Of a DNA stretch of 64,000 nucleotides, positions 1 through 64,000 are shown piece after piece. Below the pieces are notes generated by a model that was given only the letters and a program-made list of their open reading frames with translations, had not been told where the DNA came from and searched no databases. Numbering within the stretch: the first letter of the stretch is position 1; each line of letters opens with the position of its first letter. The translations under genes were made by a program, and so were the position numbers. The stretch lies in the NCBI RefSeq assembly GCF_053078305.1, contig NZ_CP166879.1. One strand, given 5' to 3'.

Positions 1-11144: not shown

Positions 11145-11737
11145 AACACCTTCGCGAAATAGTCCGGGATGGTGGTTTTATCTTTCACCAGAATACTGGT
11201 AATGCCTAGCTGATTAGCTCCTTCTATATTATCGGCGTTATCGTCGAAAAAGGCCGTATCGCTGGGTGAAAAACCTTCCGCCTGCAAAACATGCTGGTAA
11301 ATTCGAGCTTCAGGTTTGCGCATCCCCAGATCTTGCGACAGATAGATATGGTCAGCAGCATCACGAATTTCCGGGTATTCTTCCGGCCAGAAGGTGGTAT
11401 GCAGGCGGTTGGTATTGGAAAGCACCACCACGCGATGCCCCTGCTCACGCAGTTTATGCATGATGGCGATCACTTCCGGGCGCAGCGCAACAAACACCGC
11501 CTGCCAGCCGTGAGAGAACTGCTCGTAGCTTAGCGGTAGAGCCATCTCATGACACAGCGCCTCTGCGAACGCTTCGTCGCTAATTTCCCCACGCTCATGC
11601 TGATGAAACGCCTCGCCCATGTGGAAACTCTTCTTAAGCGTAGCCAGTGGAACACGCGTTAAATCGCTCCAGGCACCCAGCACACGGTTAAAGTCGATAT
11701 CGACAATCACATTACCTAAATCAAAGATATAGAGCAT
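11138..11737 (-). CDS. yihX: HAD-family alpha-D-glucose-1-phosphate phosphatase
   Basis: HAD motif I ([10 protein letters not shown]) near the N-terminus; ORF track extends to 11758 but the likely start is the Met preceding LYIFDLGN. Confidence 0.9.
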
Positions 11738-11877
11738 TTTTGCCTCCTTTCGCGCCACAAGAAATTAACTGTAGCGGGAAAGGATGGGTTTGGCTATGTG
11801 GCAATAAGGGTAATCTTGTGATGCTGATTGCGAAAAAGCAGAGTAATTTCACTGGCTTTTTCGCAATAGATGAATGG

Positions 11878-12822
11878 TTAAGATTCAGGTGTAAATTGCC
11901 AACGAGTTTCGATAACCAGCGGCCTATCTGGTGTCACCAATTCCGGCGTTAGATTTATTGCGTTAGGTGCCTGAGTCAGCGGGTTAATACAGGTGGCATC
12001 GGGCTGTTTATCAAATACCACCAGACTGTTTGCAGAAGAGATCATGGTCATCGCGAGTTTACCAGGCCACAGTAACTTAACCTTCACCCCGTCATAAAAA
12101 CCAAAACAGTCATCCCAGGGACCGACTTGAGGAGAGATGCGATTTCCAGTTGGCAGTTCATCACTACCCGCTTCTTCTTGCCAGTCCGCATCAAAAAGCA
12201 CCTGCAACGATTCTGTATTTTGCGGAGTCAGCTTTTTCGCAAACCACGGATGCCAGCCTGCGGAGGCCGGGAATGTATCGGCATATGAATGGACTTCCAG
12301 TTGCAAAACCAGCGCATCGTTCTCCAGCAAAAAAGTCTGAATCACTTCCCCTTGCCAAGGCCACGGTGAAGCCAGGGGCATACGTAAAGTCAGGGAATCT
12401 GCTGTTTTGTCGATGATTTCCCACGTTGAGTAACAAGCCATACCATGCAACGCATGTGGTGGTTTATTGGCGGGTAAAGAATAACATTGCCCACCAGCAT
12501 TCAGCGTCGCATTCCCCAGTCGCCCTGCCCACGGCACCATTGGGAAACAGCCATACTGAAAAGCTCTACGCTGCGGCTGCCATTGGCGTAATACTTCAGA
12601 ACCAAATGCCTTTAACGAGGTTATCCTGGCACCATCATGCGGATAAATCTGCAGGTGAATATTGCCTTTTTCCAGCGTCACTAACTCTCCTACAGGCCCA
12701 GGCCATGGCGCGTCAAACGCCTGTTGTAGCGCCAGGTAATGCTCGTTTTTTCGTTCAGTTTTCATGAGATTGTTCCCTGATGTAGCGGTAAGAAGCGGTT
12801 TCTTGTTCATCGGTCGGCTCAA
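11878..12822 (-). CDS. Aldose 1-epimerase (mutarotase) family protein, YihR-like; true start probably at 12765 or 12810
   Basis: 314-aa ORF, mutarotase-like composition; its 5' end overlaps the 3' end of the upstream MFS gene by up to 68 bp. Confidence 0.6.
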   Translation of the reverse strand: MSRPMNKKPLLTATSGNNLMKTERKNEHYLALQQAFDAPWPGPVGELVTLEKGNIHLQIYPHDGARITSLKAFGSEVLRQWQPQRRAFQYGCFPMVPWAGRLGNATLNAGGQCYSLPANKPPHALHGMACYSTWEIIDKTADSLTLRMPLASPWPWQGEVIQTFLLENDALVLQLEVHSYADTFPASAGWHPWFAKKLTPQNTESLQVLFDADWQEEAGSDELPTGNRISPQVGPWDDCFGFYDGVKVKLLWPGKLAMTMISSANSLVVFDKQPDATCINPLTQAPNAINLTPELVTPDRPLVIETRWQFTPES

Positions 12823-14104
12823 TCAGCCAGACGCAAACAAAGGAAAGAACTGAGACAGCAAATAAAAACAGAGCGACATACCACGGTTTTCCTCCCCCTA
12901 GCGCCAGCAAACTTGAGGCGATAAGGGGGCTTAGTCCGCCAAGAATCGCGGAAAATTGATAAGCAAAAGAAAGGCCGGTATATCGTACTTTGGTACCGAA
13001 CATGCGGGTGAAAAGTGTTGGCTGCACGGCAAACATCATCGTCGGACCTAAGTTGTAGCCGAGGATCATACTGCACCAGATGATGAGCGTACTTTTGCTA
13101 TCCAGTAATAAGAAGAAAGGAAACGCGAACAGGACACAAAATCCTGCTCCCGACAAATACAGACTTTTTTGACCTATACGATCTGATAACCATCCAACCA
13201 ATGGACAACTGAAAATACCGATCGCCGAGGCAATCAACATACCCGTCAGGGGAATATCTCGCGATAATGCTAATTGGCTGGAAATATAGACAATACCAAA
13301 GGCGTTAATAATATTAGAGGAGACACTTTCCGCCAGCCTCGCACCCAGTGCCAATAAAATATTTCGTGGATGTTTTTTGAATAATTCAATCAACGGAGGA
13401 ACGGACTTTTCTTTATTATTCGTCGTTTTTTGCTTTTGAAAATCCAGCGTTTCTTCGGTATGCAGGCGGATAAACAGCCCAACGATCAACATCACCGCAG
13501 AAAGCCAAAACGGAATGCGCCATCCCCAGGAGAGAAACTGCTCCGAAGTAAGAAAATGGTTACAGAGAGCAAAAATACCGGTTGCCAGCATAATACCCAC
13601 AGACGCAGCCGTTTGCGGGAGTGAACCTAAGAATCCGCGTCGGGATTCGGGCGCTGATTCTATGGTCATCAATGCCGCTCCACCGTACTCGCCACCAAGA
13701 CCAAAGCCCTGAATCAAACGCAGCACCATTAATACAAGCGGTGCCCAAATGCCAATTTCCTGATACGTCGGAATAAAACCAATCAAAAATGTGGAGCAAC
13801 CGACAATAGCCAGCGTCCAGATAAGTGTTATTTTTCGCCCGATTTTATCGCCAAAATGACCAAAGACGATGCCCCCTAAAGGACGAGTCAGAAAACCGAC
13901 ACCAAAGGTCGCAAAGGAAGCTATAAGACCTATAAAAGGATCGCTGTCTGGATAAAACAGCGGTGCAAATACCAGTCCTGCTGCCGTGCCAAAAATAAAG
14001 AAGTCATACCATTCCATTAACGCGCCTGCGAAACTGCCCATAACGACACGTCTCATGGCTTTACCGGAAAGCCCTTCACGCGGTGCGGGTAACTTTTCAG
14101 ACAT
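12755..14104 (-). CDS. MFS transporter, metabolite:H+ symporter (MHS, ProP/KgtP-like) family
   Basis: 449-aa 12-TM ORF with MEWYDFFIFG and GHFGDKIGRK motifs typical of MHS transporters; not the GPH-type YihO/YihP of the K-12 locus. Confidence 0.75.
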   Translation of the reverse strand: MSEKLPAPREGLSGKAMRRVVMGSFAGALMEWYDFFIFGTAAGLVFAPLFYPDSDPFIGLIASFATFGVGFLTRPLGGIVFGHFGDKIGRKITLIWTLAIVGCSTFLIGFIPTYQEIGIWAPLVLMVLRLIQGFGLGGEYGGAALMTIESAPESRRGFLGSLPQTAASVGIMLATGIFALCNHFLTSEQFLSWGWRIPFWLSAVMLIVGLFIRLHTEETLDFQKQKTTNNKEKSVPPLIELFKKHPRNILLALGARLAESVSSNIINAFGIVYISSQLALSRDIPLTGMLIASAIGIFSCPLVGWLSDRIGQKSLYLSGAGFCVLFAFPFFLLLDSKSTLIIWCSMILGYNLGPTMMFAVQPTLFTRMFGTKVRYTGLSFAYQFSAILGGLSPLIASSLLALGGGKPWYVALFLFAVSVLSFVCVWLIEPTDEQETASYRYIREQSHEN

Positions 14105-14202
14105 AATTTTCCTCTCCTGGTAGGCGAGAAATCTGGGATACGAACCACTAAACGTGGGCAGTTTGAATTAATGCGCATCGGCTTAAGCCGATGCGCATTA
14201 AA

Positions 14203-15636
14203 TTATTTCTTCAATTCAGCCAGAACCTCTGCGTCCTCAGCATCAACATTTGCACCCAGTGGTTCCCAATGAATCAATACGCAGGTCAGGAACCCCAGGA
14301 ATGGCACGATTGCCAACCAGTAAAACGCTTCAGTTTTCAACGCACCCCACAGCATCGGCCAGAAAATGAGTCCTGCAATTGCCCCTGTGCGCATAATAGC
14401 GCGGGCAAATCCGACCCCAGTAGGGCGAATAGCGGGAGGATAAGAGAGTGTGGCAATGGTCATGCCCAGCCCACCAGGACCCGCTGAATGGAAGAAAATA
14501 ATTGATCCCAATAACCCTAAAGACAGCCAGGGATTAGTCGTTGCCAGTGCGCCTAACGACAGCAATGCTAAGGTCACAACAGCAAATCCATACATCGACT
14601 GTCGGCGAGTACCCAGTCGTTGGAGAATAAACGAGCCGATCATCCCGCCTGTCACCCCACAAAGGGCATTCACGACGGCAGAACCGGTCAACGCGCCAGT
14701 AAGCCCGCCACTTATTATTCCCGCCAATGTAAGAGGAAGATAAACACCTACGGCGTTATATTGCCACGCCTGCATGGTTGCCACGACACAGCCAAGAATG
14801 GTGCGTTTGCGGTAACGATCATTAAATAAGATGCCATATCCACCACTGTATTTATTCTCTGCTTTTTCCGAGAATTTCGCTTCTGTTGTACTCGATGCCG
14901 CAACGCGAGCCTGAACACCATAACGTTTTCCCAGAATGTCGCACGCTTCCTGGTAACGCCCGACGCGTGCGGCCCACATTGCGGATTCACCAATAAAGAA
15001 GTAACGCAAAATCATGAAGATGACTGCAAAAATAGCTCCGATGAATATTCCGTAACGCCACAATTGTTCTTCAGCGATACCCGACAGAAGCAGCGGCAAA
15101 AGTACCAAATAAACAACGGTTGTCGAAACATACCAGGCCATTTGCCAGAGGTTGACCGACGTTCCGGTTTTCTTCGACGTTGAACCACGAAGCTCTGCCA
15201 CGGCATTGGTTGCCAAAGGGAAGTCGATGCCTAAACCAAAGCCCATGATGACGCGGCACACCAGCACCCACCAGATACTGGGAGCAATAGCTACCGCTGC
15301 AGCACCGATGGTGCACAGCCCCATGCCAATAATAAATGCCCGCTTTTGCCCAAAGCGGTTTATTACTCGGTTCGCTAATAAACCGCCAATTAACGCGGCG
15401 ATTAATACTGATGCATTGACGGTTGCAGCAAGACCCGGCGAAATGCCGAATTGAGCGGCAATGTATTTATTACCAAACCCCACCATCGCCGCCTGGTAGG
15501 CATCAATCAATATGCCGCCCAAAGCAATAAAAATAACGCCGATACTGGTGTTGATTGCAGAGTTCTTATTAACAATATCAATTACGTCCTGTGGCCGACT
15601 AATTGAATAAGTTGCAGGACTGGTGATTTGACTCAT
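14203..15636 (-). CDS. MFS transporter (sugar-porter / aromatic acid:H+ symporter-like)
   Basis: 477-aa polytopic ORF with MFS-type loop motifs (GQKRAFIIG, LGIDFPLATNAVAEL). Confidence 0.75.
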   Translation of the reverse strand: MSQITSPATYSISRPQDVIDIVNKNSAINTSIGVIFIALGGILIDAYQAAMVGFGNKYIAAQFGISPGLAATVNASVLIAALIGGLLANRVINRFGQKRAFIIGMGLCTIGAAAVAIAPSIWWVLVCRVIMGFGLGIDFPLATNAVAELRGSTSKKTGTSVNLWQMAWYVSTTVVYLVLLPLLLSGIAEEQLWRYGIFIGAIFAVIFMILRYFFIGESAMWAARVGRYQEACDILGKRYGVQARVAASSTTEAKFSEKAENKYSGGYGILFNDRYRKRTILGCVVATMQAWQYNAVGVYLPLTLAGIISGGLTGALTGSAVVNALCGVTGGMIGSFILQRLGTRRQSMYGFAVVTLALLSLGALATTNPWLSLGLLGSIIFFHSAGPGGLGMTIATLSYPPAIRPTGVGFARAIMRTGAIAGLIFWPMLWGALKTEAFYWLAIVPFLGFLTCVLIHWEPLGANVDAEDAEVLAELKK

Positions 15637-15705
15637 CGCAGTGTCCTTTTTAATTGTTGTAGGGTGGCGCTGACGTGACGCAGCGCCAGACAGAGATTTA
15701 GAAAA

Positions 15706-16716
15706 TCATTCCGGCGCAAATTGCAGCATGACCTTTATGGAGTCATTTTGCTGCGCGCGTTCGAATGCCGCCGCTGCATCCTCAATGGCAAATAAATCGG
15801 TAACCAGTTCACTGGTATCAAACCGCCCATCCGCCAGCCATTCGATAACAGCATCGAAATCTTCAGGGATGTACATGCCAGAGTTGAGCAAGTCACGCTC
15901 GAAACGTTGCATCATCGGTAATGGTATTTCACGCGGCCCACTTGGTACGCCCATGCACACGACGGTGCCTCCGGCATATACACGGGTACATGCATCGTTA
16001 AGCGTGGCCTGCGCTGCAACGACATCAATCGCCCCCGTAAATCGCACATCTGCGGCCAGCTCACCTGGTGCCCAAACTTCTGCTGCGCCCAGCTTTAACG
16101 CCAGCGCGCGTTTGGCAGCGTCAGGTTCAATCACGGTAATCTTACCTGCCCCCATAATGCGCAGTGCCTGCACGATGGATAAGCCTATCGTTCCGGCACC
16201 AATCACCAGTACGCTTTCCAGAGAAGCTTTCGGCATTCGGTTAACGCAGTGACGGGCACAAGCCGCCGGTTCGGCAAAGGCCAACACTTTTAGCGGTAAA
16301 GAGGCTGGTGCGACATGGCAATTACGCGCAGGAACAATGTGTTGTGAGCGAGCAAAGCCCGGTGCGCGAAAACCAGCAACCTGCGGTGGTTCACAAAGAT
16401 TAAAACGTCCTGCTTTGCAGGCTCGGCATTCCATGCAAGCCATGATGGGATCGACCACAACATGATCGCCCGGCTGTACATTTTTAACGTCGCTGCCAAC
16501 TTCCGTAACGCGCGCTGCAATTTAATGACCGGGGACGACAGGTGGTTTGGCAAACGGATGACCGCCTTTCAGAACATGCAGATCCGAACCGCATATCCCA
16601 TGGAACACAGGCGCAATCCGCACTTCGTGCGGTTTAAGTTCCTGGTGTGGTACTTCAACATATTGAGTGGTGACTTTCCCAATATCTGAAAATAAAACCT
16701 GGGTAATTTTATCCAT
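15706..16716 (-). pseudogene. Zinc-dependent alcohol dehydrogenase (MDR family) interrupted by a single in-frame TAA
   Basis: N-terminal 64-aa ORF (…CGSDLHVLKGGHPFAKPPVVPGH*) and C-terminal 250-aa ORF are in the same frame, separated only by TAA at 16522..16524 (minus strand). The stop falls where Zn-ADHs carry the Glu of the GHE motif; Rossmann motif VIGAGTIGL lies downstream. Confidence 0.7.
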
Positions 16717-16748
16717 TGTTATTCTCCAGAATCGATATCCATAGGGGA

Positions 16749-17636
16749 TTAGCGTTGCGCGATACCTTCATCGACAATTTCTGCCAACCGTTGTAAACGA
16801 GGAACAGAGACATCGCGCAGCATAATTTGTGGATCTTGTGCACCAACAACCGACGCCCAAACCGCTCGTCCAGCCAGGAAGCCTGACGCACCACCTTTCA
16901 TGGCAATACTTACTGCACGGCCAAAAATATCGGCATCAACGCCAGAAGAAAGAATTACCCACGGCATCTTCATCTGATCGTTAAGTTGCTGACAGGCGGC
17001 AAGTAAGGTTTTTTCATCGCCTTTGCCCCCTAATGGCATCTCGGCTTTGTAAAGATCAGCCTCTGTTCCACCAAGCTCTGCGGCGGCGGCAACAATGGCG
17101 CTTTCACGATCAAAGTCCCAACCGCGACGAGGTGGACGCACCACAGGTTCAATAATGCTAACCAGCCCGGCACTACGGCAGCGACGAACAAATTTATCAA
17201 CCATTGCCAGACGTTCCTCTGCGGGTTCATCTTCACGCCAGAGTACAAGTAATTTCATTGCCTTAGCCCCCATTTCACGGGCTTTATGCGGGTCGACGGA
17301 CATATCTATTTCAACGCTATCAACCGGGATGCCATTACCTGGGATAAAAAGATCGGCAGCGACAATCAGGCCGCAAGAATTAGCAACAGCGCCCTGCTCG
17401 ACTATTTGCTCAAGACAAAATTGTTTATCCGCCAGAACGGCAGAAGCATAAGGAGAAAGGATTCGGGTCGCGGCAACTTTAAAATCGGTGAGTACACTGT
17501 CGGCGATGGGTTTTGGCTGCCCTGCTGCCGCAAACATCAAGCGCATGGCCTCACGCTGATCGACAGCTAACATGGCAAATCCACCACCTGGGCGGGAGAT
17601 ATCTTTCAGCGTAAATGGGGTGAAGTGGGATGACAT
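16749..17636 (-). CDS. Class I aldolase, YihT (sulfofructose-phosphate aldolase)-like, divergent from the K-12 protein
   Basis: 295-aa ORF containing [40 protein letters not shown] and [13 protein letters not shown], blocks I recall as shared with E. coli YihT, with many substitutions elsewhere. Confidence 0.7.
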
Positions 17637-17660
17637 AGAAACTCCTGTTAATAGATAAAA

Positions 17661-18560
17661 TTAAAGACCAGCCTGCTGGCGAACCTGATTTAGCAGGGCA
17701 CTCCAGTCCTGCCGCCCTTTGCCGTCTTGACTTGCTGCAGCGTAATAACTTTCTGCTGCAATCCCCATATTGAGCGGTGCCCCCGTCTCCCGAGCGACGT
17801 CAACTGCAATACGCAGATCTTTCAACGCCAGATCCACCATGAAGGCGGGTGAAAGATCGCCTTTCAGCACTTTGCCAGGCCAGGTGGTCGTAAAATGTCC
17901 TTTCCCTGCTGCCGTACCACTCATCACCTTAATTGCGACATCAAGATTTAATCCCAGTGACTCACATAACACAGCGGCCTCGGAGGACAGCGCATTAAGC
18001 GCAATGCTCATATAGTTGTTAATTAGCTTCACGCGGATCCCCATTCCAGGGCCGCCAGCCTCGACCAGCTCATTACCCATGCACATGAGAATCGGGCGTG
18101 CACGTGCAATCTGCTCATCAGTGCCACCCGCTAAAATCAGCAATGTGCCATCAATCGCATTCACGGACGTTCTGCCCACGGGGGCGTCCATCATACTGAT
18201 GCCTTTTTCTTGTAACTCCCGTATTAATGCATCGGTCTGTAAGGGATGAATAGTCGACATATCAATCAATAACGCGTCAGATGAAACAGCCTCACAGACG
18301 CCTTTTTCCCCCAACAGAACCTGTCGAACAATGTCACCATTGGGAAGCATAGTGATGATAAATTCAGCGCCTGCTGCTGCTTCCGCTGGGGTTTGTGCCG
18401 CAGTGGCCCCCTGCGTAACTAGCGCATCGACGGCCAGTGCATTGACATCAAATACCTGCAATGAATGCCCTTTATGCAATAGATTGTTAGCCATTGGGCT
18501 ACCCATCTGCCCCAGCCCGAGAAATGCAATGGTTGCCATGAATACTCTCCTGTCTGACAT
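17661..18560 (-). CDS. NAD(P)-dependent beta-hydroxyacid dehydrogenase, YihU (sulfolactaldehyde reductase)-like, divergent; alternative start 18539
   Basis: Rossmann motif [14 protein letters not shown] near the N-terminus plus [21 protein letters not shown] and [13 protein letters not shown] blocks; roughly 70% identical to my recollection of K-12 YihU. ORF track extends further upstream to 18740. Confidence 0.7.
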
Positions 18561-18711
18561 TGACAAAATAATGACAATTGAAAATTCGTTTTCGTCTGTT
18601 TTTGAGCATATTTGTAATTTATGTTCAAAAACACGACATACATCACTAATTTGATCATTTGTGTCATTTAAATTGACCAAAGACGACAAAATTAAACAGG
18701 ACAAGACAAAT

Positions 18712-19608
18712 ATGACCAGAATTGCATGCGTGGGTATCACAGTTCAGGACAGGATTTATTCTTTGCCCACTCTGCCGGAGGGCGGCGGGAAATATCAGGC
18801 AAATCATTATCTTGAGATTGGTGGCGGCCCGGCAGCAACAGCCGCTGTTGCAATCGCAAGGCTTGGCGTGGAAGTTGATTTCATCGGTCGCGTCGGCGAT
18901 GACAGTTGTGGAAATACCTTACTTGCAGAACTTGAGGGTTGGGGCGTCAATACAGCATTTTGCCGCCGATATCCTAACGCCCGTTCGTCGCAATCAGCGA
19001 TCCTCGTTGATCAGCATGGCGAACGGATTATCGTTAATTATCCAAGTCCTGATCTCGGTACTGATGCCGAATGGTTAGAAGCGATCGATTTCTCTCGTTA
19101 TGATCTGATTCTGGCCGATGTTCGCTGGCATAGCGGTACTGAAAAAGCATTCTCGCTAGCGCGCCTTGCGGGTGTGACAACGCTTTTAGACGCCGATATG
19201 ACACCGCAGGATATTTCTCCACTTGTCGCGCTTGCCGATCACGCCGTGTTCTCAACGCCAGGGCTGAAACGCATGACTGGCCTGCAGTCACCTGAAGAAG
19301 GTTTGTTCCAGGCAACGACACAAACAGCAGGTAAAGTGTATGTTACGCTGGGTTCTGAAGGATCGTTGTGGATTGAAGATGGTCATTTGTGTCAACAGGA
19401 GGCATTTTCTGTCAATGTGGTTGATACCACTGGAGCAGGCGATGTTTTTCACGGCGCACTCGCGGTAGCGTTGGCAGAAAAAATGCCAACAAAAGAGGCT
19501 ATTCGTTTTGCCAGTGCGGTTGCCGCGATGAAATGTACCCAGCCTGGCGGTCGGGCCGGCATTCCTAATCGTGAGCAAACCGAATCATTTTTGTCACTTT
19601 ATGCGTAA
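18712..19608 (+). CDS. PfkB-family sugar kinase, YihV (sulfofructose kinase)-like, divergent
   Basis: Starts [16 protein letters not shown]; PfkB signature [17 protein letters not shown] near the C-terminus. Transcribed divergently from the yihU-like gene. Confidence 0.7.
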
Positions 19609-19647
19609 AATGGTAAACATCTACCGAGGAGGGGCAAGGGAGTATTC

Positions 19648-20436
19648 ATGAGTATCATCGAAGTGACAGGTAATCCACGCCATGACCAACTCGTTCATCT
19701 AATCGCAGAACGCGGTTATATGAATATTGAAGAACTGGCACAACTGCTGGATGTTTCAACGCAAACCGTGCGCCGGGATATCCGAAAACTCAGTGAGCAG
19801 GGCTTGATCACCCGTCATCATGGAGGGGCCGGGCGCGTCTCCAGCGTCATGAATACCGCTTTTGAGCAACGGGAACTTTCGCTCACCGCCGAGAAACGGG
19901 CGATCGCTGAGGCAGTCGCCGATTACCTTCCCGAACGCTGTACCGTCTTTATCACCATCGGTACAACCGTAGAAGCCGTTGCCAGGGCATTACTCAACCG
20001 GCGTGATTTACGCATTATCACTAACAGCCTACGTGTGGCACAGATTCTTTATAAGAATCAGGATATTGAAGTGATGGTGCCGGGAGGCACTTTACGCGCT
20101 CATAACGGCGGGATTATCGGCCCAGGAGCCGTGGATTTTATTGAAGGCTTCCGCGCAGATTATTTAATCACCAGTATAGGTGCCATTGAACATGACGGCA
20201 CCCTACTGGAATTTGATGTAAATGAAGCGTTAGTCGCGAGAACGATGATTAAACATGCGCGGAATACATTGTTAGTGGCCGATCATACGAAGTTTGCCGC
20301 GTCTGCTGCCGTTTCAATTGGCAATGCACGGAATGTCAGGGCTTTTTTTACTGATGCCCCGCCTCCCAATTCTTTCTGCCAGTTGTTAAGTGAAGAGAAT
20401 GTTGAACTGGTGGTTGCCGAGCAGGAAGTTTCCTGA
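19648..20436 (+). CDS. DeoR-family transcriptional regulator, YihW/CsqR-like
   Basis: 262-aa ORF with an N-terminal HTH (EELAQLLDVSTQTVRRDIRKL) and a DeoR C-terminal sugar-phosphate-binding domain. Confidence 0.75.
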   Translation: MSIIEVTGNPRHDQLVHLIAERGYMNIEELAQLLDVSTQTVRRDIRKLSEQGLITRHHGGAGRVSSVMNTAFEQRELSLTAEKRAIAEAVADYLPERCTVFITIGTTVEAVARALLNRRDLRIITNSLRVAQILYKNQDIEVMVPGGTLRAHNGGIIGPGAVDFIEGFRADYLITSIGAIEHDGTLLEFDVNEALVARTMIKHARNTLLVADHTKFAASAAVSIGNARNVRAFFTDAPPPNSFCQLLSEENVELVVAEQEVS

Positions 20437-20447
20437 AATTGAAACTT

Positions 20448-20485
20448 CGAAAAATCCGCTGGGGATTCAGCGGATTTTATTTTGC
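20448..20485. terminator. Bidirectional rho-independent terminator between the yihW-like gene and yihN
   Basis: Perfect hairpin atccgctg-gggattc-cagcggat flanked by an A-run upstream and a T-run downstream; a REP-like palindrome follows at about 20486..20545. Confidence 0.7.
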
Positions 20486-20546
20486 CGGATGCGGCCTACG
20501 GTTGATACGGTTTTCGTTGGCCGGATTAAGCACATCCGGCCATTAA

Positions 20547-21812
20547 TTAAGCTTCAGCCGCCAGCATCTCTTTCTTACGTTGGCTAATACGCTTAACCAG
20601 CATTACGGAAACCACCGCACCACAGAATGCGAAGCAGGCCATAATGCCAAACACGATTTTGTAGCCAATAATCCCCGGATTTAAATCCAGAATGTAGCCA
20701 TACAGACTGAAGCAGAACATCGCCGGGGCGTAACCAATAAAGCTCCCCAACGCCATCGCCGCGCCTGTTTTATTTTCAGCAATTTTTGCTTCGCCGATAG
20801 GTGCAAAAAATACGGCTCGCTGTGTAAAGACTATCGCGCCAAAGCCCAGCGTACATGCCATCCCTAAATAGACCGGCATACTTTCGTGCGGCAGCATAAT
20901 CAACAGTACGAGCGCAGCGGTACTGATGATAAAGGTGTAGCATAGATATTTACTCGGCGATTTCAGGATCTTATCTGAAATCATGCCACCAATCGGTCCA
21001 CCAATCATTTTCAGACAGTATTGGTTAATGATGCCGTAAGCCCCCACCAGCGCAACGGGCAATAGATAGATGTTTTTCAGGAATGGAATGAAGAATGTCA
21101 GGCCACAGTAAACCGCGTAAACGAAGAAGACGTTGAAAGCGATAAGCCAGATGGTTTTGTCTCTCAGCACCGAGGTCATACTGGTGTTTTGCGATGCTCC
21201 GTCTTCTTTTTTCACCTCAACGGACGGTGCCTCTTCTTTGTCATTCAGGACAAAGAAAATAATAATGCCTACGGCAATCACAATAAGGGAATAGAACCAG
21301 ATGCCTGCTTTAAAACCTAATAAGCCACTGCCAAACCAGGTAAATACTGCCAACGCAGAAAATGCCACCACGGTATCGACAATGCCACGCCCTGTTTCGA
21401 AGAAGCCAAACAACCGACCTTGTTGTTCGCTATTGCCCAATCGACTTACCGACTTGAGCAAGACCGGCCAGTTCATCATGTCGCAAGTAACGCCAAATAG
21501 CGCCCAGACAAAGAGGATGCCCCAATACCCCGGCATTGTCGTCAAATAAACACCCAGTAATCCTGTCGCAATGAGTGAGAATGACATGGTGTATCTGCGC
21601 GGTAGTTTATCGGCAAAATAAATAGACAGAAAAAAGCCCACTGTGGTAACAAATGAGTTTACCGACATAGCATTACCAATTTGACCATTGGTCAAATGGA
21701 AATATTCCTGCATCGGGATATAAAACGCATCTTTCAGCGACGGTAATTTATAAATTGTACCGCCACACAGTGTTAATAGACTAAATAACGCCCATTTCTT
21801 TTTCGTGAGCAT
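20547..21812 (-). CDS. yihN: MFS-family inner-membrane transporter
   Basis: 421-aa polytopic ORF; length and position match K-12 yihN. Confidence 0.8.
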   Translation of the reverse strand: MLTKKKWALFSLLTLCGGTIYKLPSLKDAFYIPMQEYFHLTNGQIGNAMSVNSFVTTVGFFLSIYFADKLPRRYTMSFSLIATGLLGVYLTTMPGYWGILFVWALFGVTCDMMNWPVLLKSVSRLGNSEQQGRLFGFFETGRGIVDTVVAFSALAVFTWFGSGLLGFKAGIWFYSLIVIAVGIIIFFVLNDKEEAPSVEVKKEDGASQNTSMTSVLRDKTIWLIAFNVFFVYAVYCGLTFFIPFLKNIYLLPVALVGAYGIINQYCLKMIGGPIGGMISDKILKSPSKYLCYTFIISTAALVLLIMLPHESMPVYLGMACTLGFGAIVFTQRAVFFAPIGEAKIAENKTGAAMALGSFIGYAPAMFCFSLYGYILDLNPGIIGYKIVFGIMACFAFCGAVVSVMLVKRISQRKKEMLAAEA

Positions 21813-21913
21813 AACATCCCCTAAGCGATTTTTAAAATCACTGTTTTAAAGGCAATAAGATACCGACCATTCATATGGAATGGTTTTATTAACTGCGTAT
21901 GAGTTAAAACTTA

Positions 21914-22894
21914 TTAGTTGTTCAGAAGATGGTTTGCCTCTTGTTTGATTTGTTGTAGTACGTTACGCACATGATTTATCTGATTAATTGCATCTTCTTT
22001 TTCTTTACGTAACCGCGCATCCAGTAAATGATTTTCTGGTAGGGGTGTTTCACTCATCTGGCGATAAGGGATCCACGGATTATCATCTTCGTCTTCAAAG
22101 CGGAACGCCGGCGCATAGTAATCAACCTCTTCTTCCAGGCCATATGCCGTCACCTGCGGCTCATCATCACCAAGGCAGATAAGGTGCGTTAATAACGCTT
22201 TGAACGGCATATCACCCTGACCTGAAATACAGGCTTTATGACCCAGGCCACCCTGTTCTTTAACGATCAAGGCATCTTTGATATGGACCTGGGTAATATG
22301 CGGTGCCATCGTTTTTAAGGCGTCTATGGGATGCTCATTTGCATTGATCATGTTCGCAAAATCAAACAGTAAGGAAAGAGACTCCATCTCACTTTCTTTG
22401 ACCAGCGACACCAACTCATGACTTTTTAAATCTTCATGCTGCTCGATCGTAAAAGTCAGGCCGCTGTCCTGATACGTTTCCCGTACATAGGCAATGTCGT
22501 TAGCGATAATCGATAATACGTCGCGCAAATTACCTTCATAACGTGGATAAAAACGTACGGACGATGCCCCAGTTTTCAACGCGATGGCGACGGCTTCGTC
22601 AATAGATGCCTTATCTGAGGCGCTGGTTTCAATATGAATATCAAGGTTCAGACGGCGGGCTTTATCTCCAAAGGCAGAGAGTTCTTTATCGTCCATATTA
22701 CCAAGAGAAAAACGCTCGCCATCCAGAACATGGATTTTGACGCCACGTAGATTATTTTCACTTGCGATATCAAGTAAATCAGCAGGCAACACTCTTTCCA
22801 GCCGCATATTTAAATGAAAGGCATAAGCATGTAAATAAAGAGGAAGAGTGTCGACACGTTGTAGAATCTTTCTTGCGTTATTTATTGTCACCAT
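21914..22894 (-). CDS. yihM: Sugar-phosphate isomerase/epimerase (TIM-barrel) family protein
   Basis: 326-aa ORF, conserved position between yihN and yihL. Confidence 0.8.
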   Translation of the reverse strand: MVTINNARKILQRVDTLPLYLHAYAFHLNMRLERVLPADLLDIASENNLRGVKIHVLDGERFSLGNMDDKELSAFGDKARRLNLDIHIETSASDKASIDEAVAIALKTGASSVRFYPRYEGNLRDVLSIIANDIAYVRETYQDSGLTFTIEQHEDLKSHELVSLVKESEMESLSLLFDFANMINANEHPIDALKTMAPHITQVHIKDALIVKEQGGLGHKACISGQGDMPFKALLTHLICLGDDEPQVTAYGLEEEVDYYAPAFRFEDEDDNPWIPYRQMSETPLPENHLLDARLRKEKEDAINQINHVRNVLQQIKQEANHLLNN

Positions 22895-22901
22895 AAAACA
22901 C

Positions 22902-23612
22902 CTACAGATTAATGATGAGGTCTACGGCCTCAAATCGCCAATATTCAATATCTATCTGGACAATATTGCCTTGCTGGTCGGCGCGATGCTTTTCAATTAA
23001 GATCGCTGGCATACCCGCAGAACCGCCAAGATACTTGCTGATATCGCCCGGCATTCTGACGGGTTTGAAAATCAATTTTTTTACTACCGTCTCTTTTTGG
23101 TAGCACTTTTCCCAGACTGCAGAAAATGAGTGGTTTTCAAGTTGTTCAATAAAACCCGGAGCAACTTCAGGATTAATATATGTTTCGTGATAGAAAACTT
23201 TATGTCCTTCCAGCGCCCCCCAGCCGGTGATGCGATAGAGTTCAGTTGATGGTGTCACTGCAATCAGTGGCGCGAGCGTCTCGGGAATATCGCTGGTACG
23301 GTTTTTCTCGGTAAACCCCCAGGAAGGCTCTCGCCCTTGCTCAATTGCGGCCCGCTGAAAGCTCGCCGACAGCTCCGGACTGTAATTAAATCGCGGCTGG
23401 GTCACGAACCACCCCTTACGATCTTTACGGAAGATTTTGGATTCTGCCTCGAGGTTCAACAACGCCTGGCGCAGCGTCATACGTTTAATGCCCAGCAGTT
23501 CTCCCAGCTCTCTTTCTGAAGGGAGTTTTCCACCCGGCGTGGTGATGCCATCTTTCAACCACCGATCCAGTTTCTCTTTTGCATTTTCTACGGTGGATTG
23601 ATTCTCCGCCAT
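22902..23612 (-). CDS. yihL: GntR-family transcriptional regulator
   Basis: 236-aa ORF with an N-terminal GntR-type wHTH (SERELGELLGIKRMTLRQAL). Confidence 0.8.
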   Translation of the reverse strand: MAENQSTVENAKEKLDRWLKDGITTPGGKLPSERELGELLGIKRMTLRQALLNLEAESKIFRKDRKGWFVTQPRFNYSPELSASFQRAAIEQGREPSWGFTEKNRTSDIPETLAPLIAVTPSTELYRITGWGALEGHKVFYHETYINPEVAPGFIEQLENHSFSAVWEKCYQKETVVKKLIFKPVRMPGDISKYLGGSAGMPAILIEKHRADQQGNIVQIDIEYWRFEAVDLIINL

Positions 23613-23778
23613 TGTTTAATCCTTTTGGTTTAAACCAGATGAAGCATCTTACGCTTACGCCAAAAAAGAAAGCAATTAACGGTGTATGACTTTGCAGATA
23701 ATTGTGACAAAGCTCTCTATTGACGTAATCACAGACTTATAAGGGAGATACTCGCATTGGTGTGCGCTCACGACAGGT

Positions 23779-23816
23779 AAAAAAAAACCTGCCAGCGATG
23801 GCAGGTTTTTTATAAC
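23779..23816. terminator. Rho-independent terminator downstream of bipA (palindromic, usable in both directions)
   Basis: A-run, hairpin cctgccagcgatggcagg, then T-run, immediately 3' of the bipA stop. Confidence 0.75.
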
Positions 23817-23828
23817 TAAAAAACGAAA

Positions 23829-25652
23829 TTAATCGTCTTTCGGTGCGCGGTTGGCGCGGCGACGATCGTTTTCCGTCAGGTGACGTTTACGAATACGGAT
23901 AGAGGTCGGAGTCACTTCTACCAGTTCGTCATCATCGATGAACTCCAGAGCTTGTTCCAGAGTCATGCGGATAGGCGGAACCAGAACAACGGCTTCGTCA
24001 GTACCGGAAGCACGCATGTTGGTCAGTTTCTTACCGGTCAGGCAGTTTACAGTCAGGTCGTTAGAGCGGCTATGAATACCGATAATCTGACCTTCGTAAA
24101 CTTCTGCACCGTGACCGAGGAACAGCTTACCGCGATCCTGCAGACCGAACAGCGCGAACGCGACCGCTTTACCCTGACCGTTAGAGATCAGTACACCGTT
24201 CTGACGCTGACCCACTTCGCCCGGACGTACGTCGTCGTAGTGGCTGAAGGTGGAGTACAGCAGACCCGTACCGGAAGTCATGGTCATGAACTCAGAACGG
24301 AAGCCAATCAGACCACGGCTTGGAATCACGTAGTCGAGACGTACGCGGCCTTTACCGTCTGGATTCATGTTTTTCAGGTCGCCTTTACGTTCGCCCAGCG
24401 CCTGCATTACAGAACCCTGATGCTGTTCTTCAACGTCCAGAGTCACGTTTTCATACGGCTCTTGTTTACGACCGTCGATTTCACGGAAGATAACTTTCGG
24501 ACGGGATACCGCCAGTTCGAAACCTTCACGACGCATGTTTTCGATCAGAACAGACAGGTGTAGTTCGCCACGACCAGAAACGCGGAACGCATCAGCGTCT
24601 TCGGTTTCTTCTACGCGCAGCGCAACGTTGTGTACCAGTTCTTTGTTCAGACGATCCAGGATCTGACGAGACGTTACGAACTTACCTTCTTTACCGCAGA
24701 ACGGCGAGGTGTTAACGCAGAAGAACATAGAAACGGTCGGCTCATCAACGGAGAGTGCCGGCAGCGCTTCAACGTTTTGCGTGTCGCAAACGGTGTCAGA
24801 AATGTTCAGTTCGCCCAGGCCCGTGATCGCCACGATATCGCCAGCTTCCGCCAGATCGGTTTCGATACGTTCCAGACCGAGGTGGCCCAGCACTTTACCG
24901 ACTTTCGCGTTACGGGTTTTGCCTTCGCTATCGATGATAGTGACCTGCTGGTTCGGCTTCACTTTACCGCGCTTGATGCGGCCAATGCCGATAACGCCAA
25001 CATAGCTGTTGTAATCGAGCTGAGAAATCTGCATCTGGAACGGACCGTCAAGGTCAACGTCCGGCGCAGGAACGTGATCAACAATCGCCTGATACAGCGG
25101 GGTCATGTCTTCCGCCATATCTTCGTGGTCCAGACCCGCGATACCGTTCAGCGCAGAAGCGTAAACGATCGGGAAGTCCAGCTGCTCGTCGGTCGCGTCG
25201 AGGTTAACGAACAGATCGAATACCTGATCCACAACCCAATCAGGACGCGCGCCAGGGCGGTCAACTTTGTTGATAACAACAATCGGCTTCAGGCCGTAAG
25301 CAAACGCTTTTTTGGTTACGAAGCGCGTTTGCGGCATCGGGCCGTCAAATGCGTCAACCACCAGCAGCACTGAGTCTACCATGGACATTACACGTTCAAC
25401 TTCACCACCGAAGTCGGCGTGCCCCGGGGTATCAACGATGTTGATACGGTAATCATTCCATTTGATAGCGGTGTTTTTCGCGAGGATGGTAATCCCACGC
25501 TCTTTCTCCAAATCGTTGGAGTCCATCACGCGCTCTTGGGTTTCGGCACGAGAGTCGAACGTACCGGATTGTTGGAGCAGCTTGTCTACCAGGGTGGTTT
25601 TACCATGGTCTACGTGCGCGATGATGGCGATATTACGCAATTTTTCGATCAC
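23829..25652 (-). CDS. bipA: Ribosome-associated translational GTPase BipA/TypA
   Basis: 607-aa ORF with G1 motif [17 protein letters not shown] and NKVD; EF-G-like domain layout. Confidence 0.95.
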
Positions 25653-25802
25653 AACTTTGCCTCAGGCATTAGAAATAGCGCGTTATTGTACACGGATTAA
25701 TCGCACTACAAAACAGGATCACAAACATCCTCCGCAAACAAGTATTGCAGAGTCCCTTTGTGATCGCTTTCACGGAGCATAAAAAGGGTTATCCAAAGGT
25801 CA

Positions 25803-25941
25803 TTGCACCAATATGGTGCTTAATGTTTCCATTGAAGCACTATATTGGTGCAACATTCACATCATGGTGCAGCCCTTTTGCACGATGTTAAGCATGATAA
25901 CGCCTTTTAGGGGCAATTTAAAAGTTGGCACAGTTTTCGCT
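25803..25941 (+). promoter_or_regulatory. glnA control region: NtrC enhancer sites and sigma-54 promoter glnAp2
   Basis: NtrC-type palindromes ttgcaccaatatggtgct (25803..25820) and gcactatattggtgca (25837..25852); sigma-54 -24/-12 element ttggcacagttttcgct (25925..25941) about 85 bp upstream of the glnA ATG. Confidence 0.8.
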
Positions 25942-26024
25942 TTATCTTTTTTATGGCGACACGGCCAAAATAATTGCAGATTTCGTTACCACGACGACCA
26001 TGACCAATCCAGGAGAGTTAAAGT

Positions 26025-27434
26025 ATGTCCGCTGAACACGTACTGACGATGCTGAACGAGCACGAAGTGAAGTTTGTTGATTTGCGCTTCACCGATACCA
26101 AAGGTAAAGAACAGCACGTCACTATCCCTGCTCATCAGGTGAATGCTGAATTCTTCGAAGAAGGCAAAATGTTTGACGGCTCCTCGATTGGCGGCTGGAA
26201 AGGCATTAACGAATCCGACATGGTGCTGATGCCAGACGCATCCACCGCAGTGATTGACCCGTTCTTCGCCGACTCTACCCTGATTATCCGTTGCGACATC
26301 CTTGAACCTGGCACCCTGCAAGGCTATGACCGTGACCCGCGCTCCATCGCGAAGCGCGCTGAAGATTACCTGCGTTCTACTGGCATTGCCGACACCGTGC
26401 TGTTCGGGCCAGAACCAGAATTCTTCCTGTTCGATGACATCCGTTTCGGATCATCTATCTCCGGTTCTCACGTTGCCATCGACGATATCGAAGGCGCGTG
26501 GAACTCCTCCACCCAATACGAAGGTGGCAACAAAGGTCACCGTCCGGCAGTGAAAGGCGGTTACTTCCCGGTTCCGCCGGTAGACTCTGCTCAGGATATT
26601 CGTTCTGAAATGTGTCTGGTGATGGAACAGATGGGTCTGGTGGTTGAAGCCCATCACCACGAAGTAGCGACTGCTGGTCAGAACGAAGTGGCTACCCGCT
26701 TCAATACCATGACCAAAAAAGCTGACGAAATTCAGATCTACAAATATGTTGTGCACAACGTAGCGCACCGCTTCGGTAAAACTGCGACCTTTATGCCAAA
26801 ACCAATGTTCGGTGATAACGGCTCCGGTATGCACTGCCACATGTCGCTGTCTAAAAACGGCGTTAACCTGTTCGCGGGCGACAAATACGCAGGTCTGTCT
26901 GAGCAGGCGCTGTACTACATTGGCGGCGTAATCAAACACGCTAAAGCGATTAACGCCCTGGCAAACCCGACCACCAACTCTTATAAGCGTCTGGTCCCGG
27001 GCTACGAAGCACCGGTAATGCTGGCTTACTCTGCACGCAACCGTTCTGCGTCTATCCGTATTCCGGTGGTTTCTTCTCCGAAAGCGCGTCGTATCGAAGT
27101 GCGTTTCCCGGACCCGGCGGCTAACCCGTACCTGTGCTTTGCTGCCCTGCTGATGGCCGGTCTTGATGGCATCAAGAACAAGATCCATCCGGGCGAAGCC
27201 ATGGACAAAAACCTGTATGACCTGCCGCCAGAAGAAGCGAAAGAGATCCCACAAGTTGCAGGCTCTCTGGAAGAAGCACTGAACGAGCTGGATCTGGACC
27301 GCGAGTTCCTGAAAGCCGGTGGCGTGTTCACGGATGAAGCGATCGATGCGTACATCGCTCTGCGTCGCGAAGAAGATGACCGCGTGCGTATGACTCCGCA
27401 TCCGGTAGAGTTTGAGCTGTACTACAGCGTCTAA
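26025..27434 (+). CDS. glnA: Glutamine synthetase (type I)
   Basis: 469-aa [34 protein letters not shown]…; adenylylation-site region present. Confidence 0.97.
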
Positions 27435-27494
27435 TAGTTGAAGTTGTACTACCCGGCGCAACAACGCCGGGATTTAGTTGCCGTGGAAACTTTC

Positions 27495-27522
27495 AGCCCA
27501 TCTCTGCATGGGCTTTTTTCTC
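27495..27522 (+). terminator. Rho-independent terminator after glnA
   Basis: Hairpin cagcccatctctgcatgggc followed by ttttttct. Confidence 0.75.
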
Positions 27523-27539
27523 CGTCAATTCTCTGATGC

Positions 27540-27590
27540 TTCGCGCTTTTTATCCGTAAAAAGCTATAATGCACTAAAATGGTGCAACCT
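27540..27590 (+). promoter_or_regulatory. glnL promoter with overlapping NtrC operator
   Basis: -10 hexamer tataat (27565..27570) immediately followed by the NtrC-type palindrome tgcactaaaatggtgca (27570..27586). Confidence 0.65.
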
Positions 27591-27607
27591 GTTCAGGAGA
27601 CTGCTTT

Positions 27608-28657
27608 ATGGCAACAGGCACGCAGCCCGATGCTGGGCAGATCCTCAACTCGCTGATTAACAGTATTTTGTTAATCGATGACAACCTGGCGATCCATTAC
27701 GCCAACCCCGCCGCGCAACAACTGCTCGCCCAAAGCTCCCGCAAATTGTTTGGTACGCCGTTACCGGAACTGTTGAGCTACTTCTCATTAAATATCGAGC
27801 TGATGCAAGAAAGTCTGGAGGCGGGGCAAGGTTTTACCGATAACGAAGTGACGCTAGTGATCGACGGTCGCTCGCATATCCTTTCTGTGACGGCCCAGCG
27901 TATGCCGGACGGCATGATCCTGCTGGAGATGGCGCCGATGGATAACCAGCGCCGCTTAAGTCAGGAACAGCTACAGCACGCCCAGCAGGTTGCTGCCCGT
28001 GATTTAGTGCGCGGCCTGGCACATGAGATTAAAAATCCGCTTGGCGGTTTACGTGGCGCGGCGCAGCTACTCAGCAAAGCATTACCTGACCCGTCACTGC
28101 TGGAATATACCAAAGTGATTATCGAACAGGCGGACCGGCTGCGAAATCTGGTCGACCGTCTGTTGGGGCCGCAGCTGCCCGGTACGCGCGTTACCGAAAG
28201 TATTCACAAAGTAGCTGAACGCGTGGTAACGCTGGTGTCGATGGAACTGCCGGACAACGTGCGGTTGATTCGTGATTACGATCCCAGCCTGCCGGAACTG
28301 GCGCACGACCCGGATCAAATTGAACAGGTCTTGCTGAATATTGTGCGCAATGCGCTACAGGCGCTGGGGCCGGAGGGTGGTGAAATCATTCTGCGTACCC
28401 GCACCGCGTTTCAACTGACCTTACACGGCGAGCGCTACCGGCTGGCGGCGCGGATTGATGTGGAAGATAACGGGCCAGGCATTCCGCCTCATTTGCAGGA
28501 TACGCTGTTTTACCCGATGGTCAGCGGCCGCGAAGGTGGCACCGGGCTTGGCTTATCCATCGCTCGTAATTTGATTGATCAGCATTCAGGCAAAATTGAA
28601 TTTACCAGTTGGCCAGGGCATACCGAGTTCTCGGTTTACCTGCCTATCAGGAAATAA
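27608..28657 (+). CDS. glnL: Nitrogen regulation sensor histidine kinase NtrB (NRII)
   Basis: 349-aa ORF with H-box [11 protein letters not shown] and the N, G1 and G2 boxes of a histidine kinase. Confidence 0.95.
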
Positions 28658-28668
28658 AGGTGACGTTT

Positions 28669-30078
28669 ATGCAACGAGGGATAGTCTGGGTAGTCGATGA
28701 CGATAGTTCCATCCGTTGGGTGCTTGAACGTGCGCTCGCTGGAGCGGGTTTAACCTGTACGACATTTGAGAACGGCGCGGAGGTACTGGAGGCGCTGGCG
28801 AGCAAAACGCCGGATGTGCTGCTTTCAGATATCCGTATGCCGGGAATGGACGGGCTGGCGCTGCTCAAGCAGATTAAACAGCGCCATCCGATGCTTCCGG
28901 TCATCATTATGACCGCACATTCCGATCTGGATGCTGCCGTCAGCGCCTATCAACAAGGGGCGTTTGATTATCTGCCCAAACCGTTTGATATCGACGAAGC
29001 CGTGGCGCTGGTTGAGCGCGCCATCAGTCATTACCAGGAACAGCAGCAGCCGCGTAATGTTCAGCTTAACGGCCCAACGACCGATATCATCGGCGAAGCG
29101 CCAGCCATGCAGGACGTGTTCCGTATTATCGGTCGGCTTTCGCGTTCTTCTATTAGCGTGCTGATTAACGGCGAATCCGGCACCGGTAAAGAACTGGTCG
29201 CTCATGCCCTGCATCGCCACAGTCCGCGAGCCAAAGCGCCATTTATCGCGCTGAATATGGCAGCTATCCCAAAAGATTTGATCGAATCAGAACTGTTTGG
29301 TCACGAGAAAGGCGCGTTTACCGGCGCGAATACCATTCGTCAGGGGCGTTTTGAACAGGCTGATGGCGGTACATTATTCCTCGATGAAATTGGCGATATG
29401 CCGCTGGATGTGCAGACGCGTTTGCTGCGCGTGCTGGCAGATGGTCAGTTTTACCGCGTTGGCGGCTATGCGCCGGTGAAAGTGGATGTGCGGATTATCG
29501 CTGCCACTCACCAGAATCTTGAACAGCGGGTGCAGGAAGGTAAGTTCCGTGAGGATCTGTTCCACCGCCTGAACGTTATCCGCGTTCATCTGCCGCCGCT
29601 GCGCGAACGTCGGGAAGATATTCCCCGTCTGGCGCGCCATTTTTTACAGGTTGCCGCGCGCGAACTGGGCGTAGAAGCGAAGTTGCTGCATCCGGAAACC
29701 GAAGCTGCTCTGACGCGTCTGGCGTGGCCAGGCAACGTGCGCCAGCTGGAAAACACCTGCCGCTGGCTAACGGTGATGGCCGCCGGGCAGGAAGTGTTGA
29801 TTCAGGATTTGCCCGGCGAACTGTTTGAATCAACGGTTGCGGAGAGTACTTCGCAAATGCAACCGGACAGTTGGGCGACGCTTCTTGCGCAGTGGGCAGA
29901 CAGAGCGCTGCGTTCCGGTCATCAAAATCTGCTTTCCGAAGCGCAGCCAGAGCTGGAGCGGACGTTACTGACGACCGCGTTGCGACATACGCAGGGGCAT
30001 AAACAGGAAGCGGCGCGGCTACTTGGCTGGGGCCGTAACACCCTGACGCGTAAGTTAAAAGAGCTGGGGATGGAGTGA
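28669..30078 (+). CDS. glnG: Nitrogen regulation response regulator NtrC (NRI), sigma-54 activator
   Basis: Receiver domain (VWVVDDDSS…D…), AAA+ sigma-54 interaction domain ([14 protein letters not shown] motif) and C-terminal HTH; start taken at [12 protein letters not shown] rather than the longer ORF-track start. Confidence 0.95.
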
Positions 30079-30189
30079 TTCACGGCTTGTGTGTAAAGAT
30101 TGATTATTGAGCGCAAATTGCTGGTATTTTGCGCTTTACTGTTCCGATAAGTTCAGTATGATCTTGCCCGGAAAACGGGGAGAGTCATT

Positions 30190-30300
30190 ATGCTGGAATC
30201 AATAATTAATCTGGTATCGAGTGGCGCAGTTGACAGCCACACACCGCAAACTGCTGTTGCTGCCGTGCTGTGTGCCGCGATGATTGGGCTGTTTAGTTGA
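30190..30300 (+). CDS. yshB: Small membrane protein YshB (36 aa), below the ORF-track length cut-off
   Basis: ATG at 30190 preceded by ggggagag (Shine-Dalgarno-like); encodes MLESIINLVSSGAVDSHTPQTAVAAVLCAAMIGLFS, which I recall as K-12 YshB in the glnG-hemN intergenic region. Confidence 0.6.
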   Translation: MLESIINLVSSGAVDSHTPQTAVAAVLCAAMIGLFS

Positions 30301-30332
30301 GTTTCAGATTGCTGATGAAGTGCTCTTTGTTC

Positions 30333-30435
30333 ATGCCGGATGCGGCGTGAACGCCTTATCCGGCCTACAAAAGCAATATTTTCAACAGGTTTTGTAGGCC
30401 TGATAAGCGTAGCGCATCAGGCAATCTTGTTCTCA
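30333..30435. repeat. BIME (two inverted REP elements) between yshB and hemN
   Basis: gccggatgcggcgtgaacgccttatccggcctac and gtaggcctgataagcgtagcgcatcaggc. Confidence 0.8.
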
Positions 30436-30489
30436 GCACATTGATGGCGCTTTCGTTTTCTACTTTGTAAACGAAGCGCCATTCACTAT

Positions 30490-31863
30490 TTAAATCACCC
30501 GAGAGAACTGCTGCATCCGCGCTTTCTGGCGCAGATAGGTATCAAAGCACATGCAAATGTTGCGGATCAGCAAGCGACCTTTCGCCGTCACCTGTATTCC
30601 CTTCTCATCCACATCCACCAGCCCATCTTTTGCTAACGGGGCGAGCAGCTTGAGATCTTCCGCAAAGTAATCAGCGAAGTGCAAATCCCACTGTTTCTCA
30701 ATAGGGGCGTAATCCAGACGGAAGTTGCAGATGAGCGACTTAATCACATCGCGGCGAATACAGTCATCACGCGTTAGCGCAATACCACGCCACAGCGCAT
30801 TGCCTTGTTCATCCACTTGCTGATAGTACTGCTTCAACTCTTTCTGGTTCTGCGCGTAGCAGTCGCCAATCATACTGATGGCGGAAACGCCCATCCCCAG
30901 CAGATCGGTATCGCCCTGAGTGGTGTAGCCCTGAAAGTTACGATGCAGCACGCCTTCACGCTGGGCCAACGCCAGCTCGTCATCAGGACGGGCAAAGTGA
31001 TCCATACCGATAAACTGATAGCCCGATTGCGTCAGGAAGGCGATGGTTTCCTGCAGGATATCGAGTTTTTGCTGCGGACTCGGCAGGTCAGCATCTTTGA
31101 TTTTGCGCTGAGCAGCAAAAATGGTCGGCAGATGCGCATAGTTAAAGACGCTCAGACGGTCAGGGTTTAGCTCCGCCACGCGTTTCAGGGTAAAGGCGAA
31201 ACTTTCCGGCGTCTGTTTCGGCAGGCCGTAAATCAGGTCGATGTTGGTGGAGGTAAAGCCAATCTCACGCGCATGGTTAAGCAGCGCAAAGATAAACTCT
31301 TCATCCTGCTCGCGGTTAACCAGACGTTGCACTTCTTTGTTGAAGTCCTGCACGCCCATACTCAGGCGATTAAAGCCCTCGGCGCGTAAATGATCGAGTA
31401 CATCCAGTTCGATTTCCCGCGGATCGACTTCGATCGAAATCTCCGCATCGGCATTGAACTGGAAGTTTTCGCGCAGCAGCTTCATCAGGCGGCTGATTTG
31501 CGCTTTATTAAGATACGTCGGCGTTCCGCCGCCCCAGTGCAGCTGGCTGACGTGACGCCCGGCGAACAGCGGTGCACGATGGACGATTTCTTGCTCCAGC
31601 GCGTCCAGATACTGATCGGCCTTGTGCTGCTGGCGAGTAACAATCTTATTGCAGCCGCAGAAGTAACAAAGCTTATGGCAGAACGGGATATGTACGTAGA
31701 GAGATAATGGACGCTCAGGATAGCGCGCCACGGCTTGTAAAAACGCCTGTTCGCCGAAGTCTTCTGAAAACTCCAGCGCGGTCGGGTACGAGGTGTATCG
31801 TGGCCCGGAATAGTTATATTTCTGGATCAGGGCCAGATCCCAGTCGATTTGCTGTACAGACAT
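30490..31863 (-). CDS. hemN: Oxygen-independent coproporphyrinogen III oxidase (radical SAM)
   Basis: Radical-SAM cysteine motif HIPFCHKLCYFCGCN; start taken at the second Met (MSVQQIDWD…). Confidence 0.95.
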   Translation of the reverse strand: MSVQQIDWDLALIQKYNYSGPRYTSYPTALEFSEDFGEQAFLQAVARYPERPLSLYVHIPFCHKLCYFCGCNKIVTRQQHKADQYLDALEQEIVHRAPLFAGRHVSQLHWGGGTPTYLNKAQISRLMKLLRENFQFNADAEISIEVDPREIELDVLDHLRAEGFNRLSMGVQDFNKEVQRLVNREQDEEFIFALLNHAREIGFTSTNIDLIYGLPKQTPESFAFTLKRVAELNPDRLSVFNYAHLPTIFAAQRKIKDADLPSPQQKLDILQETIAFLTQSGYQFIGMDHFARPDDELALAQREGVLHRNFQGYTTQGDTDLLGMGVSAISMIGDCYAQNQKELKQYYQQVDEQGNALWRGIALTRDDCIRRDVIKSLICNFRLDYAPIEKQWDLHFADYFAEDLKLLAPLAKDGLVDVDEKGIQVTAKGRLLIRNICMCFDTYLRQKARMQQFSRVI

Positions 31864-32051
31864 GCTCACTCCTTCCGATGGCGTCTCTGGCGGCTACGGC
31901 GTACCGGCGGATGCCCGTTTCGGGTCATCAGCCGGTTGCGCAGCCACTTTTGTCGCCGCGACAACCGCTGTAGTTTAACGAATAACCACACCAGATAACA
32001 TATAACCGGAAGGGTTATCAGCAGAACGGGAAGGCCCACGGCGGCAATCCG

Positions 32052-32558
32052 TTAGTTGCCCCGCAGCAGACGCATCATGTCTTCTTGCTTCTCGTCTTCG
32101 TCCTCTTCTTCGTCATCGTCATAAGAGAGGCCGAGCTTCTGCATCAACTCATCAATACGATCCAGTTTGGCATCCACCCAGGATTGCTCTTCGGCACTCA
32201 GGGTTTCGCCTGCTTCCAGACGTTCCAGCAGCGCATCCAGACGCTCATCCGTTTCCAGTAATTCCAACTCCGCCTGCGGTGAAAGCATAGGTTTCTCACT
32301 CTTCGGTTTGTGCTGTTTGGTGACTTTTTCAGTCACGCCCAATGGAATAGGGGTTTTACTGCCAATACGTGGATCTTTTGGTGCGTTCTGGCCTTTGCTG
32401 CCTGACGTGGTGTTACCGCCCGCTGCGCGGCTGCCCGGCGCATGACCACGACGTTTTTTCTGACGCTTGCGGTCACGAGCTTCCTGATTCAGCTCTTCGC
32501 GCGTTTTGCGACGCGCTTTTGCATGACCTTTGCTGCGTGATGGTGAAGATGGTTTCAT
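32052..32558 (-). CDS. yihI: Der GTPase-activating protein YihI
   Basis: Highly basic N-terminus and acidic C-terminus ([23 protein letters not shown]…[22 protein letters not shown]); start taken at the internal Met. Confidence 0.9.
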
Positions 32559-32626
32559 AATGGTTCGTCTTTTAGCCGTTTTATTCAGTATAGATTTGCG
32601 GCGGAATCTAACAGAAAGCAAGCAAA

Positions 32627-32869
32627 GAAAAAAGGCGACAGATTACTCTGTCGCCTTTTTTCCTGACTCATAACCCTTAACGGGTCTTACAATCCTTGCA
32701 GGCCGCCAACACACCCTGTTTTTCCATTAGCCGGAACAATCCGTGTTGATTCCATTTCCGTTTAATTACGTCTCCGGACGTTTGTCTTCCTGACAATCCT
32801 CTGTCTTCGCCTCCTGGCGCTCCTGACCCTCATCCTGAGTCATTGTTCCTGTTAGCGTCCTCGCTCTAT
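32627..32869 (-). ncRNA. csrC: CsrC small RNA (CsrA-sequestering)
   Basis: Minus-strand sequence beginning atagagcgaggacgctaacaggaacaatgactcaggatgagggtcaggagcgccaggaggcgaagacagaggattgtcaggaagacaaacgtccggagacg…, with many GGA motifs, ending in the terminator ggcgacagagtaatctgtcgcc plus T-run; lies in the yihA-yihI intergenic as in K-12. Confidence 0.9.
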
Positions 32870-33139
32870 GGGTGCTACTTTACGCCTTTGCTTTAAACAA
32901 ACAATCAACCGCCATCAGTATTTGCACATTTTCAGAGTTTTATATAAAAGCAATTAACTGATTTATATAGCTTATTTGACATGCATCGCAGAATTTTCTC
33001 TGCTATTTCGCATAAAGACTATCGGCAATGTCTCACAAAGCGTATGGCTTTTACTTACAACGCTCACGCCGAAAAATCCGCCTTTTATTATGGTTCAGGT
33101 ATAATCGCCGCAAAGCTTTGACTGACGGAGACGACCGCT

Positions 33140-33772
33140 TTGACTAATTTGAATTATCAACAGACGCATTTTGTGATGAGTGCGCCTGATATTCGCCACC
33201 TACCTTCCGATACCGGAATTGAAGTGGCTTTTGCAGGCCGTTCCAACGCAGGTAAATCCAGCGCGCTGAACACGCTGACTAACCAGAAAAGCCTGGCTCG
33301 TACCTCAAAAACCCCAGGACGCACCCAGCTTATCAACCTGTTTGAAGTGGCTGACGGCAAGCGTCTGGTTGACTTGCCTGGGTACGGTTATGCGGAAGTC
33401 CCGGAAGAGATGAAGCGCAAATGGCAGCGCGCGCTCGGCGAGTACCTCGAAAAACGTCAGAGCCTGCAAGGTCTGGTGGTGCTAATGGATATTCGCCATC
33501 CGCTGAAAGATTTGGATCAGCAGATGATTGAGTGGGCGGTAGACAGCAATATCGCCGTGCTGGTGTTGCTGACCAAAGCGGACAAACTGGCAAGCGGCGC
33601 ACGTAAAGCGCAATTGAATATGGTGCGTGAAGCTGTACTGGCGTTTAACGGTGATGTGCAGGTTGAAACGTTTTCTTCGTTGAAGAAACAAGGCGTGGAC
33701 AAGCTGCGGCAGAAACTGGATACCTGGTTTAGCGAGATGCAGCCTGTAGAAGAAACGCAGGACGGCGAATAA
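33140..33772 (+). CDS. engB: Ribosome biogenesis GTP-binding protein EngB (YihA)
   Basis: 210-aa ORF with P-loop GRSNAGKSS and the DLPGYG switch motif. Confidence 0.95.
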
Positions 33773-33896
33773 TTTTCTTGCCTTAATGCTTGTGCCGGAT
33801 GTGGCGTATCCGGCCCGTAAATTCAATAGATTACAATTCTACCGTTGGCCTGATAAACATGGCGCATCAGGCATTGCGGATTTTTTCTTTCGCCCA

Positions 33897-34006
33897 ATAA
33901 AAAACGCCCCAGTCATTACTGACTGGGGCGGCTAAAATATTCAGCCAAATCCGATTACGTGAAGTAAAAGGTCTGAAAGATAGAACATCTTACCTCTGTA
34001 CCCTAC
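33897..34006 (-). ncRNA. spf: Spot 42 small RNA
   Basis: Minus strand reads gtagggtacagaggtaagatgttctatctttcagaccttttacttcacgtaatcggatttggctgaatattttagccgccccagtcagtaatgactggggcgtttttta, matching Spot 42 and its terminator; located between engB and polA. Confidence 0.95.
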
Positions 34007-34153
34007 GCGACTAACTTTACTCTTTTTTGTTCAGTTCAGAAAGCACTTTTTGTAATTTTTTTTCAGTTGTTGCATAGGAATTTCTAATAGCCATCACAAA
34101 ACGTGACAGCTTATGTTGCTTACTTACGAAAAAAGGGCATGTTCAGGCGAATC

Positions 34154-36940
34154 TTAGTGCGCCTGATCCCAGTTTTCGCCACTCCCCACTTCCACCAGCA
34201 ACGGCACATCCAGACGGGTACAGTTTTCCATCAGTTGATGAATCTGCTTCGCGACGGCATCGACATCATCTTTATGGACTTCAAATACCAGTTCATCGTG
34301 TACCTGCATGATCATACGTACACGCGGTTGCTCAGCCTGTAACCACGCATCAACGGCAATCATCGCCCGTTTGATAATGTCGGCGGCGGTTCCCTGCATT
34401 GGCGCGTTAATGGCTGCACGTTCAGCCGCTGCACGACGAGCACCATTGCTGGATTTGATATCCGGAAGATACAGGCGGCGTCCGTCCAGCGTTTCAACGT
34501 AGCCCTGCTCTTTCGCCTGAGCACGGGTGCGTTCCATATACTCCAGCACGCCAGGGTAGCGTTCGAAGTAAAGGTCCATGTACTTCTGCGCTTCTTTACG
34601 TGGAATGTTCAATTGCCGCGCCAGACCGAAAGCACTCATGCCATAAATCAGACCAAAGTTGATCGCTTTCGCGCTACGGCGTTGCTCGCTGGTGACGGTT
34701 TCCAGTGGCAAACCAAACACTTCTGCCGCCGTTGCCCGGTGGATATCTTTTCCTTCCGCGAATGCGGTCAGCAAGCCTTTGTCACGCGAGAGATGCGCCA
34801 TAATGCGCAGTTCAATCTGCGAGTAGTCCGCTGAGACAATCACATAATCCTCTGGCGCAATAAACGCCTGGCGGATACGACGACCTTCTTCGTTACGCAC
34901 CGGAATGTTTTGCAGGTTAGGATCGGTTGACGATAAACGTCCCGTTGCAGTTACAGCCTGGTGATAAGAGGTATGCACACGCCCGGTTTTCGGGTTGATC
35001 ATCAGCGGCAGCTTGTCGGTGTAGGTCGATTTCAGCTTCGCCAGACCACGATACTCCAGAATCACTTTTGGCAACGGATAGTCCAGCGCCAGTTCTTCCA
35101 GTACCTCTTCCGACGTTGACGGCGCGCCACCCGGCGTTTTCTTCAGCGGTTTAATGCCCTGTTTTTCAAACAGAATGGTTTGTAACTGCTTGGTGGAAGA
35201 AAGGTTAAATTCCTCACCTGCAATTTCATGCGCTTTCTTTTCCAGCTCAGCCAGACGCAAGGTAAGCTCTTCAGAATGATTGTGCAGCACTTTCGGATCG
35301 ATCTTCACACCGTTACGTTCAATGCGTGAAAGCACCGGCACCAGCGGCATTTCGATATTCTCGAAGACGTTCAACGGCCCTTTGTGTTTTTGCAGATCCG
35401 GCCACATTTTCAGATGCAACTGCAAGGTGACATCTGCATCTTCGGCGGCGTAACGTCCGGCCTCTTCGAGGGCAATCTGGTTAAAGGTCAGTTGATTTTT
35501 GCCTTTACCCGCAATCTCTTCAAAAGTGATGGTTTTGTGCTTCAACCAACGTTCTGCGAGGCTGTCCATATCGTGACGGCCAGCAACGCTATTGAGAATG
35601 TAGGACTCCAGCATGGTATCAAACGCAATCCCACGCAGCTCAATGCCGTAATTCGCCAGAATACCGCGATCGTATTTCAGGTTTTGCCCGACCTTCAGCG
35701 CCTTTTCATCTTCCAGCAGCGGTTTTAGCAACTCGAGTGCACGCTCGCGAGAGATTTGATCGGGCGCATCAAGATAATCATGAGCAACCGGAATATATGC
35801 CGCTACGCCTGGCTCGATAGCAAAAGAAAGCCCGACCAGGTTAGCAGAGATGTTATCAAGGCTGTCGGTTTCGGTATCAAATGCAAATACCGGCGCTTTT
35901 TCCAGCTTCGCAATCCACGCTTTCAGTGTTTCTTCATCAAGGATGGTGACGTAGTTGTCATAAGAAATCACCGTTGCCGTCACTTCTGGTGCTTCGTCTG
36001 CAACACTGGTTTCCTGTGGCTTCGCGGCGGGTTTTGCCCCTTTGGCCTGTAACCATTTGCCCGCTTCGACATCAGCAGTCCAGCGTTTGAACTCATACTT
36101 TTTGAACAGCCCCAACAACTCTTCCGCTGCCGGTTGCTGCACTTCCAGTTGTTCACAGGTCAGCTCCAGTTCAACGTCGGTTTTAATCGTCGCCAGCTGG
36201 TATGAGAGATAAGCAACTTCTTTGTTTTGCTCGAGCTTCGCTGCCATTGTTTTCGCGCCACGGAAGCTCAACCCAGCAATTTTTTCTGGCTCGGCATACA
36301 GCGTATCCAGCCCGCCAAGACCTTGCAGCAATGCCTGCGCGGTTTTTTCACCGACGCCCGGTACGCCAGGAATGTTATCAGAGGAGTCACCCATCAGCGC
36401 CAGGAAATCGATGATCAGTTCTGGCGGCACGCCGTACTTATTCACCACCTCTTCCGGTCCGAGGATGGTATTCGTCATGGTATTGATAAGCGTAATATTT
36501 GGCGTCACCAGCTGCGCCATATCTTTATCGCCAGTGCTGATCAGCACCGGACGCCCGGCTTTTTCGGCTTCGCGCGCCAGAGTACCGATAACGTCGTCCG
36601 CTTCTACGCCAGAAACCGCCAGCAGCGGCAGTCCCATCGCTTTAACCATCGCGTGCAAGGGTTCGATTTGTGCTCGCAGATCGTCCGGCATTGGCGGGCG
36701 ATGTGATTTGTAATGTTCAAACAGTTCATCACGAAAGGTTTTTCCCTTGGCGTCAAAGACCACCGCTGCATGCGTCGGTTTATATTGCATGATCAGACTG
36801 CGCAGCATGTTGAGGACACCATACATCGCACCGGTCGGCTCGCCTGCGCTGTTAGTCAGCGGAGGAAACGCGTGATATGCGCGATAAAGATAAGATGAAC
36901 CATCTACAAGGATAAGTGGATTTTGGGGGATCTGAACCAT
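34154..36940 (-). CDS. polA: DNA polymerase I
   Basis: 928-aa ORF beginning [30 protein letters not shown], with 5'-3' exonuclease, 3'-5' exonuclease and family-A polymerase domains. Confidence 0.97.
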
Positions 36941-37303
36941 AATGTCCGTGCCTGTTTATCAGATTATGGGTAAAGGATGCCACAGACAGGATAAAAACAT
37001 GAGTTTTTCACCGCTTTTCGTGAAAATCTTTTGTAGATCTTCTGGATCGCTCGCAAATCGTCATGTGGATAACTTTGTGCATAAATTATTTACATCGCTT
37101 TTAATTTATTATCATGCTTTTTACAGCATGATGTTTGTCTTTGTTTTTCATGCAGTTAAAAATAAAGCCATCCCTAATAATTGAGATAATGGGATTTTTT
37201 CTAATGTGGATAGATATGAATTATTTTTCTCCTTAAGGATCATCCGTTATTTGGGTCGTTTTCTGCTAAAATCTGCGCCTTGCGCTTCTTTAGCGCACTG
37301 TCT

Positions 37304-38236
37304 ATGGCTAACCTTTTGAATAAATTCATTATGACGAGAATACTCGCTGCGATAACCCTTTTGCTGAGTATCGTATTGACCATTTTGGTCACTATTTTTT
37401 GTTCCGTCCCGATCATCATTGCCGGGATTGTAAAACTATTGCTACCTGTGCCAGTCATTTGGCGAAAGGTTTCGCGTTTTTGTGATTTTATGATGTATTG
37501 CTGGTGTGAAGGTCTGGCGGTATTACTGCATCTGAACCCACACCTGCAATGGGAAGTTCACGGGCTGGAAGGGTTAAGTAAGAAGAACTGGTATCTGCTT
37601 ATTTGTAACCACCGTAGTTGGGCAGATATTGTCGTACTGTGCGTGCTGTTTCGTAAGCACATTCCGATGAATAAATATTTCCTCAAGCAACAGCTGGCCT
37701 GGGTGCCATTTCTTGGCCTGGCGTGCTGGGCGCTGGATATGCCGTTTATGAAGCGTTATTCCCGCGCTTATTTATTACGTCATCCGGAGCGACGTGGTAA
37801 AGATGTTGAAACCACTCGGCGTTCTTGTGAAAAGTTTCGCCTGCATCCCACCACCATTGTCAATTTCGTTGAAGGCTCCCGTTTCACGCAAGAAAAACAT
37901 CTGCAAACCCACTCCACTTTTCAAAACTTGTTGCCACCAAAGGCGGCAGGCATTGCGATGGCGCTAAATGTACTGGGTAAACAATTCGATAAACTGCTTA
38001 ATGTTACGCTGTGTTATCCGGACAATAACCGTCAGCCGTTCTTCGATATGTTAAGCGGTAAACTGACGCGGATTGTCGTACATGTGGATTTACAGCCTAT
38101 TGCCGATGAGTTACATGGCGACTACATCAATGACAAAAGCTTTAAGCGCCATTTTCAGCAATGGCTGAACTCATTGTGGCAGGAAAAAGACCGACTTCTG
38201 ACGTCGTTGATGTCATCACAGCGGCAGGACAAGTAA
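37304..38236 (+). CDS. yihG: Lysophospholipid (1-acyl-glycerol-3-phosphate-type) acyltransferase YihG
   Basis: Acyltransferase HX4D-type motif region (NHRSWADI) and an N-terminal TM segment; start taken at MANLLNKF. Confidence 0.85.
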
Positions 38237-38276
38237 ATTTTGCTCGCCTCTGAATGAGCAGAGGCGAGTGAGTATT

Positions 38277-39707
38277 TTAATGAACAAAACGTCCGGCACG
38301 AGACATAAATTCTTCTTCGCTCATCTCCTGTCCGTTAAAAACAACTTTACCCGGTGTATAACGCAGCTGCAGCGAGGCGGTATTGTTGTCAATCGTGATT
38401 AACTGAAACATCTGACCTAATGTCATCATCCCGCTGATTTGTTTATCAGCCTGCTTTTGCGCTTTTTCCGCATCCATTCCTTCAGATAAATTAAGCTGTT
38501 TTGCGGTTTCTGTGACGACATTAAGCGGTAACTTCACATCAAAATTGAGCGATTTGATATCTTTGTTTGTGGATGATGAAGATTTGGCTGGGTCGGCAAT
38601 ACTGATATCCAGATTGGCATTTAGTTCGCCGAGTGCGTTCTTCCATCTTACCGGTTGTTTAATGGTCGGCTCACTTTGTTGTAATAACGGTAAATACTCT
38701 TTGAACAATGCAGCATTCACTTCTTGCAGAGCAACTTCATCGTTTGCTAATTCAGGGTGTGCAGCAAGCTGCTTCTGCATCGCAATGTTATACTGGATGA
38801 TAAATTGGCGCACTGCTGAGGGATCAATAGATTCAGCAATCAATGACCACTCACCACTACCGAGTTGCTGATTCCCTTTTGTTAACTTATCAAGTTCGTA
38901 GGTCAGATTGACATTGATATAATCTTTGTCTTTAACGCGATCCAGCCTGGTTTTTGCAACGAAAGCATCGATTTGGGCAACGTCTTCCCCGTGATTGATA
39001 ATGTTAATCTGATTAAATTTCGACTCGCTTTCACCAACCGGAAATTTCTTTTCTTCTAATCGCGCCAGAGAATCAATGGTAAAACTTTTTGCCGTTACTT
39101 TGTTCATTGGTGAAAATTGCAGAACAATATCTTCGACTTTGCCTTCAATATCCAGGTTAGACAATGAACTACCATCACCATTAAAAGTAAACTGGCCTTC
39201 ACCAAAAGAGAATTTTCCATACTCTGCAGGGGCAACATCTAATGTCGTGGAGAATGAGCCACCAAACGCGAATCGCAATGTCGCTTCCACGGGCGATTTA
39301 TTTTTCGCGGCGATAAATAGCGGTTGTGTCAGTTCATTATTCACTAAGTTCACTTTTGCCGCTGCCAGTGCTGGGATGACATTACCATGCATTAACATTG
39401 TGATGGGCAACGGACCGTGCTCAACATCCACATCAAATACAACTTTCTGGCCTGGCTTGATATTGAGATCAGGTGCACCGTTATCGAATGTCATTTGCAT
39501 TTGAAAACGGGAATTAAAAAAGCCTTTGTCAAAATTTTGATAACTTAACGTCATATCGTAGGCATGTTCACCTTTCTTTTTAGCATCGTTAAAATCTTTA
39601 ATAAATTTTTCGACACCAGGCTGAATTTGCGTACCTGTGTACCATGTGCCACCACCCCAGATTACGGCTAACGCAACAATAACACCTGTAGCTGACTTAC
39701 GTATCAT
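38277..39707 (-). CDS. yihF: DUF945-family periplasmic/exported protein YihF
   Basis: Signal-peptide-like N-terminus (MIRKSATGVIVALAVIWGG); conserved position between yihG and dsbA. ORF track starts 42 nt further upstream. Confidence 0.8.
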   Translation of the reverse strand: MIRKSATGVIVALAVIWGGGTWYTGTQIQPGVEKFIKDFNDAKKKGEHAYDMTLSYQNFDKGFFNSRFQMQMTFDNGAPDLNIKPGQKVVFDVDVEHGPLPITMLMHGNVIPALAAAKVNLVNNELTQPLFIAAKNKSPVEATLRFAFGGSFSTTLDVAPAEYGKFSFGEGQFTFNGDGSSLSNLDIEGKVEDIVLQFSPMNKVTAKSFTIDSLARLEEKKFPVGESESKFNQINIINHGEDVAQIDAFVAKTRLDRVKDKDYINVNLTYELDKLTKGNQQLGSGEWSLIAESIDPSAVRQFIIQYNIAMQKQLAAHPELANDEVALQEVNAALFKEYLPLLQQSEPTIKQPVRWKNALGELNANLDISIADPAKSSSSTNKDIKSLNFDVKLPLNVVTETAKQLNLSEGMDAEKAQKQADKQISGMMTLGQMFQLITIDNNTASLQLRYTPGKVVFNGQEMSEEEFMSRAGRFVH

Positions 39708-39816
39708 ATAAATATTCCCTGATAAAACAGCAAAACTTTGAATATCCACTTATGCTGAAATAATGTCCAGCGGCAGGATGCATTATCAGAATGTATTTAT
39801 ATTTATTAAATAATAA

Positions 39817-39849
39817 AAAAAGCCCGTGAATATTCACGGGCTTTATGTA
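39817..39849. terminator. Bidirectional rho-independent terminator between yihF and dsbA
   Basis: aaaaaaagcccgtgaatattcacgggctttatg: a perfect palindrome flanked by A- and T-runs. Confidence 0.75.
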
Positions 39850-39861
39850 ATTTACATTGAA

Positions 39862-40488
39862 TTATTTTTTCTCGGACAGATATTTCACTGTATCAGCATA
39901 CTGCTGAACAAAAACATCCATATTGCTGGTATCCATACCCTGCGGATTCAGCTGATATTTACCGTTAACAAACATCGCCGGAACACCACGCAATTGCACG
40001 TCAGCTGCAGCTTTTTCCTGCTGAGCGACCAGAGATTTCACCACGAAGCTGTTCCACGCCGCGTCGTACTCTTCACCTTTAATACCTGCGTTGATAAATA
40101 CATCGCGGATATCAGAAGCAGAACGAATGGTCTGGGTTTTCTGTACGCCTTCAAACAGCGGAACAGTCACTTTGTCTTCCACGCCCAGCGCCATCGCCAC
40201 AGCCCATGCCTGAGTCAGATCTTTGCCCAGGTCACCACCCATGAAGTTGACGTGGTATTTAGTCATCTTCACGCCTTCCGGCAGTTTTTTCTTCACATTA
40301 TCAGAAATATGCAGAACTTCTTCAAACTGATAGCAGTGCGGGCAGAAGAAAGAGAAAAACTCCAGCACTTGCGGCGCGCCAGCTACCGGTTTTTCCAGGG
40401 TAGTGTACTGTTTACCATCTTCATACTGCGCCGCCGATGCGCTAAACGCTAAAACTAAACCAGCCAGCGCCAGCCAAATCTTTTTCAT
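39862..40488 (-). CDS. dsbA: Periplasmic thiol:disulfide oxidoreductase DsbA
   Basis: Signal peptide and the active-site CPHC motif ([13 protein letters not shown]). Confidence 0.97.
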
Positions 40489-40504
40489 GATCTACTCTCT
40501 CCGA

Positions 40505-41491
40505 TTAATACATAGGTGTTAATTGCAAAGGGGGTTCTTGTAGAACTTTTGCCTGTTCTATAAAAGTCGCCGTCTGTCGTAGCCAGTAATCTTCCCCGGT
40601 TAACCACGGGAAATTTTTCGGGAACGCGGGATCAGCCCAACGCCGCATTAGCCAGGCAAGATAATAAACCAAACGCATGGCGCGTAAAGGTTCAATCAGT
40701 CCGATTTCAGCGGTGTCGAACTCGCTAAATTCTTCATAAGCTTCAATAATAGTTTCCAGTTGCATCCGCTGCTCGGCTTTATCGCCATTGAGCAACATCC
40801 ACAAATCCTGAATAGCTGGACCATTACGTGCATCATCCAGATCAACAAACATTGGACCATCGCGCCAGAGAATATTCCCGGCGTGGCAGTCTCCATGTAG
40901 CCGCAGAACGGTGAAATCTTCCCGCCAGTGTGCTGTAACGGCGGCGATCAGCTCATCTGTCGCTTTCAGGAATGCCGCTTTCAACCCGGAAGGTATCAGT
41001 GTAGCGTCCTCAAACAGCTTGCGTGGCTCAATGAGATATTCATTCAGACCGATGGTCGGGCGATGGATAAAAAGCTGTTTGCGCCCCGTCTGGTGCATAC
41101 GCCCTAAATAACGCCCAACCGCTTCCATCTGATCGATATTATCAGCTTCGAACTGGCGACCACCGACGCTTGGAAAAACAGCGAAATAAAATCCCTGATG
41201 ATTCAATAAAGTCTGACCGTTAAAGGCCACAGGTGCTGCGACCGGAACTTCATCATTTACCAGCTGCAACGCAAATTGATGTTCTTCGAGGATTTGATCG
41301 GCTGTCCAACGTTCAGGGCGATAAAATTTGACGACAAAACGTCGACGATCTTCGTCCTGAAATTGATAGACACGGTTTTCATAGCTGTTAAGCGGGGTAA
41401 GACCGGAATCCACCCGGATCCCTTGCTCAAACAGAGCGTCCATGATGGTATCCGGGTGTAGTGTCTGGAAAGTAAAAGCGCTGTTGTTCAT
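40505..41491 (-). CDS. srkA: Stress response Ser/Thr protein kinase SrkA (YihE)
   Basis: 328-aa ORF with a eukaryotic-like kinase catalytic loop (LHGDCHAGNILW) and DLDD motif; directly upstream of dsbA in the same orientation. Confidence 0.9.
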   Translation of the reverse strand: MNNSAFTFQTLHPDTIMDALFEQGIRVDSGLTPLNSYENRVYQFQDEDRRRFVVKFYRPERWTADQILEEHQFALQLVNDEVPVAAPVAFNGQTLLNHQGFYFAVFPSVGGRQFEADNIDQMEAVGRYLGRMHQTGRKQLFIHRPTIGLNEYLIEPRKLFEDATLIPSGLKAAFLKATDELIAAVTAHWREDFTVLRLHGDCHAGNILWRDGPMFVDLDDARNGPAIQDLWMLLNGDKAEQRMQLETIIEAYEEFSEFDTAEIGLIEPLRAMRLVYYLAWLMRRWADPAFPKNFPWLTGEDYWLRQTATFIEQAKVLQEPPLQLTPMY

Positions 41492-41567
41492 CCCATCATC
41501 CGGAAAACATTACGAATGATGAAGGATATCATTTCACGATGATTTTGGTGGCGCCGCTTACAAGCTT

Positions 41568-41837
41568 TTACTCTTTAATTACGCCGCGAGCGCGTAACAG
41601 CGCCGTTTTGAAGTCTTCTTCATAATCTTTCTGCAAACCCGGGATCACCGCATCTTTCGCGGAATCACGCATTTTCAGGTGATAGATCAGAATGTCATCC
41701 GTCAAATCCGCCAGTTCGCCGTCAAAACCTGACTCTTTCGCCAGTTTCTGCAAAAATTGCAACAGGTTAAGGTCTGGCTCTTTTTGCCAGGCTGGCTGGA
41801 GGAGTTCAATAACTTCATTCAGACGTTTACATTTCAT
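41568..41837 (-). CDS. yihD: DUF1040-family protein YihD
   Basis: 89-aa [36 protein letters not shown]…; start taken at the internal Met. Confidence 0.85.
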
Positions 41838-41906
41838 AGTAATGCTCCTTACTCTTGAGACAGACACGTTAGCAGGGTCAATCCCACAATAAAAGAGGCG
41901 ATATCG

Positions 41907-42491
41907 GTGAATCTGATTACGACGATAACAGGCGTTGTGCTGGCAGGCGGTAAAGCCAGACGAATGGGCGGCGTAGATAAAGGATTGCTTGAATTAAACG
42001 GCAAACCATTATGGCAGCATGTCGCTGACGCGCTTATGACGCAGCTCTCTCACGTCGTGGTTAATGCTAATCGTCATCAGGAAATCTATCAGGCAAGCGG
42101 TCTGAAAGTGATTGAAGATTCACTGGCGGATTACCCAGGCCCTCTGGCAGGAATGCTTTCAGTAATGCAGCAGGAAGCTGGTGAGTGGTTTTTGTTTTGC
42201 CCGTGCGATACGCCTTACATTCCCCCTGATTTAGCAGCCCGGCTTAATCATCAGCGCAAAGATGCGCCTGTCGTGTGGGTCCATGACGGTGAACGCGATC
42301 ACCCGACTATTGCTCTGGTAAACCGCGCTATTGAGCCTTTATTACTAGAATATCTGCAAGCAGGAGAACGCCGGGTAATGGCATTTATGCGTCTGGCTGG
42401 CGGTCATGCGGTTGATTTCAGCGATCATAAAGATGCATTTGTTAACGTGAATACGCCAGAGGAGCTTGCCCGATGGCAGGAAAAACGATGA
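41907..42491 (+). CDS. mobA: Molybdenum cofactor guanylyltransferase MobA
   Basis: 194-aa ORF with the [11 protein letters not shown] nucleotide-binding motif. Confidence 0.93.
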
Positions 42492-43000
42492 TACCGTTAC
42501 TCGCCTTTGCCGCGTGGAGTGGTACCGGAAAAACTACGCTTTTGAAAAAACTGATCCCGGCATTATGTGCCAGAGGGATCCGTCCAGGGCTGATTAAGCA
42601 TACGCACCATGATATGGATGTTGATAAGCCAGGCAAAGATAGCTATGAGCTGCGCAAGGCTGGCGCGGCACAAACCATCGTTGCCAGCCAGCAACGATGG
42701 GCCTTGATGACGGAAACACCAGACGAAGAAGAGCTGGATCTACAGTTTCTCGCAAGTCGAATGGATACCTCAAAGCTGGATTTGATTCTGGTCGAAGGGT
42801 TTAAGCATGAAGAGATCGCAAAGATTGTGCTGTTTCGCGATGGAGCCGGACATCGACCTGAAGAATTAGTGATAGACAGGCATGTTATTGCTGTAGCCAG
42901 TGATGTGCCGCTTAATCTTGATGTCGCGTTACTGGATATTAATGATGTTGAGGGGCTGGCTGATTTTGTGGTGGAGTGGATGCAAAATCAGGACGGATAA
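42473..43000 (+). CDS. mobB: Molybdopterin-guanine dinucleotide biosynthesis adapter protein MobB
   Basis: Walker A motif [10 protein letters not shown]; overlaps the mobA 3' end. Confidence 0.9.
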
Positions 43001-43054
43001 GCAAGAGTAGGCTGGAGCAGACGCGCCAGCGTCGCATCCGGCATTTTTTTCACC

Positions 43055-43090
43055 AACGCAAAAAGGCCATCCGTCAGGATGGCCTTCTGC
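43055..43090 (-). terminator. rRNA operon terminator (T1-like) downstream of the 5S gene
   Basis: Minus-strand hairpin aaggccatcctgacggatggcctt followed by tttttgcg. Confidence 0.8.
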
Positions 43091-43098
43091 TTGATTTG

Positions 43099-43218
43099 AT
43101 GCCTGGCAGTTCCCTACTCTCGCATGGGGAGACCCCACACTACCATCGGCGCTACGGCGTTTCACTTCTGAGTTCGGCATGGGGTCAGGTGGGACCACCG
43201 CGCTACGGCCGCCAGGCA
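43099..43218 (-). rRNA. rrfA: 5S ribosomal RNA
   Basis: 120-nt exact-looking match to E. coli 5S (tgcctggcggccgtagcgcggtgg…gggaactgccaggcat) on the minus strand. Confidence 0.97.
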
Positions 43219-43311
43219 AATTCTGTTTTATCAGACCGCTTCTGCGTTCTGATTTAATCTGTATCAGGCTGAAAATCTTCTCTCAATCCGCCAAAACAGC
43301 TTCGGCGTTGT

Positions 43312-46214
<2,903 letters not shown>

Positions 46215-46397
46215 TCACAACCCGAAGATGTTTCTTTCGATTCATCATCGTGTTGCGAAAATTTGAGAGACTCACGAACAACTTTCGTTGTTCAGTGTTT
46301 CAATTTTCAGCTTGATCCAGATTTTTAAAGAGCAAAACTTCGCAGTGAACCTTTGCAGGTACACTCTGAAGTATTTTTTATTTAATCACTACAGAGA

Positions 46398-46473
46398 TGG
46401 TGGAGCTATGCGGGATCGAACCGCAGACCTCCTGCGTGCAAAGCAGGCGCTCTCCCAGCTGAGCTATAGCCCC
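46398..46473 (-). tRNA. alaT: tRNA-Ala (UGC)
   Basis: Minus strand ggggctatagctcagctgggagagcgcctgctttgcacgcaggaggtctgcggttcgatcccgcatagctccacca; in the 16S-23S spacer. Confidence 0.97.
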
Positions 46474-46515
46474 ATAACATGTAGTTAAAACCTCTTCAAA
46501 TTTGCCGTGCAAATT

Positions 46516-46592
<77 letters not shown>

Positions 46593-46660
46593 GTAGAGGT
46601 TTTACTGCTCATTTTCATCAGACAATCTGTGTGAGCACTGCAAAGTACGCTTCTTTAAGG

Positions 46661-48202
<1,542 letters not shown>

Positions 48203-48289
48203 AAAAGTTTGATGCTCAAAGAATTAAACTTCGTAATGAATTACGTGTTCACTCTTGAGACTTGGTATTCATTTTTCGTCTTGCGACGT

Positions 48290-48560
48290 TAAGAATCCGT
48301 ATCTTCGAGTGCCCACACAGATTGTCTGATAAATTGTTAAAGAGCAGTGCCGCTTCGCTTTTTCTCAGCGGCGCGGGGTGTGCATAATACGCTTTCCCGC
48401 TACAGAGTCAAGCATTTATTTTTGCTTTCTCTGCCGGAATTCTCAGGAGAACCCCGCTGACCCGGCGGCGTGTTTGCCGTTGTTCCGTGTCAGTGGTGGC
48501 GCATTATAGGGAGTTATTCCGGTCTGACAAGAGGAAATTTAAAATAATTTTCTGACCGCG
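48290..48560 (-). promoter_or_regulatory. rRNA operon promoters P1 and P2 with UP element and boxA antiterminator leader
   Basis: Minus strand: P1 -35 ttgtca (48526..48531) and -10 tataat (48504..48509) with an upstream A/T-rich UP element; P2 -35 ttgact (48406..48411) and -10 tattat (48384..48389); boxA tgctctttaacaa (48335..48347). Confidence 0.85.
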
Positions 48561-48579
48561 CATTTTTTATTCTTTATGC

Positions 48580-49125
48580 TTATTTCAGCGTCGGTTTGTC
48601 GGTTAAATGGGCGATTTCTCGGGCGAAATTCGCCACCTGCTCCCAATCGGTATAGACAAATTCTTTGCGCGTATCCGTTTCACCGCCTGACATCTTCATA
48701 ATCAGCTTGATCATAAAACGGTCGTACCAGCGATAACGTGGGTAACGCAGCGCCCCGGCAATGACCGCGCAGCGATCGGGACGCCATTGCGAGTTCATCA
48801 GAAACTTCCGCGCGTAGCTGTTGGTCTGTGGAGTGCGCTTCTCCGGTTTACGCGCCACCAGGTTTACGGAGTAAAAGGCGCTCGGCATCGAATTCAGCCG
48901 CGTCGCATGCTTTTTGACAAATTCCTGGAACGCAGAGTGGTAGTGACCATAGCGAATAGAAGCACCAATGACCACACGGTCGTAGTTTTCCCACTGTGGT
49001 TCTTCAATGCGGTGCACATTGGCGACATCCGCCTGGATCCCCAGTTCTTTCAGTTCCGAAGCCAGGTAGGAGGCAATCTCGCGCGTTTGTCCGTCCCTTG
49101 TTGAGAAAAGAATTAATGTTTTCAC
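48580..49125 (-). CDS. hemG: Protoporphyrinogen IX dehydrogenase (menaquinone-dependent, flavodoxin-like)
   Basis: 181-aa [28 protein letters not shown]…. Confidence 0.95.
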
Positions 49126-49136
49126 GTATTACTCCA

Positions 49137-50588
49137 TCATTCACGCCAGAAAGTCGGGGTAAAGAGCACCAGCAATGTAAAGACCTCGAGACGACCAAAC
49201 AGCATGTTGGCAATCAGGATCCATTTAGCCACCGGGTTCATACTGGTAAAGTTATCAGCAACCACGCCAAGCCCCGGCCCCAGGTTATTCAATGTCGCAA
49301 CAACCGAGGCAAAAGCAGAAAAGTCATCCACGCCCGTGGCGATAATCGCCAGCATACTGACAATAAACACCAATGCATAGGCGGAGAAAAATCCCCAAAC
49401 GGCTTCGAGGATACGTTCCGGCAGTGCGCGATTCCCCAGCTTAATGCTATAGACGGCGTTCGGATGCACCAGTCGTTTCAGCTCACGGTTCCCCTGCTTA
49501 AACAGCAGCAGGATGCGGATCACTTTCAGGCCACCGCCCGTTGACCCGGCACAACCGCCGATAAAAGCTGAACATAAAAGCAGTACCGGCAAAAAGAGCG
49601 GCCAGCGGGCAATGCTGTCAGTCGTAAACCCGGCGGTTGTCGCCATCGACACCACCTGGAAAAACGCCTGGTTAATTGTCATCAGCGCCGAACTGTAGAC
49701 ATTATGAAACCACAGTACGAGGGTACAAATAACCACCAGCGTAAACTGTACGCCGATAAACATGCGAAATTCCGGATCGCGCCAATAAACCTTCAGACTA
49801 CGCCCACTTAACAGTGAAAAGTGCAGACCGTAGTTACAGCCGGAGATCAGCAGGAAGATAGCAATGATAGTGTTAATAGTCGGGCTATCGAAATAACCGA
49901 TACTGGCATCATGTGTCGAGAAGCCGCCAATAGCGATAGTCGCAAAGCTATGGCCGATGGCATCAAAGGCATCCATTCCGGCAAACCACAACGCCAGCGC
50001 ACAGGCGACGGTCAGCAAGACATAAATCAACCACAGGGTTTTCGCCGTTTCCGCAATTCGCGGGCGCATTTTGTTATCTTTCAGCGGGCCGGGCATTTCT
50101 GCGCGATAGAGCTGCATCCCACCCACGCCGAGGATAGGCAGTATCGCAACCGCTAACACGATGATCCCCATCCCGCCAAACCATTGCAGCATCTGGCGAT
50201 AAAAGAGGATGGCATGAGGGAGCGAATCCAGCCCCACCAGCGTAGTGGCCCCGGTGGTGGTCAGGCCAGAGAAAGATTCAAAAAACGCATCGGTAATCGT
50301 GAGGTTCGGGCTTTCCGAGAAAATAAAAGGGAGCGCACCGACACTACCCAGCACGGTCCAGAACAGCACCACTATCAGAAACCCCTCACGGGATTTCAGT
50401 TCGCCCTTCTCTTTGCGGTTCGGCCACCACAGCATAGAGCCAATGGCGAGGGCGACAAAAAAGGTCTGGGTAAAAGCGCGGCCCGCTCCATCCCGGTAGA
50501 TGAGTGCTACCAGCCCAGGGATAATCATGGTCCCTGAAAATAAGATGACCAGTAGTCCAACGATTCGGGTAATGGCGCGAAAATGCAT
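49137..50588 (-). CDS. trkH: Trk-system potassium uptake protein TrkH
   Basis: 483-aa polytopic membrane ORF, conserved position next to hemG. Confidence 0.95.
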   Translation of the reverse strand: MHFRAITRIVGLLVILFSGTMIIPGLVALIYRDGAGRAFTQTFFVALAIGSMLWWPNRKEKGELKSREGFLIVVLFWTVLGSVGALPFIFSESPNLTITDAFFESFSGLTTTGATTLVGLDSLPHAILFYRQMLQWFGGMGIIVLAVAILPILGVGGMQLYRAEMPGPLKDNKMRPRIAETAKTLWLIYVLLTVACALALWFAGMDAFDAIGHSFATIAIGGFSTHDASIGYFDSPTINTIIAIFLLISGCNYGLHFSLLSGRSLKVYWRDPEFRMFIGVQFTLVVICTLVLWFHNVYSSALMTINQAFFQVVSMATTAGFTTDSIARWPLFLPVLLLCSAFIGGCAGSTGGGLKVIRILLLFKQGNRELKRLVHPNAVYSIKLGNRALPERILEAVWGFFSAYALVFIVSMLAIIATGVDDFSAFASVVATLNNLGPGLGVVADNFTSMNPVAKWILIANMLFGRLEVFTLLVLFTPTFWRE

Positions 50589-50626
50589 CTCTGCCGCTTC
50601 CTTAGTTCTGCAAAACGAAGTGGGGA

Positions 50627-51241
50627 TTATTCTTCAATCGCTAACAATTGCAATGAACCACGGCTAAAATCCGCCAGCTTTGCGGAAAATTCAGCCACTT
50701 TCGCCGCCGGAAGCGCCACCCGCAGCAGAACGAATGCCTGATAATCACTGTTGATAATTTTGCCGTCACACTGCCCCAGCAACGCTTCAATGCCGGTTAA
50801 CTGATGATATTCACATTGCAAAGTATATTCGGTTAATGGCGTCTTGCGTTGGGTCGTTAGCTGGCGCAGCGCCTGATTCACGCCGCCGCCATACGCTTTC
50901 ACTAACCCACCGGTGCCAAGCAATATGCCGCCGTAGTAGCGCACCACCACAGCGGTAATTTCCCCAACGCCGCTGCCCATTAGCTGGGCGAGCATCGGTT
51001 TACCTGCCGTTCCCGCCGGCTCCCCGTCGTCAGAGAAACCCAGCTGTTGAGAATCATCCGGCGCACCCGCCACCCACGCCACGCAATGGTGGCGGGCATC
51101 GGGGTGTTCTGCCCGCACCGATTCAACAAACGCTTTCGCCGCCTCAACGCCATCGGTATGCGCCAACATCGTTATGAAGCGGCTTTTTTTGATCTCTTCA
51201 ACGACCGTGACCGGTGCCGCAGGAATTAACCAGCTTTCCAT
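50627..51241 (-). CDS. yigZ: IMPACT-family protein YigZ
   Basis: About 204-aa ORF; 5' end overlaps the pepQ stop. Confidence 0.88.
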   Translation of the reverse strand: MESWLIPAAPVTVVEEIKKSRFITMLAHTDGVEAAKAFVESVRAEHPDARHHCVAWVAGAPDDSQQLGFSDDGEPAGTAGKPMLAQLMGSGVGEITAVVVRYYGGILLGTGGLVKAYGGGVNQALRQLTTQRKTPLTEYTLQCEYHQLTGIEALLGQCDGKIINSDYQAFVLLRVALPAAKVAEFSAKLADFSRGSLQLLAIEE

Positions 51242-52572
51242 CACGCCAGTTTCAGATCCCGGGTCATGTTTTCCACGTTATTTTCGTGGATCACCACGTT
51301 GTCTTCGATACGAATGCCGCCGAACGGTTTCAGTGCTTCAATTTTCTGCCAGTTGAAGTGCTTGCTGAACTGCCCTTCACGCCACGGTGCCAGTAGCGAT
51401 TCAATGAAGTAGATACCCGGTTCGATGGTTAACACCATGCCCGGCTGGAGAATACGGGTGCAGCGCAGGTACGGATATTTTGCCGGTGCCGCGAGGTGCG
51501 TACCGCTATCATCCTGCATAAAACCGGCGACGTCATGCACCTGCAGGCCCAGCGGATGGCCGATACCGTGCGGCATAAACGGTCCGGTGAGATCGTTTTC
51601 GACCATCGCTTCTTCACTCATATCGGTGATGATTTGATGTTTACGCAGCAATTTGGCGATGCGCTGATGGAACTGGATGTGGTAATCCACATAGCTAACG
51701 CCAGCTTTCATGGTCGCGATCAGCGCCAGTTGTTCATCATTTACGTCTTTCACCAGCTGTGCGTAATCGTTGTCACTTTTTGCCGACCAGGTACGGGTCA
51801 GGTCAGCGGCATAGCCGTTATATTCGGCCCCGGCATCCAGCAGGAAGCTGCGCATCTCTTCCGGCGCCTGATGATCCAGTTTGGTGTAATGCAGCACCGC
51901 AGCGTGTTCGTTGAGTGCCACAATGTTGCTGTAAGGTACGTCGGTATCACGATGACCGGTCGCAGTCAGATAGGCAATATTGATATCGAACTCGCTCATG
52001 CCAGAACGGAACGCTTCTTCTGCCGCGCGATGACCGTTGACCGCCATTTTCTGCGCTTCACGCATACAGGCCAGCTCGTACTCGGTTTTGAAGGAGCGGT
52101 AGTAATGCAGGTAGTCGATAACCCCTTTCGGGTTGATATTGCTGGCCTCAATACCCAGTTGCAGCGCACGCTCCGGCACCGGACCGATATAACCGATATT
52201 GCCGCGCGCAGCAGGCAGCAGGCTACCAATGCCATCGGCTTTCGGCAGCGCGATCACTTCCACATCTTCAGTCCAGAAGGAGGTCGGCAGCGGTTCGACG
52301 TTGTGCCAGTAATCAACCGGCAGATAAAACCACAGTTTCGGCTTGTTCACGCCATCCACCAGCAACCAGCAGTTTGGCACCTGAGTTACCGGCACCCACG
52401 CTTTGAATTGCGGGTTCACTTTAAACGGATAGGGATGATCGTCGAGAAAAACATTGAACAGTTCGCCGGAGTGAATAAGTAACGCATCCAGCTTGAAGCG
52501 CGTCAGCGCATCGCGAGTTCGTTCCTGCAATGTAGCTATATGATTTTTATAGAGCGAGGCCAGTGATTCCAT
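51241..52572 (-). CDS. pepQ: Xaa-Pro dipeptidase (prolidase)
   Basis: 443-aa M24B metallopeptidase ORF with His/Asp/Glu metal-ligand blocks ([20 protein letters not shown]). Confidence 0.95.
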
Positions 52573-52719
52573 TTTTTACCCTTCTGTTTTTTTGACCTTT
52601 AGTCTCCGCATCTTAGCACATCGTTCATCCAGAGCGTGATTTCTGCCGAGCGTGATCAGATCGGCATTTCTTTAATCTTTTATTTGCATATTTTTAACAC
52701 AAAATACACACTTCGACTC

Positions 52720-52736
52720 ATCTGGTACGACCAGAT
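52720..52736 (+). promoter_or_regulatory. FadR operator in the fadBA promoter
   Basis: atctggtacgaccagat palindrome matching the FadR box, 25 bp upstream of the fadB ATG. Confidence 0.8.
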
Positions 52737-52761
52737 CACCTTGCGGATTCAGGAGACTGAC

Positions 52762-54951
52762 ATGCTTTACAAAGGCGACACCCTGTACCTTGACTGGCTG
52801 GAAGATGGCATTGCCGAACTGGTATTTGATGCCCCAGGTTCAGTTAATAAACTCGACACTGCGACCGTCGCCAGCCTCGGCGAGGCCATCGGCGTGCTGG
52901 AACAGCAATCAGATCTAAAAGGGCTGCTGCTGCGTTCGAACAAAGCAGCCTTTATCGTCGGTGCTGATATCACCGAATTTTTGTCCCTGTTCCTCGTTCC
53001 TGAAGAACAGTTAAGTCAGTGGCTGCACTTTGCCAATAGCGTGTTTAATCGCCTGGAAGATCTGCCGGTGCCGACCATTGCTGCCGTCAATGGCTATGCG
53101 CTGGGCGGTGGCTGCGAATGCGTGCTGGCGACCGATTACCGTCTGGCGACGCCGGATCTGCGCATCGGTCTGCCAGAAACCAAACTGGGCATCATGCCGG
53201 GCTTTGGCGGTTCTGTACGTATGCCACGTATGCTGGGCGCTGACAGTGCGCTGGAAATCATTGCCGCCGGTAAAGATGTCGGCGCGGATCAGGCGCTGAA
53301 AATCGGTCTGGTGGATGGCGTAGTCAAAGCAGAAAAACTGGTTGAAGGCGCGATGGCGGTTTTACGCCAGGCCATTAACGGCGACCTTGACTGGAAAGCG
53401 AAACGTCAGCCGAAGCTGGAACCGCTAAAACTGAGCAAGATTGAAGCCACCATGAGCTTCACCATCGCTAAAGGGATGGTCGCACAAACGGCGGGGAAAC
53501 ATTATCCGGCCCCCATCACCGCAGTAAAAACCATTGAAGCTGCGGCCCGTTTTGGTCGTGAAGAAGCTCTAAACCTGGAAAACAAAAGTTTTGTCCCGCT
53601 GGCGCATACCAACGAAGCTCGCGCACTGGTCGGCATATTCCTTAACGATCAATATGTAAAAGGCAAAGCGAAGAAACTCACCAAAGACGTTGAAACCCCG
53701 AAACAGGCCGCTGTGCTGGGCGCAGGCATTATGGGCGGCGGCATCGCTTACCAGTCTGCGTGGAAAGGCGTGCCGGTTGTCATGAAAGATATCAACGACA
53801 AGTCGTTAACCCTCGGCATGACCGAAGCCGCGAAACTGCTGAACAAGCAGCTTGAGCGCGGCAAGATCGATGGTCTGAAACTGGCTGGCGTGATCTCTAC
53901 AATCCACCCAACGCTCGACTACGCCGGGTTTGACCGCGTGGATGTTGTGGTAGAAGCGGTTGTCGAAAACCCGAAAGTGAAAAAAGCCGTACTGGCAGAA
54001 ACCGAGCAGAAAGTACGCCCGGATACCGTGCTGGCGTCTAACACTTCAACCATTCCTATCAGCGAACTGGCCAACGCGCTGGAACGTCCAGAAAACTTCT
54101 GCGGGATGCACTTCTTTAACCCGGTCCACCGAATGCCGTTGGTAGAAATAATTCGCGGCGAGAAAAGCTCCGACGAAACCATCGCGAAAGTCGTCGCCTG
54201 GGCGAGCAAGATGGGTAAAACGCCGATTGTGGTTAACGATTGCCCCGGCTTCTTCGTCAACCGCGTGCTGTTCCCGTATTTCGCCGGTTTCAGCCAGTTG
54301 CTGCGCGACGGCGCGGATTTCCGCAAGATCGACAAAGTGATGGAAAAACAGTTTGGCTGGCCGATGGGTCCGGCATATCTGCTGGATGTCGTGGGCATTG
54401 ACACCGCGCATCACGCTCAGGCGGTGATGGCAGCAGGCTTCCCGCAGCGGATGCAGAAAGATTATCGCGATGCCATCGACGCGCTGTTTGATGCCAACCG
54501 CTTTGGTCAGAAGAACGGCCTCGGTTTCTGGCGTTATAAAGAAGACAGCAAAGGTAAGCCGAAGAAAGAAGAAGACGCCGCTGTTGACGACCTGCTGGCA
54601 GAAGTCAGCCAGCCGAAGCGCGATTTCAGCGAAGAAGAGATTATCGCCCGCATGATGATCCCGATGGTCAACGAAGTGGTGCGCTGTCTGGAGGAAGGCA
54701 TTATCGCCACTCCGGCAGAAGCGGATATGGCGCTGGTCTACGGCCTGGGCTTCCCTCCGTTCCACGGCGGCGCGTTCCGCTGGCTGGACACCCTCGGTAG
54801 CGCAAAATACCTCGATATGGCACAGCAATATCAGCACCTCGGCCCGCTGTATGAAGTGCCGGAAGGTCTGCGTAATAAAGCGCGTCATAATGAACCGTAC
54901 TATCCCCCGGTTGAGCCAGCCCGTCCGGTTGGCGACCTGAAAACGGCTTAA
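52762..54951 (+). CDS. fadB: Fatty acid oxidation complex alpha subunit (enoyl-CoA hydratase / 3-hydroxyacyl-CoA dehydrogenase)
   Basis: 729-aa ORF from [23 protein letters not shown]; contains the NAD-binding [10 protein letters not shown] motif. ORF track starts 126 nt further upstream. Confidence 0.95.
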
Positions 54952-56124
<1,173 letters not shown>

Positions 56125-56129
56125 CCACT

Positions 56130-56250
56130 TGCCGGATGCGGCGTGAACGCCTTATCCGGTCTACCGATCCGGCACCAATGTAGGCCTGATAAGACGCGCC
56201 AGCGTCGCATCAGGCATCGTGTGCCGAATGCCGGATGCGACATAGATCTA
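56130..56250. repeat. BIME/REP cluster downstream of fadA
   Basis: gccggatgcggcgtgaacgccttatccgg…gtaggcctgataagacgcgccagcgtcgcatcaggc…gccggatgcgac. Confidence 0.8.
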
Positions 56251-56287
56251 AATGCCACTGAATAAAGTTTTAGTTGCCGTTCTTCCC

Positions 56288-56310
56288 GCCTGTCAGGGGC
56301 GGGTTTTTTT
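56288..56310 (+). terminator. Rho-independent terminator (fadBA operon)
   Basis: Hairpin cccgcctgtcaggggcggg followed by ttttttt. Confidence 0.7.
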
Positions 56311-56315
56311 ATATC

Positions 56316-57017
56316 TCAGATAAATGCAAACGCATCGCCAAACAGGCGATCTTCCCGCGCATTACGCTCACTGCAAAACAGGTCACGGGCAATTTTCGCC
56401 ATCTCAAAACGTCCGGCAATATAGATATCATGCTCTGCCAGCGTACCGTGATCCTGCAATACCGCCGTTAACACGGTGCCAGTACGCCCACGCCAGCCCG
56501 CTTCCGGTTGTTCAACCACCGGCACCACTTGCAGACCAGGATGCTTCAACGAAAGCGCCTCAAGCTCGCAGAGATCATACAGATGCTGCTCTTCACGCCC
56601 GCCCCAGTAAATGGTGATATCACGGTTTGGGTTACGCGCCAACGCTGTCAGCAAAATCGAGCGGGCATAAGAGAACCCGGTGCCGCCCGCAATCAAAATC
56701 ATCGGACGCTCTTCATCATCGCGCAGCCACGCTTCTCCGTGGGGAATATCGACCACGATTTGATGATCTTTGAGGATGCGGTCCATGACTGCTTTCGCGT
56801 AAAGGTTGATTTCAGAAGCGCCAATATGCAGCTCGATAAACCCTTTTTCATCCGGCGTCGAGGCCATTGAGAACGGACGTTTGTCGCGCTCATCCATCAC
56901 TACCATCAAATACTGACCAGCACGAAAAGAAAAGGCCGCGTCTGGCACGATGCGGACACGATATACGGTATCCGTGATAGCTTCTACCGAGGTCACTTTA
57001 CAGCTTAAGGTTGTCAT
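56316..57017 (-). CDS. fre: NAD(P)H-flavin reductase
   Basis: 233-aa ORF from [24 protein letters not shown]-like flavin reductase fold motifs (RPFSMAS). ORF track starts 33 nt upstream. Confidence 0.93.
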
Positions 57018-57062
57018 GCGCTTTCTCTGTCGGATCGATAAATAGGGCAAAACAAACGCGCA

Positions 57063-58556
57063 TCAGGCGCTTTTACCGTTGTTAAAAATAGCCAGTTCAT
57101 CCCAGATGGCGTCAATATGCGCGACAACATCTGGATCTTTTTTGATGGGACGTCCCCATTCACGCTGGGTTTCCCCCGGCCATTTATTCGTGGCATCCAG
57201 CCCCATTTTTGAACCCAGCCCGGAGACAGGCGAGGCAAAATCCAGATAATCAATAGGCGTATTTTCTACCAGAACAGTATCCCGCGCCGGGTCCATACGG
57301 GTGGTAATCGCCCAAATCACATCGTTCCAGTCGCGTGCGTTGACGTCATCATCGCAAACGATCACAAATTTAGTGTACATAAACTGGCGTAAGAACGACC
57401 AGACGCCCATCATGACGCGCTTCGCGTGTCCGGCGTACTGTTTTTTGATTGTCACTACCGCCAGGCGATAAGAGCAGCCTTCCGGCGGCAGGTAAAAATC
57501 GACAATTTCCGGGAACTGTTTTTGCAGAATCGGCACAAACACTTCGTTCAGTGCGACACCCAGCACCGCGGGCTCATCTGGCGGACGCCCGGTATAGGTG
57601 GAATGGTAAATCGCATCTTCACGCTGGGTAATATGCGTCACGGTAAATACCGGGAAACTATCGACTTCATTATAGTAACCGGTGTGGTCGCCATACGGCC
57701 CTTCCGGCGCAGTTTCGCCTTGTTCGATATACCCTTCCAGCACAATCTCCGCACTGGCGGGCACTTCAAGATCATTGGAGATACACTTCACCACTTCGGT
57801 CTTGGTGCCACGTAGCAATCCGGCAAACGCATACTCTGAAAGCGTATCCGGAACGGGAGTGACTGCACCGAGAATCGTGGCGGGATCGGCACCCAGCGCC
57901 ACAGAAACCGGGAAACGTTCGCCCGGATGCGCCGCACACCACTCCTGATAATCCAGCGCGCCGCCGCGATGCGACAGCCAGCGCATAATCAGTTTGTTTT
58001 TACCAATCAGCTGCTGGCGATAAATGCCCAGATTCTGCCGCTCTTTATGCGGGCCGCGCGTCACTGTCAGCCCCCAGGTAATCAGCGGCGCGGCATCTTC
58101 CGGCCAGCAGGTCATAATGGGAATGCGATTGAGATCGACGTCATCGCCAGAGACGATTTTTTGTTGGCAAGGCGCACCACGCAGTCGCTTTGTCGGCATG
58201 TTCAATACTTGCTTAAACTGCGGCAGTTTATCAAACAGGTCGCGGAAACCTTTTGGCGGCTCCGGCTCTTTCAGAAACGCCAATAATTTACCAACTTCAC
58301 GCAGCGCCGAAACATCTTCCTGCCCCATGCCCATCGCCACGCGCTTTGGCGTACCGAACAGGTTGCACAGCACCGGCATTGAGTAGCCTTTAGGGTTTTC
58401 GAACAACAGCGCAGGCCCACCGGCACGCAAAGTGCGGTCAGCAATTTCAGTGATTTCCAGATGCGGATCCACCGGGAGCGTGATACGTTTTAGCTCACCC
58501 TGCTGTTCAAGCAGCGTCAAGAAGTCGCGTAAATCGTTATATTTCATGGCGTCCAT
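57063..58556 (-). CDS. ubiD: 3-octaprenyl-4-hydroxybenzoate decarboxylase
   Basis: 497-aa [28 protein letters not shown]…. Confidence 0.95.
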
Positions 58557-58677
58557 TGTAGCCTCTTAATCTGCGCCCATTATACGGCGTTCATCTTTGC
58601 GATGCTGTAAATTTGTTAAATTAGCGTGAACTCTGACGGTATAACGCAAACCGGGGAATATAATTAACTTAGCGTAA

Positions 58678-59990
<1,313 letters not shown>

Positions 59991-60031
59991 CCTGTACTCC
60001 ATATGACAACCGCCCTGACGGGCGGTTGAAT

Positions 60032-60808
60032 TTATTCTTCAGTTTTTTCGCTTTCTGCTTCAGCGTCGTTTTCCTCTTCCCGATTTCGCCCTTTACCAAC
60101 GTAAAAGCGTGAGAAGAAGACACCGATTTCAAACAGACAGTACATCGGGATCGCCAACAGCGTTTGCGAGAAGACATCCGGCGGCGTCAGCAACATCCCG
60201 ACAACGAATGCACCAACCAGCACATACGGGCGTTTTTTGCGTAAGTCTTCTGGCGAGGTAATCCCCATCCAGCACAGCAGCACAATTGCCACCGGCACTT
60301 CAAAGGAGACACCAAACGCCATAAACAGCGCCATAACGAAGCTTAAATAGCTGGCGATGTCGGTGGATACCTGCACCCCTTCCGGCGCGGTATTGGCAAG
60401 GAAGCCAAATGCCAGCGGAAAGACCACAAAGTAGGCGAACGCCATGCCGATATAAAACAGCAGAGAGCTGGAAACCAGCAGCGGCACCACCAGGCGACGT
60501 TCATGCTTATACAGCGCTGGGGCGATAAATGCCCACACCTGATAGAGAATCACCGGCGCTGACAGAATCAGCGACACCATAAAGGTCAGCTTGATCGGCG
60601 TAAAGAACGGCGAGGCCACGTCGGTGGCGATCATCGTTGAACCTTGCGGCAACTGCTTGATCAATGGCGCGGATACCAGGTGATAGATGTCATTGGCGAA
60701 ATAGACCAGACACAGGAATATCACGATCACCGCGATAATGCAGTTCAGCAGACGCTTACGCAGCTCAATCAGATGCGTGATAAGCGGTTGAGTATCTTCT
60801 ACAGACAT
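60032..60808 (-). CDS. tatC: Twin-arginine translocase subunit TatC
   Basis: 258-aa six-TM ORF, adjacent to tatB. Confidence 0.95.
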
Positions 60809-60810
60809 GT

Positions 60811-61326
60811 TTACGGTTTATCACTCGACGAAGGGGAAGGTGCAGCGGTTTTCGGTTCAGCGTCCGCAGCAGGTTTTACCACCGGCTCTGGCGTGGTTTC
60901 TGGCTTCTGTTCCGGCGAACTGGCCTGCGTTTGTGCAGCGGCAGGCGTTACGCCTTCATGCGCAGCTTCATTGTCTTTCACCACCGGGTTATGGATGGTG
61001 TGCGCTTCATCGCTCGCCTTTTCAGGATCGTTTGCAACGTAGGAACGCTTCATCGACTCCGCGGCCTGGCGTAATTCATCCATCGACGCTTTCAGTTCGG
61101 GCGTCAGGTTAGTGAGGCTCGCCTTTTCAACCTTTTTCAGACTGTCCTGAAACTCCTGGAGTTTTAACTCCTGGGTCAGTTCGTTCTGCACCGTTGTCGC
61201 CAGTGAACGCAACGCGCGGATCCAGCCCGCTACCGTTTTTACCGCCACAGGCAGTCGTTGCGGCCCCAGAACGACGAGGCCGATGATGAACACCAATAGC
61301 AGTTCGCTAAAACCGATATCAAACAC
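60811..61326 (-). CDS. tatB: Twin-arginine translocase subunit TatB
   Basis: 171-aa [32 protein letters not shown]…. Confidence 0.95.
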
Positions 61327-61329
61327 GGA

Positions 61330-61599
61330 TTACACCTGCTCTTTATCGTGGCGCTTCGCGTCTTCTGTTTTAGCCTGTTCCTGATTCGTATCCGCCTGCT
61401 TATCGGCGATAGTTTTCGCAGTAAAATCAGCATCCTGACTGGTTTTATCCTGCTTTGGTTCATCATCGCTCATTGCTTTTTTAAAGCCTTTGATCGACGC
61501 ACCAAGATCGGAACCGATGGAGCCGAGCTTTTTGGTGCCAAAAAGCAGTACAACGATGACGGCAATAATCAATAACTGCCAAATACTGATACCACCCAT
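61330..61599 (-). CDS. tatA: Twin-arginine translocase subunit TatA
   Basis: 89-aa [44 protein letters not shown]…; ORF track starts 42 nt upstream. Confidence 0.95.
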
Positions 61600-61677
61600 A
61601 CATGTTCCTCTGTGGTAGATGATGATTAAACAAAGCCGCATTATACGTTACACGGCCCGCCTTGAGCGATGAAAAAA

Positions 61678-63920
<2,243 letters not shown>

Positions 63921-63935
63921 TTCCGGTCTCCTGTC

Positions 63936-64000
63936 AGAACTTATAACCACGATGCAGCGCCACAACCCCTGCCGTCAGATTGTAGTAGTCGACACTTTCG
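63936..64000 (-). CDS. ubiE: C-terminal fragment of ubiquinone/menaquinone C-methyltransferase UbiE (3' end only; gene continues beyond the window)
   Basis: Minus-strand frame ends …RGYKF followed by TGA at 63936..63938, immediately upstream of ubiJ. Confidence 0.7.

What the first reader, a model, noticed from the sequence alone, without database searches (positions are those of the whole stretch)
11760..20546. Remodelled and inverted yih (sulfoquinovose-type) catabolic locus with alternative gene content
Between yihX and yihN the window has, on the minus strand, yihU-like reductase, yihT-like aldolase, an interrupted Zn-ADH, two MFS transporters and an aldose epimerase, and on the plus strand yihV-like kinase and yihW-like DeoR regulator. 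As I recall K-12, yihW abuts yihX and the locus also contains yihS, yihQ, yihP, yihO and ompL. Here the yihUT / yihVW core is inverted relative to the flanks, the YihT/U/V-like proteins are clearly divergent from my recollection of K-12 (YihU about 70% identical), and the isomerase, glycosidase, GPH transporters and porin are replaced. Without a YihS-type isomerase or YihQ-type sulfoquinovosidase, the substrate may differ (a free sulfosugar or related 6-deoxy sugar entering via MFS transport and an oxidoreductive step); this last part is speculation.
Basis: partly seen in the sequence, partly recalled or inferred. Interest (0 to 1): 0.75.

Follow-up and report, generated by a model that had tools for sequence, protein, structure and literature searches.

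The report
Alternative eight-gene yih sulfosugar cassette
This E. coli carries the known 'short' allele of the yih sulfosugar locus, found in about a quarter of strains. It is really a complete eight-gene operon pair, conserved across bacterial phyla, in which a zinc alcohol dehydrogenase replaces the usual sulfoquinovose isomerase; its substrate is unknown, and this strain's dehydrogenase carries a stop codon.

Summary
Window 11805-20488 holds eight genes between yihX and yihN: mutarotase-like, two MFS transporters, a Zn-ADH, YihT-like aldolase and YihU-like reductase on the minus strand, and YihV-like kinase and a CsqR-like repressor on the plus strand. The block is inverted relative to K-12, and no yihS, yihQ, yihO, yihP or ompL lies anywhere in the window. 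The core proteins are 67-72% identical to K-12; the flanks are 98-100%.

The dimorphism and the inversion are already published (Kaznadzey 2025, 'short yihTUVW cassette'). The allele occurs in 1325 of 5426 complete E. coli genomes.

That paper does not mention the four extra genes. Aldolase, kinase and ADH, usually with both MFS transporters, a reductase and the mutarotase, are clustered in Citrobacter (same site) and in every other lineage examined. All eight genes are under strong purifying selection. One relative lies in an organosulfonate island.

The published sulfonate-pocket residues of kinase, aldolase and reductase are all kept. The ADH belongs to the polyol-dehydrogenase group (RspB, GatD, sorbitol DH).

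Best reading: an undescribed sulfo-EMP variant in which the ADH makes sulfofructose, probably from a 6-sulfo-hexitol. This strain's ADH carries a private Glu65 stop.

The parts
11805..20488 (.). The replaced segment (about 8.7 kb): the alternative yih cassette. It has no DNA similarity to the K-12 cassette at megablast level.
   Evidence: Homology with K-12 ends near 11804 on the yihX side and resumes at about 20483-20489 on the yihN side. GC content is 49.5% against 50.5% for the window.
11830..11864 (-). Hairpin followed by a T-run, downstream of the mutarotase-like gene. Probably the terminator of the six-gene operon.
   Evidence: Sequence read; coordinates. The function is inferred.
11878..12765 (-). 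Aldose-1-epimerase-family (mutarotase-like) gene, 295 aa.
   Evidence: PGAP calls it aldose 1-epimerase in strain D8. It is 27% identical to YihR over 164 aa. The closest solved structure is 3nre. Orthologues in other phyla carry PF01263.
12755..14104 (-). MFS1: a metabolite:H+ symporter-type MFS transporter, 449 aa.
   Evidence: Scores 407 bits against TIGR00883 and 410 bits against the shikimate-transporter model, both below their cut-offs. It is 61-67% identical to cluster partners in Rhodopseudomonas, Streptomyces, Sutterella and Vibrio.
14168..14201 (.). Perfect 34-nt palindrome in the gap between the two MFS genes.
   Evidence: coordinates. Its role was not tested.
14203..15636 (-). MFS2: a second MFS transporter, 477 aa.
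   Evidence: Only weak matches to aromatic-acid and sugar-porter MFS subfamilies. It is 65-70% identical to cluster partners in other phyla.
15706..16716 (-). Zn-dependent alcohol dehydrogenase of the polyol-dehydrogenase type. In this strain it is a pseudogene, through a nonsense codon at 16522-16524 (Glu65 to stop).
   Evidence: The intact allele has 336 aa. The closest solved structures are RspB 4ilk, ketose reductase, Tdh, sorbitol DH and GatD. The Zn ligands C42, H64 and E65 and the structural cysteines are invariant. No NCBIfam cut-off is reached. None of 5426 genomes has the stop allele.
16749..17636 (-). YihT-like class I aldolase, 295 aa. Predicted sulfofructose-1-phosphate aldolase.
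   Evidence: 66.7% identical to YihT. Lys193, Arg253, Ala26 and Ser226/227 equivalents are kept. It is 66-74% identical to aldolases of ADH-type clusters in other phyla.
17661..18539 (-). YihU-like 3-sulfolactaldehyde reductase, 292 aa.
   Evidence: Scores 575 bits against NF012005, whose cut-off is 348. It is 72.3% identical to YihU. Arg123, Lys171, Asn174 and Ser178 are kept.
18540..18711 (.). Divergent regulatory region between the reductase operon and the kinase-regulator operon.
   Evidence: A core of about 50 bp, including 18594-18622, is conserved with the K-12 yihU/yihV intergenic region. The paper reports that YihW proteins of both strains bind this region from both strains.
18712..19608 (+). 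YihV-like PfkB kinase, 298 aa. Predicted sulfofructose kinase.
   Evidence: 67.7% identical to YihV. The Lys27-Asn109-Arg138 sulfonate triad, Asp13, Ser95, Asp162 and Asp244 are all kept.
19648..20436 (+). CsqR (YihW)-like DeoR-family repressor, 262 aa.
   Evidence: 71.5% identical to CsqR. The DNA-binding N-terminal 60 residues are 88% identical; the rest is 67%.
20450..20501 (.). Terminator-like hairpin after the regulator gene (20450-20483), followed by a partial REP element (20483-20501) where homology with K-12 resumes.

Best explanation
The segment is the alternative ('short', Nissle-type) allele of the E. coli yih locus. It is not a truncated K-12 cassette. [quoted passage not shown]

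Proposed steps:
1. An anionic, sulfonated C6 compound that is not a glycoside enters through one MFS transporter.
2. The NAD-dependent, polyol-dehydrogenase-type Zn-ADH oxidises the hydroxyl next to the terminal CH2OH and produces 6-deoxy-6-sulfofructose. The most likely substrate is a 6-deoxy-6-sulfo-hexitol such as the reduced form of sulfoquinovose.
3. The mutarotase-like protein assists ring opening or closing of the sugar.
4. The YihV-like kinase makes sulfofructose-1-phosphate.
5. The YihT-like aldolase splits it into DHAP and sulfolactaldehyde.
6. The YihU-like reductase makes 2,3-dihydroxypropanesulfonate (DHPS), which the second MFS transporter exports.
7. A CsqR-like repressor controls the divergent promoters. 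Its DNA-reading head is conserved and its effector domain has diverged.

Shown here: the gene content, the inversion, the population frequency, the conservation of the module across phyla, the purifying selection, and the retention of the published sulfonate and catalytic residues.

Inferred: every biochemical step, the direction of transport, and above all the ADH substrate.

In this particular strain the ADH is cut at codon 65, before its catalytic Glu. If the sequence is correct, the entry step is dead.
For: Allele identity and frequency:
- 1325 of 5426 genomes carry this cassette and 3884 carry the K-12 type, so the two behave as near-exclusive alleles.
- the dimorphism and the inversion are published.

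Lower-pathway enzymes:
-, using residues taken from PMC8006165: every sulfonate-pocket and catalytic residue of YihV, YihT and YihU is kept.
- the reductase scores 575 bits against the sulfolactaldehyde-reductase model, whose cut-off is 348.

The ADH:
- its nearest solved relatives are RspB (L-gulonate 5-dehydrogenase), ketose reductase, sorbitol DH, galactitol-1-phosphate 5-DH and L-idonate 5-DH. From established knowledge, these enzymes oxidise the penultimate carbon of a polyol or aldonate, several of them with an anionic far end.
- the Zn ligands are invariant, and orthologues are 55-91% identical across phyla.

Conserved module:
- in every context examined outside E. coli, the ADH lies beside a PfkB kinase and an aldolase wherever the contig reaches them. 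Usually two MFS transporters, a YihU-family reductase and a mutarotase are there too. No YihS or YihQ homologue appears in any of them. The lineages are Citrobacter, Budvicia, Jejubacter, Vibrio, Rhodopseudomonas, Pleomorphomonas, Sutterella, Streptomyces, Prauserella, Propionibacteriaceae and several metagenome contigs.
- a class II aldolase replaces the class I aldolase in some clusters.

Sulfonate link:
- one relative's kinase-aldolase-ADH trio sits among an isethionate sulfite-lyase, SauS (above its NCBIfam cut-off), a ComC-like dehydrogenase and a SuyAB-like gene pair.

Selection:
- dN/dS is 0.02-0.11 for seven of the eight genes between E. coli and Citrobacter; MFS1 has dN 0.08 with dS saturated.

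Regulation:
- the operator core and the regulator's N-terminal domain (88%) are conserved, while its effector domain is 67% identical. This fits the published weaker sulfoquinovose response of the Nissle YihW.

Pathway analogy (established knowledge): E. coli galactitol catabolism runs galactitol-1-phosphate, then GatD (a Zn-MDR), then tagatose-6-phosphate, then a kinase, then a class II aldolase. That is the phosphate counterpart of the proposed scheme.
Against: - No enzyme activity was measured, and no natural 6-sulfo-hexitol is known. A full-text search for such names found no paper.
- A mutarotase in most clusters suggests a ring-forming sugar rather than an open-chain polyol as the substrate.
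- In alpha-proteobacterial and actinobacterial clusters the kinase and reductase are only about 30% identical to YihV and YihU. They lack the Lys-Asn-Arg triad and Asn174/Ser178. Sulfonate specificity there rests on the aldolase (63-67% identical to YihT) and on gene context.
- In Nissle 1917 the cassette was not induced by sulfoquinovose, yet the strain was reported to grow on it. That leaves sulfoquinovose use through constitutive expression open.
- The NCBIfam reductase model may have been trained on both alleles.
Confidence: 0.55

Rival explanations
1. Sulfoquinovose itself is the substrate. The mutarotase delivers the right anomer. The Zn-ADH then performs the aldose-to-ketose conversion redox-neutrally, by reduction to the hexitol and re-oxidation at C2, either alone or with a housekeeping aldose reductase. 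The cassette would then be a true sulfoquinovose pathway that lacks only the glycosidase.
For: - A mutarotase-like gene is present in most clusters.
- Nissle 1917, which has no YihS homologue anywhere, was reported to grow on sulfoquinovose as well as K-12 does.
- Its YihW binds DNA weakly at 37 C. The operon could therefore be constitutively on and show no differential expression.
- Sulfoquinovose still partly dissociates the Nissle YihW-DNA complex.
Against: - No second reductase is conserved in any cluster.
- By established knowledge, polyol-dehydrogenase-type MDR enzymes act on secondary alcohols, not on aldehydes.
- The mutarotase is missing from several clusters: Streptomyces, Prauserella, Jejubacter and L091.
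- The Nissle transcriptome on sulfoquinovose showed glyoxylate-shunt, pckA and ppsA induction. That looks like growth on C2 or fatty-acid carbon rather than on DHAP.
Confidence: 0.2
2. The cassette handles a non-sulfonate anionic sugar derivative. Examples are a hexonate or hexuronate-type acid (the ADH resembles L-gulonate 5-dehydrogenase) or a 6-O-sulfated hexose or hexitol from mucin or algal polysaccharides. The resemblance to YihT, YihU and YihV would then reflect common ancestry rather than the same substrate.
For: - The closest structure to the ADH is RspB.
- MFS1 is closest to organic-acid symporters.
- Sulfoquinovose does not induce the cassette in Nissle.
- The alpha-proteobacterial and actinobacterial kinases and reductases lack the YihV and YihU sulfonate residues.
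- The allele is enriched in host-adapted and pathogenic strains.
Against: - In E. coli, Citrobacter, Budvicia and Vibrio every sulfonate-pocket residue is kept at 56-72% overall identity.
- The reductase passes the curated sulfolactaldehyde-reductase cut-off.
- One relative is embedded in an organosulfonate island.
- The aldolases are 63-69% identical to YihT across phyla.
Confidence: 0.12
3. The cassette is a decaying remnant of the K-12 cassette, produced by deletion plus inversion. It no longer has a function in sulfosugar catabolism. This is the reading suggested by the name 'truncated short form'.
For: - The cassette lacks yihS, yihQ, yihO, yihP and ompL.
- It is not induced by sulfoquinovose in Nissle.
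- This strain's ADH is a pseudogene.
Against: - It contains four genes that K-12 lacks.
- The shared genes are only 67-72% identical to K-12, while the flanks are 98-100% identical. It therefore cannot be a recent derivative.
- The same eight genes lie in the same order at the same site in Citrobacter, and the module recurs in other phyla.
- dN/dS is 0.02-0.11.
- All eight genes are intact in D8, in ST131 and in a dog isolate.
- The stop codon is private to this strain.
Confidence: 0.05

Closest known systems
[quoted passage not shown] 2025, PMC12608037)
   Same: It is the same locus and the same allele. It lies between the same flanks, in reversed orientation, with yihT/U/V/W homologues and a YihW about 72% identical to CsqR.
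   Different: The paper defines the cassette as four genes (yihTUVW) and calls it truncated. Its main text never mentions the Zn-ADH, the two MFS transporters or the mutarotase-like gene that complete the operon. It also does not mention their conservation outside E. coli. In addition, this window's copy has a private stop codon in the ADH.
Canonical sulfo-EMP pathway of E. coli K-12 (ompL-yihOPQRSTU / yihVW; Denger et al. 2014)
   Same: It has the same kinase, class I aldolase, sulfolactaldehyde reductase and DeoR repressor families, with all the sulfonate and catalytic residues kept. It has the same divergent-promoter layout and a conserved operator core.
   Different: It has no sulfoquinovosidase, no YihS isomerase, no GPH transporters and no porin. 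Instead it has a Zn-ADH and two unrelated MFS transporters. Its mutarotase is only 27% identical to YihR. The published data show no induction by sulfoquinovose.
Sulfo-EMP2 and hybrid sulfo-EMP1/2 clusters (Liu et al. 2021; Sharma et al. 2023, PMC10665668)
   Same: They show the same idea of non-orthologous replacement of individual sulfo-EMP steps. Relatives of this cassette in Vibrio, Budvicia and Jejubacter use a class II aldolase.
   Different: All the described variants still contain an aldose-ketose isomerase (YihS or SqvD). None uses a dehydrogenase at that step.
Galactitol catabolism (GatD galactitol-1-phosphate 5-dehydrogenase, then kinase, then GatY aldolase) and L-gulonate oxidation by RspB
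   Same: A Zn-MDR of the same subfamily oxidises the penultimate carbon of a hexitol or aldonate that carries an anionic group at the far end. This yields a ketose that is then phosphorylated and cleaved. This comparison rests on established knowledge.
   Different: Those substrates carry phosphate or carboxylate rather than sulfonate. Sequence similarity to GatD and RspB is only at subfamily level: no NCBIfam cut-off is reached, and the best score is 165 bits against a cut-off of 376.

Membership tests
E. coli 'short' yih cassette (Kaznadzey 2025) | Occupies the yih site between the yihX side and the yihN/typA side flanks | tested here: met
   the flanks are 98-100% identical to K-12, with clean junctions near 11804 and 20483-20489.
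E. coli 'short' yih cassette (Kaznadzey 2025) | Orientation reversed relative to the K-12 cassette | tested here: met
   the regulator abuts yihN here, but abuts yihX in K-12.
E. coli 'short' yih cassette (Kaznadzey 2025) | Has yihT/U/V/W homologues and lacks yihO, yihP, yihQ, yihR, yihS and ompL | tested here: met
   Only a distant YihR relative (27% identity) is present.
Canonical sulfo-EMP pathway | Sulfoquinovose-sulfofructose isomerase (YihS, PF07221) | tested here: not met
   no tblastn hit anywhere in the 64-kb window. The paper reports no homologue elsewhere in short-cassette genomes.
Canonical sulfo-EMP pathway | Sulfoquinovosidase (YihQ) | tested here: not met
   no hit. None appears in any related cluster either.
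Canonical sulfo-EMP pathway | Sulfofructose kinase with the Lys27-Asn109-Arg138 sulfonate triad and catalytic Asp244 | tested here: met
   with residues taken from PMC8006165. Activity was not measured.
Canonical sulfo-EMP pathway | Class I sulfofructose-1-phosphate aldolase with the Schiff-base Lys193 and Arg253 | tested here: met
   Lys197 and Arg257 are the equivalents. Identity to YihT is 66.7%.
Canonical sulfo-EMP pathway | Sulfolactaldehyde reductase (YihU) | tested here: met
   575 bits against NF012005, cut-off 348. Arg123, Lys171, Asn174 and Ser178 are kept.
Canonical sulfo-EMP pathway | Induced by sulfoquinovose and required for growth on it | not testable with these tools
   Published RNA-seq and qRT-PCR show no induction in Nissle 1917. 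No knockout data exist.
Polyol-dehydrogenase subfamily of Zn-dependent medium-chain dehydrogenases | Catalytic Zn ligands Cys-His-Glu and four structural-Zn cysteines | tested here: met
   C42, H64, E65 and C94, C97, C100, C108 are invariant in 16 orthologues. In this window's copy Glu65 is the stop codon, so this copy fails the test.
Polyol-dehydrogenase subfamily of Zn-dependent medium-chain dehydrogenases | Closest characterised relatives are polyol, aldonate or threonine dehydrogenases | tested here: met
   RspB at E = 2e-37, followed by ketose reductase, Tdh, sorbitol DH, GatD and L-idonate 5-DH.
Polyol-dehydrogenase subfamily of Zn-dependent medium-chain dehydrogenases | NAD(P)-dependent oxidation of a secondary alcohol next to a terminal CH2OH | not testable with these tools
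   This needs an enzyme assay with synthetic sulfo-hexitols.
Sulfo-EMP2 | SqvD isomerase, SqiK kinase (PF00365) and SqiA class II aldolase (PF01116) | tested here: not met
   The E. coli cassette has a PfkB kinase and a class I aldolase. Only some relatives use a class II aldolase.

The most novel reading that the evidence does not exclude
The Zn-ADH cassette encodes an undescribed entry into sulfoglycolysis: NAD-dependent oxidation of a 6-deoxy-6-sulfo-hexitol to sulfofructose, or redox isomerisation of sulfoquinovose through that hexitol. This would imply a so-far unrecognised sulfonated polyol, or a new isomerase-free route, in gut, soil and marine sulfur cycling. About a quarter of E. coli carry the cassette, including ST131 and Nissle 1917, as do Citrobacter, Sutterella, Vibrio, Rhodopseudomonas and Streptomyces.
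Probability: 0.3. Interest if true: 0.8.

Novelty: new variant of a known kind. Interest (0 to 1): 0.55.

Why it matters
Sulfoquinovose turnover is a large part of the sulfur cycle. In the gut it also feeds H2S-producing bacteria through DHPS.

About a quarter of E. coli genomes carry this allele instead of the textbook pathway, including the ST131 pandemic lineage and the Nissle probiotic. The only paper on the allele treats it as a truncated, probably functionless remnant.

The allele is in fact a complete module under purifying selection, shared with distant phyla and once embedded in an organosulfonate island. That turns it into a concrete, testable candidate for a new sulfosugar or sulfo-polyol pathway. 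One orphan enzyme, the Zn-ADH, holds the answer.

It also corrects how the allele should be annotated and how the published Nissle data should be read: lack of induction by sulfoquinovose may simply mean that the inducer is a different compound.

Tried and rejected
1. Frameshift in the ADH. Rejected: there is no indel against the intact D8 gene, only a C-to-A change that creates TAA.

2. Stop allele as a lineage marker. Rejected: none of 5426 genomes carries the exact 71-mer. It is private, or a sequencing error.

3. Paracoccus wurundjeri MDP0926266. This Zn-MDR lies near a PfkB kinase and an aldolase, and it did not oxidise sulfolactaldehyde. I hoped it was an orthologue whose negative assay would transfer. 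Its N-terminal 90 residues, taken from the paper's supplement, align poorly and lack the family motif. It is not an orthologue, so the result does not apply.

4. Glycyl-radical enzyme next to the L093 cluster as a DHPS lyase. Rejected: it is an ordinary pyruvate formate-lyase.

5. Literature searches for sulfoquinovitol, sulfo-glucitol, sulfoquinovose reductase, sulfofructose reductase or 'sulfo-EMP3'. No paper describes them. The 2026 review lists no dehydrogenase-based variant.

It returned mostly paralogues of about 30% identity, and only nine true orthologue loci. No species count for the module can therefore be given.

7. Mobile-element origin. There is no IS element, integrase, tRNA or GC anomaly at the junctions, only a partial REP element.

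8. PADLOC and NCBIfam searches of the low-GC ORF at 6623-8467 found nothing.

Full report
**What is in the window**

The region lies in an E. coli chromosome read in the opposite direction to K-12. To the left are fabY, dtd, yihY and yihX. To the right are yihN, yihM, yihL and typA.

Eight genes lie between yihX (11138-11737, minus) and yihN (20547-21812, minus).
- A six-gene minus-strand operon, given here in order of transcription: yihU-like reductase 17661-18539, YihT-like aldolase 16749-17636, Zn-ADH 15706-16716, MFS2 14203-15636, MFS1 12755-14104, and mutarotase-like 11878-12765.
- A divergent plus-strand pair: YihV-like kinase 18712-19608 and DeoR regulator 19648-20436.

NCBI's annotation of the nearly identical strain D8 gives the same eight genes.

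**Comparison with K-12**

[quoted passage not shown] In K-12 the regulator abuts yihX.

Protein identities:
- aldolase vs YihT, 66.7%
- reductase vs YihU, 72.3%
- kinase vs YihV, 67.7%
- regulator vs CsqR, 71.5%
- mutarotase-like protein vs YihR, 27% over half its length
- the ADH and both MFS proteins have no counterpart in the K-12 cassette
- flanking YihX, YihN, YihM, YihL and YihY, 98.5-100%

K-12 YihS, YihQ, YihO, YihP and OmpL find nothing in the whole 64 kb.

DNA homology with K-12 stops near 11804 and resumes at about 20483-20489, inside a partial REP element. The cassette's GC content (49.5%) matches the window's (50.5%), and no mobile-element genes are present. This is a clean whole-cassette replacement in intergenic DNA.

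**Frequency**

Of 5426 complete E. coli genomes, 1325 (24%) carry this cassette at about 99% identity. These include ST131 and APEC O2:K1. Another 3884 (72%) carry the K-12 type. The two behave as alternative alleles.

**The 'interrupted' ADH**

Against the intact D8 gene there is no indel. One substitution (plus-strand 16524, C to A) turns codon 65 from GAA into TAA. Glu65 belongs to the Cys42-His64-Glu65 catalytic-zinc motif, which is invariant in the family.

None of the 5426 genomes has this allele. It is therefore private to the source strain, or an error. The cassette differs from D8 at only eight nucleotides. Two of them are in the ADH, and both change the protein (Y39H and E65stop). 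D8, an ST131 strain and a dog isolate have all eight genes intact.

**What is already published**

Kaznadzey et al. 2025 (PMC12608037) describe a 'long' (ompL-yihOPQRSTUVW) and a 'short' (yihTUVW) cassette. Their findings on the short cassette:
- it lies at the same site and in reversed orientation;
- it is scattered over the phylogroups;
- it is enriched in pathogens and present in Nissle 1917;
- it is not induced by sulfoquinovose;
- its YihW is 72% identical to CsqR, binds DNA more weakly, and responds less to sulfoquinovose.

The dimorphism and the inversion are therefore known. The main text of that paper never mentions the Zn-ADH, the two MFS genes or the mutarotase-like gene. It calls the cassette truncated.

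**Are the shared enzymes still sulfo-EMP enzymes?**

Sharma et al. 2021 (PMC8006165) defined the sulfonate pockets:
- kinase: Lys27-Asn109-Arg138, plus Asp13, Ser95, Asp162 and Asp244;
- aldolase: Lys193, Arg253, Ala26 and Ser226/227;
- reductase: Asn174, Ser178, Arg123 and Lys171.

Every one of these residues is kept in the variant proteins. The reductase scores 575 bits against NCBI's sulfolactaldehyde-reductase model, whose cut-off is 348. I infer that the lower pathway is retained: sulfofructose, then its 1-phosphate, then DHAP plus sulfolactaldehyde, then DHPS.

**The four other genes**

- ADH. It reaches no curated NCBIfam cut-off. Its nearest solved structures are RspB, ketose reductase, threonine DH, sorbitol DH, galactitol-1-phosphate 5-DH and L-idonate 5-DH. 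These belong to the polyol-dehydrogenase subfamily. By established knowledge, its members oxidise the carbon next to a terminal CH2OH.
- MFS1. It resembles organic-anion:H+ symporters.
- MFS2. It has only weak subfamily matches.
- Mutarotase-like protein. It is closest to the small E. coli epimerase 3nre.

**Conservation beyond E. coli**

ADH orthologues of 55-91% identity occur in Enterobacterales, Vibrio, alpha-proteobacteria, Sutterella and actinobacteria.

Three Citrobacter genomes carry the same eight genes, in the same order and orientation, between yihN and yihX. Their proteins are 71-94% identical to the E. coli variant.

The same gene set is clustered in every other context I examined. 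These are Rhodopseudomonas palustris, Pleomorphomonas, an alpha-proteobacterial MAG, Streptomyces marincola, a Propionibacteriaceae MAG, Prauserella, a Sutterella MAG, Budvicia, Jejubacter, Vibrio rhodolitus and four metagenome contigs. The set is a DeoR regulator, a PfkB kinase, an aldolase, the ADH, usually two MFS transporters and a YihU-family reductase, and often the mutarotase. No YihS or YihQ homologue appears in any of them.

Vibrio, Budvicia and Jejubacter use a class II aldolase instead of the class I enzyme.

The aldolase-ADH-MFS2-MFS1-mutarotase block is 47-74% identical from E. coli to the other phyla. There, however, the kinase, reductase and regulator are only 24-33% identical and lack the YihV and YihU pocket residues. 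The gamma-proteobacterial versions keep those residues.

One metagenome contig (L091) places the kinase-aldolase-ADH trio among several sulfonate genes:
- an isethionate sulfite-lyase (1424 bits to 5ymr);
- SauS, above its NCBIfam cut-off;
- a ComC-like dehydrogenase;
- a succinate-semialdehyde-type aldehyde dehydrogenase;
- a SAF plus GD_AH pair that looks like SuyAB.

This is independent contextual evidence for a sulfonate substrate.

**Selection**

Between E. coli D8 and Citrobacter MGH106, dN/dS is 0.02-0.11 for seven of the cassette genes; MFS1 has dN 0.08 with dS saturated. Synonymous divergence is near saturation and similar to that of the flanking yihX and yihN. The cassette is maintained by selection, and it appears about as old at this site as the flanks. 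The ratios are rough because of the saturation.

**Regulation**

The reductase/kinase intergenic region shares a conserved core of about 50 bp with the K-12 yihU/yihV region. The regulator's first 60 residues are 88% identical to CsqR, with an identical recognition-helix stretch. The rest of the protein is 67% identical. This fits the published cross-binding of both regulators and the weaker sulfoquinovose response. It suggests a related but different effector; that is an inference.

**Model**

The invariant partners are the ADH, a kinase and an aldolase. No isomerase is ever present, so the ADH is the only candidate for making the ketose that the kinase needs.

A polyol-dehydrogenase-type enzyme would do this by oxidising C2 of a 6-deoxy-6-sulfo-hexitol to sulfofructose. 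This mirrors two known reactions (established knowledge): GatD in galactitol catabolism (hexitol phosphate to ketose phosphate, then kinase, then aldolase) and RspB on L-gulonate.

The remaining steps are those of sulfo-EMP, with one MFS transporter importing the substrate and the other exporting DHPS. All the biochemical steps are inferred.

In this strain the pathway would be blocked at the ADH. Expression of the downstream MFS and mutarotase genes may also suffer from polarity, which is again an inference.

**Rivals**

- Sulfoquinovose itself is the substrate, converted by redox isomerisation. The mutarotase and the reported growth of Nissle on sulfoquinovose favour this. The lack of any conserved second reductase and the starvation-like Nissle transcriptome argue against it.
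- The substrate is a non-sulfonate anion, either a sugar acid or a 6-O-sulfate ester. The conserved pockets and the L091 island argue against this.
- The cassette is a decaying remnant. This is contradicted.

**Novelty and interest**

The locus polymorphism is published and common. New here are three points:
- the recognition that the 'short' cassette is a complete eight-gene module conserved across phyla;
- a dehydrogenase occupies the position of the isomerase;
- the module is linked to organosulfonate genes.

No paper in the searchable library describes such a route. I rate it a new variant of a known kind and moderately interesting. The key experiment is simple and the carrier strains are medically relevant, but the substrate remains a guess.

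**Dead ends**

These are listed under 'tried and rejected': the P. wurundjeri dehydrogenase, the L093 pyruvate formate-lyase, the truncated genome scan, and the uninformative searches on the neighbouring low-GC ORF.

Noticed in passing
window 6623-8467 (minus strand): A 614-aa ORF lies in a stretch of only about 39% GC, just beyond fabY. It has no NCBIfam or PADLOC match. In strain D8 the corresponding gene is annotated as an incomplete hypothetical protein. It may be a foreign insertion.
   Followed up: partly
window 14168-14201: A perfect 34-nt palindrome (TTAATGCGCATCGGCTTAAGCCGATGCGCATTAA) fills most of the gap between the two MFS genes. It could be an intra-operon hairpin that affects transcript stability or attenuation.
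   Followed up: no
L087 (E. coli ST131 MB1159), locus 9178-9725: In this ST131 genome the cassette's regulator gene is followed directly by typA, so yihN, yihM and yihL are absent. The matches in the other B2-type genomes (H5-H8) also stop about 63 bp short at that end.
   Followed up: partly
L007 (Citrobacter sp. R56), locus 14825-18238: About 3.4 kb of extra DNA separates the mutarotase-like gene from yihX. In Citrobacter MGH106 and in E. coli the gap is about 100 bp.
   Followed up: no
L091 (JGI metagenome 3300026363), locus 3053-19720: This is an organosulfonate island. It holds a SuyAB-like pair, an aldehyde dehydrogenase, a 2-hydroxyacid dehydrogenase, a ComC-like dehydrogenase, the kinase-aldolase-ADH trio, SauS, a CoA ligase, and an isethionate sulfite-lyase with its activase. 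It suggests an anaerobe that respires sulfite released from several sulfonates.
   Followed up: partly
window 20483-20501: The junction on the yihN side falls inside a REP element. The element is complete in K-12 but shortened here, so it is a possible recombination point for the cassette exchange.
   Followed up: no
window 19648-20436: The regulator's DNA-binding head is 88% identical to CsqR, with an identical recognition stretch. The effector-binding part is 67% identical. The residues that the 2024 CsqR modelling paper highlighted (Met25, Asn69, Asp212, Lys215) are all kept.
   Followed up: partly
L003, L004, L012, L013 (alpha-proteobacterial and Streptomyces clusters): The kinase, reductase and regulator in these clusters belong to lineages only 24-33% identical to YihV, YihU and YihW. 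Their aldolase, ADH and MFS genes are 64-74% identical to the E. coli ones. The module therefore looks like a mosaic of two blocks with different histories.
   Followed up: partly

What the first reader, a model, noticed from the sequence alone, without database searches (positions are those of the whole stretch)
12755..12822. Start-site ambiguity and overlap between the MFS transporter and the downstream epimerase
The epimerase ORF as tracked overlaps the last 68 nt of the upstream transporter gene. Alternative in-frame Met codons at 12810 and 12765 reduce the overlap to about 11 nt, consistent with translational coupling. Which start is used changes the N-terminus by up to 19 residues.
Basis: seen in the sequence. 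Interest (0 to 1): 0.15.

Follow-up and report, generated by a model that had tools for sequence, protein, structure and literature searches.

The report
Epimerase gene start resolved: ATG 12765
The apparent 68-base overlap between a transporter gene and the next gene comes from reading the longest open frame; the real start is the ATG at 12765, which leaves an ordinary 11-base overlap that reference E. coli annotation already uses.

Summary
On the minus strand an MFS transporter gene (14104..12755) is followed by an aldose-1-epimerase-like ORF. Its longest form starts at TTG 12822 (314 aa, 68-nt overlap). In-frame ATGs lie at 12810 (56-nt overlap) and 12765 (295 aa, 11-nt overlap, ATGAAAACTGA).

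The evidence points to ATG 12765:
- 110 homologues down to about 42% identity begin at the column of that Met.
- A conserved motif (ALxxAFDAPWPGPxG) follows directly.
- In 5 of 7 orthologous loci from other genera the upstream extension holds no start codon.
- The synonymous-substitution signal of coding begins right after 12765.
- Of the three in-frame candidates that keep the motif, only this ATG has a usable Shine-Dalgarno match (-5.1 kcal/mol, against -1.5 and -1.9).
- RefSeq annotates the 295-aa form in three E. coli genomes.

A fourth candidate that I found, GTG 12681 with a strong AGGAG, is an E. coli-specific coincidence. It would remove a conserved, confidently modelled N-terminal helix and loop.

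Translational coupling is plausible but inferred. The finding is ordinary and already settled in public annotation.

Side observations are more interesting. The gene belongs to a conserved 8-gene cluster that extends the published "short yih cassette". Its Zn-dehydrogenase gene carries a nonsense codon in this window. The epimerase-like protein has Asn where mutarotases have the catalytic Glu.

The parts
12755..14104 (-). MFS transporter CDS (449 aa), closest to the metabolite:H+ symporter / shikimate-transporter group; stop TGA at 12757-12755
   Evidence: ORF list. Pfam Sugar_tr and MFS_1. NCBIfam TIGR00883 scores 406.8 bits and PRK09952 409.7 bits, both below their curated cut-offs. RefSeq annotates the same ends.
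11878..12765 (-). Aldose-1-epimerase-like CDS with the best-supported start, ATG 12765 (295 aa)
   Evidence: Homologue N-termini; orthologous loci; RefSeq WP_000846261.1 and WP_001298595.1, 888 nt; Pfam PF01263; model pLDDT 95.3; fold match to 3nre, TM 0.78.
12755..12765 (-). 11-nt overlap ATGAAAACTGA: epimerase start codon to transporter stop codon
   Evidence: Sequence. The identical 11-mer occurs in Citrobacter amalonaticus and Mixta theicola, and an 11-nt overlap also in E. lignolyticus.
12773..12779 (-). Shine-Dalgarno-like CAGGGAA, 7 nt before ATG 12765, inside the transporter's last codons
   Evidence: Duplex with the 16S 3' tail is -5.1 kcal/mol, in the range of the neighbouring genes' starts, -3.9 to -11.6.
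12766..12822 (-). 19-codon in-frame extension (TTG 12822, ATG 12810). Rejected as epimerase coding sequence; it encodes only the transporter's C-terminal tail.
   Evidence: Weak SD, -1.5 and -1.9 kcal/mol. The extension is not conserved: 5 of 7 orthologous loci have no start codon there, and all seven are closed by an in-frame stop, 0-14 codons upstream in six of them.
12679..12691 (-). Internal AGGAG (12691-12687) plus GTG (12681-12679). Rejected as a start.
   Evidence: SD is -7.3 kcal/mol. The codon is GTA in Citrobacter, Mixta and K. oxytoca. It lies downstream of the conserved AFDAPWPGP motif and of the confidently modelled helix 4-15.

Best explanation
The epimerase-like gene starts at ATG 12765 and encodes a 295-aa protein. 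The 19 codons upstream (TTG 12822, ATG 12810) are the 3' end of the transporter gene, which happens to be open in a second frame. The two genes overlap by 11 nt (ATGAAAACTGA), and a moderate Shine-Dalgarno sequence (CAGGGAA) lies in the transporter's last codons. They are very probably co-transcribed. Ribosomes finishing the transporter at TGA 12757-12755 are then well placed to start the epimerase 8 nt upstream, which is translational coupling. Shown here: the start position and the conservation of the junction. Inferred: co-transcription and coupling.
For: (1) Of 110 full-length homologues at 42-74% identity, nearly all begin at the column of Met20, and none carries the E. coli extension. 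(2) The motif ALxxAFDAPWPGPxG directly after that Met is conserved across Enterobacterales, Vibrio, Alphaproteobacteria and Sutterella-like bacteria (W21 and G23 are more than 90% conserved). (3) In orthologous loci the upstream in-frame extension has no ATG/GTG/TTG in C. amalonaticus, Budvicia, E. lignolyticus, Rhodopseudomonas palustris and K. oxytoca, with stops 0-14 codons upstream. (4) In codons 5-28 after ATG 12765, 8-11 of 14-20 differing codons per species pair are synonymous in frame 0, against 0-3 in the other frames. Upstream, the epimerase frame has 0 synonymous of 8 between E. coli and Citrobacter, while the transporter frame has 4 of 9. (5) SD pairing is -5.1 kcal/mol with a 7-nt spacer, against -1.5 and -1.9 for the two upstream candidates. 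(6) NCBI's annotation of E. coli D8, 600468 and UTI89 gives an 888-nt CDS overlapping the transporter by 11 nt. (7) The AlphaFold model of the 295-aa form has pLDDT 95.3. Only residues 1-4 are disordered, followed by helix 4-15. (8) The junction is always tight: 11-nt overlap in 4 loci, ATGA in 1, gaps of 11-45 nt in 3. No promoter-like site was found near the junction.
Against: There is no direct evidence such as N-terminal proteomics or ribosome profiling. Homologue starts are themselves gene-caller predictions, which is why DNA-level checks were added. The SD at 12765 is only moderate, and the internal GTG 12681 has a stronger one (-7.3). The synonymous/non-synonymous test on the 12 codons upstream is weak overall, because the transporter tail itself evolves fast: 15 synonymous to 79 non-synonymous in its own frame, against 11 to 79 in the epimerase frame. 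The junction RNA shows no special structure (z = -0.41), so nothing forces dependence on upstream translation.
Confidence: 0.88

Rival explanations
1. The longest ORF is real: translation starts at TTG 12822 or ATG 12810, giving a 314- or 310-aa protein whose first 15-19 residues are encoded in a 56-68-nt dual-coding overlap with the transporter.
For: The frame is open and holds start-type codons. Mixta has a TTG 10 codons upstream and Vibrio has nearby ATGs.
Against: SD pairing is only -1.5 and -1.9 kcal/mol. No homologue shares the extension. In 5 of 7 orthologous loci the extension has no start codon and is closed by a stop. There is no synonymous-site signal in that frame. RefSeq does not use it. 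From general knowledge: same-strand overlaps longer than about 60 nt in bacterial annotations are mostly start mispredictions.
Confidence: 0.04
2. Translation starts, mainly or additionally, at the internal GTG 12681, 5 nt after a strong AGGAG. This would give a 267-aa protein with a 73-nt intergenic gap, the same length as E. coli YphB-type epimerases.
For: It has the strongest SD of the four candidates, -7.3 kcal/mol. PDB 3nre residue 5 aligns to this position. Streptomyces homologues of 262-272 aa begin about here.
Against: The 28 residues before it contain a motif conserved to 42% identity. They are modelled as an ordered helix and loop at pLDDT above 90. A synonymous-substitution signal is present across codons 5-28. 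The codon is GTA in Citrobacter, Mixta and K. oxytoca, and the AGGAG is simply the Gly-Glu codons.
Confidence: 0.05
3. The start is ATG 12765, but initiation is independent: free 30S subunits bind the CAGGGAA site and there is no coupling. The overlap would be only compact gene packing.
For: The SD is comparable to those of neighbouring independent starts. No occluding RNA structure is predicted. K. oxytoca, Budvicia and Vibrio manage with gaps of 11-45 nt.
Against: The overlap geometry recurs in four genera, and R. palustris has the classic ATGA. SDs are weaker in the overlapping junctions (-2.9 to -5.4) than in three of the four others (-6.1 to -7.4), with K. oxytoca the exception at -2.9.
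Confidence: 0.3

Closest known systems
Short same-strand gene overlaps with translational coupling in bacterial operons (for example trpE-trpD and trpB-trpA in E. coli, and ATGA or TGATG junctions generally)
   Same: Adjacent genes on one strand. The start codon of the downstream gene lies within a few bases of the upstream stop. The SD is embedded in the upstream coding sequence. Adjacency is conserved across genera, and R. palustris has the ATGA form.
   Different: The overlap is 11 nt rather than the commonest 1 or 4 nt. Coupling itself has not been measured.
Long-overlap start-codon mispredictions, where the longest ORF is taken as the gene
   Same: The 68-nt overlap arises only when the longest ORF is used, and disappears with the homology-supported start. 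The adjacent yihX ORF shows the same effect.
   Different: Public annotation (RefSeq) is already correct here.
E. coli K-12 YihR (putative sulfoquinovose mutarotase) and YphB (PDB 3nre)
   Same: Galactose-mutarotase fold: TM 0.78 to 3nre and hhalign probability 98% to YihR. Both catalytic His and the Asp are conserved. It sits next to homologues of YihT, YihU, YihV and CsqR at 67-72% identity.
   Different: Only 27% identity to YihR over 164 aa. NCBIfam PRK15172 scores 33.8 bits against a cut-off of 251. It has an extra 28-residue N-terminal helix and loop with the AFDAPWPGP motif. Asn261 stands where YihR and GalM have the general-base Glu.
The 'short yih cassette' (yihTUVW) of E. coli Nissle 1917 and pathogenic strains (Kaznadzey et al. 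2025, PMC12608037)
   Same: Same chromosomal site between yihX and yihN, inverted relative to K-12. It is present in 1342 of 5426 complete E. coli genomes.
   Different: The paper describes four genes and calls the cassette truncated. Here those four genes are contiguous with Zn-ADH, two MFS genes and the epimerase-like gene, and all eight travel together in other genera.

Membership tests
Aldose 1-epimerase / galactose mutarotase-like (Pfam PF01263) | Pfam domain match above the gathering score | tested here: met
   78.6 bits against a cut-off of 27. Only profile positions 2-195 of 299 are matched.
Aldose 1-epimerase / galactose mutarotase-like (Pfam PF01263) | Mutarotase beta-sandwich fold | tested here: met
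   Model pLDDT 95.3. Foldseek gives 3nre at E = 6e-22 and TM 0.78, B. subtilis GalM at TM 0.80, and L. lactis and human GalM at TM 0.74-0.77.
Aldose 1-epimerase / galactose mutarotase-like (Pfam PF01263) | Two active-site His and the Asp | tested here: met
   H107, H172 and D218 are invariant in 110 homologues. They align with YihR AIHG, GIHPY and KIDHTF.
Aldose 1-epimerase / galactose mutarotase-like (Pfam PF01263) | General-base Glu (E304 in L. lactis GalM, Glu254 in HsSQM; PMC5902678) | tested here: not met
   Asn261 (CINP) aligns with the YihR AVEP Glu. The column is N in 70 and E in 38 of 110 homologues.
Aldose 1-epimerase / galactose mutarotase-like (Pfam PF01263) | Mutarotase activity | not testable with these tools
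   Needs an enzyme assay, for example NMR exchange spectroscopy as in PMC5902678.
YihR-type sulfoquinovose mutarotase | Equivalog-level sequence similarity to YihR | tested here: not met
   27% identity over 164 aa. NCBIfam PRK15172 scores 33.8 bits against a cut-off of 251.
YihR-type sulfoquinovose mutarotase | Clustered with sulfoquinovosidase (yihQ) and SQ isomerase (yihS) | tested here: not met
   Neither gene is in the cluster. Zn-ADH and two MFS genes take their place. YihT, YihU, YihV and CsqR homologues are present.
Translationally coupled overlapping gene pair | Same strand, with the start codon overlapping or abutting the upstream stop | tested here: met
   11-nt overlap, 12755-12765.
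Translationally coupled overlapping gene pair | Junction conserved in related genomes | tested here: met
   11-nt overlap in 4 genera, ATGA in 1, gaps of 45 nt or less in 3.
Translationally coupled overlapping gene pair | No separate promoter or terminator between the genes | tested here: inconclusive
   The consensus scan finds none near 12700-12900, but such scans are weak evidence.
Translationally coupled overlapping gene pair | Downstream translation depends on upstream translation | not testable with these tools
   Needs reporter fusions with an upstream nonsense mutation.
Metabolite:H+ symporter (MHS) family of MFS (the upstream transporter) | NCBIfam TIGR00883 at the curated cut-off | tested here: not met
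   406.8 bits against a cut-off of 443.45. It is one of the two best matches (PRK09952, shikimate transporter, scores 409.7), but both fall below their cut-offs. General MFS membership is met.

The most novel reading that the evidence does not exclude
The start-site question itself has no novel reading left. The most novel reading my evidence does not exclude concerns the protein it delimits. It is a mutarotase-fold protein with a family-specific N-terminal helix and AFDAPWPGP loop. It has Asn in place of the catalytic Glu. It is tightly coupled to an anion-type MFS transporter inside a conserved 8-gene cluster: CsqR-like regulator, SF-kinase-like, SLA-reductase, SFP-aldolase-like, polyol-type Zn-dehydrogenase, two MFS transporters and the epimerase-like protein. 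This protein may not be a simple mutarotase. It could instead be a dedicated component of an uncharacterised sulfosugar or sulfo-polyol pathway that replaces the K-12 sulfoquinovose operon in about a quarter of E. coli genomes.
Probability: 0.15. Interest if true: 0.5.

Novelty: already known. Interest (0 to 1): 0.06.

Why it matters
For the finding as given, it matters little. It shows that the long overlap comes from longest-ORF reading and that the 295-aa form in RefSeq is right. That is relevant only to anyone cloning or modelling this protein. The correct start keeps a conserved N-terminal helix and loop, and drops 19 spurious residues. The surroundings matter more. The gene is the last member of a conserved eight-gene cluster that the literature currently treats as a truncated four-gene "short yih cassette" of unknown role in Nissle 1917 and ExPEC strains.

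Tried and rejected
(1) Within-species variation. All 1342 E. coli genomes carrying the junction are at least 99% identical over 351 nt, so they cannot discriminate between starts.

(2) Synonymous/non-synonymous counts in the 12 codons upstream of ATG 12765. These were inconclusive across all pairs, at 11 to 79 in the epimerase frame and 15 to 79 in the transporter frame, because the transporter tail is itself poorly conserved. Only the closest pair, E. coli and C. amalonaticus, is informative.

(3) RNA structure at the junction. The minimum free energy is -19.5 kcal/mol and z = -0.41, no better than shuffles, so there is no evidence for a structure that would enforce coupling.

(4) Promoter and terminator scan. 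Nothing lies near the junction, and promoter counts do not exceed shuffles.

(5) Internal GTG 12681 with a strong SD. I considered it seriously because PDB 3nre and the Streptomyces homologues begin about there. I rejected it on motif conservation, the ordered model and the lack of codon conservation.

(6) Literature. The 2026 sulfoquinovose review (PMC12890257) does not mention the short cassette, Nissle, or the cluster's Zn-alcohol dehydrogenase. The 2025 cassette paper (PMC12608037) does not discuss the epimerase, Zn-ADH or MFS genes.

(7) I did not run the large genome or metagenome scans. Eight loci were enough for this question.

Full report
**What is there**

Both genes lie on the minus strand. 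The MFS transporter ORF runs 14104..12755 (449 aa), with stop TGA at 12757-12755. The next ORF, read from its first possible start, runs 12822..11878 (314 aa). It begins with TTG, directly after an in-frame TGA at 12825-12823. Pfam assigns Sugar_tr and MFS_1 to the first and Aldose_epim to the second. NCBIfam places the transporter nearest the metabolite:H+ symporter and shikimate-transporter models, below their cut-offs.

- TTG 12822 gives a 68-nt overlap.
- ATG 12810 (codon 5) gives a 56-nt overlap.
- ATG 12765 (codon 20) gives exactly 11 nt, ATGAAAACTGA.

GTG 12681 (codon 48) is preceded by AGGAG at a 5-nt spacing.

**Is it more than chance?**

No. By my arithmetic, a 19-codon stop-free stretch upstream of a true start has a probability of about 0.40. 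It would contain at least one ATG, GTG or TTG about 62% of the time. The neighbouring yihX gene shows the same effect: its longest ORF starts at GTG 11758, while RefSeq uses ATG 11737, which has a strong AAAGGAGGC site.

**Which start is used**

1. *Ribosome-binding sites.* Pairing with the 16S rRNA 3' tail is -1.5 kcal/mol for TTG 12822, -1.9 for ATG 12810, -5.1 for ATG 12765 (CAGGGAA, 7-nt spacer) and -7.3 for GTG 12681. Neighbouring annotated starts range from -3.9 to -11.6.

2. *Homologues.* A database search returned 479 relatives. The full-length ones are 288-309 aa and cover 89-95% of the 314-aa query. In an alignment of 110 of them, nearly all begin at the column of Met20, and none shares the E. 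coli extension. The motif ALxxAFDAPWPGPxG follows immediately. It is conserved from Enterobacterales to Vibrio, Rhodopseudomonas, Telmatospirillum and Sutterella-like bacteria. Translation must therefore begin upstream of GTG 12681.

3. *DNA of orthologous loci.* This check matters because homologue starts are themselves predictions. In C. amalonaticus, Budvicia, E. lignolyticus, R. palustris and K. oxytoca, the in-frame stretch upstream of the aligned ATG has no start codon and is closed by a stop 0-14 codons away. Only Mixta (one TTG) and Vibrio (two nearby ATGs) have alternatives.

4. *Substitution pattern.* In codons 5-28 after ATG 12765, about half of the differing codons are synonymous in the epimerase frame and almost none in the other two frames. 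Upstream, E. coli against Citrobacter shows 0 synonymous of 8 in the epimerase frame but 4 of 9 in the transporter frame. The transporter tail motif SYRYxRExSHEN* is recognisable. Summed over all pairs, the upstream test is weak because the tail evolves fast.

5. *Public annotation.* RefSeq records for E. coli D8, 600468 and UTI89 all give an 888-nt aldose 1-epimerase CDS that overlaps the transporter by 11 nt.

6. *Structure.* The 295-aa form, modelled with 46 homologues, reaches pLDDT 95.3 and pTM 0.92. Only residues 1-4 are disordered. Residues 4-15 form a helix, and the conserved loop that follows is modelled at pLDDT above 90. Starting at GTG 12681 would delete this element.

7. *The internal GTG.* The GTG plus AGGAG is specific to E. 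coli. The codon is GTA in Citrobacter, Mixta and K. oxytoca, and the AGGAG is simply the Gly-Glu codons.

I conclude that ATG 12765 is the start.

**How the junction probably works**

The transporter-epimerase adjacency is conserved in all eight loci examined:
- an 11-nt overlap in E. coli, Citrobacter, Mixta and E. lignolyticus;
- the classic ATGA overlap in R. palustris;
- gaps of 11, 38 and 45 nt in Vibrio, Budvicia and K. oxytoca.

No promoter-like site lies near the junction, and the RNA there has no unusual structure. The simplest reading is co-transcription, with re-initiation or facilitated initiation by ribosomes terminating 8 nt downstream of the ATG. That ribosomes can re-initiate at nearby upstream starts is established knowledge. 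That they do so here is inference. SD strength is lower in the overlapping junctions (-2.9 to -5.4) than in three of the four others (-6.1 to -7.4), which fits some reliance on coupling. K. oxytoca is an exception.

**Comparison with what is known**

The protein has the galactose-mutarotase fold. Its best PDB match is E. coli YphB, 3nre, at TM 0.78. It is only distantly related to K-12 YihR: 27% identity, hhalign probability 98%, and far below NCBI's YihR-type equivalog cut-off. The junction is an ordinary short overlap, and the long form is an ordinary longest-ORF artefact. Nothing about the start site is new.

**Context noticed along the way**

- *An eight-gene cluster.* The window is E. coli. 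The junction is present in 1342 of 5426 complete genomes, between yihX and yihN, where K-12 carries ompL-yihO..yihW. The neighbouring regulator, kinase, reductase and aldolase are 67-72% identical to K-12 CsqR, YihV, YihU and YihT. The reductase passes NCBI's sulfolactaldehyde-reductase cut-off. This is the "short yih cassette (yihTUVW)" of Kaznadzey et al. 2025 (PMC12608037). That paper describes it as truncated, not induced by sulfoquinovose, and of unknown role. In fact the four genes are contiguous with a polyol-type Zn-dehydrogenase, two MFS transporters and this epimerase-like gene. The eight-gene set is syntenic in Citrobacter, Mixta, Klebsiella, E. lignolyticus, Budvicia, Vibrio and Rhodopseudomonas. 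It therefore looks like a distinct conserved pathway rather than a remnant.
- *A pseudogene in this window.* The Zn-dehydrogenase gene has a nonsense codon at position 65, in the GHE zinc-ligand motif. It is intact in three other strains.
- *A missing catalytic residue.* The epimerase-like protein has Asn261 where YihR and GalM have the general-base Glu. Across homologues the position is N in 70 and E in 38 of 110.

**Verdict**

The question resolves in favour of ATG 12765, as public annotation already has it. Interest is low.

Noticed in passing
window 11878-20436 (minus-strand genes 11878-18539; plus-strand kinase 18712-19608 and DeoR regulator 19648-20436): The published 'short yih cassette' (yihTUVW; PMC12608037) is contiguous here with a Zn-dehydrogenase, two MFS transporters and the epimerase-like gene. 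The same eight genes are syntenic in Citrobacter, Mixta, Klebsiella, E. lignolyticus, Budvicia, Vibrio and Rhodopseudomonas. This suggests a distinct conserved pathway with an unknown substrate, not a truncated sulfoquinovose operon. The aldolase is the DeoC/LacD type in most loci but the class II FBA type in Budvicia and Vibrio.
   Followed up: partly
window 15706-16716 (-), stop at about 16522-16524: The Zn-dependent dehydrogenase gene of the cluster has a premature stop at codon 65 (the GHE zinc-ligand motif reads GH*). The codon is Glu in E. coli D8, and the gene is annotated intact in strains 600468 and UTI89. The cluster is therefore probably inactivated in this window's strain.
   Followed up: partly
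window 11983-11985 (Asn261 codon of the 295-aa protein; CINP motif at about 11980-11991): The canonical mutarotase general-base Glu is Asn in the E. coli protein. Among 110 homologues the column is N in 70 and E in 38. N occurs in the enteric clade, Vibrio and Sutterella-like bacteria. E occurs in Budvicia, Rhodopseudomonas and Streptomyces. The two His and the Asp are invariant.
   Followed up: partly
window 12682-12765 (residues 1-28 of the 295-aa protein): This family has an N-terminal extension that E. coli YphB (3nre) lacks. It consists of helix 4-15 and an AFDAPWPGP loop, is conserved to 42% identity, and is modelled at pLDDT above 90. Its role is unknown.
   Followed up: partly
window 14168-14201: A perfect 34-nt palindrome (TTAATGCGCATCGGCTTAAGCCGATGCGCATTAA) lies in the 98-nt gap between the two MFS genes. 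It might be a REP-like or RNA-stabilising hairpin. I did not examine it further.
   Followed up: no
window 11737-11758 (-): The longest yihX ORF starts at GTG 11758 (206 aa), but RefSeq uses ATG 11737 (199 aa), which has a strong AAAGGAGGC site at -11.6 kcal/mol. This is the same longest-ORF artefact as in the finding.
   Followed up: yes
L008 (K. oxytoca), about 5955-6011: In K. oxytoca the transporter ends 45 nt before the epimerase ATG because of an earlier stop (435 aa against 449-455 aa). The DNA downstream is still homologous to the E. coli tail. The transporter's C-terminal tail therefore seems dispensable.
   Followed up: partly

What the first reader, a model, noticed from the sequence alone, without database searches (positions are those of the whole stretch)
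16459..16524. Zinc alcohol dehydrogenase inactivated by a single in-frame TAA at the conserved GHE position
The two ADH ORF fragments (16522..16716 and 15706..16458) are in the same frame; the only interruption is TAA at 16522..16524. The flanking peptide …VVPGH*IAARVTEVGSDVKNVQPGDHVVV… places the stop where MDR-family dehydrogenases have the Glu of the GHE zinc-site motif, consistent with a GAA-to-TAA point mutation. This looks like a recent pseudogenisation of one step of the variant yih operon and could be polar on the downstream transporters and epimerase.
Basis: seen in the sequence. Interest (0 to 1): 0.5.

Follow-up and report, generated by a model that had tools for sequence, protein, structure and literature searches.

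The report
Nonsense-mutated dehydrogenase gene in E. coli
One clonal E. coli lineage carries a G-to-T change that puts a stop codon at an invariant zinc-binding glutamate of a sugar-pathway dehydrogenase, making an ordinary recent pseudogene in an otherwise intact accessory operon.

Summary
On the minus strand, an ATG at 16716 opens a 336-codon zinc-dependent (MDR-family) dehydrogenase gene ending at 15706. Its only interruption is TAA at 16524..16522, codon 65.

- **Relatives carry GAA.** A 44-base core with GAA is found in 1325 of 5426 complete E. coli genomes. The same core with TAA is found in none. Orthologues in 21 other species are uninterrupted, and Glu65 is invariant in them. It aligns with the GHE glutamate of solved homologues.
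- **It is not a read error.** The same TAA is in an independent isolate assembly (1 difference in 20,195 bases) and in an SRA-run assembly (2 differences in 12,545 bases).
- **The rest of the window is clean.** All 49 other genes compared are full length.
- **No rescue is apparent.** The downstream in-frame start codons have no ribosome-binding site, and any restart product would lack the catalytic ligands Cys42, His64 and Glu65.

Polarity on the downstream transporters is plausible but untested.

The more interesting point is the context. The published "short yih cassette" is really a conserved eight-gene, sulfoglycolysis-like cluster, and this dehydrogenase is a constant member of it.

The parts
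15706..16716 (-). Whole pseudogene: 336-codon zinc-dependent MDR-family dehydrogenase, allele WP_000357967.1 plus Y39H plus E65*.
   Evidence: Translation. Pfam ADH_N residues 28-137 and ADH_zinc_N residues 177-295 on the repaired protein. Intact 1011-nt CDS at the same coordinates in PS10-3.
16522..16524 (-). Premature TAA stop, codon 65, replacing GAA (Glu65, the E of the GHE zinc-site motif).
   Evidence: GAA core in 1325 complete genomes and TAA core in none. Glu65 invariant in 21 orthologues.
16525..16716 (-). Translated 5' fragment, 64 codons. It contains Cys42 (16593..16591) and His64 (16527..16525) but only part of the GroES-like domain.
16600..16602 (-). Codon 39, CAT (His). Every other sequence examined has TAT (Tyr), including the other TAA carriers. 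This is a private second change in the window.
   Evidence: Position 39 is Y/F/M/L/V, never H, in 21 orthologues.
15706..16521 (-). Untranslated remainder of the gene, codons 66-336 plus the stop. Still fully in frame with no other lesion.
16441..16458 (-). First in-frame start codons after the stop: GTG codon 87 (16458..16456) and ATG codon 92 (16443..16441). Neither has a Shine-Dalgarno sequence.
   Evidence: Anti-SD duplex energies are -2.9 and -2.2 kcal/mol, against -6.4 for the native start and -5.3 for the next gene.
16724..16727 (-). Native Shine-Dalgarno GGAG of the dehydrogenase gene, intact.
16237..16396 (-). C-rich, G-poor stretch of the now untranslated mRNA. A possible Rho-loading region; inferred only.
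   Evidence: C/G ratio is 1.25-1.67 in 80-nt windows, against 0.6-1.1 elsewhere in the gene.
14203..15636 (-). Downstream MFS transporter 1, intact and identical to PS10-3. It has its own SD, 69 nt after the dehydrogenase stop.
12755..14104 (-). Downstream MFS transporter 2 (metabolite/H+ symporter family), intact.
11878..12765 (-). Downstream aldose 1-epimerase, intact. Only 27% identical to K-12 YihR.
16749..17636 (-). Upstream class I aldolase, 67% identical to YihT, intact.
17661..18539 (-). First gene of the operon: YihU-type sulfolactaldehyde reductase, 73% identical to YihU, intact.
   Evidence: 581 bits against a cut-off of 348.
18712..20436 (+). Divergent pair: PfkB kinase (18712..19608, 68% identical to YihV) and DeoR regulator (19648..20436, 72% identical to CsqR). 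Both intact.

Best explanation
This is a genuine, inherited loss-of-function allele of an accessory catabolic gene.

Shown:
- A single G-to-T transversion changed codon 65 of a zinc-dependent MDR-family dehydrogenase from GAA (Glu) to TAA.
- That Glu sits next to the zinc-binding His in the GHE motif.
- Translation from the intact native start therefore ends after 64 residues. The product has only part of the catalytic domain and no Rossmann nucleotide-binding domain.
- The allele is confined to one tight clone and is recent. Nothing else in the gene or in the seven neighbouring genes of the cluster is broken.

Inferred:
- No enzyme is made. Re-initiation at codons 87, 92 or 95 is unlikely because none has a ribosome-binding site. 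Any such product would lack the catalytic zinc ligands Cys42, His64 and Glu65.
- The 886 nt of transcript between the stop and the next start codon is unprotected by ribosomes. Rho could terminate there and lower expression of the two MFS transporters and the epimerase.
- The dehydrogenase supplies the ketose substrate for the sulfofructose-kinase-like enzyme, taking the place of the YihS isomerase. If so, its loss blocks entry into the pathway.
For: - **Stop and frame:**
- **Ancestral GAA:** the closest intact allele differs only by E65* and Y39H. The 44-nt GAA core occurs in 1325 of 5426 complete E. coli genomes (1311 exact). The 46-nt TAA core occurs in none.
- **Constraint:** 21 orthologues at 56-99% identity, from Gamma- and Alphaproteobacteria, are all uninterrupted ORFs of 333-338 aa. 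C42, H64, E65, E149 and the four structural-zinc cysteines are invariant in them. GHE aligns with GHE of 4ilk, 4ej6 and 1e3j.
- **Not an error:** the same TAA on the same haplotype is in GCA_018683495.1 (1 difference in 20,195 nt; the tool reports 4 samples with this contig) and in Logan SRR30307805 (2 differences in 12,545 nt; 3 samples). All 49 other genes compared across the window have no indel or internal stop.
- **No restart signal:**
- **Recency:** the other seven cluster genes are full length with 0-2 amino-acid differences from PS10-3.
Against: - No transcript or protein data exist, so complete absence of product and polarity are both inferred.
- The exact 64-aa product of the window (with His39) is not in the 15-billion-protein collection. 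The window's own genome is therefore not independently confirmed; only its sister assemblies are.
- One low-coverage metagenome contig (L018) carries TAA on a different haplotype. That could mean recurrence or recombination rather than a single origin. It could equally be a read error picked out by the exact-peptide look-up.
- The substrate of the enzyme is unknown, so the phenotypic cost cannot be stated.
Confidence: 0.93

Rival explanations
1. Sequencing or assembly error: the true sequence is GAA and the gene is intact.
For: No complete RefSeq E. coli genome has the TAA. The window's exact 64-aa product is absent from the protein collection.
Against: The identical TAA occurs in independent assemblies that are 99.98-99.995% identical to the window over 12-20 kb, and the tool reports several samples for each. 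It is a substitution, not a homopolymer indel. The other 49 genes compared show no indel or stop.
Confidence: 0.02
2. A genuine split-gene arrangement: two polypeptides (64 aa and about 245-250 aa) are both made and reconstitute an active enzyme.
For: Gene callers do call a 245-aa C-terminal product from ATG 16443 (P0002, STK41801.1). It is seen on at least 24 contigs.
Against: - Those contigs carry different, unrelated lesions or scaffold gaps: a frameshift, a stop at codon 78, a Mu-like insertion, runs of N. They are not a conserved split.
- The gene is a single ORF in all 21 orthologues in other species, and the GAA core is present in 1325 complete E. coli genomes.
- No Shine-Dalgarno sequence precedes codons 87, 92 or 95.
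- Residues 65-86 or 65-91 would be missing, including the invariant Glu65.
Confidence: 0.02
3. Read-through or suppression of the UAA gives enough full-length protein for function.
For: None from the sequence. It cannot be excluded without the whole genome, because only tRNA-Ala and tRNA-Ile lie in the window.
Against: From general knowledge, UAA is read by both release factors and is the least leaky stop codon in E. coli. Near-cognate decoding would mostly insert Gln, Lys or Tyr. Glu65 is invariant in 21 orthologues.
Confidence: 0.02
4. The loss is adaptive rather than neutral decay. Inactivating this dehydrogenase, or damping the operon through polarity, was selected in this lineage.
For: - Both differences from the nearest intact allele are non-synonymous. 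Across the 49 other genes the ratio is 37 amino-acid-changing to 291 silent differences.
- The only two SNPs separating three TAA carriers over 12-20 kb both fall in the first 120 nt of this gene.
- Other lineages carry independent lesions in the same gene or operon: an IS element in the aldolase plus a frameshift (L003), a stop at codon 78 (L010), and a Mu-like insertion (L011).
- In Nissle 1917 the cassette was not induced by sulfoquinovose (PMC12608037).
Against: The numbers are tiny and were noticed post hoc. One of the two SNPs is synonymous. The GAA core is found in 1325 of the 1327 complete genomes that carry the locus. Sporadic loss of accessory catabolic genes is expected under drift.
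Confidence: 0.12

Closest known systems
Zinc-dependent medium-chain dehydrogenases/reductases, polyol/threonine dehydrogenase branch (E. coli RspB 4ilk, whitefly ketose reductase 1e3j, sorbitol and L-threonine dehydrogenases)
   Same: Same two-domain architecture, ADH_N plus ADH_zinc_N. The GICGSD cysteine, the GHE motif, the four-cysteine structural zinc loop and the GAGTIG nucleotide-binding loop are all present. Best PDB E-values are 2e-37 to 4e-34.
   Different: No curated NCBIfam equivalog reaches its cut-off; the best is 165 bits against 376, so substrate specificity is unassigned. In this window the E of GHE is a stop codon, so no enzyme of this family can be made.
[quoted passage not shown] 2025, PMC12608037)
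   Same: Same chromosomal site between yihN and yihX. Reversed orientation relative to K-12. YihT/U/V/W homologues are 67-73% identical to K-12's; the paper reports 72% for YihW.
   Different: The paper calls it a truncated yihTUVW form and does not mention the dehydrogenase, the two MFS transporters or the epimerase. Here these four genes are part of one conserved eight-gene cluster. The window's copy also carries the nonsense mutation.
Sulfo-EMP sulfoquinovose pathway of E. coli K-12 (ompL-yihOPQRSTUVW)
   Same: The kinase, class I aldolase and reductase keep every published sulfonate-pocket and catalytic residue checked (K27-N109-R138-D244; K193-R253; N174-S178). The regulator is of the DeoR type.
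   Different: There is no sulfoquinovosidase (YihQ), no isomerase (YihS) and no GPH transporters (YihO/P). A Zn-dehydrogenase, two MFS transporters and a distant mutarotase stand in their place. The cassette was not induced by sulfoquinovose in Nissle 1917 (PMC12608037).
Classical polar nonsense mutations in E. coli operons (Rho-dependent polarity; from general knowledge)
   Same: An early stop (codon 65 of 336) leaves about 0.9 kb of untranslated mRNA upstream of three more genes. That stretch contains a C-rich, G-poor segment.
   Different: No expression data exist, so polarity here is only a prediction.

Membership tests
MDR zinc-dependent alcohol/polyol dehydrogenase | GroES-like catalytic domain (Pfam PF08240) plus Rossmann domain (PF00107) | tested here: met
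   On the repaired allele: ADH_N E=2.9e-26 (residues 28-137) and ADH_zinc_N E=2.9e-17 (residues 177-295).
MDR zinc-dependent alcohol/polyol dehydrogenase | Catalytic zinc ligands: Cys of GICGSD, and His-Glu of GHE | tested here: not met
   Cys42 and His64 are encoded, but codon 65 is TAA in the window. The ancestral allele and all 21 orthologues have Glu. The window therefore holds a pseudogene of this family, not a functional member.
MDR zinc-dependent alcohol/polyol dehydrogenase | Structural zinc loop with four cysteines, and a GxGxxG nucleotide-binding loop | tested here: met
   C94, C97, C100, C108 and G173-G175-G178 are invariant in the orthologues and still encoded downstream of the stop.
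Pseudogene by nonsense mutation | In-frame stop inside an otherwise collinear, full-length homologue of an intact gene | tested here: met
   1011 of 1011 nt align without gaps to the PS10-3 gene, with 2 substitutions, one of which creates the stop.
Pseudogene by nonsense mutation | Orthologues in relatives are intact at that codon | tested here: met
   The GAA core is in 1325 complete E. coli genomes and the TAA core in none. 21 of 21 other species are intact.
Pseudogene by nonsense mutation | The allele is heritable, not an artefact of one assembly | tested here: met
   The same TAA on the same haplotype is in GCA_018683495.1 and in SRR30307805-derived contigs.
Pseudogene by nonsense mutation | No functional product (no read-through, restart or suppression) | not testable with these tools
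   Only indirect evidence: no SD before the downstream start codons and no suppressor tRNA in the window. Proteomics is needed.
Short yih cassette (Kaznadzey et al. 2025) | yihT/U/V/W homologues between yihN and yihX, inverted relative to K-12, without yihOPQRS | tested here: met
   compared with the description in PMC12608037.
Sulfo-EMP pathway gene cluster | Sulfoquinovosidase (YihQ) and SQ-SF isomerase (YihS or SqvD) | tested here: not met
   No YihQ or YihS homologue was found in the E. coli cluster or within 9 kb in any of the 21 related loci. SqvD was not searched for.
Sulfo-EMP pathway gene cluster | SF kinase with the K-R-N sulfonate triad; SFP aldolase with the Schiff-base Lys and the sulfonate Arg; SLA reductase with the Asn174/Ser178 pocket | tested here: met
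   All listed residues are conserved in pairwise alignments to K-12 proteins. The residue lists come from PMC8006165. The YihU-type equivalog scores 581 bits against a cut-off of 348.

The most novel reading that the evidence does not exclude
The gene hit by this stop codon may be the entry enzyme of an undescribed sulfoglycolysis-like route.

- The 'short yih cassette' is not a truncated remnant. It is a complete eight-gene cluster conserved in synteny across Enterobacterales, Vibrio and Alphaproteobacteria.
- In that cluster a Zn-dehydrogenase, a distant mutarotase and two MFS transporters replace sulfoquinovosidase, the YihS isomerase and the GPH transporters.
- They would feed a sulfofructose-type kinase, aldolase and reductase trio that keeps all sulfonate-pocket residues.

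The TAA lineage would then be a natural knockout of the first committed step. That would be useful for finding the unknown substrate.
Probability: 0.4. Interest if true: 0.55.

Novelty: new member of a known kind. Interest (0 to 1): 0.13.

Why it matters
By itself it matters little. It is one more lineage-specific nonsense pseudogene in an accessory E. coli operon, useful mainly as a clonal marker and as an annotation note.

It has indirect value. The inactivated gene is a constant member of a widely conserved cluster whose substrate is unknown. The only paper found on this cassette treats it as a truncated sulfoquinovose cassette. A natural null allele, paired with near-isogenic intact strains such as those carrying WP_000357967.1, is a ready-made genetic control for working out what the cluster metabolises. 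It could also test whether an early nonsense codon silences the downstream transporters through Rho.

Tried and rejected
- **Exact 50-mer with TAA in one-genome-per-species genome contigs:** no hit. This is uninformative, because only one E. coli genome is held there.
- **Exact look-up of the window's 64-aa and 250-aa products:** absent. The 245-aa product from ATG 16443 led to the carrier assemblies instead.
- **The 23 contigs 'carrying' the 64-aa Tyr39 peptide:** at first this looked like wide spread of the TAA allele. Seven of the ten places shown (L015-L017, L019-L022) are contigs that end at or just after codon 64. Where bases remain after codon 64 they read G or GA, and three contigs end exactly at codon 64. 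These are a selection artefact of exact-peptide look-up, not carriers.
- **Contigs giving the same 245-aa fragment:** several turned out to have scaffold gaps of N or probable long-read indels (L005, L006, L008, L009). They were not counted as real lesions.
- **H56, annotated 'zinc-binding dehydrogenase':** suspected to be a truncated copy, but it is a full-length CDS.
- **Promoter scan of 15400-18800:** it found no sigma-70-like site at all, not even in the divergent control region. It says nothing about an internal promoter for the transporters.
- **Literature:** searches for the assembly accession and for sulfo-alditol intermediates found nothing relevant. Term searches in three sulfoglycolysis papers turned up no description of a dehydrogenase-type cluster.
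- **The 614-aa ORF at 6623-8467:** NCBIfam and PADLOC scans gave no hit.

Full report
**1. The observation**

The window is E. coli chromosome, running from fdoGHI through the yih region, glnALG, polA and an rrn operon to fadBA, tat and ubi. It is collinear with strain PS10-3 at about 99.2% identity.

On the minus strand an ATG at 16716, preceded by GGAG at 16727..16724, opens a reading frame that runs to the stop at 15706. It has 336 codons and one interruption: TAA at 16524..16522, codon 65. The context is ...PPVVPGH*IAARVTEVGSDV....

**2. What the gene is**

The repaired protein has the two domains of zinc-dependent medium-chain dehydrogenases: ADH_N (residues 28-137, E=2.9e-26) and ADH_zinc_N (residues 177-295, E=2.9e-17).

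Its best solved relatives are E. coli RspB (4ilk, E=2e-37), a putative zinc-binding dehydrogenase (4ej6) and whitefly ketose reductase (1e3j). In all three alignments the query's GHE lies on the homologue's GHE. In 1e3j that is His66-Glu67, and Cys42 aligns with Cys41. To my knowledge those residues are the catalytic zinc ligands in that branch of the family. That point rests on established knowledge and was not tested here.

No curated NCBIfam equivalog reaches its cut-off (best 165 bits against 376). The substrate is therefore unassigned.

**3. Comparison with relatives**

The locus is present in 1327 of 5426 complete E. coli genomes. In the records examined the gene is annotated as a single 1011-nt CDS.

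The nearest allele (PS10-3, WP_000357967.1) differs from the window at two bases only: codon 65 GAA to TAA, and codon 39 TAT to CAT.

I then searched with a core sequence that is conserved across the haplotypes:
- The 44-mer with GAA is found in 1325 genomes, 1311 of them exactly.
- The 46-mer with TAA is found in none.
- A 71-mer search gave the same answer.

Outside E. coli, 21 orthologous loci were recovered at 56-99% identity. They come from Citrobacter, Phytobacter, Mixta, Enterobacter, Erwinia, Edaphovirga, Leminorella, Budvicia, Trabulsiella, Tenebrionibacter, Pantoea, Vibrio, Roseospira, Pleomorphomonas and an alphaproteobacterial MAG. All encode uninterrupted proteins of 333-338 aa. 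C42, H64, E65, E149 and the four structural-zinc cysteines are invariant. The stop therefore replaces an invariant residue, and the ancestral codon was GAA.

**4. A real allele, not an error**

The 245-aa C-terminal product that a gene caller would predict from ATG 16443 is in the public protein collection. It led to contigs that encode it.
- GCA_018683495.1 (JAGEXF010000020.1) has the same TAA. It differs from the window by a single base in 20,195: the codon-39 site, where it has the usual TAT.
- A Logan assembly of SRR30307805 also has TAA, with two differences in 12,545 bases.
- The tool reports 4 and 3 samples with those very contigs, plus further similar places it did not show.

The window itself is clean. 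The 49 other genes compared with PS10-3 have no indel and no internal stop. They carry 37 amino-acid-changing and 291 silent differences.

One caution applies. Most contigs returned for the 64-aa peptide simply end at or just after codon 64. Where any bases remain they read G or GA. They are an artefact of exact-sequence look-up, not carriers.

**5. Not a two-gene arrangement**

The first in-frame starts after the stop are GTG codon 87, ATG codon 92 and ATG codon 95. Their anti-Shine-Dalgarno pairing energies are -2.9, -2.2 and -1.5 kcal/mol. The native start has -6.4 and the next gene -5.3.

Any restart product would lack Cys42, His64 and Glu65. The other public contigs that yield the same 245-aa fragment have unrelated lesions or scaffold gaps, not a conserved split. 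No tRNA other than the rrn spacer Ala and Ile genes lies in the window.

**6. Mechanism and consequences**

Shown: a G-to-T transversion creates UAA at codon 65 of 336. The remainder of the gene and the other seven genes of the cluster are intact. The confirmed carriers are nearly identical to one another. Together these indicate a recent event in one clone.

Inferred: a 64-residue fragment cannot fold into the catalytic domain, so the allele is null. The stop also leaves 886 nt of untranslated mRNA before the next start codon (15636, with its own SD, 69 nt after the natural stop). A C-rich, G-poor stretch lies at 16396-16237, with a C/G ratio up to 1.67. Classical Rho-dependent polarity on MFS1, MFS2 and the epimerase is therefore plausible but untested. 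The promoter scan was uninformative.

**7. Context**

The cluster occupies the yih site between yihN and yihX. Compared with K-12:
- The regulator is 72% identical to CsqR, the kinase 68% to YihV, the reductase 73% to YihU and the aldolase 67% to YihT.
- The epimerase is only 27% identical to YihR.
- The dehydrogenase and both MFS transporters have no counterpart in the K-12 cassette.

This is the "short yih cassette" of Kaznadzey et al. 2025 (PMC12608037). That paper describes it as a truncated yihTUVW form and reports that sulfoquinovose does not induce it in Nissle 1917. It does not mention the other four genes.

In all 21 related species the same eight functions are syntenic, and dehydrogenase-MFS-MFS-epimerase are always together. 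No YihS or YihQ homologue lies within 9 kb. In the three loci checked among those without a class I aldolase hit, a class II ketose-bisphosphate aldolase sits in the cluster.

The kinase, aldolase and reductase keep every published sulfonate-pocket residue that I checked. I therefore infer, with modest confidence, that the dehydrogenase provides the ketose for a sulfofructose-type kinase, in place of the isomerase. On that reading the nonsense mutation blocks entry into the pathway.

**8. Loose ends**

- The only SNPs among three TAA carriers are window 16602 (Y39H) and L014's synonymous change at 16699. Both lie in the first 120 nt of this gene. This is striking, but n=2 and it was noticed post hoc.
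- A 1.5x-coverage metagenome contig (L018) has TAA on another haplotype. I cannot tell recurrence from error.
- Other lineages show independent damage to the same operon: an IS element in the aldolase plus a +1G frameshift in an NCTC isolate, a stop at codon 78, and a Mu-like insertion.

**9. Verdict**

This is an ordinary, recent, lineage-restricted nonsense pseudogene and scores low on interest. The cluster it belongs to deserves more attention than the mutation does.

Noticed in passing
window 11878-20436; loci L026-L046: The published 'short/truncated yih cassette' is an eight-gene cluster: DeoR regulator, PfkB kinase, YihU-like reductase, aldolase, Zn-dehydrogenase, two MFS transporters and aldose 1-epimerase. 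It is conserved in synteny in 21 other species of Gamma- and Alphaproteobacteria. No YihS or YihQ lies nearby, class I and class II aldolases are swapped between species, and all checked sulfonate-pocket residues are retained. It looks like an undescribed dehydrogenase-dependent entry into a sulfo-EMP-like route.
   Followed up: partly
window 16600-16602 and 16699: The window has a private Y39H change (TAT to CAT) in the dead gene's 5' fragment. Another TAA carrier (L014) has a private synonymous change at codon 6. These are the only differences among three carriers over 12-20 kb, and both lie within 120 nt.
   Followed up: partly
L018 (ENA ERZ28521506, NODE_13810, coverage 1.5): The same TAA sits on a different haplotype. 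There are 11 differences in 2092 nt, one of them only 25 nt from the stop, and several match other E. coli alleles. It could be an independent hit, recombination, or a read error selected by the exact-peptide look-up.
   Followed up: partly
L003 (NCTC isolate GCA_900449855.1), L010, L011: Independent lesions in the same operon in other strains. L003 has an IS element inside the aldolase, a +1G frameshift after nt 245 of the dehydrogenase and a split MFS1. L010 has a stop at codon 78. L011 has a Mu-like prophage inserted at about nt 218.
   Followed up: partly
window 6623-8467 (minus strand): A 614-aa ORF between fabY and yiiE has no Pfam, NCBIfam or PADLOC match. The full region is present in about 1061 of 5426 complete E. 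coli genomes, where it is annotated 'transposase | hypothetical protein'. K-12-like strains lack it.
   Followed up: partly
window 15665-15688 (minus strand): A GC-rich hairpin with no T tract lies in the 69-nt spacer between the dehydrogenase stop and the MFS1 start. The spacer folds at -16.2 kcal/mol, z = -2.0 against shuffles. It may be a transcript-stabilising or processing element.
   Followed up: no
window 5-7 (plus strand): There is an in-frame TGA in fdoG (V-U-HGPTVASL), at the position that the PS10-3 annotation reads through as one 3051-nt CDS. This is the expected selenocysteine codon, a legitimate recoded stop that contrasts with the TAA studied here.
   Followed up: yes

Follow-up and report, generated by a model that had tools for sequence, protein, structure and literature searches.

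The operators of GlpR are tandem 20-bp palindromes with the half-site WATGTTCGWT, that of DeoR is a 16-bp palindrome (TGTTAGAATTCTAACA) present at three looping operators, and AgaR recognises a T-rich direct-repeat consensus. The ydj cluster of E. coli combines a DeoR regulator (YdjF) with a kinase (YdjH), an aldolase (YdjI), Zn-dependent dehydrogenases (YdjJ and YdjL) and an MFS transporter (YdjK). Closest to the locus analysed here is csqR/yihUTS-yihV of E. coli K-12, in which the region between the divergent yihU and yihV genes is an established target of CsqR (YihW). Gel shifts and AFM with the K-12 system show large cooperative complexes that fail to enter the gel, and gSELEX identifies essentially one target in the genome for K-12 CsqR. 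The strongest YihW ChIP-exo peak in K-12 (signal/noise 168) is a single sharp peak of 41 bp at 4071641–4071681 (U00096.2).

The 'short' cassette of Nissle 1917 has been studied by Kaznadzey et al. (2025; PMC12608037), whose gel shifts detected binding of the Nissle yihU/V fragment by Nissle YihW as well as by K-12 CsqR, and showed that each protein binds the DNA of the other strain. In the same study, YihW at 37 °C bound the Nissle fragment more weakly than the K-12 fragment, sulfoquinovose only weakly dissociated the YihW complex, binding to the yihV/W fragment was weak and, unlike the K-12 cassette, the short cassette in Nissle was not induced by sulfoquinovose. The authors advise against the name CsqR for the Nissle-type protein and, given also the lack of sulfoquinovose induction, the same name is doubtful for the operators to which an earlier note had applied it in the DNA described here.

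Layout of the locus and its regulator

The window, a 64,000-nt stretch of NZ_CP166879.1, is E. coli DNA with a Nissle-1917-type 'short' yih cassette, whose two divergent units flank a control spacer of 172 bp (18540–18711, 29.7% G+C). The leftward operon starts with a yihU-like sulfolactaldehyde-reductase gene (17661–18539, minus strand), which matches the NF012005 sulfolactaldehyde 3-reductase equivalog (576 bits vs a cut-off of 348) and is likewise annotated by RefSeq in ATCC 8739 and Nissle. It continues with five further minus-strand genes (11878–17636), encoding a yihT-like aldolase (16749–17636), a Zn-dependent dehydrogenase (15706–16716), two MFS transporters (14203–15636 and 12755–14104) and an aldose 1-epimerase (11878–12765). 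The rightward unit, on the plus strand, comprises a yihV-like PfkB-family kinase gene (18712–19608; 67% protein identity to the K-12 sulfofructose kinase) and, downstream of it, a yihW-like DeoR/GlpR-family regulator gene (19648–20436). The spacer occupies the same place between yihU and yihV as in K-12, where it is 167 bp long; relative to K-12, the cassette lacks ompL and yihOPQRS and is inverted in the chromosome. Its gene kinds are those of the ydj cluster (kinase, aldolase, Zn-dependent dehydrogenase, MFS transporter and DeoR regulator), but the ydj proteins are not orthologous to those of the window, whose kinase, aldolase and reductase retain the pockets that bind the sulfonate group in sulfo-EMP enzymes. 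Among the pocket residues listed for these enzymes (PMC8006165), the kinase keeps the triad K27-N109-R138 (together with the catalytic D244), the reductase keeps R123, N174 and S178, and the aldolase keeps R253 and A26.

YihW gives full-length matches to ten NCBIfam models of DeoR/GlpR-type regulators (best 2e-76), as expected of a family member with a winged helix-turn-helix at its N-terminus and a DeoR-type sensor domain, and the RefSeq annotation agrees. GlpR is the best of these, yet the score of 256 bits lies below the cut-off of 331, and YihW is therefore not GlpR. The protein is 72% identical to K-12 CsqR over 260 residues; its N-terminal 62 residues contain 7 differences, none of which falls in the recognition helix or wing, and residues 33–60 (LLDVSTQTVRRDIRKLSEQGLITRHHGG) are identical. 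Since the DNA-reading residues are the same, YihW would be expected to recognise the same operator as CsqR, and this likeness of the DNA-binding domains fits the published cross-binding. The gel-shift primers of Kaznadzey et al. (2025) map to 18477–18741 of the window, whose spacer is identical to that of Nissle 1917 at 170 of 172 positions and differs only at 18639–18640. Binding of the regulator to the spacer region is thus already known, having been published for a virtually identical sequence and established for CsqR at the orthologous K-12 region; as a regulated region, the spacer is real but ordinary and already described.

Conserved elements of the spacer

The spacer was compared with those of 10 same-cassette loci from 7 genera and about 50 K-12-type loci, which are phylogenetically related, so that counts of loci are not independent. 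Spacers of related loci (about 70) are mostly 152–172 bp long, with a few in Yersinia, Serratia and Vibrio reaching 184–351 bp. Two parts are strongly conserved, a central dyad (18589–18637) and a block at 18643–18673, in which 69% and 81% of positions, respectively, are invariant among the 10 short-type loci, as against 8–12% of third codon positions in the flanking genes. In an alignment of 60 loci from the two cassette types, conservation of the central core (about 18595–18637) mostly reaches 95% or more, and the dyad of the K-12 csqR region is nearly identical to that of the window. The strongest K-12 ChIP-exo peak (L002, 13618–13658) aligns with 18583–18623 of the window; this is K-12 evidence transferred by alignment, with a genome-version conversion that is uncertain by about 2 nt. 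The earlier note had proposed that the DeoR-type neighbour binds this spacer through listed repeats. For the region, this agrees with the published gel shift and the near-identical DNA-binding domain, but the operator is most likely the central dyad, which overlaps the projected ChIP-exo region and is missing from that list.

The centre of the dyad (18605–18626, unstranded), with the invariant sequence CATATTTGTAATT, is at least 95% conserved in 60 loci and covered by the projected peak up to 18623. A repeat search finds an inverted repeat here (18597–18610 and 18620–18633) that is 93% complementary. A hairpin formed by this repeat was considered and rejected: its inner pairs are broken in K-12 with no compensating changes, and the arms are kept as sequence, not as a stem. 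Within the right half, TATGTTCAAA (18620–18629) matches the GlpR half-site at 8 of 10 positions, and the second-strongest K-12 YihW ChIP-exo peak lies at the glpA promoter, with the sequence AAAAAACGAAC.

Alignment with ATTGA-N6-TCACT of K-12 suggests a candidate CRP site, CACGA-N6-TCACT (18632–18647, unstranded), of which only the right half is good and conserved (TCAC at 18643–18646 is invariant) and in whose 6-nt spacer both differences from Nissle fall. The site would lie about 41 bp upstream of the predicted yihV start, the class II standard being TGTGA-N6-TCACA near −41.5; binding of CRP to the yihU/V spacer has been published for K-12 only (PMC5816610). The second conserved block, TCACTAATTTGATCATTTGTGTCATTTAAAT (18643–18673, plus strand), is specific to the short type; K-12-type loci have another sequence in this position, so that the segment from −35 to −10 of the yihV promoter is not the same in the window as in K-12. 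Degenerate box-like elements in tandem occur within the block, as does the predicted yihV −10 (TTAAAT/TAAATT, 18668–18674, plus strand), which is aligned with TAAAAT in most loci. The major K-12 yihV start maps to −25/−27 from the ATG, just downstream of the aligned TAAAAT, and K-12 yihU transcription starts are scattered (PMC5816610). A simple sigma-70 promoter and terminator scan of 18400–18850 found nothing and, with the yihU starts so scattered, the promoter assignments made here by alignment with the published K-12 starts are weak. Putative Shine-Dalgarno sequences are read for yihU as AGGAG (18547–18551, minus strand), where CTCC is invariant in the short-type alignment, and for yihV as AGGA (18698–18701, plus strand), where only the second G (18700) is strictly invariant in the 10 short-type loci. 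An Rfam search of the spacer returned no family, the single match being a spurious snoRNA (E = 0.15, below the gathering score).

A proposed 12-nt box and mode of regulation

The longest substring common to the U/V region and the V/W region (the yihW promoter) of the window is 8 nt, which is not significant (P = 0.45), and a motif cannot therefore be derived from the window alone. The two corresponding regions of K-12, both known CsqR targets, have an exact 13-mer in common, TGTCACTTTTTGT (reached in 0 of 500 shuffles), and from these regions we infer that the recognition unit of YihW is a 12-nt box, TGTCAYTTTTTG. This box replaced an 18-nt repeated unit spotted by eye (TGTC-NN-TTTTTG-NN-CAT). 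That unit was discarded after a scan with a rigid 17-nt matrix, derived from 23 distinct sequences of the core's left arm, which gave some second copies in orthologues (P = 0.003–0.017) and none of significance in the window (best score 1.8 bits, P = 0.61) or K-12 (P = 0.33).

Sites matching the box at 10 or more of 12 positions number 4 in the K-12 spacer against 0.19 expected (0 of 5000 shuffles), and average 3.3 in 57 long-type spacers (0.17 expected) and 1.3 in the 10 short-type spacers (0.16 expected). In Vibrio and Serratia sp. DD3, whose spacers cannot be aligned with the rest, tandem boxes nevertheless occur at a distance of exactly 10 bp. The four K-12 sites include a perfect plus-strand box next to yihU, whereas the window spacer has only matches of 9–10/12, with 4 sites at 9/12 or better against 1.4 expected (P = 0.047) and 1 site at 10/12 or better (P = 0.21), for a box that is itself T-rich in an AT-rich spacer. 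This degeneracy might explain why Nissle-type DNA is reported to be bound more weakly than K-12 DNA. Across the 64-kb window, the box with up to two mismatches occurs at chance level (17 vs 14), and the one exact match (51771–51782), inside a G+C-rich coding region, is probably fortuitous. T-rich box-like sequences also adjoin the secondary K-12 YihW ChIP-exo peaks at glpA and ssuE but are too weak to count as independent support. In a full-text literature search, neither 'CsqR-box' nor the sequences of box and core gave anything relevant; the primary CsqR paper (Shimada et al., 2019), outside that search, may already define the site.

Four such boxes can be placed in the window spacer. B2 (CGTCTGTTTTTG, 9/12, 18593–18604, plus strand) forms the left arm of the dyad; about 60 loci, drawn from the two cassette types, conserve it, and it lies inside the projected ChIP-exo peak, with 75% of positions invariant. 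B3 (TGTCGTGTTTTT, 9/12, 18627–18638, minus strand) forms the right arm, and its K-12 equivalent, TGTCAATTTTTT, scores 10/12. On the yihU side, B1 (TGTCATTATTTT, 10/12, 18565–18576, minus strand) is on the opposite strand from the yihU-proximal box of K-12; a box of 9–10/12 occurs at the same aligned position in 10 of 10 short-type loci, its sequence drifting, with 58% of positions invariant. B4 (TGTCGTCTTTGG, 9/12, 18677–18688, minus strand), over the predicted yihV start, reaches 10/12 at the same position in three Citrobacter loci and Mixta, but with only 33% of positions invariant it is a weakly supported candidate. The best box of the locus lies outside the spacer, within the terminal (3') part of yihV, where it closely precedes a TAAAAT −10 of yihW (TGTCACTTTATG, 11/12, 19592–19603, plus strand); it is invariant in 5 aligned loci, synonymous positions included, and the K-12 locus too has a box over the yihW promoter, where the equivalent is the 13-mer already described.

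The strings that the earlier note had put forward as operators, ctgacattgacaaaataatgacaattga (18554–18581), gtgtcatttaaattgacc (18661–18678), aagacgacaaaatt (18680–18693) and caggacaagacaaat (18697–18711), are all present in the AT-rich divergent spacer as it described. The spacer contains 9 copies of GACA/TGTC where 5000 shuffles that preserve its dinucleotides predict 2.6 (P = 0.0006), 5 copies of GACAA where they predict 1.1 (P = 0.003) and 4 of TGACA/TGTCA where they predict 1.45 (P = 0.04); since the choice of tests followed inspection of the sequence, the evidence is marginal for TGACA and moderately convincing for GACA. It is nevertheless quite unlikely that these visible TGACA/GACA repeats are themselves the operators, bound as an array in which the centre has no special part. 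The excess of GACA would suit such an array, the first five bases of the proposed box read TGACA on the opposite strand, the copy at 18572–18576 belongs to B1 and the third string overlaps B4, and K-12-type spacers carry conserved tandem TGTCA boxes adjoining yihU. The copies at 18555 and 18561, however, are Escherichia-specific, being absent even from the same-cassette loci of Citrobacter, Mixta, Trabulsiella, Phytobacter, Enterobacter and Erwinia, and the four strings have 21–56% invariant positions among the 10 short-type loci compared with 69–81% in the central blocks. None of the four covers the projected ChIP-exo peak, and the third and fourth, both poorly conserved (21% and 27% invariant), lie for the most part in the predicted 5' UTR of yihV and its Shine-Dalgarno region.

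The core could instead owe its conservation to promoter elements or to the site of another protein. On one such account, which we regard as unlikely, the conserved centre is mainly promoter architecture (overlapping divergent −10/−35 or UP-like elements and a CRP site) and YihW is a low-specificity cooperative polymer on AT-rich DNA. The large complexes seen for K-12 in gel shifts and by AFM would be consistent with this, as would the two complexes that RNA polymerase forms on the K-12 spacer, to which CRP binds as well (PMC5816610); the invariant TTTGTAATTTAT also holds a −10-like sequence on each strand (TAATTT on one, TAAATT on the other), and the significance of the boxes in the window is marginal. 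Against it, ChIP-exo gives one sharp peak and not a broad signal, an essentially single genomic target in gSELEX would be surprising for a non-specific binder, and neither the 13-mer shared by the K-12 targets nor the roughly 20-fold enrichment of boxes in K-12-type spacers is expected of promoter elements; no consensus sigma-70 promoter was found in the spacer.

On balance we favour, as the probable arrangement, a shared control spacer containing a YihW operator dyad with flanking boxes, a reading that draws on what was computed here: how the spacer is conserved, where the ChIP-exo peak projects, how often the boxes occur and how closely the DNA-binding domain matches that of CsqR. The spacer would be the common control region of yihU-yihT-dehydrogenase-MFS-MFS-epimerase on the left and of yihV with the downstream yihW on the right, and YihW would bind it cooperatively, reading 5'-TGTCAYTTTTTG-3'. 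The primary operator would be the inverted pair B2 and B3 around the invariant AT-rich centre (CATATTTGTAATTTATG), flanked by weaker boxes, B1 at the putative yihU promoter and B4 at the putative yihV start, with degenerate tandem copies between the −35 and −10 of the yihV promoter (18643–18673). Occupied boxes may occlude both divergent promoters until a sulfosugar effector frees YihW, and the better box at 19592–19603, over the yihW promoter, may serve autoregulation. Such a system would resemble GlpR in having several operators across divergent promoters and cooperative binding, but the proposed YihW box has a TGTC head and a T-run in place of TGTTCG, and the central boxes are 34 bp apart from centre to centre where GlpR half-sites abut. 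With DeoR and AgaR, members of the same regulator family, it would have in common T-rich boxes starting with TGT, several dispersed operators and oligomeric binding, although the sequences differ. The spacer finding itself adds little; what is added here is a testable map at nucleotide level, consisting of the central dyad and the flanking 12-nt boxes.

The eight-gene cassette and its possible substrate

The 'short' cassette is really a conserved eight-gene cassette. The identical eight genes occur in identical order at 10 loci in 7 genera, and tblastn found no match to YihQ, YihS, YihR, YihO, YihP or OmpL in the window cassette or in 10 other same-type loci (9 of them complete). What the cassette encodes in place of these proteins, in contrast to K-12, is the Zn-dependent dehydrogenase, a pair of other MFS transporters and an epimerase that is unrelated to YihR (22% identity). 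In NCBIfam the dehydrogenase is closest to NF007489/PRK10083 (103 bits; cut-off 376), a model named only 'Zn-dependent oxidoreductase' that represents the YdjJ-type protein. The eight-gene cassette replaces the K-12 sulfoquinovose genes in about a quarter of complete E. coli genomes, among them Nissle 1917, CFT073, O104:H4 and HS.

Another reading, in which the repeats arose by chance in AT-rich DNA and the cassette is decaying and no longer regulated, is highly improbable and already largely refuted by conservation. The failure of sulfoquinovose to induce the short cassette and the weak YihW binding at 37 °C (PMC12608037) would fit decay, as would a nonsense codon (16522–16524) in the dehydrogenase gene of the window. 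That codon, however, is private to the window strain, the eight genes and the spacer are kept across 7 genera, the conserved spacer blocks lie far above synonymous sites, and the catalytic and sulfonate-pocket residues are intact.

A possible, if tentative, alternative to a truncated remnant is that the eight genes of the short cassette form a complete pathway, spread by horizontal transfer, whose substrate is a sulfonated sugar or sugar alcohol distinct from sulfoquinovose. In such a pathway, the polyol-dehydrogenase-like Zn enzyme would replace the isomerase in the route to sulfofructose, the two different MFS transporters would import the substrate and export dihydroxypropanesulfonate, and YihW would exert control through an array of TGTCAYTTTTTG boxes, answering another effector. 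A literature search for sulfoquinovitol and similar names found nothing. This wider setting, a cassette of many E. coli genomes whose enzymes retain sulfonate-binding pockets, is more interesting than the spacer. If the pathway does serve another substrate, a retuned regulatory circuit, and not decay, would account for the weakness both of the boxes and of the response to sulfoquinovose.

A short yih cassette with a published regulator

The spacer (18540–18711; 172 bp, 29.7% G+C) separates a minus-strand yihU-like gene (17661–18539), which scores 576 bits (cut-off 348) with the equivalog model for sulfolactaldehyde 3-reductase, from a plus-strand PfkB-family kinase gene to its right (yihV-like; 18712–19608), which is followed by a plus-strand DeoR/GlpR-family regulator gene (yihW-like; 19648–20436). 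The DNA is that of E. coli, and part of the locus is matched in 5401 of 5426 complete E. coli genomes: in 1365 at 90% identity or more (including ATCC 8739, HS, CFT073, O104:H4 and Nissle 1917) and in 4036 at only 60–80%, a class that includes the K-12 arrangement ompL-yihOPQRSTUVW. This is what Kaznadzey et al., 2025 (PMC12608037) call the 'short yih cassette'. It shares its chromosomal site with the K-12 cassette but lies in the opposite orientation.

Binding of YihW to the yihU/V spacer is already published. The YihW proteins of Nissle and of K-12 (where it is called CsqR) were each gel-shifted with yihU/V fragments of both strains; for Nissle YihW, binding to the Nissle fragment was better at 30°C than at 37°C, and at 37°C the K-12 fragment was bound more strongly than the Nissle one; K-12 CsqR also bound the Nissle fragment (PMC12608037). 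Sulfoquinovose dissociated these complexes, less well with Nissle DNA, and gave no induction of the short cassette in vivo (PMC12608037). The gel-shift primers of that study map to 18477–18741, and the Nissle spacer differs from that of the window solely at 18639–18640, which reads TA in the window, as against CG in Nissle 1917, ATCC 8739 and the remaining strains of the comparison. The binding assay that the earlier note proposed has thus in effect been done by others, with a positive result for the whole fragment. YihW of the window is 72% identical to CsqR overall, and identical to it across residues 33–60 (recognition helix and wing), in agreement with the published cross-binding. A shared protein specificity implies that the specific operator is confined to elements common to both cassette types.

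Repeats, conservation and the position of the operator

The earlier note proposed candidate operators at four TGACA/GACA-type strings, all of which are present (18554–18581, 18661–18678, 18680–18693 and 18697–18711). By comparison with 5000 dinucleotide-preserving shuffles of the spacer, GACA/TGTC is found nine times against 2.6 expected (P = 0.0006), GACAA five times against 1.1 (P = 0.003) and TGACA/TGTCA four times against 1.45 (P = 0.04); as these tests were picked post hoc, the last enrichment is marginal. The repeats are real. The second string also contains a perfect 15-bp palindrome, GTCATTTAAATTGAC, which overlaps the predicted yihV −10 element and is specific to Escherichia, with GTCATTAAAATGAAC or GTCATTAAAATGAGC at that place in other genera.

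A single scan of reference genomes with the kinase as query returned 76 loci, which gene content splits into about 60 of K-12 type and ten with the window's cassette (nine complete, L003–L010 and L067, and the contig-truncated L074). The latter come from seven genera: Escherichia, Citrobacter (C. amalonaticus and C. sedlakii), Mixta, Trabulsiella, Phytobacter, Enterobacter and Erwinia. The spacer is 152–172 bp long in most loci. Across ten short-type sequences (the window and the nine complete loci), only 8–12% of third codon positions in the flanking genes are invariant, and the four strings reach 32%, 56%, 21% and 27%, while a central segment (18589–18637) reaches 69% and a second segment (18643–18673) 81%. 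That the locus might be decaying is contradicted by conservation across the seven genera. In 60 loci of both cassette types, most positions of the core centre, GTCTGTTTTTGA.C.TATTTGTAATTTAT..TCAAAAA...GACA, are conserved at 95% or more. The TGACA copies at 18555 and 18561 are confined to Escherichia, and just TG...AAA.A...ACA is retained of this stretch elsewhere.

ChIP-exo data from K-12 provide an in vivo anchor for these patterns. Gao et al., 2021 (PMC8464067) give eight YihW sites in their supplement, and by far the strongest (4071641–4071681, signal/noise 168) lies beside yihV. Its coordinates are those of U00096.2, consistent with a yihV start at 4071737 in that numbering; the site converts to about 13618–13658 of the K-12 locus (L002; uncertainty about 2 nt), aligning with 18583–18623 of the window, the left arm and centre of the conserved core. 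The four strings all lie outside this projected region. Both the conservation pattern and the ChIP-exo projection disfavour the model in which the listed strings are themselves the operators. The earlier note had the right region and, in part, the right motif, but it missed the probable main operator.

Two of the three strongest secondary K-12 peaks lie at the glpA promoter (GlpR operator territory) and the promoter of ssuE, a sulfonate-utilisation gene; the third is at rplC. T-rich box-like sequences adjoin the first two (AAAAAACGAAC and TGTTCTTTTTTTG), which hints at cross-recognition of GlpR-type sites by YihW.

A candidate YihW box and predicted promoters

The two established CsqR targets in K-12, namely the U/V spacer and the sequence preceding yihW, have an exact 13-mer in common, TGTCACTTTTTGT, a result reached in 0 of 500 shuffles. 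For the derived box, TGTCAYTTTTTG, the K-12 spacer holds four sites matching at 10/12 or better against 0.19 expected, and none of 5000 shuffles held as many. Such sites average 3.3 against 0.17 expected in 57 K-12-type spacers and 1.3 against 0.16 in ten short-type spacers, counts that are non-independent as the loci are related to each other. The spacers of Vibrio and Serratia sp. DD3 are unalignable with the rest, yet carry tandem boxes exactly 10 bp apart. YihW might instead coat the spacer non-specifically, with the conserved segments reflecting promoter architecture; this possible reading is disfavoured by the sharp ChIP-exo peak, the essentially single gSELEX target and the K-12 box statistics.

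Under the specific-box reading, the window spacer contains four candidate sites against 1.4 expected (P = 0.047), one of them at 10/12 (P = 0.21). These are B1 (18565–18576, minus strand, TGTCATTATTTT, 10/12), B2 (18593–18604, plus, CGTCTGTTTTTG, 9/12), B3 (18627–18638, minus, TGTCGTGTTTTT, 9/12) and B4 (18677–18688, minus, TGTCGTCTTTGG, 9/12). B2 and B3 form inverted repeats about an axis at 18615–18616, on either side of an invariant CATATTTGTAATT. B1 contains the third TGACA copy of the earlier note and recurs at one aligned position in each of the ten short-type loci; B4 overlaps the third string. We infer a link between the degenerate boxes of the window and the weaker binding that has been reported with Nissle DNA. 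Most other genera with the cassette have AAGTCA(C)TTTTCGTCTG at 18585–18588, an extra GTCA box head 9–10 bp before B2, in place of which Escherichia has AATTCGTTTTCGTCTG; one box may have been lost here, which could contribute to that weaker binding.

The best box of the locus, TGTCACTTTATG (19592–19603, 11/12), lies in the last yihV codons just upstream of a TAAAAT hexamer, the predicted −10 element of yihW, and does not vary at the synonymous positions of the C-terminal yihV codons in five diverged loci, a pattern that points to coding and regulatory constraint acting together. Over the whole 64 kb, TGTCACTTTTTG is matched exactly just once (51771–51782), in G+C-rich sequence inside a 443-codon minus-strand reading frame (51241–52572), and this match is probably due to chance; apart from yihV, no YihW site is listed by K-12 ChIP-exo in the equivalent part of the chromosome.

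A simple consensus promoter scan found no promoter. The major K-12 yihV start lies 25–27 nt before the ATG, just after TAAAAT (PMC5816610), and alignment with it places a predicted −10 element (TTAAAT/TAAATT) at 18668–18674 and a predicted start near 18681, under B4. Given that start, a weak candidate CRP-like site (CACGA-N6-TCACT, 18632–18647) would be centred near −41; CRP binding to the K-12 spacer is published (PMC5816610). The TA/CG difference from other strains falls within its 6-nt spacer. For yihU, whose K-12 starts are scattered (PMC5816610), our guess is a minus-strand extended −10 (TGT-CATTAT) coincident with B1. The very conserved block 18643–18673 is a feature of the short type only and might be interpreted as a tandem of three degenerate boxes at a spacing of about 10 bp. 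A cis-regulatory RNA is not supported, since an Rfam search with the spacer gave no match.

An eight-gene cassette

The short cassette has been described as yihTUVW (PMC12608037). Beyond yihU and yihT lie four further co-directional genes, encoding a Zn-dependent dehydrogenase, two MFS transporters and an aldose 1-epimerase, and these are seen in all eleven short-type loci (the window, nine complete orthologues and the truncated L074) as well as in ATCC 8739 and Nissle. The whole block (11878–20436) runs aldose 1-epimerase, two MFS transporters, Zn-dependent polyol-dehydrogenase-like enzyme, yihT and yihU, then yihV and yihW, and is present in the window and in L001, L003–L010, L067, L074 and L079, across seven genera.

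The dehydrogenase is the best-conserved cassette protein across genera (90–94% identity); among solved structures it is closest to RspB, ketose reductase and the sorbitol, L-threonine and galactitol-1-phosphate dehydrogenases. Its gene in the window (15706–16716) carries a nonsense codon at codon 65 (16522–16524, minus strand) which truncates the protein at PGH*, within what is the GHE zinc-ligand motif in its relatives. The exact 61-mer with this allele occurs in none of 5426 complete E. coli genomes, the best matches being one base off, so the allele is either unique to this strain or the product of a sequencing error. The sulfonate-binding residues that Sharma et al., 2021 (PMC8006165) defined are all conserved in the kinase, aldolase and reductase of the window, and we speculate that the cassette is a complete alternative route from a sulfonated substrate to sulfofructose. 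Of the points made here, only the box model and the interpretation of the cassette as an eight-gene unit are both new and testable.

Follow-up and report, generated by a model that had tools for sequence, protein, structure and literature searches.

The glnA-glnL spacer of an Escherichia coli genome: very probably the O157-type GlnZ small RNA followed by the NtrC-repressed glnL promoter

Introduction

The short spacer between glnA and glnL raises the question of whether it serves only to end one transcript and to begin another, or whether it also encodes a regulatory RNA. The spacer considered here lies in a stretch of 64,000 nucleotides, referred to below as the window. A preliminary description of this DNA had pointed to a terminator, to an NtrC operator overlapping the glnL promoter and to a possible small RNA derived from the glnA 3'UTR, and all the features which it noted were found at or near the positions it gave. 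It can be said with high confidence that the spacer is made up of the 85-nt O157-type GlnZ and the NtrC-repressed promoter glnLp, both of which are known devices.

Gene order and species context

The window belongs to Escherichia coli and shows the gene order typA/bipA (in the opposite orientation), glnA, a spacer of 173 nt, glnL and glnG. The components of this layout are as follows:

23829..25652, minus strand: typA/bipA (open reading frame list)
26025..27434, plus strand: glnA, encoding glutamine synthetase (469 aa) and giving the mRNA from which the small RNA derives (open reading frame list; named glnA in every matching E. coli genome)
27435..27607, plus strand: glnA-glnL spacer, 173 nt (read from the sequence)
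27595..27599, plus strand: Shine-Dalgarno sequence AGGAG of glnL, 8 nt 5' of the ATG (read from the sequence)
27608..28657, plus strand: glnL (ntrB, NRII) (open reading frame list; genome annotations)
28669..30078, plus strand: glnG (ntrC, NRI), encoding the regulator for the operator at 27570..27586 (open reading frame list)

The limits of the spacer follow from the glnA stop codon at 27432..27434 and the start of glnL at 27608. The start of glnG is an internal ATG (MQRGIVWVV...) located 11 nt past glnL, a spacing identical to that of MG1655. A query of 281 nt which spans the spacer (27380..27660) found a match in 5425 of the 5426 complete E. coli genomes; glnA and glnL are both annotated in each of these, and the identity of the query to O157:H7 and UPEC genomes was 100%. 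As for the strain background, the best match in the collection of complete E. coli genomes stands at 99.3% over 24 kb, so that the collection does not contain the strain itself. Two open reading frames crossing the spacer (60 aa on the plus strand and 41 aa on the minus strand) were set aside as chance ORFs.

The glnA 3'UTR and the GlnZ small RNA

Three types of glnA 3'UTR have been described in E. coli by Miyakoshi et al. (2022, eLife; PMC9731577), namely the K-12 type of 197 nt, the O157 type of 85 nt and the O111 type of 230 nt, and the seed 5'-UUGCCGUGGAAA-3' is common to all three (PMC9731577). The O157 form was named Class I GlnZ by Walling et al. in the same year (bioRxiv 10.1101/2022.04.01.486790), and an RNA termed EsrF had been mapped by RACE one year earlier by Jia et al. 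(2021, mBio) as exactly 85 nt long, with a first base “T” adjoining the glnA stop codon (PMC8092317). In the MG1655 annotation glnZ is the ncRNA b4836. The corresponding elements of the window are:

27435..27519, plus strand: GlnZ, full-length O157-type or Class I form (= EsrF), 85 nt, the entire glnA 3'UTR (published length, 5' end, seed and terminator)
27452..27471, plus strand: hairpin 1, CCCGGCG-CAACAA-CGCCGGG, 7 G-C pairs, -13.8 kcal/mol (terminator scan; fold)
27478..27489, plus strand: conserved GlnZ seed (exact match to the published seed, PMC9731577)
27495..27519, plus strand: Rho-independent terminator, stem-loop 27495..27514 with U-run 27514..27519 (terminator scan)

From the glnA stop codon to the end of the U-run there are exactly 85 nt (27435..27519), beginning with a T at 27435, which bears out the segment of about 85 nt given in the preliminary description. 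The element lies on the glnA strand, starts next to the stop codon and carries the seed 5' of the terminator, with a gap of 5 nt between the seed and the terminator stem (which starts at 27495), in a 3'UTR of 85 nt. By its length, 5' end, seed and terminator, which all agree with the published data, the glnA 3'UTR of the window can thus be identified as the already known O157-type or Class I GlnZ, that is EsrF, and the assignment of this region to GlnZ in the preliminary description was right. The alignment with published GlnZ which it had proposed as a check gave a positive result, with an exact seed and with complete identity of the spacer-spanning query to O157:H7. The regulatory RNA had been called “plausible”, a wording which is too weak because experiments have already established the sRNA for precisely this sequence type. 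The published data on it comprise Northern blots, Hfq dependence and the repression of targets (PMC9731577; bioRxiv 10.1101/2022.04.01.486790; PMC8092317), together with its accumulation under nitrogen limitation (PMC9731577; bioRxiv 10.1101/2022.04.01.486790).

In its predicted fold (-28.3 kcal/mol, z = -2.3) the 85-nt RNA consists of hairpin 1 and the terminator with a linker between them. The mean unpaired probability of the seed is 0.61 in the full-length RNA and 0.70 in a 47-nt form, so that in the full-length fold the seed is predicted to be only moderately accessible. The terminator stem-loop (AGCCCAU-CUCUGC-AUGGGCU) comprises 7 bp, four of the seven being G-C, and a 6-nt loop, with -9.5 kcal/mol, and is followed by six U's, the run ending at 27519. 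A “strong intrinsic terminator” at 27495..27522 had been proposed earlier; a terminator is indeed present, but the adjective does not hold in view of the stability just given and of the “moderate strength” ascribed to the glnA terminator in the literature (Ueno-Nishio 1984, as cited in PMC9731577), and the end at 27522 was set 3 nt too far. This terminator is the shared 3' end of the glnA mRNA and GlnZ, and presumably also the Hfq-binding 3' end of the latter.

Hairpin 1 does not appear in the preliminary description, and it is more stable than the terminator.

The glnL promoter and its NtrC operator

The second device of the spacer lies downstream of the terminator and has the following parts, listed together with the related sites upstream of glnA:

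25804..25820 and 25836..25852, no strand assigned: two high-affinity NtrC enhancer sites 5' of glnA, 32 bp apart (consensus scan; role from PMC3870243)
27565..27570, plus strand: -10 hexamer TATAAT of glnLp, 38 nt 5' of the ATG (read from the sequence)
27570..27586, no strand assigned: NtrC (NRI) operator TGCACTAAAATGGTGCA, 16 of 17 positions agreeing with the consensus TGCACCNNNNTGGTGCA

T27570 is shared, being both the last T of TATAAT and the first base of the NtrC site, which fits the pattern TGCACC-N4-TGGTGCA and spans the -10 element and the start region of glnLp. The near-perfect NtrC palindrome reported earlier over the -10 element is therefore present, with the match and the shared base given above. 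The -35 region is poor: at a spacing of 16-19 bp the best hexamer matches TTGACA at no more than three of six positions, which is consistent with a weak basal promoter. When 25500..29000 was scanned for consensus promoters, neither glnLp nor any other plus-strand promoter was called; glnLp was missed because of its poor -35.

NtrC consensus sites with at most two mismatches occur only three times in the 64 kb, the other two, at 25804 and 25836, being the glnA enhancer sites which drive transcription from glnAp2 (PMC3870243). Counted as strand-matches there are six, where 2.0 ± 1.9 are expected; a count of six was reached in 5 of 100 shuffles. The excess is statistically modest and it is the placement of the sites which is telling. 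The same placement is seen across Enterobacterales. Among the 106 spacers listed with both glnA and glnL, an NtrC-like site with at most two mismatches lies between the terminator and glnL in 84; in nearly all of these it begins 29-42 nt ahead of the start codon of glnL, and in the window 38 nt ahead of it. In 68 of these 84 matches listed the first T of the site is also the last base of a -10-like hexamer (TATAAT in 31, TATACT in 23 and TAAAAT in 14). The preliminary description had called this the classic arrangement for NtrC autorepression of glnL; it is a textbook one, and the overlap of -10 element and operator is conserved across genera, as the listed spacers indicate. In the literature glnLp is a sigma-70 promoter under NtrC repression (Ueno-Nishio 1984; Reitzer & Magasanik 1985; both as cited in PMC9731577), a repression which is also given in PMC3870243. 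With the repression taken from this literature and the site read from the DNA, the operator can be regarded as the element of glnLG autorepression.

Primary transcript or product of the glnA mRNA

The two groups of reports on the 85-nt RNA differ as to its origin, and the window bears on this point through the following motifs (in the RNase E motifs a slash marks the cut):

27329..27346, plus strand: CACGGATGAAGCGATCGA, reported NtrC footprint within the coding sequence of glnA, at -106..-89 relative to the 5' end of EsrF (one exact match; PMC8092317)
27409..27413, plus strand: RNase E-type motif AG/UUU within the 3' end of glnA, a candidate cut yielding a precursor of about 109 nt (motif scan)
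27469..27477, plus strand: GGGAUUUAG, reported flhB 5'UTR-pairing motif, overlapping the 3' arm of hairpin 1 (read from the sequence; PMC8092317)
27470..27475, plus strand: RNase E-type motifs GG/AUU and GA/UUU, candidate sites (motif scan)

Jia et al. (2021) hold that the RNA is transcribed as a primary product from a promoter of its own within the coding sequence of glnA, that it is repressed by NtrC at 27329..27346 and rises in high ammonium, and that its main task is the activation of flhB (motility and virulence) through GGGAUUUAG. This interpretation was based on RACE, TEX resistance, deletion of the glnA promoter, EMSA and footprinting (PMC8092317), and the window contains both of its motifs, each at precisely the offset that was published. 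On the other hand, two independent groups found that the O157 RNA is induced by nitrogen limitation and processed from the glnA mRNA, in explicit disagreement with Jia et al. (PMC9731577; bioRxiv 10.1101/2022.04.01.486790), the footprint motif CACGGATGAAGCGATCGA is not among the sites within three mismatches of the NtrC consensus, and half of GGGAUUUAG is buried in hairpin 1. No sigma-70-like plus-strand promoter was found in 25500..29000 either; since the real but weak glnLp was not called in the same scan, the scan neither supports the internal esrF promoter nor detects glnLp. Taken together, we regard an independent esrF promoter with flhB as the principal target as quite unlikely, and a regulation of flhB could exist alongside the GlnZ function.

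Release of GlnZ from the glnA mRNA agrees with the demonstration of RNase E processing for the K-12 and Salmonella forms and with a conserved site for RNase E upstream of the stop codon of glnA (both PMC9731577), to which the AG/UUU motif at 27409..27413 presumably corresponds. A cut at the motifs of 27470..27475 would give a short GlnZ of 47-48 nt (from 27472 or 27473 to 27519); GA/UUU (27472/27473) fits the RN/WUU motif, and cleavage there would leave the 47-nt species. Such a predicted short form is analogous to the Salmonella GlnZ2 of about 50 nt, and a “processed species” of O157 GlnZ has been seen on northern blots, reported without coordinates (PMC9731577).

Spacer types, conservation and hairpin 1

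Junction-specific queries assigned 2856 of the 5426 complete E. coli genomes to the O157 type, 1571 to the K-12 type and 899 to the O111 type (98% together); the window therefore carries the majority form of the E. coli spacer. An alignment of the spacers of the window, of the K-12 type and of the O111 type showed no change in the terminator, in glnLp or in the NtrC site, and each of the three contains the seed. The K-12 type of GlnZ (b4836, 194-197 nt) and the O111 type (230 nt) thus have the seed, the terminator, glnLp, the NtrC operator and the targets in common with the window and differ from it in between. In the K-12 type hairpin 1 is absent, the seed follows directly past the stop codon at +10..+21, and a REP-containing stretch lies between seed and terminator, making the 3'UTR 112 nt longer; in the O111 type hairpin 1 and the seed are set apart by 145 additional nt. 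In the K-12 spacer similarity extends 13 nt beyond the seed into the 5' arm and loop of the terminator (30 of 34 positions identical). An origin of the K-12 type by duplication of the seed and terminator module was considered, and it is mentioned only in passing because the alignment without the seed was not significant (230 of 2000 shuffles).

Beyond E. coli, one genome per species was scanned for GCCGTGGAAACTTTNNGCCC, which gave at least 120 loci. The scan pattern was derived from the window, and the result is therefore a test of placement and architecture and not of sequence similarity. Among the 120 seed-and-terminator matches listed, the C-terminus of GlnA lies directly upstream on the same strand in 114 and glnL lies downstream in 108. 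The matches listed beside glnA range from Escherichia to Yersinia, Edwardsiella and Plesiomonas, and the rest of the 3'UTR varies freely. Two further matches (L034 and L051) lie within 45 nt of the start of their sequence, where an upstream glnA is not visible. The four of the 120 matches listed which have no glnA beside them (L027, L038, L059 and L091) look like chance matches; among the matches listed, none from a named organism outside Enterobacterales lacks glnA except L038 (Rubrivivax) and L059 (Verrucomicrobia), and L027 is a MAG labelled “Proteobacteria bacterium”.

The distance from stop codon to seed in the 114 loci among the matches listed is 8-169 nt. In 38 of them it is minimal (at most 27 nt, with a U-rich run before the seed and, in complete loci, a 3'UTR of 50-69 nt), and minimum-energy folds draw no hairpin in the stop-to-seed stretch of these 38. 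Another 31 of the 114 listed loci are intermediate (28-70 nt), mostly with a GC-rich hairpin in this stretch, and 45 are longer. Unrelated hairpins occupy the position of hairpin 1 in Escherichia, Enterobacter, Serratia, Klebsiella/Raoultella and others. Among the matches listed, the CCCGGCG...CGCCGGG stem of the window recurs only in two Enterobacter loci (L084 and L096), the hairpins of other genera being non-homologous. As these hairpins differ between genera, the conserved core of function consists of the seed and the terminator. Hairpin 1 is a structural module on the 5' side which varies between lineages and is dispensable for the function of the seed.

It has been considered whether hairpin 1 acts as an attenuator, forming together with AUUUAGUU a first, partial intrinsic terminator. 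Part of the glnA transcripts would then stop short of the seed, and the level of GlnZ and the read-through into glnLG would be set in this way. The element was indeed listed by the terminator scan (7 G-C pairs with five T's within the next eight bases), and its fold energy exceeds that of the real terminator (-13.8 vs -9.5 kcal/mol). The U-tract is interrupted, however, the mapped 85-nt RNA extends through hairpin 1 (PMC8092317), the 38 of the 114 species listed with the shortest stop-to-seed stretch (at most 27 nt) have no such hairpin drawn, and exchange of the O157, O111 and K-12 3'UTRs left GlnA and NtrC levels unchanged (PMC9731577). An attenuator at this place must consequently be judged very improbable.

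A more speculative suggestion, which we think doubtful although somewhat less so than the two readings above, is that hairpin 1 is a selected module and not filler, one that would cap and protect the 3' end of the glnA mRNA after the cut at GA/UUU (27472/27473), by which the minimal GlnZ of 47 nt would be released. It could also tune the ratio of long to short GlnZ isoforms. In a comparison restricted to E. coli N96 and two Enterobacter species, covariation analysis of hairpin 1 found one-sided changes only, which carry no information. Should the suggestion of a selected module be true, the repeated independent gain of hairpins would mean that selection acts on the uncoupling of an mRNA from its 3'UTR-derived sRNA.

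Pairing of the seed with target mRNAs

Repression of glnP, sucA and aceE by EsrF/O157-GlnZ has been shown with the use of compensatory mutants (bioRxiv 10.1101/2022.04.01.486790; PMC9731577). The linker of the window (27472..27494) was paired in silico with the sdhB-sucA, glnH-glnP and pdhR-aceE intergenic regions of K-12, the targets thus being K-12-derived. The best duplexes were obtained with sucA at -48..-26 (-20.4 kcal/mol; 8 of 500 shuffled linkers were as good), with glnP at -22..-10, just 5' of the Shine-Dalgarno sequence (-18.4 kcal/mol; 19 of 500), and with aceE at -105..-91 (-20.8 kcal/mol; 1 of 500), and all three coincide with the validated sites. As the K-12 seed lies at +10..+21, alignment with the K-12 spacer places the published G12 and G15 at G27480 and G27483 of the window. 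The partner of G27480 in the aceE duplex is C-99, and this is exactly the pair for which Miyakoshi et al. tested the compensatory changes G12C/C-99G (PMC9731577).

The notion that the 3'UTR does no more than end the glnA transcript and stabilise the 3' end of the mRNA, with no trans function in this strain and with the short RNA as a decay fragment, is scarcely credible: deletion of the terminator slightly lowers GlnA in K-12 and glnZ deletion has mild phenotypes, in Salmonella about 1.3-fold for SucA (PMC9731577), but a 12-nt single-stranded stretch is kept adjoining the terminator after glnA in the 114 of 120 matches listed, this stretch is complementary to three validated targets, and compensatory-mutation experiments have been published, with the O157 form included (bioRxiv 10.1101/2022.04.01.486790).

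The importance of GlnZ is that it ties nitrogen assimilation to carbon flux, a single mRNA giving both glutamine synthetase and an sRNA which lowers 2-oxoglutarate dehydrogenase, the glutamine importer and pyruvate dehydrogenase; this biology was published in 2021-2022 for the exact sequence type of the window.

Proposed model of the locus

The anatomy of the spacer, its identity to the published RNA, the complementarity between seed and targets and the conservation across genera are established from the sequence. Expression, the dependence on Hfq and RNase E, the repression of targets and the repression of glnLp by NtrC come from the literature. The following course of events would fit both. 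Under nitrogen limitation phosphorylated NtrC would activate the sigma-54 promoter glnAp2, and the transcripts would end at the moderate terminator 27495..27519. RNase E would then free the 3'UTR from the glnA mRNA to give the 85-nt GlnZ, and a shorter form of about 47 nt is probably also made, through cleavage of the U-rich run which immediately precedes the seed. Lying single-stranded between hairpin 1 and the terminator, the seed 27478..27489 would pair with sucA, glnP and aceE in their 5' regions and repress them, and 2-oxoglutarate would be diverted to the synthesis of glutamate and glutamine. At the other end of the spacer the weak sigma-70 promoter glnLp (-10 at 27565..27570) would supply a basal level of NtrB and NtrC until NtrC bound to the operator 27570..27586 shuts it off, and by terminator read-through glnAp2 would raise the expression of glnLG when nitrogen is limiting.

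Comparison with known systems

Against Rfam, the element of the window stays below the gathering score of every family, both in 1 kb searched with permissive filters and in the whole window searched at the gathering score. The sole sub-threshold match is RF02766, Ysr49 (Yersinia sRNA 49), with 34.1 bits and E = 1.5e-4 against a gathering score of 95 bits. In Yersinia similis Ysr49 reaches 151 bits (gathering score 95) and runs from the first base past the glnA stop codon through the terminator, from which it follows that Ysr49 is the Yersinia GlnZ. The family covers the entire Yersinia glnA 3'UTR and has the same seed and terminator as the window, the 5' two-thirds of the model being specific to Yersinia. 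The element of the window is not filed under Ysr49 as curated because the homology is limited to the seed and the terminator. A link between Ysr49 and GlnZ is absent from both GlnZ papers (PMC9731577; bioRxiv 10.1101/2022.04.01.486790), and a literature search on Ysr49 found no link to glnA. With queries lying wholly inside the 3'UTR, there is no annotated feature beneath the match in the PGAP-annotated genomes listed, and a broader GlnZ family model would close this systematic annotation gap.

Other 3'UTR-derived, Hfq-dependent sRNAs, CpxQ, SroC, SdhX and NarS, come from separate loci, differ from GlnZ in seeds and targets and bear no sequence relationship to it. They nevertheless resemble it in carrying a seed and a terminator at the end of an mRNA, in their release by RNase E and in a function linked to that of the parent (PMC9731577). 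With regard to the NtrC-repressed sigma-70 promoters glnLp and glnAp1, the promoter of the window is glnLp itself and shows no difference from it. The closest of all known systems is the O157-type GlnZ/EsrF, which is like the element of the window in its position right after the glnA stop codon, its 85 nt, its 5' “T”, its seed adjoining the terminator and its six terminal U's; the two sequences are the same without any difference, and only the strain background differs.

Spacer types of the E. coli glnA-glnL region

The spacer types were counted by junction-specific searches of 5426 complete E. coli genomes. The O157 type (window 27435..27519) is carried by 2856 of them, the K-12 type (L001 356..552) by 1571 and the O111 type (L002 356..585) by 899. 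No annotated feature lies under the matches of the 3'UTR-internal queries in the PGAP-annotated genomes among the matches listed; an ncRNA, glnZ (b4836), is annotated in MG1655 (NC_000913.3).

When the K-12-type copy (L001 356..400) is set against window 27473..27506, the likeness to the O157 seed module runs 13 nt beyond the seed and reaches the 5' arm and loop of the O157 terminator (TCGCCTGTCTCTG versus CAGCCCATCTCTG), and a small hairpin is re-formed by this copy. The K-12 type looks as if an insertion had gone into the terminator itself, leaving behind a direct repeat that diverged, and not as if seed and terminator had been cleanly separated by inserted sequence. Once the seed is set aside, the likeness of the two modules is not significant alone (230 of 2000 shuffles).

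One genome, E. coli AMSHJX01 (NZ_CP030939.1), has an atypical locus (L003), where the match to the spacer query begins at query position 94, just 5' of the terminator. Upstream of it, the annotation gives pseudogenes with frameshifts (a fragment of clsB and a gene of the endonuclease family) in place of glnA, and glnL is also annotated as frameshifted. The locus may represent a rearrangement or an assembly problem.

Hairpins between the glnA stop and the seed

GC-rich hairpins that are unrelated between genera occupy the same spot, between the glnA stop on one side and the U-rich tract and seed on the other; the comparison loci bearing them include L009, L014, L018, L030, L052, L054, L078, L084, L096 and others. 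Among the matches listed, no more than 27 nt separate the stop from the seed in 38 of the 114 species, and the folds draw no hairpin in that interval. The hairpins may be under selection, or they may be neutral insertions that occurred repeatedly.

A rare variant of hairpin 1 (window 27452..27471), CCCGGTGCATAGAAGGCCGGG, was noticed in E. coli N96 (L127 151..200; 92% identity to a 49-nt query). Its stem is shortened but kept, and the seed and terminator of this strain are unchanged.

Other RNAs in the window

The remaining RNA features are listed below. The ES222 match overlaps the NtrC enhancer site 25804..25820 of glnA and ends 5 nt inside the site 25836..25852.

Other RNA features of the window
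2..60, plus strand: SECIS_3 element, known RNA, at the window's extreme 5' end
23776..23844, minus strand: STnc370 (Rfam, 54.9 bits, barely over its gathering threshold of 54); overlaps the typA 3' end
25734..25841, minus (typA) strand: ES222 sRNA (Rfam, 133 bits), typA-glnA intergenic region
32616..32869, minus strand: CsrC, known RNA
33898..34016, minus strand: Spot 42, known RNA
43101..48202, minus strand: rRNA operon (5S, 23S, two tRNAs, 16S)
46222..46330: StyR-44 match, within the rRNA operon
63315..63566, minus strand: Erse sRNA, known RNA

Correspondence of GlnZ and Ysr49

The E. coli element (window 27415..27519) scores just 34 bits against the Rfam family Ysr49 and reaches the gathering score of no Rfam family, and neither of the two GlnZ papers (PMC9731577; bioRxiv 10.1101/2022.04.01.486790) names Ysr49, Yersinia or Rfam. 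In Yersinia similis (L085 5303..5426) the Rfam search returned a match of 151 bits to RF02766, "Ysr49", which starts at the first base 3' of the glnA stop and contains both the GlnZ seed and the terminator. The complete Yersinia glnA 3'UTR is Rfam RF02766, "Ysr49".

What the first reader, a model, noticed from the sequence alone, without database searches (positions are those of the whole stretch)
30190..30300. 36-codon small ORF (YshB-like) missed by the ORF track
An ATG with a plausible ribosome-binding site encodes a 36-aa hydrophobic peptide between glnG and hemN. It is below the 60-aa track threshold, and it matches my recollection of the K-12 small membrane protein YshB.
Basis: partly seen in the sequence, partly recalled or inferred. 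Interest (0 to 1): 0.25.

Follow-up and report, generated by a model that had tools for sequence, protein, structure and literature searches.

The report
Known small protein gene yshB

Summary
It encodes 36 aa, MLESIINLVSSGAVDSHTPQTAVAAVLCAAMIGLFS, and a GGGGAGAG Shine-Dalgarno sequence ends 5 nt upstream of the ATG. The peptide is identical to K-12 MG1655 YshB (b4686). It scores 72.1 bits against the NCBIfam equivalog NF033841 'small_YshB' (cut-off 34). The gene is single-copy in 5425 of 5426 complete E. coli genomes, and every listed row is annotated yshB.

ORF length alone is not evidence, because 67% of shuffles of the intergenic region give an ATG ORF at least this long. Conservation is the evidence. 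dN/dS is 0.04-0.16 within Enterobacteriaceae, and DNA conservation stops at the stop codon. A sigma-70-like promoter (CTTTAC / GTATnAT) and the SD are also conserved.

Published work reports the native protein by top-down mass spectrometry, cleavage of tagged YshB by RseP, and a role for the Salmonella orthologue in intracellular replication. The molecular function in E. coli is still unknown. The most likely one is a small inner-membrane modulator with a C-terminal helix.

Verdict: observation confirmed, interpretation supported, already known, low interest.

The parts
30190..30300 (+). yshB coding sequence, 36 codons plus TGA. Product: MLESIINLVSSGAVDSHTPQTAVAAVLCAAMIGLFS.
   Evidence: ORF listing. 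Identical to MG1655 b4686. NF033841 at 72.1 bits against a cut-off of 34. Annotated yshB in RefSeq E. coli genomes. dN/dS 0.04-0.16 within Enterobacteriaceae.
30177..30184 (+). Shine-Dalgarno sequence GGGGAGAG. The GGAG core lies 7 nt upstream of the ATG.
   Evidence: Read directly from the sequence. The GGG(G) run is invariant in all 10 aligned orthologous loci.
30135..30162 (+). Sigma-70-like promoter of yshB: -35 TTTACT, 16-nt spacer, -10 TATGAT. The predicted transcription start is near 30169, which is inferred, not measured.
   Evidence: Consensus scan. CTTTAC and GTATnAT are invariant from E. coli to Erwinia tracheiphila. [quoted passage not shown]
30110..30135 (+). Inverted repeat AGCGCAAA-N10-TTTGCGCT followed by TTTACTGTT. 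It is probably the glnALG terminator hairpin. Its 3' arm and T-run abut or overlap the yshB -35.
   Evidence: Inverted repeat I6. The MFE fold contains the 9-bp stem, but the z-score is only 0.14. The repeat is conserved in Enterobacteriaceae but not in Erwiniaceae. The terminator role is inferred.
30334..30423 (.). Two inverted REP elements (a BIME-like pair) in the yshB 3' flank. They form a very stable structure and could act as an mRNA 3' stabiliser or transcription barrier between the convergent yshB and hemN genes.
   Evidence: Inverted repeats I1, I2 and I4. The fold of 30296-30440 gives -69.1 kcal/mol, z = -9.1. There is a sub-threshold naRNA4 (REP-derived) Rfam match at 30329-30365. 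Sequences matching the 411-nt intergenic query occur at a median of 39 places per E. coli genome, whereas the ORF alone is single-copy, so the repeated part lies outside yshB.
30444..30482 (.). Stem-loop ATGGCGCTT...AAGCGCCAT, 7 nt downstream of the hemN stop codon. It is probably the hemN terminator, and possibly bidirectional for yshB.
   Evidence: Inverted repeat I5. The folds give -20.5 kcal/mol (z = -6.5) on + and -20.4 kcal/mol (z = -4.5) on -. The consensus scan did not call it an intrinsic terminator.

Best explanation
This is the known gene yshB (b4686 in K-12). It is an independently transcribed, translated 36-codon gene lying between the end of the glnALG operon and the convergent hemN gene. 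A conserved sigma-70-type promoter (30135-30162) and a strong Shine-Dalgarno sequence drive synthesis of a 36-aa hydrophobic peptide. The peptide is predicted to form a short N-terminal amphipathic helix (residues 2-12), a conserved polar turn (S-H-T-P-Q-T) and a C-terminal hydrophobic helix (about 17-34). That helix is long enough to sit in or across the inner membrane. The steps shown here are the gene's identity, its conservation, purifying selection on the frame, and conservation of the promoter and SD. The steps taken from the literature are detection of the protein, high synthesis in stationary phase, RseP-dependent cleavage of tagged constructs, and the Salmonella virulence phenotype. 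The inferred step is the mode of action. Like other enterobacterial small membrane proteins (MgrB, AcrZ, MgtS, CydX), YshB most likely binds and modulates a larger inner-membrane protein or complex, and RseP intramembrane proteolysis limits its level. The confidence given (0.95) is for the identity as the real, known gene yshB; the membrane-modulator mode of action alone I put at about 0.5.
For: Identity:
- The peptide is 36/36 identical to MG1655 YshB.
- NCBIfam NF033841 equivalog scores 72.1 bits against a cut-off of 34.
- UniProt YSHB_ECOLI and RefSeq 'YshB family small membrane protein' are names attached to this exact sequence.
- It is present once in 5425 of 5426 complete E. coli genomes at >=95% identity, and all listed rows are annotated yshB.

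Coding status:
- Ten orthologues keep an intact 36-37-codon frame.
- Ecoli-Salmonella has Sd = 16.5 and Nd = 3.5 (dN/dS 0.04). dN/dS is 0.04-0.16 within Enterobacteriaceae.
- Variable columns by codon position are 23/10/32.
- Conservation ends at the stop codon.

Synteny: glnA-glnL-glnG-yshB-hemN holds in Salmonella, Citrobacter, Enterobacter, the two unnamed loci and two Erwiniaceae genomes; in Erwinia tracheiphila one gene lies between yshB and hemN.

Expression signals: the -35, -10 and SD are invariant.

Structure:
- GRAVY is +1.12 and the best 15-residue window, TAVAAVLCAAMIGLF, has KD 2.37.
- AlphaFold2 gives helices 2-12 and 17-34 at mean pLDDT 72.7.

Literature:
- Top-down MS detects YshB (PMC12529367).
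- YshB is a class I RseP substrate in vivo and in vitro (PMC10470546).
- More than 11,000 copies per cell are predicted in stationary phase, citing Li et al. 2014 (PMC7549839).
- The Salmonella homologue promotes intracellular replication (Bomjan 2019, as cited; that paper is not held here).
Against: Nothing contradicts the gene's identity. The mechanism is weaker on five points.
- No binding partner is known, and no solved structure contains a relative.
- The hydrophobic stretch is short. The 19-residue window has KD of only 1.53, and only TOPCONS, not TMHMM, is cited for a TM segment in RseP-paper Table S1.
- That predicted N-out/C-in topology is opposite to the type II topology usual for RseP substrates.
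- All RseP data use N-terminally tagged constructs.
- A C-terminally His-tagged YshB could not be detected after plasmid expression (PMC7549839).
Confidence: 0.95

Rival explanations
1. The ORF is a chance open frame in a non-coding intergenic region and is not translated.
For: ORFs of this length are common by chance. 1331 of 2000 shuffles of the 411-nt intergenic region contain an ATG ORF of at least 36 codons. Several other 20-40-codon ORFs overlap the same region.
Against: The frame and its length are intact in all ten orthologues. Synonymous changes far exceed non-synonymous ones, with dN/dS 0.04-0.16. The other two forward frames carry stops in all but three cases. Conservation stops at the stop codon. 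The SD is invariant. The protein is reported by top-down MS.
Confidence: 0.01
2. The conserved element acts mainly as an RNA, and the ORF is incidental or secondary. It would be a glnG 3'UTR-derived or independently transcribed sRNA, analogous to NrsZ downstream of ntrBC in Pseudomonas or GlnZ downstream of glnA. In other words, a dual-function RNA.
For: PMC9731577 notes that the corresponding position downstream of ntrBC in Pseudomonas holds the sRNA NrsZ. In Salmonella, YshB was found during a small-RNA study (my recollection of Bomjan 2019, not verified here). The transcript would be short and is followed by highly structured REP elements.
Against: The transcript region 30163-30300 folds no better than shuffles (z = +0.40). 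No Rfam family matches the ORF. Variation is concentrated at third codon positions with strong amino-acid conservation, as expected for a protein rather than an RNA structure. yshB is not nitrogen-regulated.
Confidence: 0.04
3. YshB is translated but is not an integral transmembrane protein. It would be a peripheral or amphipathic helical-hairpin peptide, or a soluble one, acting at the membrane surface or in the cytoplasm.
For: The hydrophobic segment is only about 15-16 residues of high hydropathy, and the 19-residue window has KD 1.53. No flanking positive charges fix a topology, because the peptide has no K or R. Only TOPCONS is cited for a TM. The MS paper sets 'the small protein, YshB' apart from 'small membrane proteins'. 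AlphaFold2 gives two helices separated by a conserved polar SHTPQT turn.
Against: RseP is an intramembrane protease. It cleaves tagged YshB in all four assays, including with purified enzyme, which argues that the helix enters the bilayer. NCBI and Pfam curators name the family a small membrane protein family.
Confidence: 0.2

Closest known systems
YshB of E. coli K-12 (b4686; UniProt YSHB_ECOLI; NCBIfam NF033841 'small_YshB'; Pfam PF28018)
   Same: The 36-aa sequence is identical. The neighbours (glnG upstream, hemN convergent downstream), promoter and SD are the same. The only DNA differences from MG1655 are three synonymous changes in the ORF.
   Different: Nothing differs in the protein. 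The yshB-hemN spacer is 189 nt here against 228 nt in MG1655. The window matches O157:H7-type strains at 100% over this stretch.
Salmonella enterica YshB (Bomjan et al. 2019, J Bacteriol 201:e00314-19)
   Same: It is 92% identical, differing at V23L, M31L and I32V. It has the same length and the same glnG-yshB-hemN position.
   Different: The phenotype, intracellular replication and virulence, was reported for Salmonella. No equivalent phenotype is known for E. coli, and the paper could not be read here.
Enterobacterial small inner-membrane regulators (MgrB, AcrZ, MgtS, CydX)
   Same: They share the size class (under 50 aa), a single hydrophobic helix and independent small transcription units. 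MgrB and CydX were also candidate RseP substrates in the same screen.
   Different: There is no sequence relationship. Those proteins have defined partners (PhoQ, AcrB, MgtA, cytochrome bd) and YshB has none. This is a functional analogy only, not membership.

Membership tests
YshB family small membrane protein (NCBIfam NF033841, equivalog) | Whole-protein score above the curated cut-off of the family HMM | tested here: met
   72.1 bits against a cut-off of 34, E = 2.4e-20, covering residues 1-36 and profile positions 1-40.
YshB family small membrane protein (NCBIfam NF033841, equivalog) | Sequence identity with the founding member, E. coli K-12 b4686 | tested here: met
   36/36 identical. The exact sequence carries the names YSHB_ECOLI and YshB family small membrane protein in public sources.
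YshB family small membrane protein (NCBIfam NF033841, equivalog) | Conserved genomic position immediately downstream of glnG (ntrC), on the same strand, convergent with hemN | tested here: met
   Met in the window, MG1655, Citrobacter, Salmonella, Enterobacter, L093 and L095 and Erwiniaceae. Erwinia tracheiphila has one inserted gene before hemN.
YshB family small membrane protein (NCBIfam NF033841, equivalog) | Family signature residues: length about 36 aa, H17-T-P-Q-T-A core, Cys28, C-terminal LF(S/H) | tested here: met
   The invariant columns M1, E3, H17, Q20, T21, A22, A25, C28, A29 and F35 are all present in the window protein.
YshB family small membrane protein (NCBIfam NF033841, equivalog) | The frame is under purifying selection, i.e. 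it is a real coding gene | tested here: met
   dN/dS is 0.04-0.16 within Enterobacteriaceae and at most 0.5 against Erwiniaceae where dS is not saturated. There are no frameshifts or stops in ten orthologues.
YshB family small membrane protein (NCBIfam NF033841, equivalog) | The protein is actually made | not testable with these tools
   Literature only: top-down MS detection (PMC12529367) and a synthesis-rate estimate attributed to Li et al. 2014. Hemm et al. 2008, which tagged the protein, is not held.
Bacterial single-pass small membrane proteins (functional class) | One transmembrane helix inserted in the inner membrane | tested here: inconclusive
   A hydrophobic helix at 17-34 is predicted at pLDDT about 75-83. 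The 15-residue KD window is 2.37 but the 19-residue window is only 1.53. The TM is called by TOPCONS only and there is no experimental topology. RseP cleavage of tagged forms supports insertion.
Pfam-A (local copy) | Match to a Pfam family | tested here: not met
   The local Pfam-A scan returned no family. However, the precomputed annotation of the orthologues lists PF28018:YshB. The local library probably predates that model, so this does not count against membership.

The most novel reading that the evidence does not exclude
The identity of the gene is settled, so the only open space is function. The family has an invariant polar turn and an invariant His17 and Cys28 (H17-T-P-Q-T-A ... C28) between an amphipathic and a hydrophobic helix. 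It is restricted to Enterobacteriaceae and Erwiniaceae and has an invariant strong promoter. These features leave room for YshB to be a specific ligand- or metal-dependent modulator of an as yet unidentified inner-membrane complex, rather than a generic hydrophobic peptide. If so, RseP cleavage would be a regulatory switch.
Probability: 0.12. Interest if true: 0.35.

Novelty: already known. Interest (0 to 1): 0.05.

Why it matters
For the scan, this is a positive control. A tool-free reader correctly spotted a real small-protein gene that sits below a 60-aa ORF threshold, which shows that such thresholds hide bona fide genes. Biologically it adds nothing new. yshB has been annotated in K-12 since the 2008 small-protein surveys, it has NCBIfam and Pfam families, and it is called in essentially every E. 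coli genome. The remaining open question, what YshB binds and does, cannot be advanced from sequence alone.

Tried and rejected
I used the search of protein representatives instead.

2. The single genome-contig scan was made with GlnG, to sample loci without conditioning on YshB. It served as a negative set, with no YshB-like frame within 2.5 kb of glnG outside Enterobacteriaceae/Erwiniaceae. Orthologues had to be collected through exact-sequence look-ups instead.

3. The local Pfam scan gave no hit, although PF28018:YshB exists in the precomputed annotations.

4. The primary papers were not held: Hemm 2008, Hemm 2010, Fontaine 2011, Li 2014 and Bomjan 2019. Their content is cited only second-hand or marked as recollection.

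5. An RNA-structure reading of the ORF region was rejected. The fold gives z = +0.40 and no Rfam family matches the ORF.

6. The chance-ORF reading was rejected on conservation, not on length.

7. A PDB profile search for a solved complex containing YshB found nothing.

Full report
**Observation**

The sequence at window 30190..30300 (+ strand) is an ATG-initiated, TGA-terminated frame of 36 codons. It encodes MLESIINLVSSGAVDSHTPQTAVAAVLCAAMIGLFS. GGGGAGAG lies at 30177-30184, which puts a GGAG core 7 nt from the ATG. The ORF sits in a 411-nt gap between two genes. One is a 469-aa sigma-54 response regulator ending at 30078 (+). The other is a 457-459-aa radical-SAM protein ending at 30490 (-). 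Comparison with annotated genomes identifies these as glnG and hemN.

**Is it more than chance?**

Length alone is not. In 2000 shuffles of the 411-nt intergenic sequence, 1331 contained an ATG ORF of at least 36 codons. Several other 20-40-codon frames overlap the region. The case for a gene rests on comparison with other genomes.

**Identity**

- The translation is identical, 36 of 36, to yshB (b4686) of E. coli K-12 MG1655. That gene lies in the same position, glnG-yshB-hemN.
- It scores 72.1 bits against the NCBIfam equivalog model NF033841 'small_YshB', whose curated cut-off is 34.
- The exact sequence carries the names YSHB_ECOLI and 'YshB family small membrane protein' in public sources.
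- A 131-nt query covering the SD and the ORF matches once in 5425 of 5426 complete E. coli genomes, always at >=95% identity. All 30 rows sampled across the ranking are annotated yshB.
- The local Pfam copy gave no hit. The precomputed annotations of the orthologues nevertheless carry PF28018:YshB, so the local library probably predates that model.

I collected orthologous loci from these sources:
- Citrobacter werkmanii;
- Salmonella;
- Enterobacter bugandensis;
- two further enterobacterial genomes of unrecorded name, one of which carries a sequence found in more than 56,000 index blocks;
- two Erwiniaceae genomes;
- Erwinia tracheiphila.

The results were as follows.
- All have an intact frame of 36 codons, or 37 in E. 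tracheiphila, directly downstream of glnG on the same strand.
- Nei-Gojobori counts show many synonymous and few non-synonymous changes. E. coli against Salmonella gives Sd 16.5 and Nd 3.5 (dN/dS 0.04). Against Citrobacter the ratio is 0.06, and against Enterobacter, L093 and L095 it is 0.11-0.16.
- Variable alignment columns by codon position are 23/10/32.
- In the DNA alignment, conservation collapses immediately after the stop codon.

The frame is therefore under purifying selection as a protein, and the refutation test fails to refute.

**Distribution**

A full HMMER scan of 1.84 billion cluster representatives found only 15 representatives at E <= 1e-3. Several of those are frameshifted or truncated versions of the same peptide. 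A profile built from 14 YshB sequences found nothing (best E = 0.56) within 2.5 kb of glnG in 79 other loci. Those loci came from Photorhabdus, Vibrio, Shewanella, Pseudomonas and more distant Proteobacteria. In Photorhabdus a transposase-like gene follows glnG. On this sample the family is confined to Enterobacteriaceae and Erwiniaceae.

**Expression signals**

- A sigma-70-like promoter was called at 30135-30162: TTTACT, 16 nt, TATGAT.
- Its hexamers (CTTTAC and GTATnAT) and the SD G-run are invariant from E. coli to Erwinia tracheiphila, while the surrounding sequence diverges.
- Upstream, the inverted repeat AGCGCAAA-N10-TTTGCGCT (30110-30135) is a plausible glnALG terminator. Its 3' arm and T-run run into the yshB -35. 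Its fold is no better than shuffles (z = 0.14), so this role is inferred.
- Downstream, two inverted REP elements (30334-30423) fold very stably at -69.1 kcal/mol, z = -9.1. They explain the sub-threshold naRNA4 match. They also explain why the whole intergenic query matches a median of 39 places per genome while the ORF matches once.
- A further stem-loop (30444-30482) lies 7 nt beyond the hemN stop codon.

**The protein**

- It is hydrophobic (GRAVY +1.12), has no K or R, and has only E3 and D15 as charged residues.
- The invariant columns are M1, E3, H17, Q20, T21, A22, A25, C28, A29 and F35.
- AlphaFold2 with the 14-sequence alignment gives helices 2-12 and 17-34 at moderate confidence, mean pLDDT 72.7.
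- The N-terminal segment is amphipathic (hydrophobic moment 1.28). The C-terminal segment is uniformly hydrophobic. Its 15-residue KD window is 2.37, but the 19-residue window is only 1.53.
- No solved structure contains a relative.

**Literature**

- YshB was detected intact by top-down proteomics (PMC12529367).
- Tagged YshB is a class I substrate of the intramembrane protease RseP. It was positive in all four assays, including with chromosomal RseP and with purified enzyme (PMC10470546).
- That paper's Table S1 lists a TM at residues 15-35 predicted by TOPCONS, N-out/C-in, with no experimental topology.
- PMC7549839 cites Li et al. 2014 for a prediction of more than 11,000 copies per stationary-phase cell. 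It also reports that a C-terminally His-tagged YshB was not detectable after plasmid expression.
- The Salmonella orthologue is reported to promote intracellular replication and virulence (Bomjan et al. 2019, cited). I could not read that paper.
- Hemm et al. 2008, which first described the gene, is also not held.

**Mechanism**

Shown here:
- the gene's identity;
- purifying selection on the frame;
- conserved synteny;
- conserved promoter and SD.

Taken from the literature:
- the protein exists and is abundant in stationary phase;
- RseP can cleave tagged constructs;
- the Salmonella orthologue matters inside macrophages.

Inferred:
- YshB inserts its C-terminal helix into the inner membrane;
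- like MgrB, AcrZ, MgtS or CydX, it acts by binding a larger membrane protein;
- RseP controls its level.

I put about 0.95-0.97 on 'real, known gene yshB' and roughly 0.5 on the membrane-modulator mode of action. The main alternative is a peripheral or amphipathic peptide, at about 0.2. Chance ORF and RNA-only readings are effectively excluded.

**Verdict**

The feature is already known and routinely annotated. Interest is low. Its value is as a check that the first-stage reader can recognise true sub-threshold genes.

Noticed in passing
window 30334-30423: A pair of inverted REP elements (BIME-like) lies between yshB and hemN and folds at -69.1 kcal/mol (z = -9.1). The yshB-hemN spacer varies in length between strains. 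It is 189 nt here against 228 nt in MG1655, and several strains align in two pieces with about 8% of the query missing (hits H11-H19).
   Followed up: partly
window 30110-30140: The putative glnG terminator hairpin (AGCGCAAA-N10-TTTGCGCT) runs directly into the yshB -35 hexamer, so terminator and promoter share bases. MG1655 carries a G-to-A change in the 3' arm (TTTTACGCT) that weakens the stem. The block TGAGCGCAAAnnGCnGnTATTTTGCGCTTTACTGTTCCG is conserved almost base-for-base across Enterobacteriaceae. That is more than a simple hairpin needs, so it might also be a protein-binding site.
   Followed up: no
window 30166-30180: GCCCGG-AAAA-CGGGG lies between the -10 and the SD and can form a 4-bp stem that touches the SD. 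The stem bases are conserved in most orthologues, including the Erwiniaceae loci L083/L084 with different loops. The predicted TSS (about 30169) may fall inside it, so its relevance is unclear.
   Followed up: no
L085-L088 (Erwinia tracheiphila), 3115-5646: In Erwinia tracheiphila an SBP_bac_5 (periplasmic solute-binding protein) gene is inserted between yshB and hemN. Its YshB is 37 aa, with one extra residue in the linker.
   Followed up: no
L004 (Photorhabdus caribbeanensis), 4036-5445: Photorhabdus has no yshB after glnG. A 469-aa transposase-like ORF lies there on the opposite strand instead.
   Followed up: no
proteins P0002, P0005-P0008, P0026: Public collections hold frameshifted or read-through variants of YshB. 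One example is a 43-aa Salmonella Uzaramo form with a lost stop codon. Others are 46-91-aa chimeras from metagenome or assembly data that share only the first 26-33 residues. Most are probably assembly or sequencing errors, but the Salmonella stop-loss variant is seen on three contigs.
   Followed up: no
local Pfam-A library versus precomputed annotations: The hmmscan against the local Pfam-A copy returns nothing for YshB. The precomputed Pfam hits for every orthologue list PF28018:YshB. The two resources are evidently of different releases.
   Followed up: no
window 2-60; 23776-23844; 25734-25841; 32616-32869; 33898-34016; 43101-48202; 63315-63566: The Rfam gathering-level scan gives the wider context. 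It finds a SECIS element at the very start of the window, STnc370, ES222, CsrC, Spot 42, a complete rRNA operon with two tRNAs and StyR-44, and the Erse sRNA. All are ordinary for this E. coli chromosomal region. The window is 100% identical to O157:H7-type strains over yshB.
   Followed up: no
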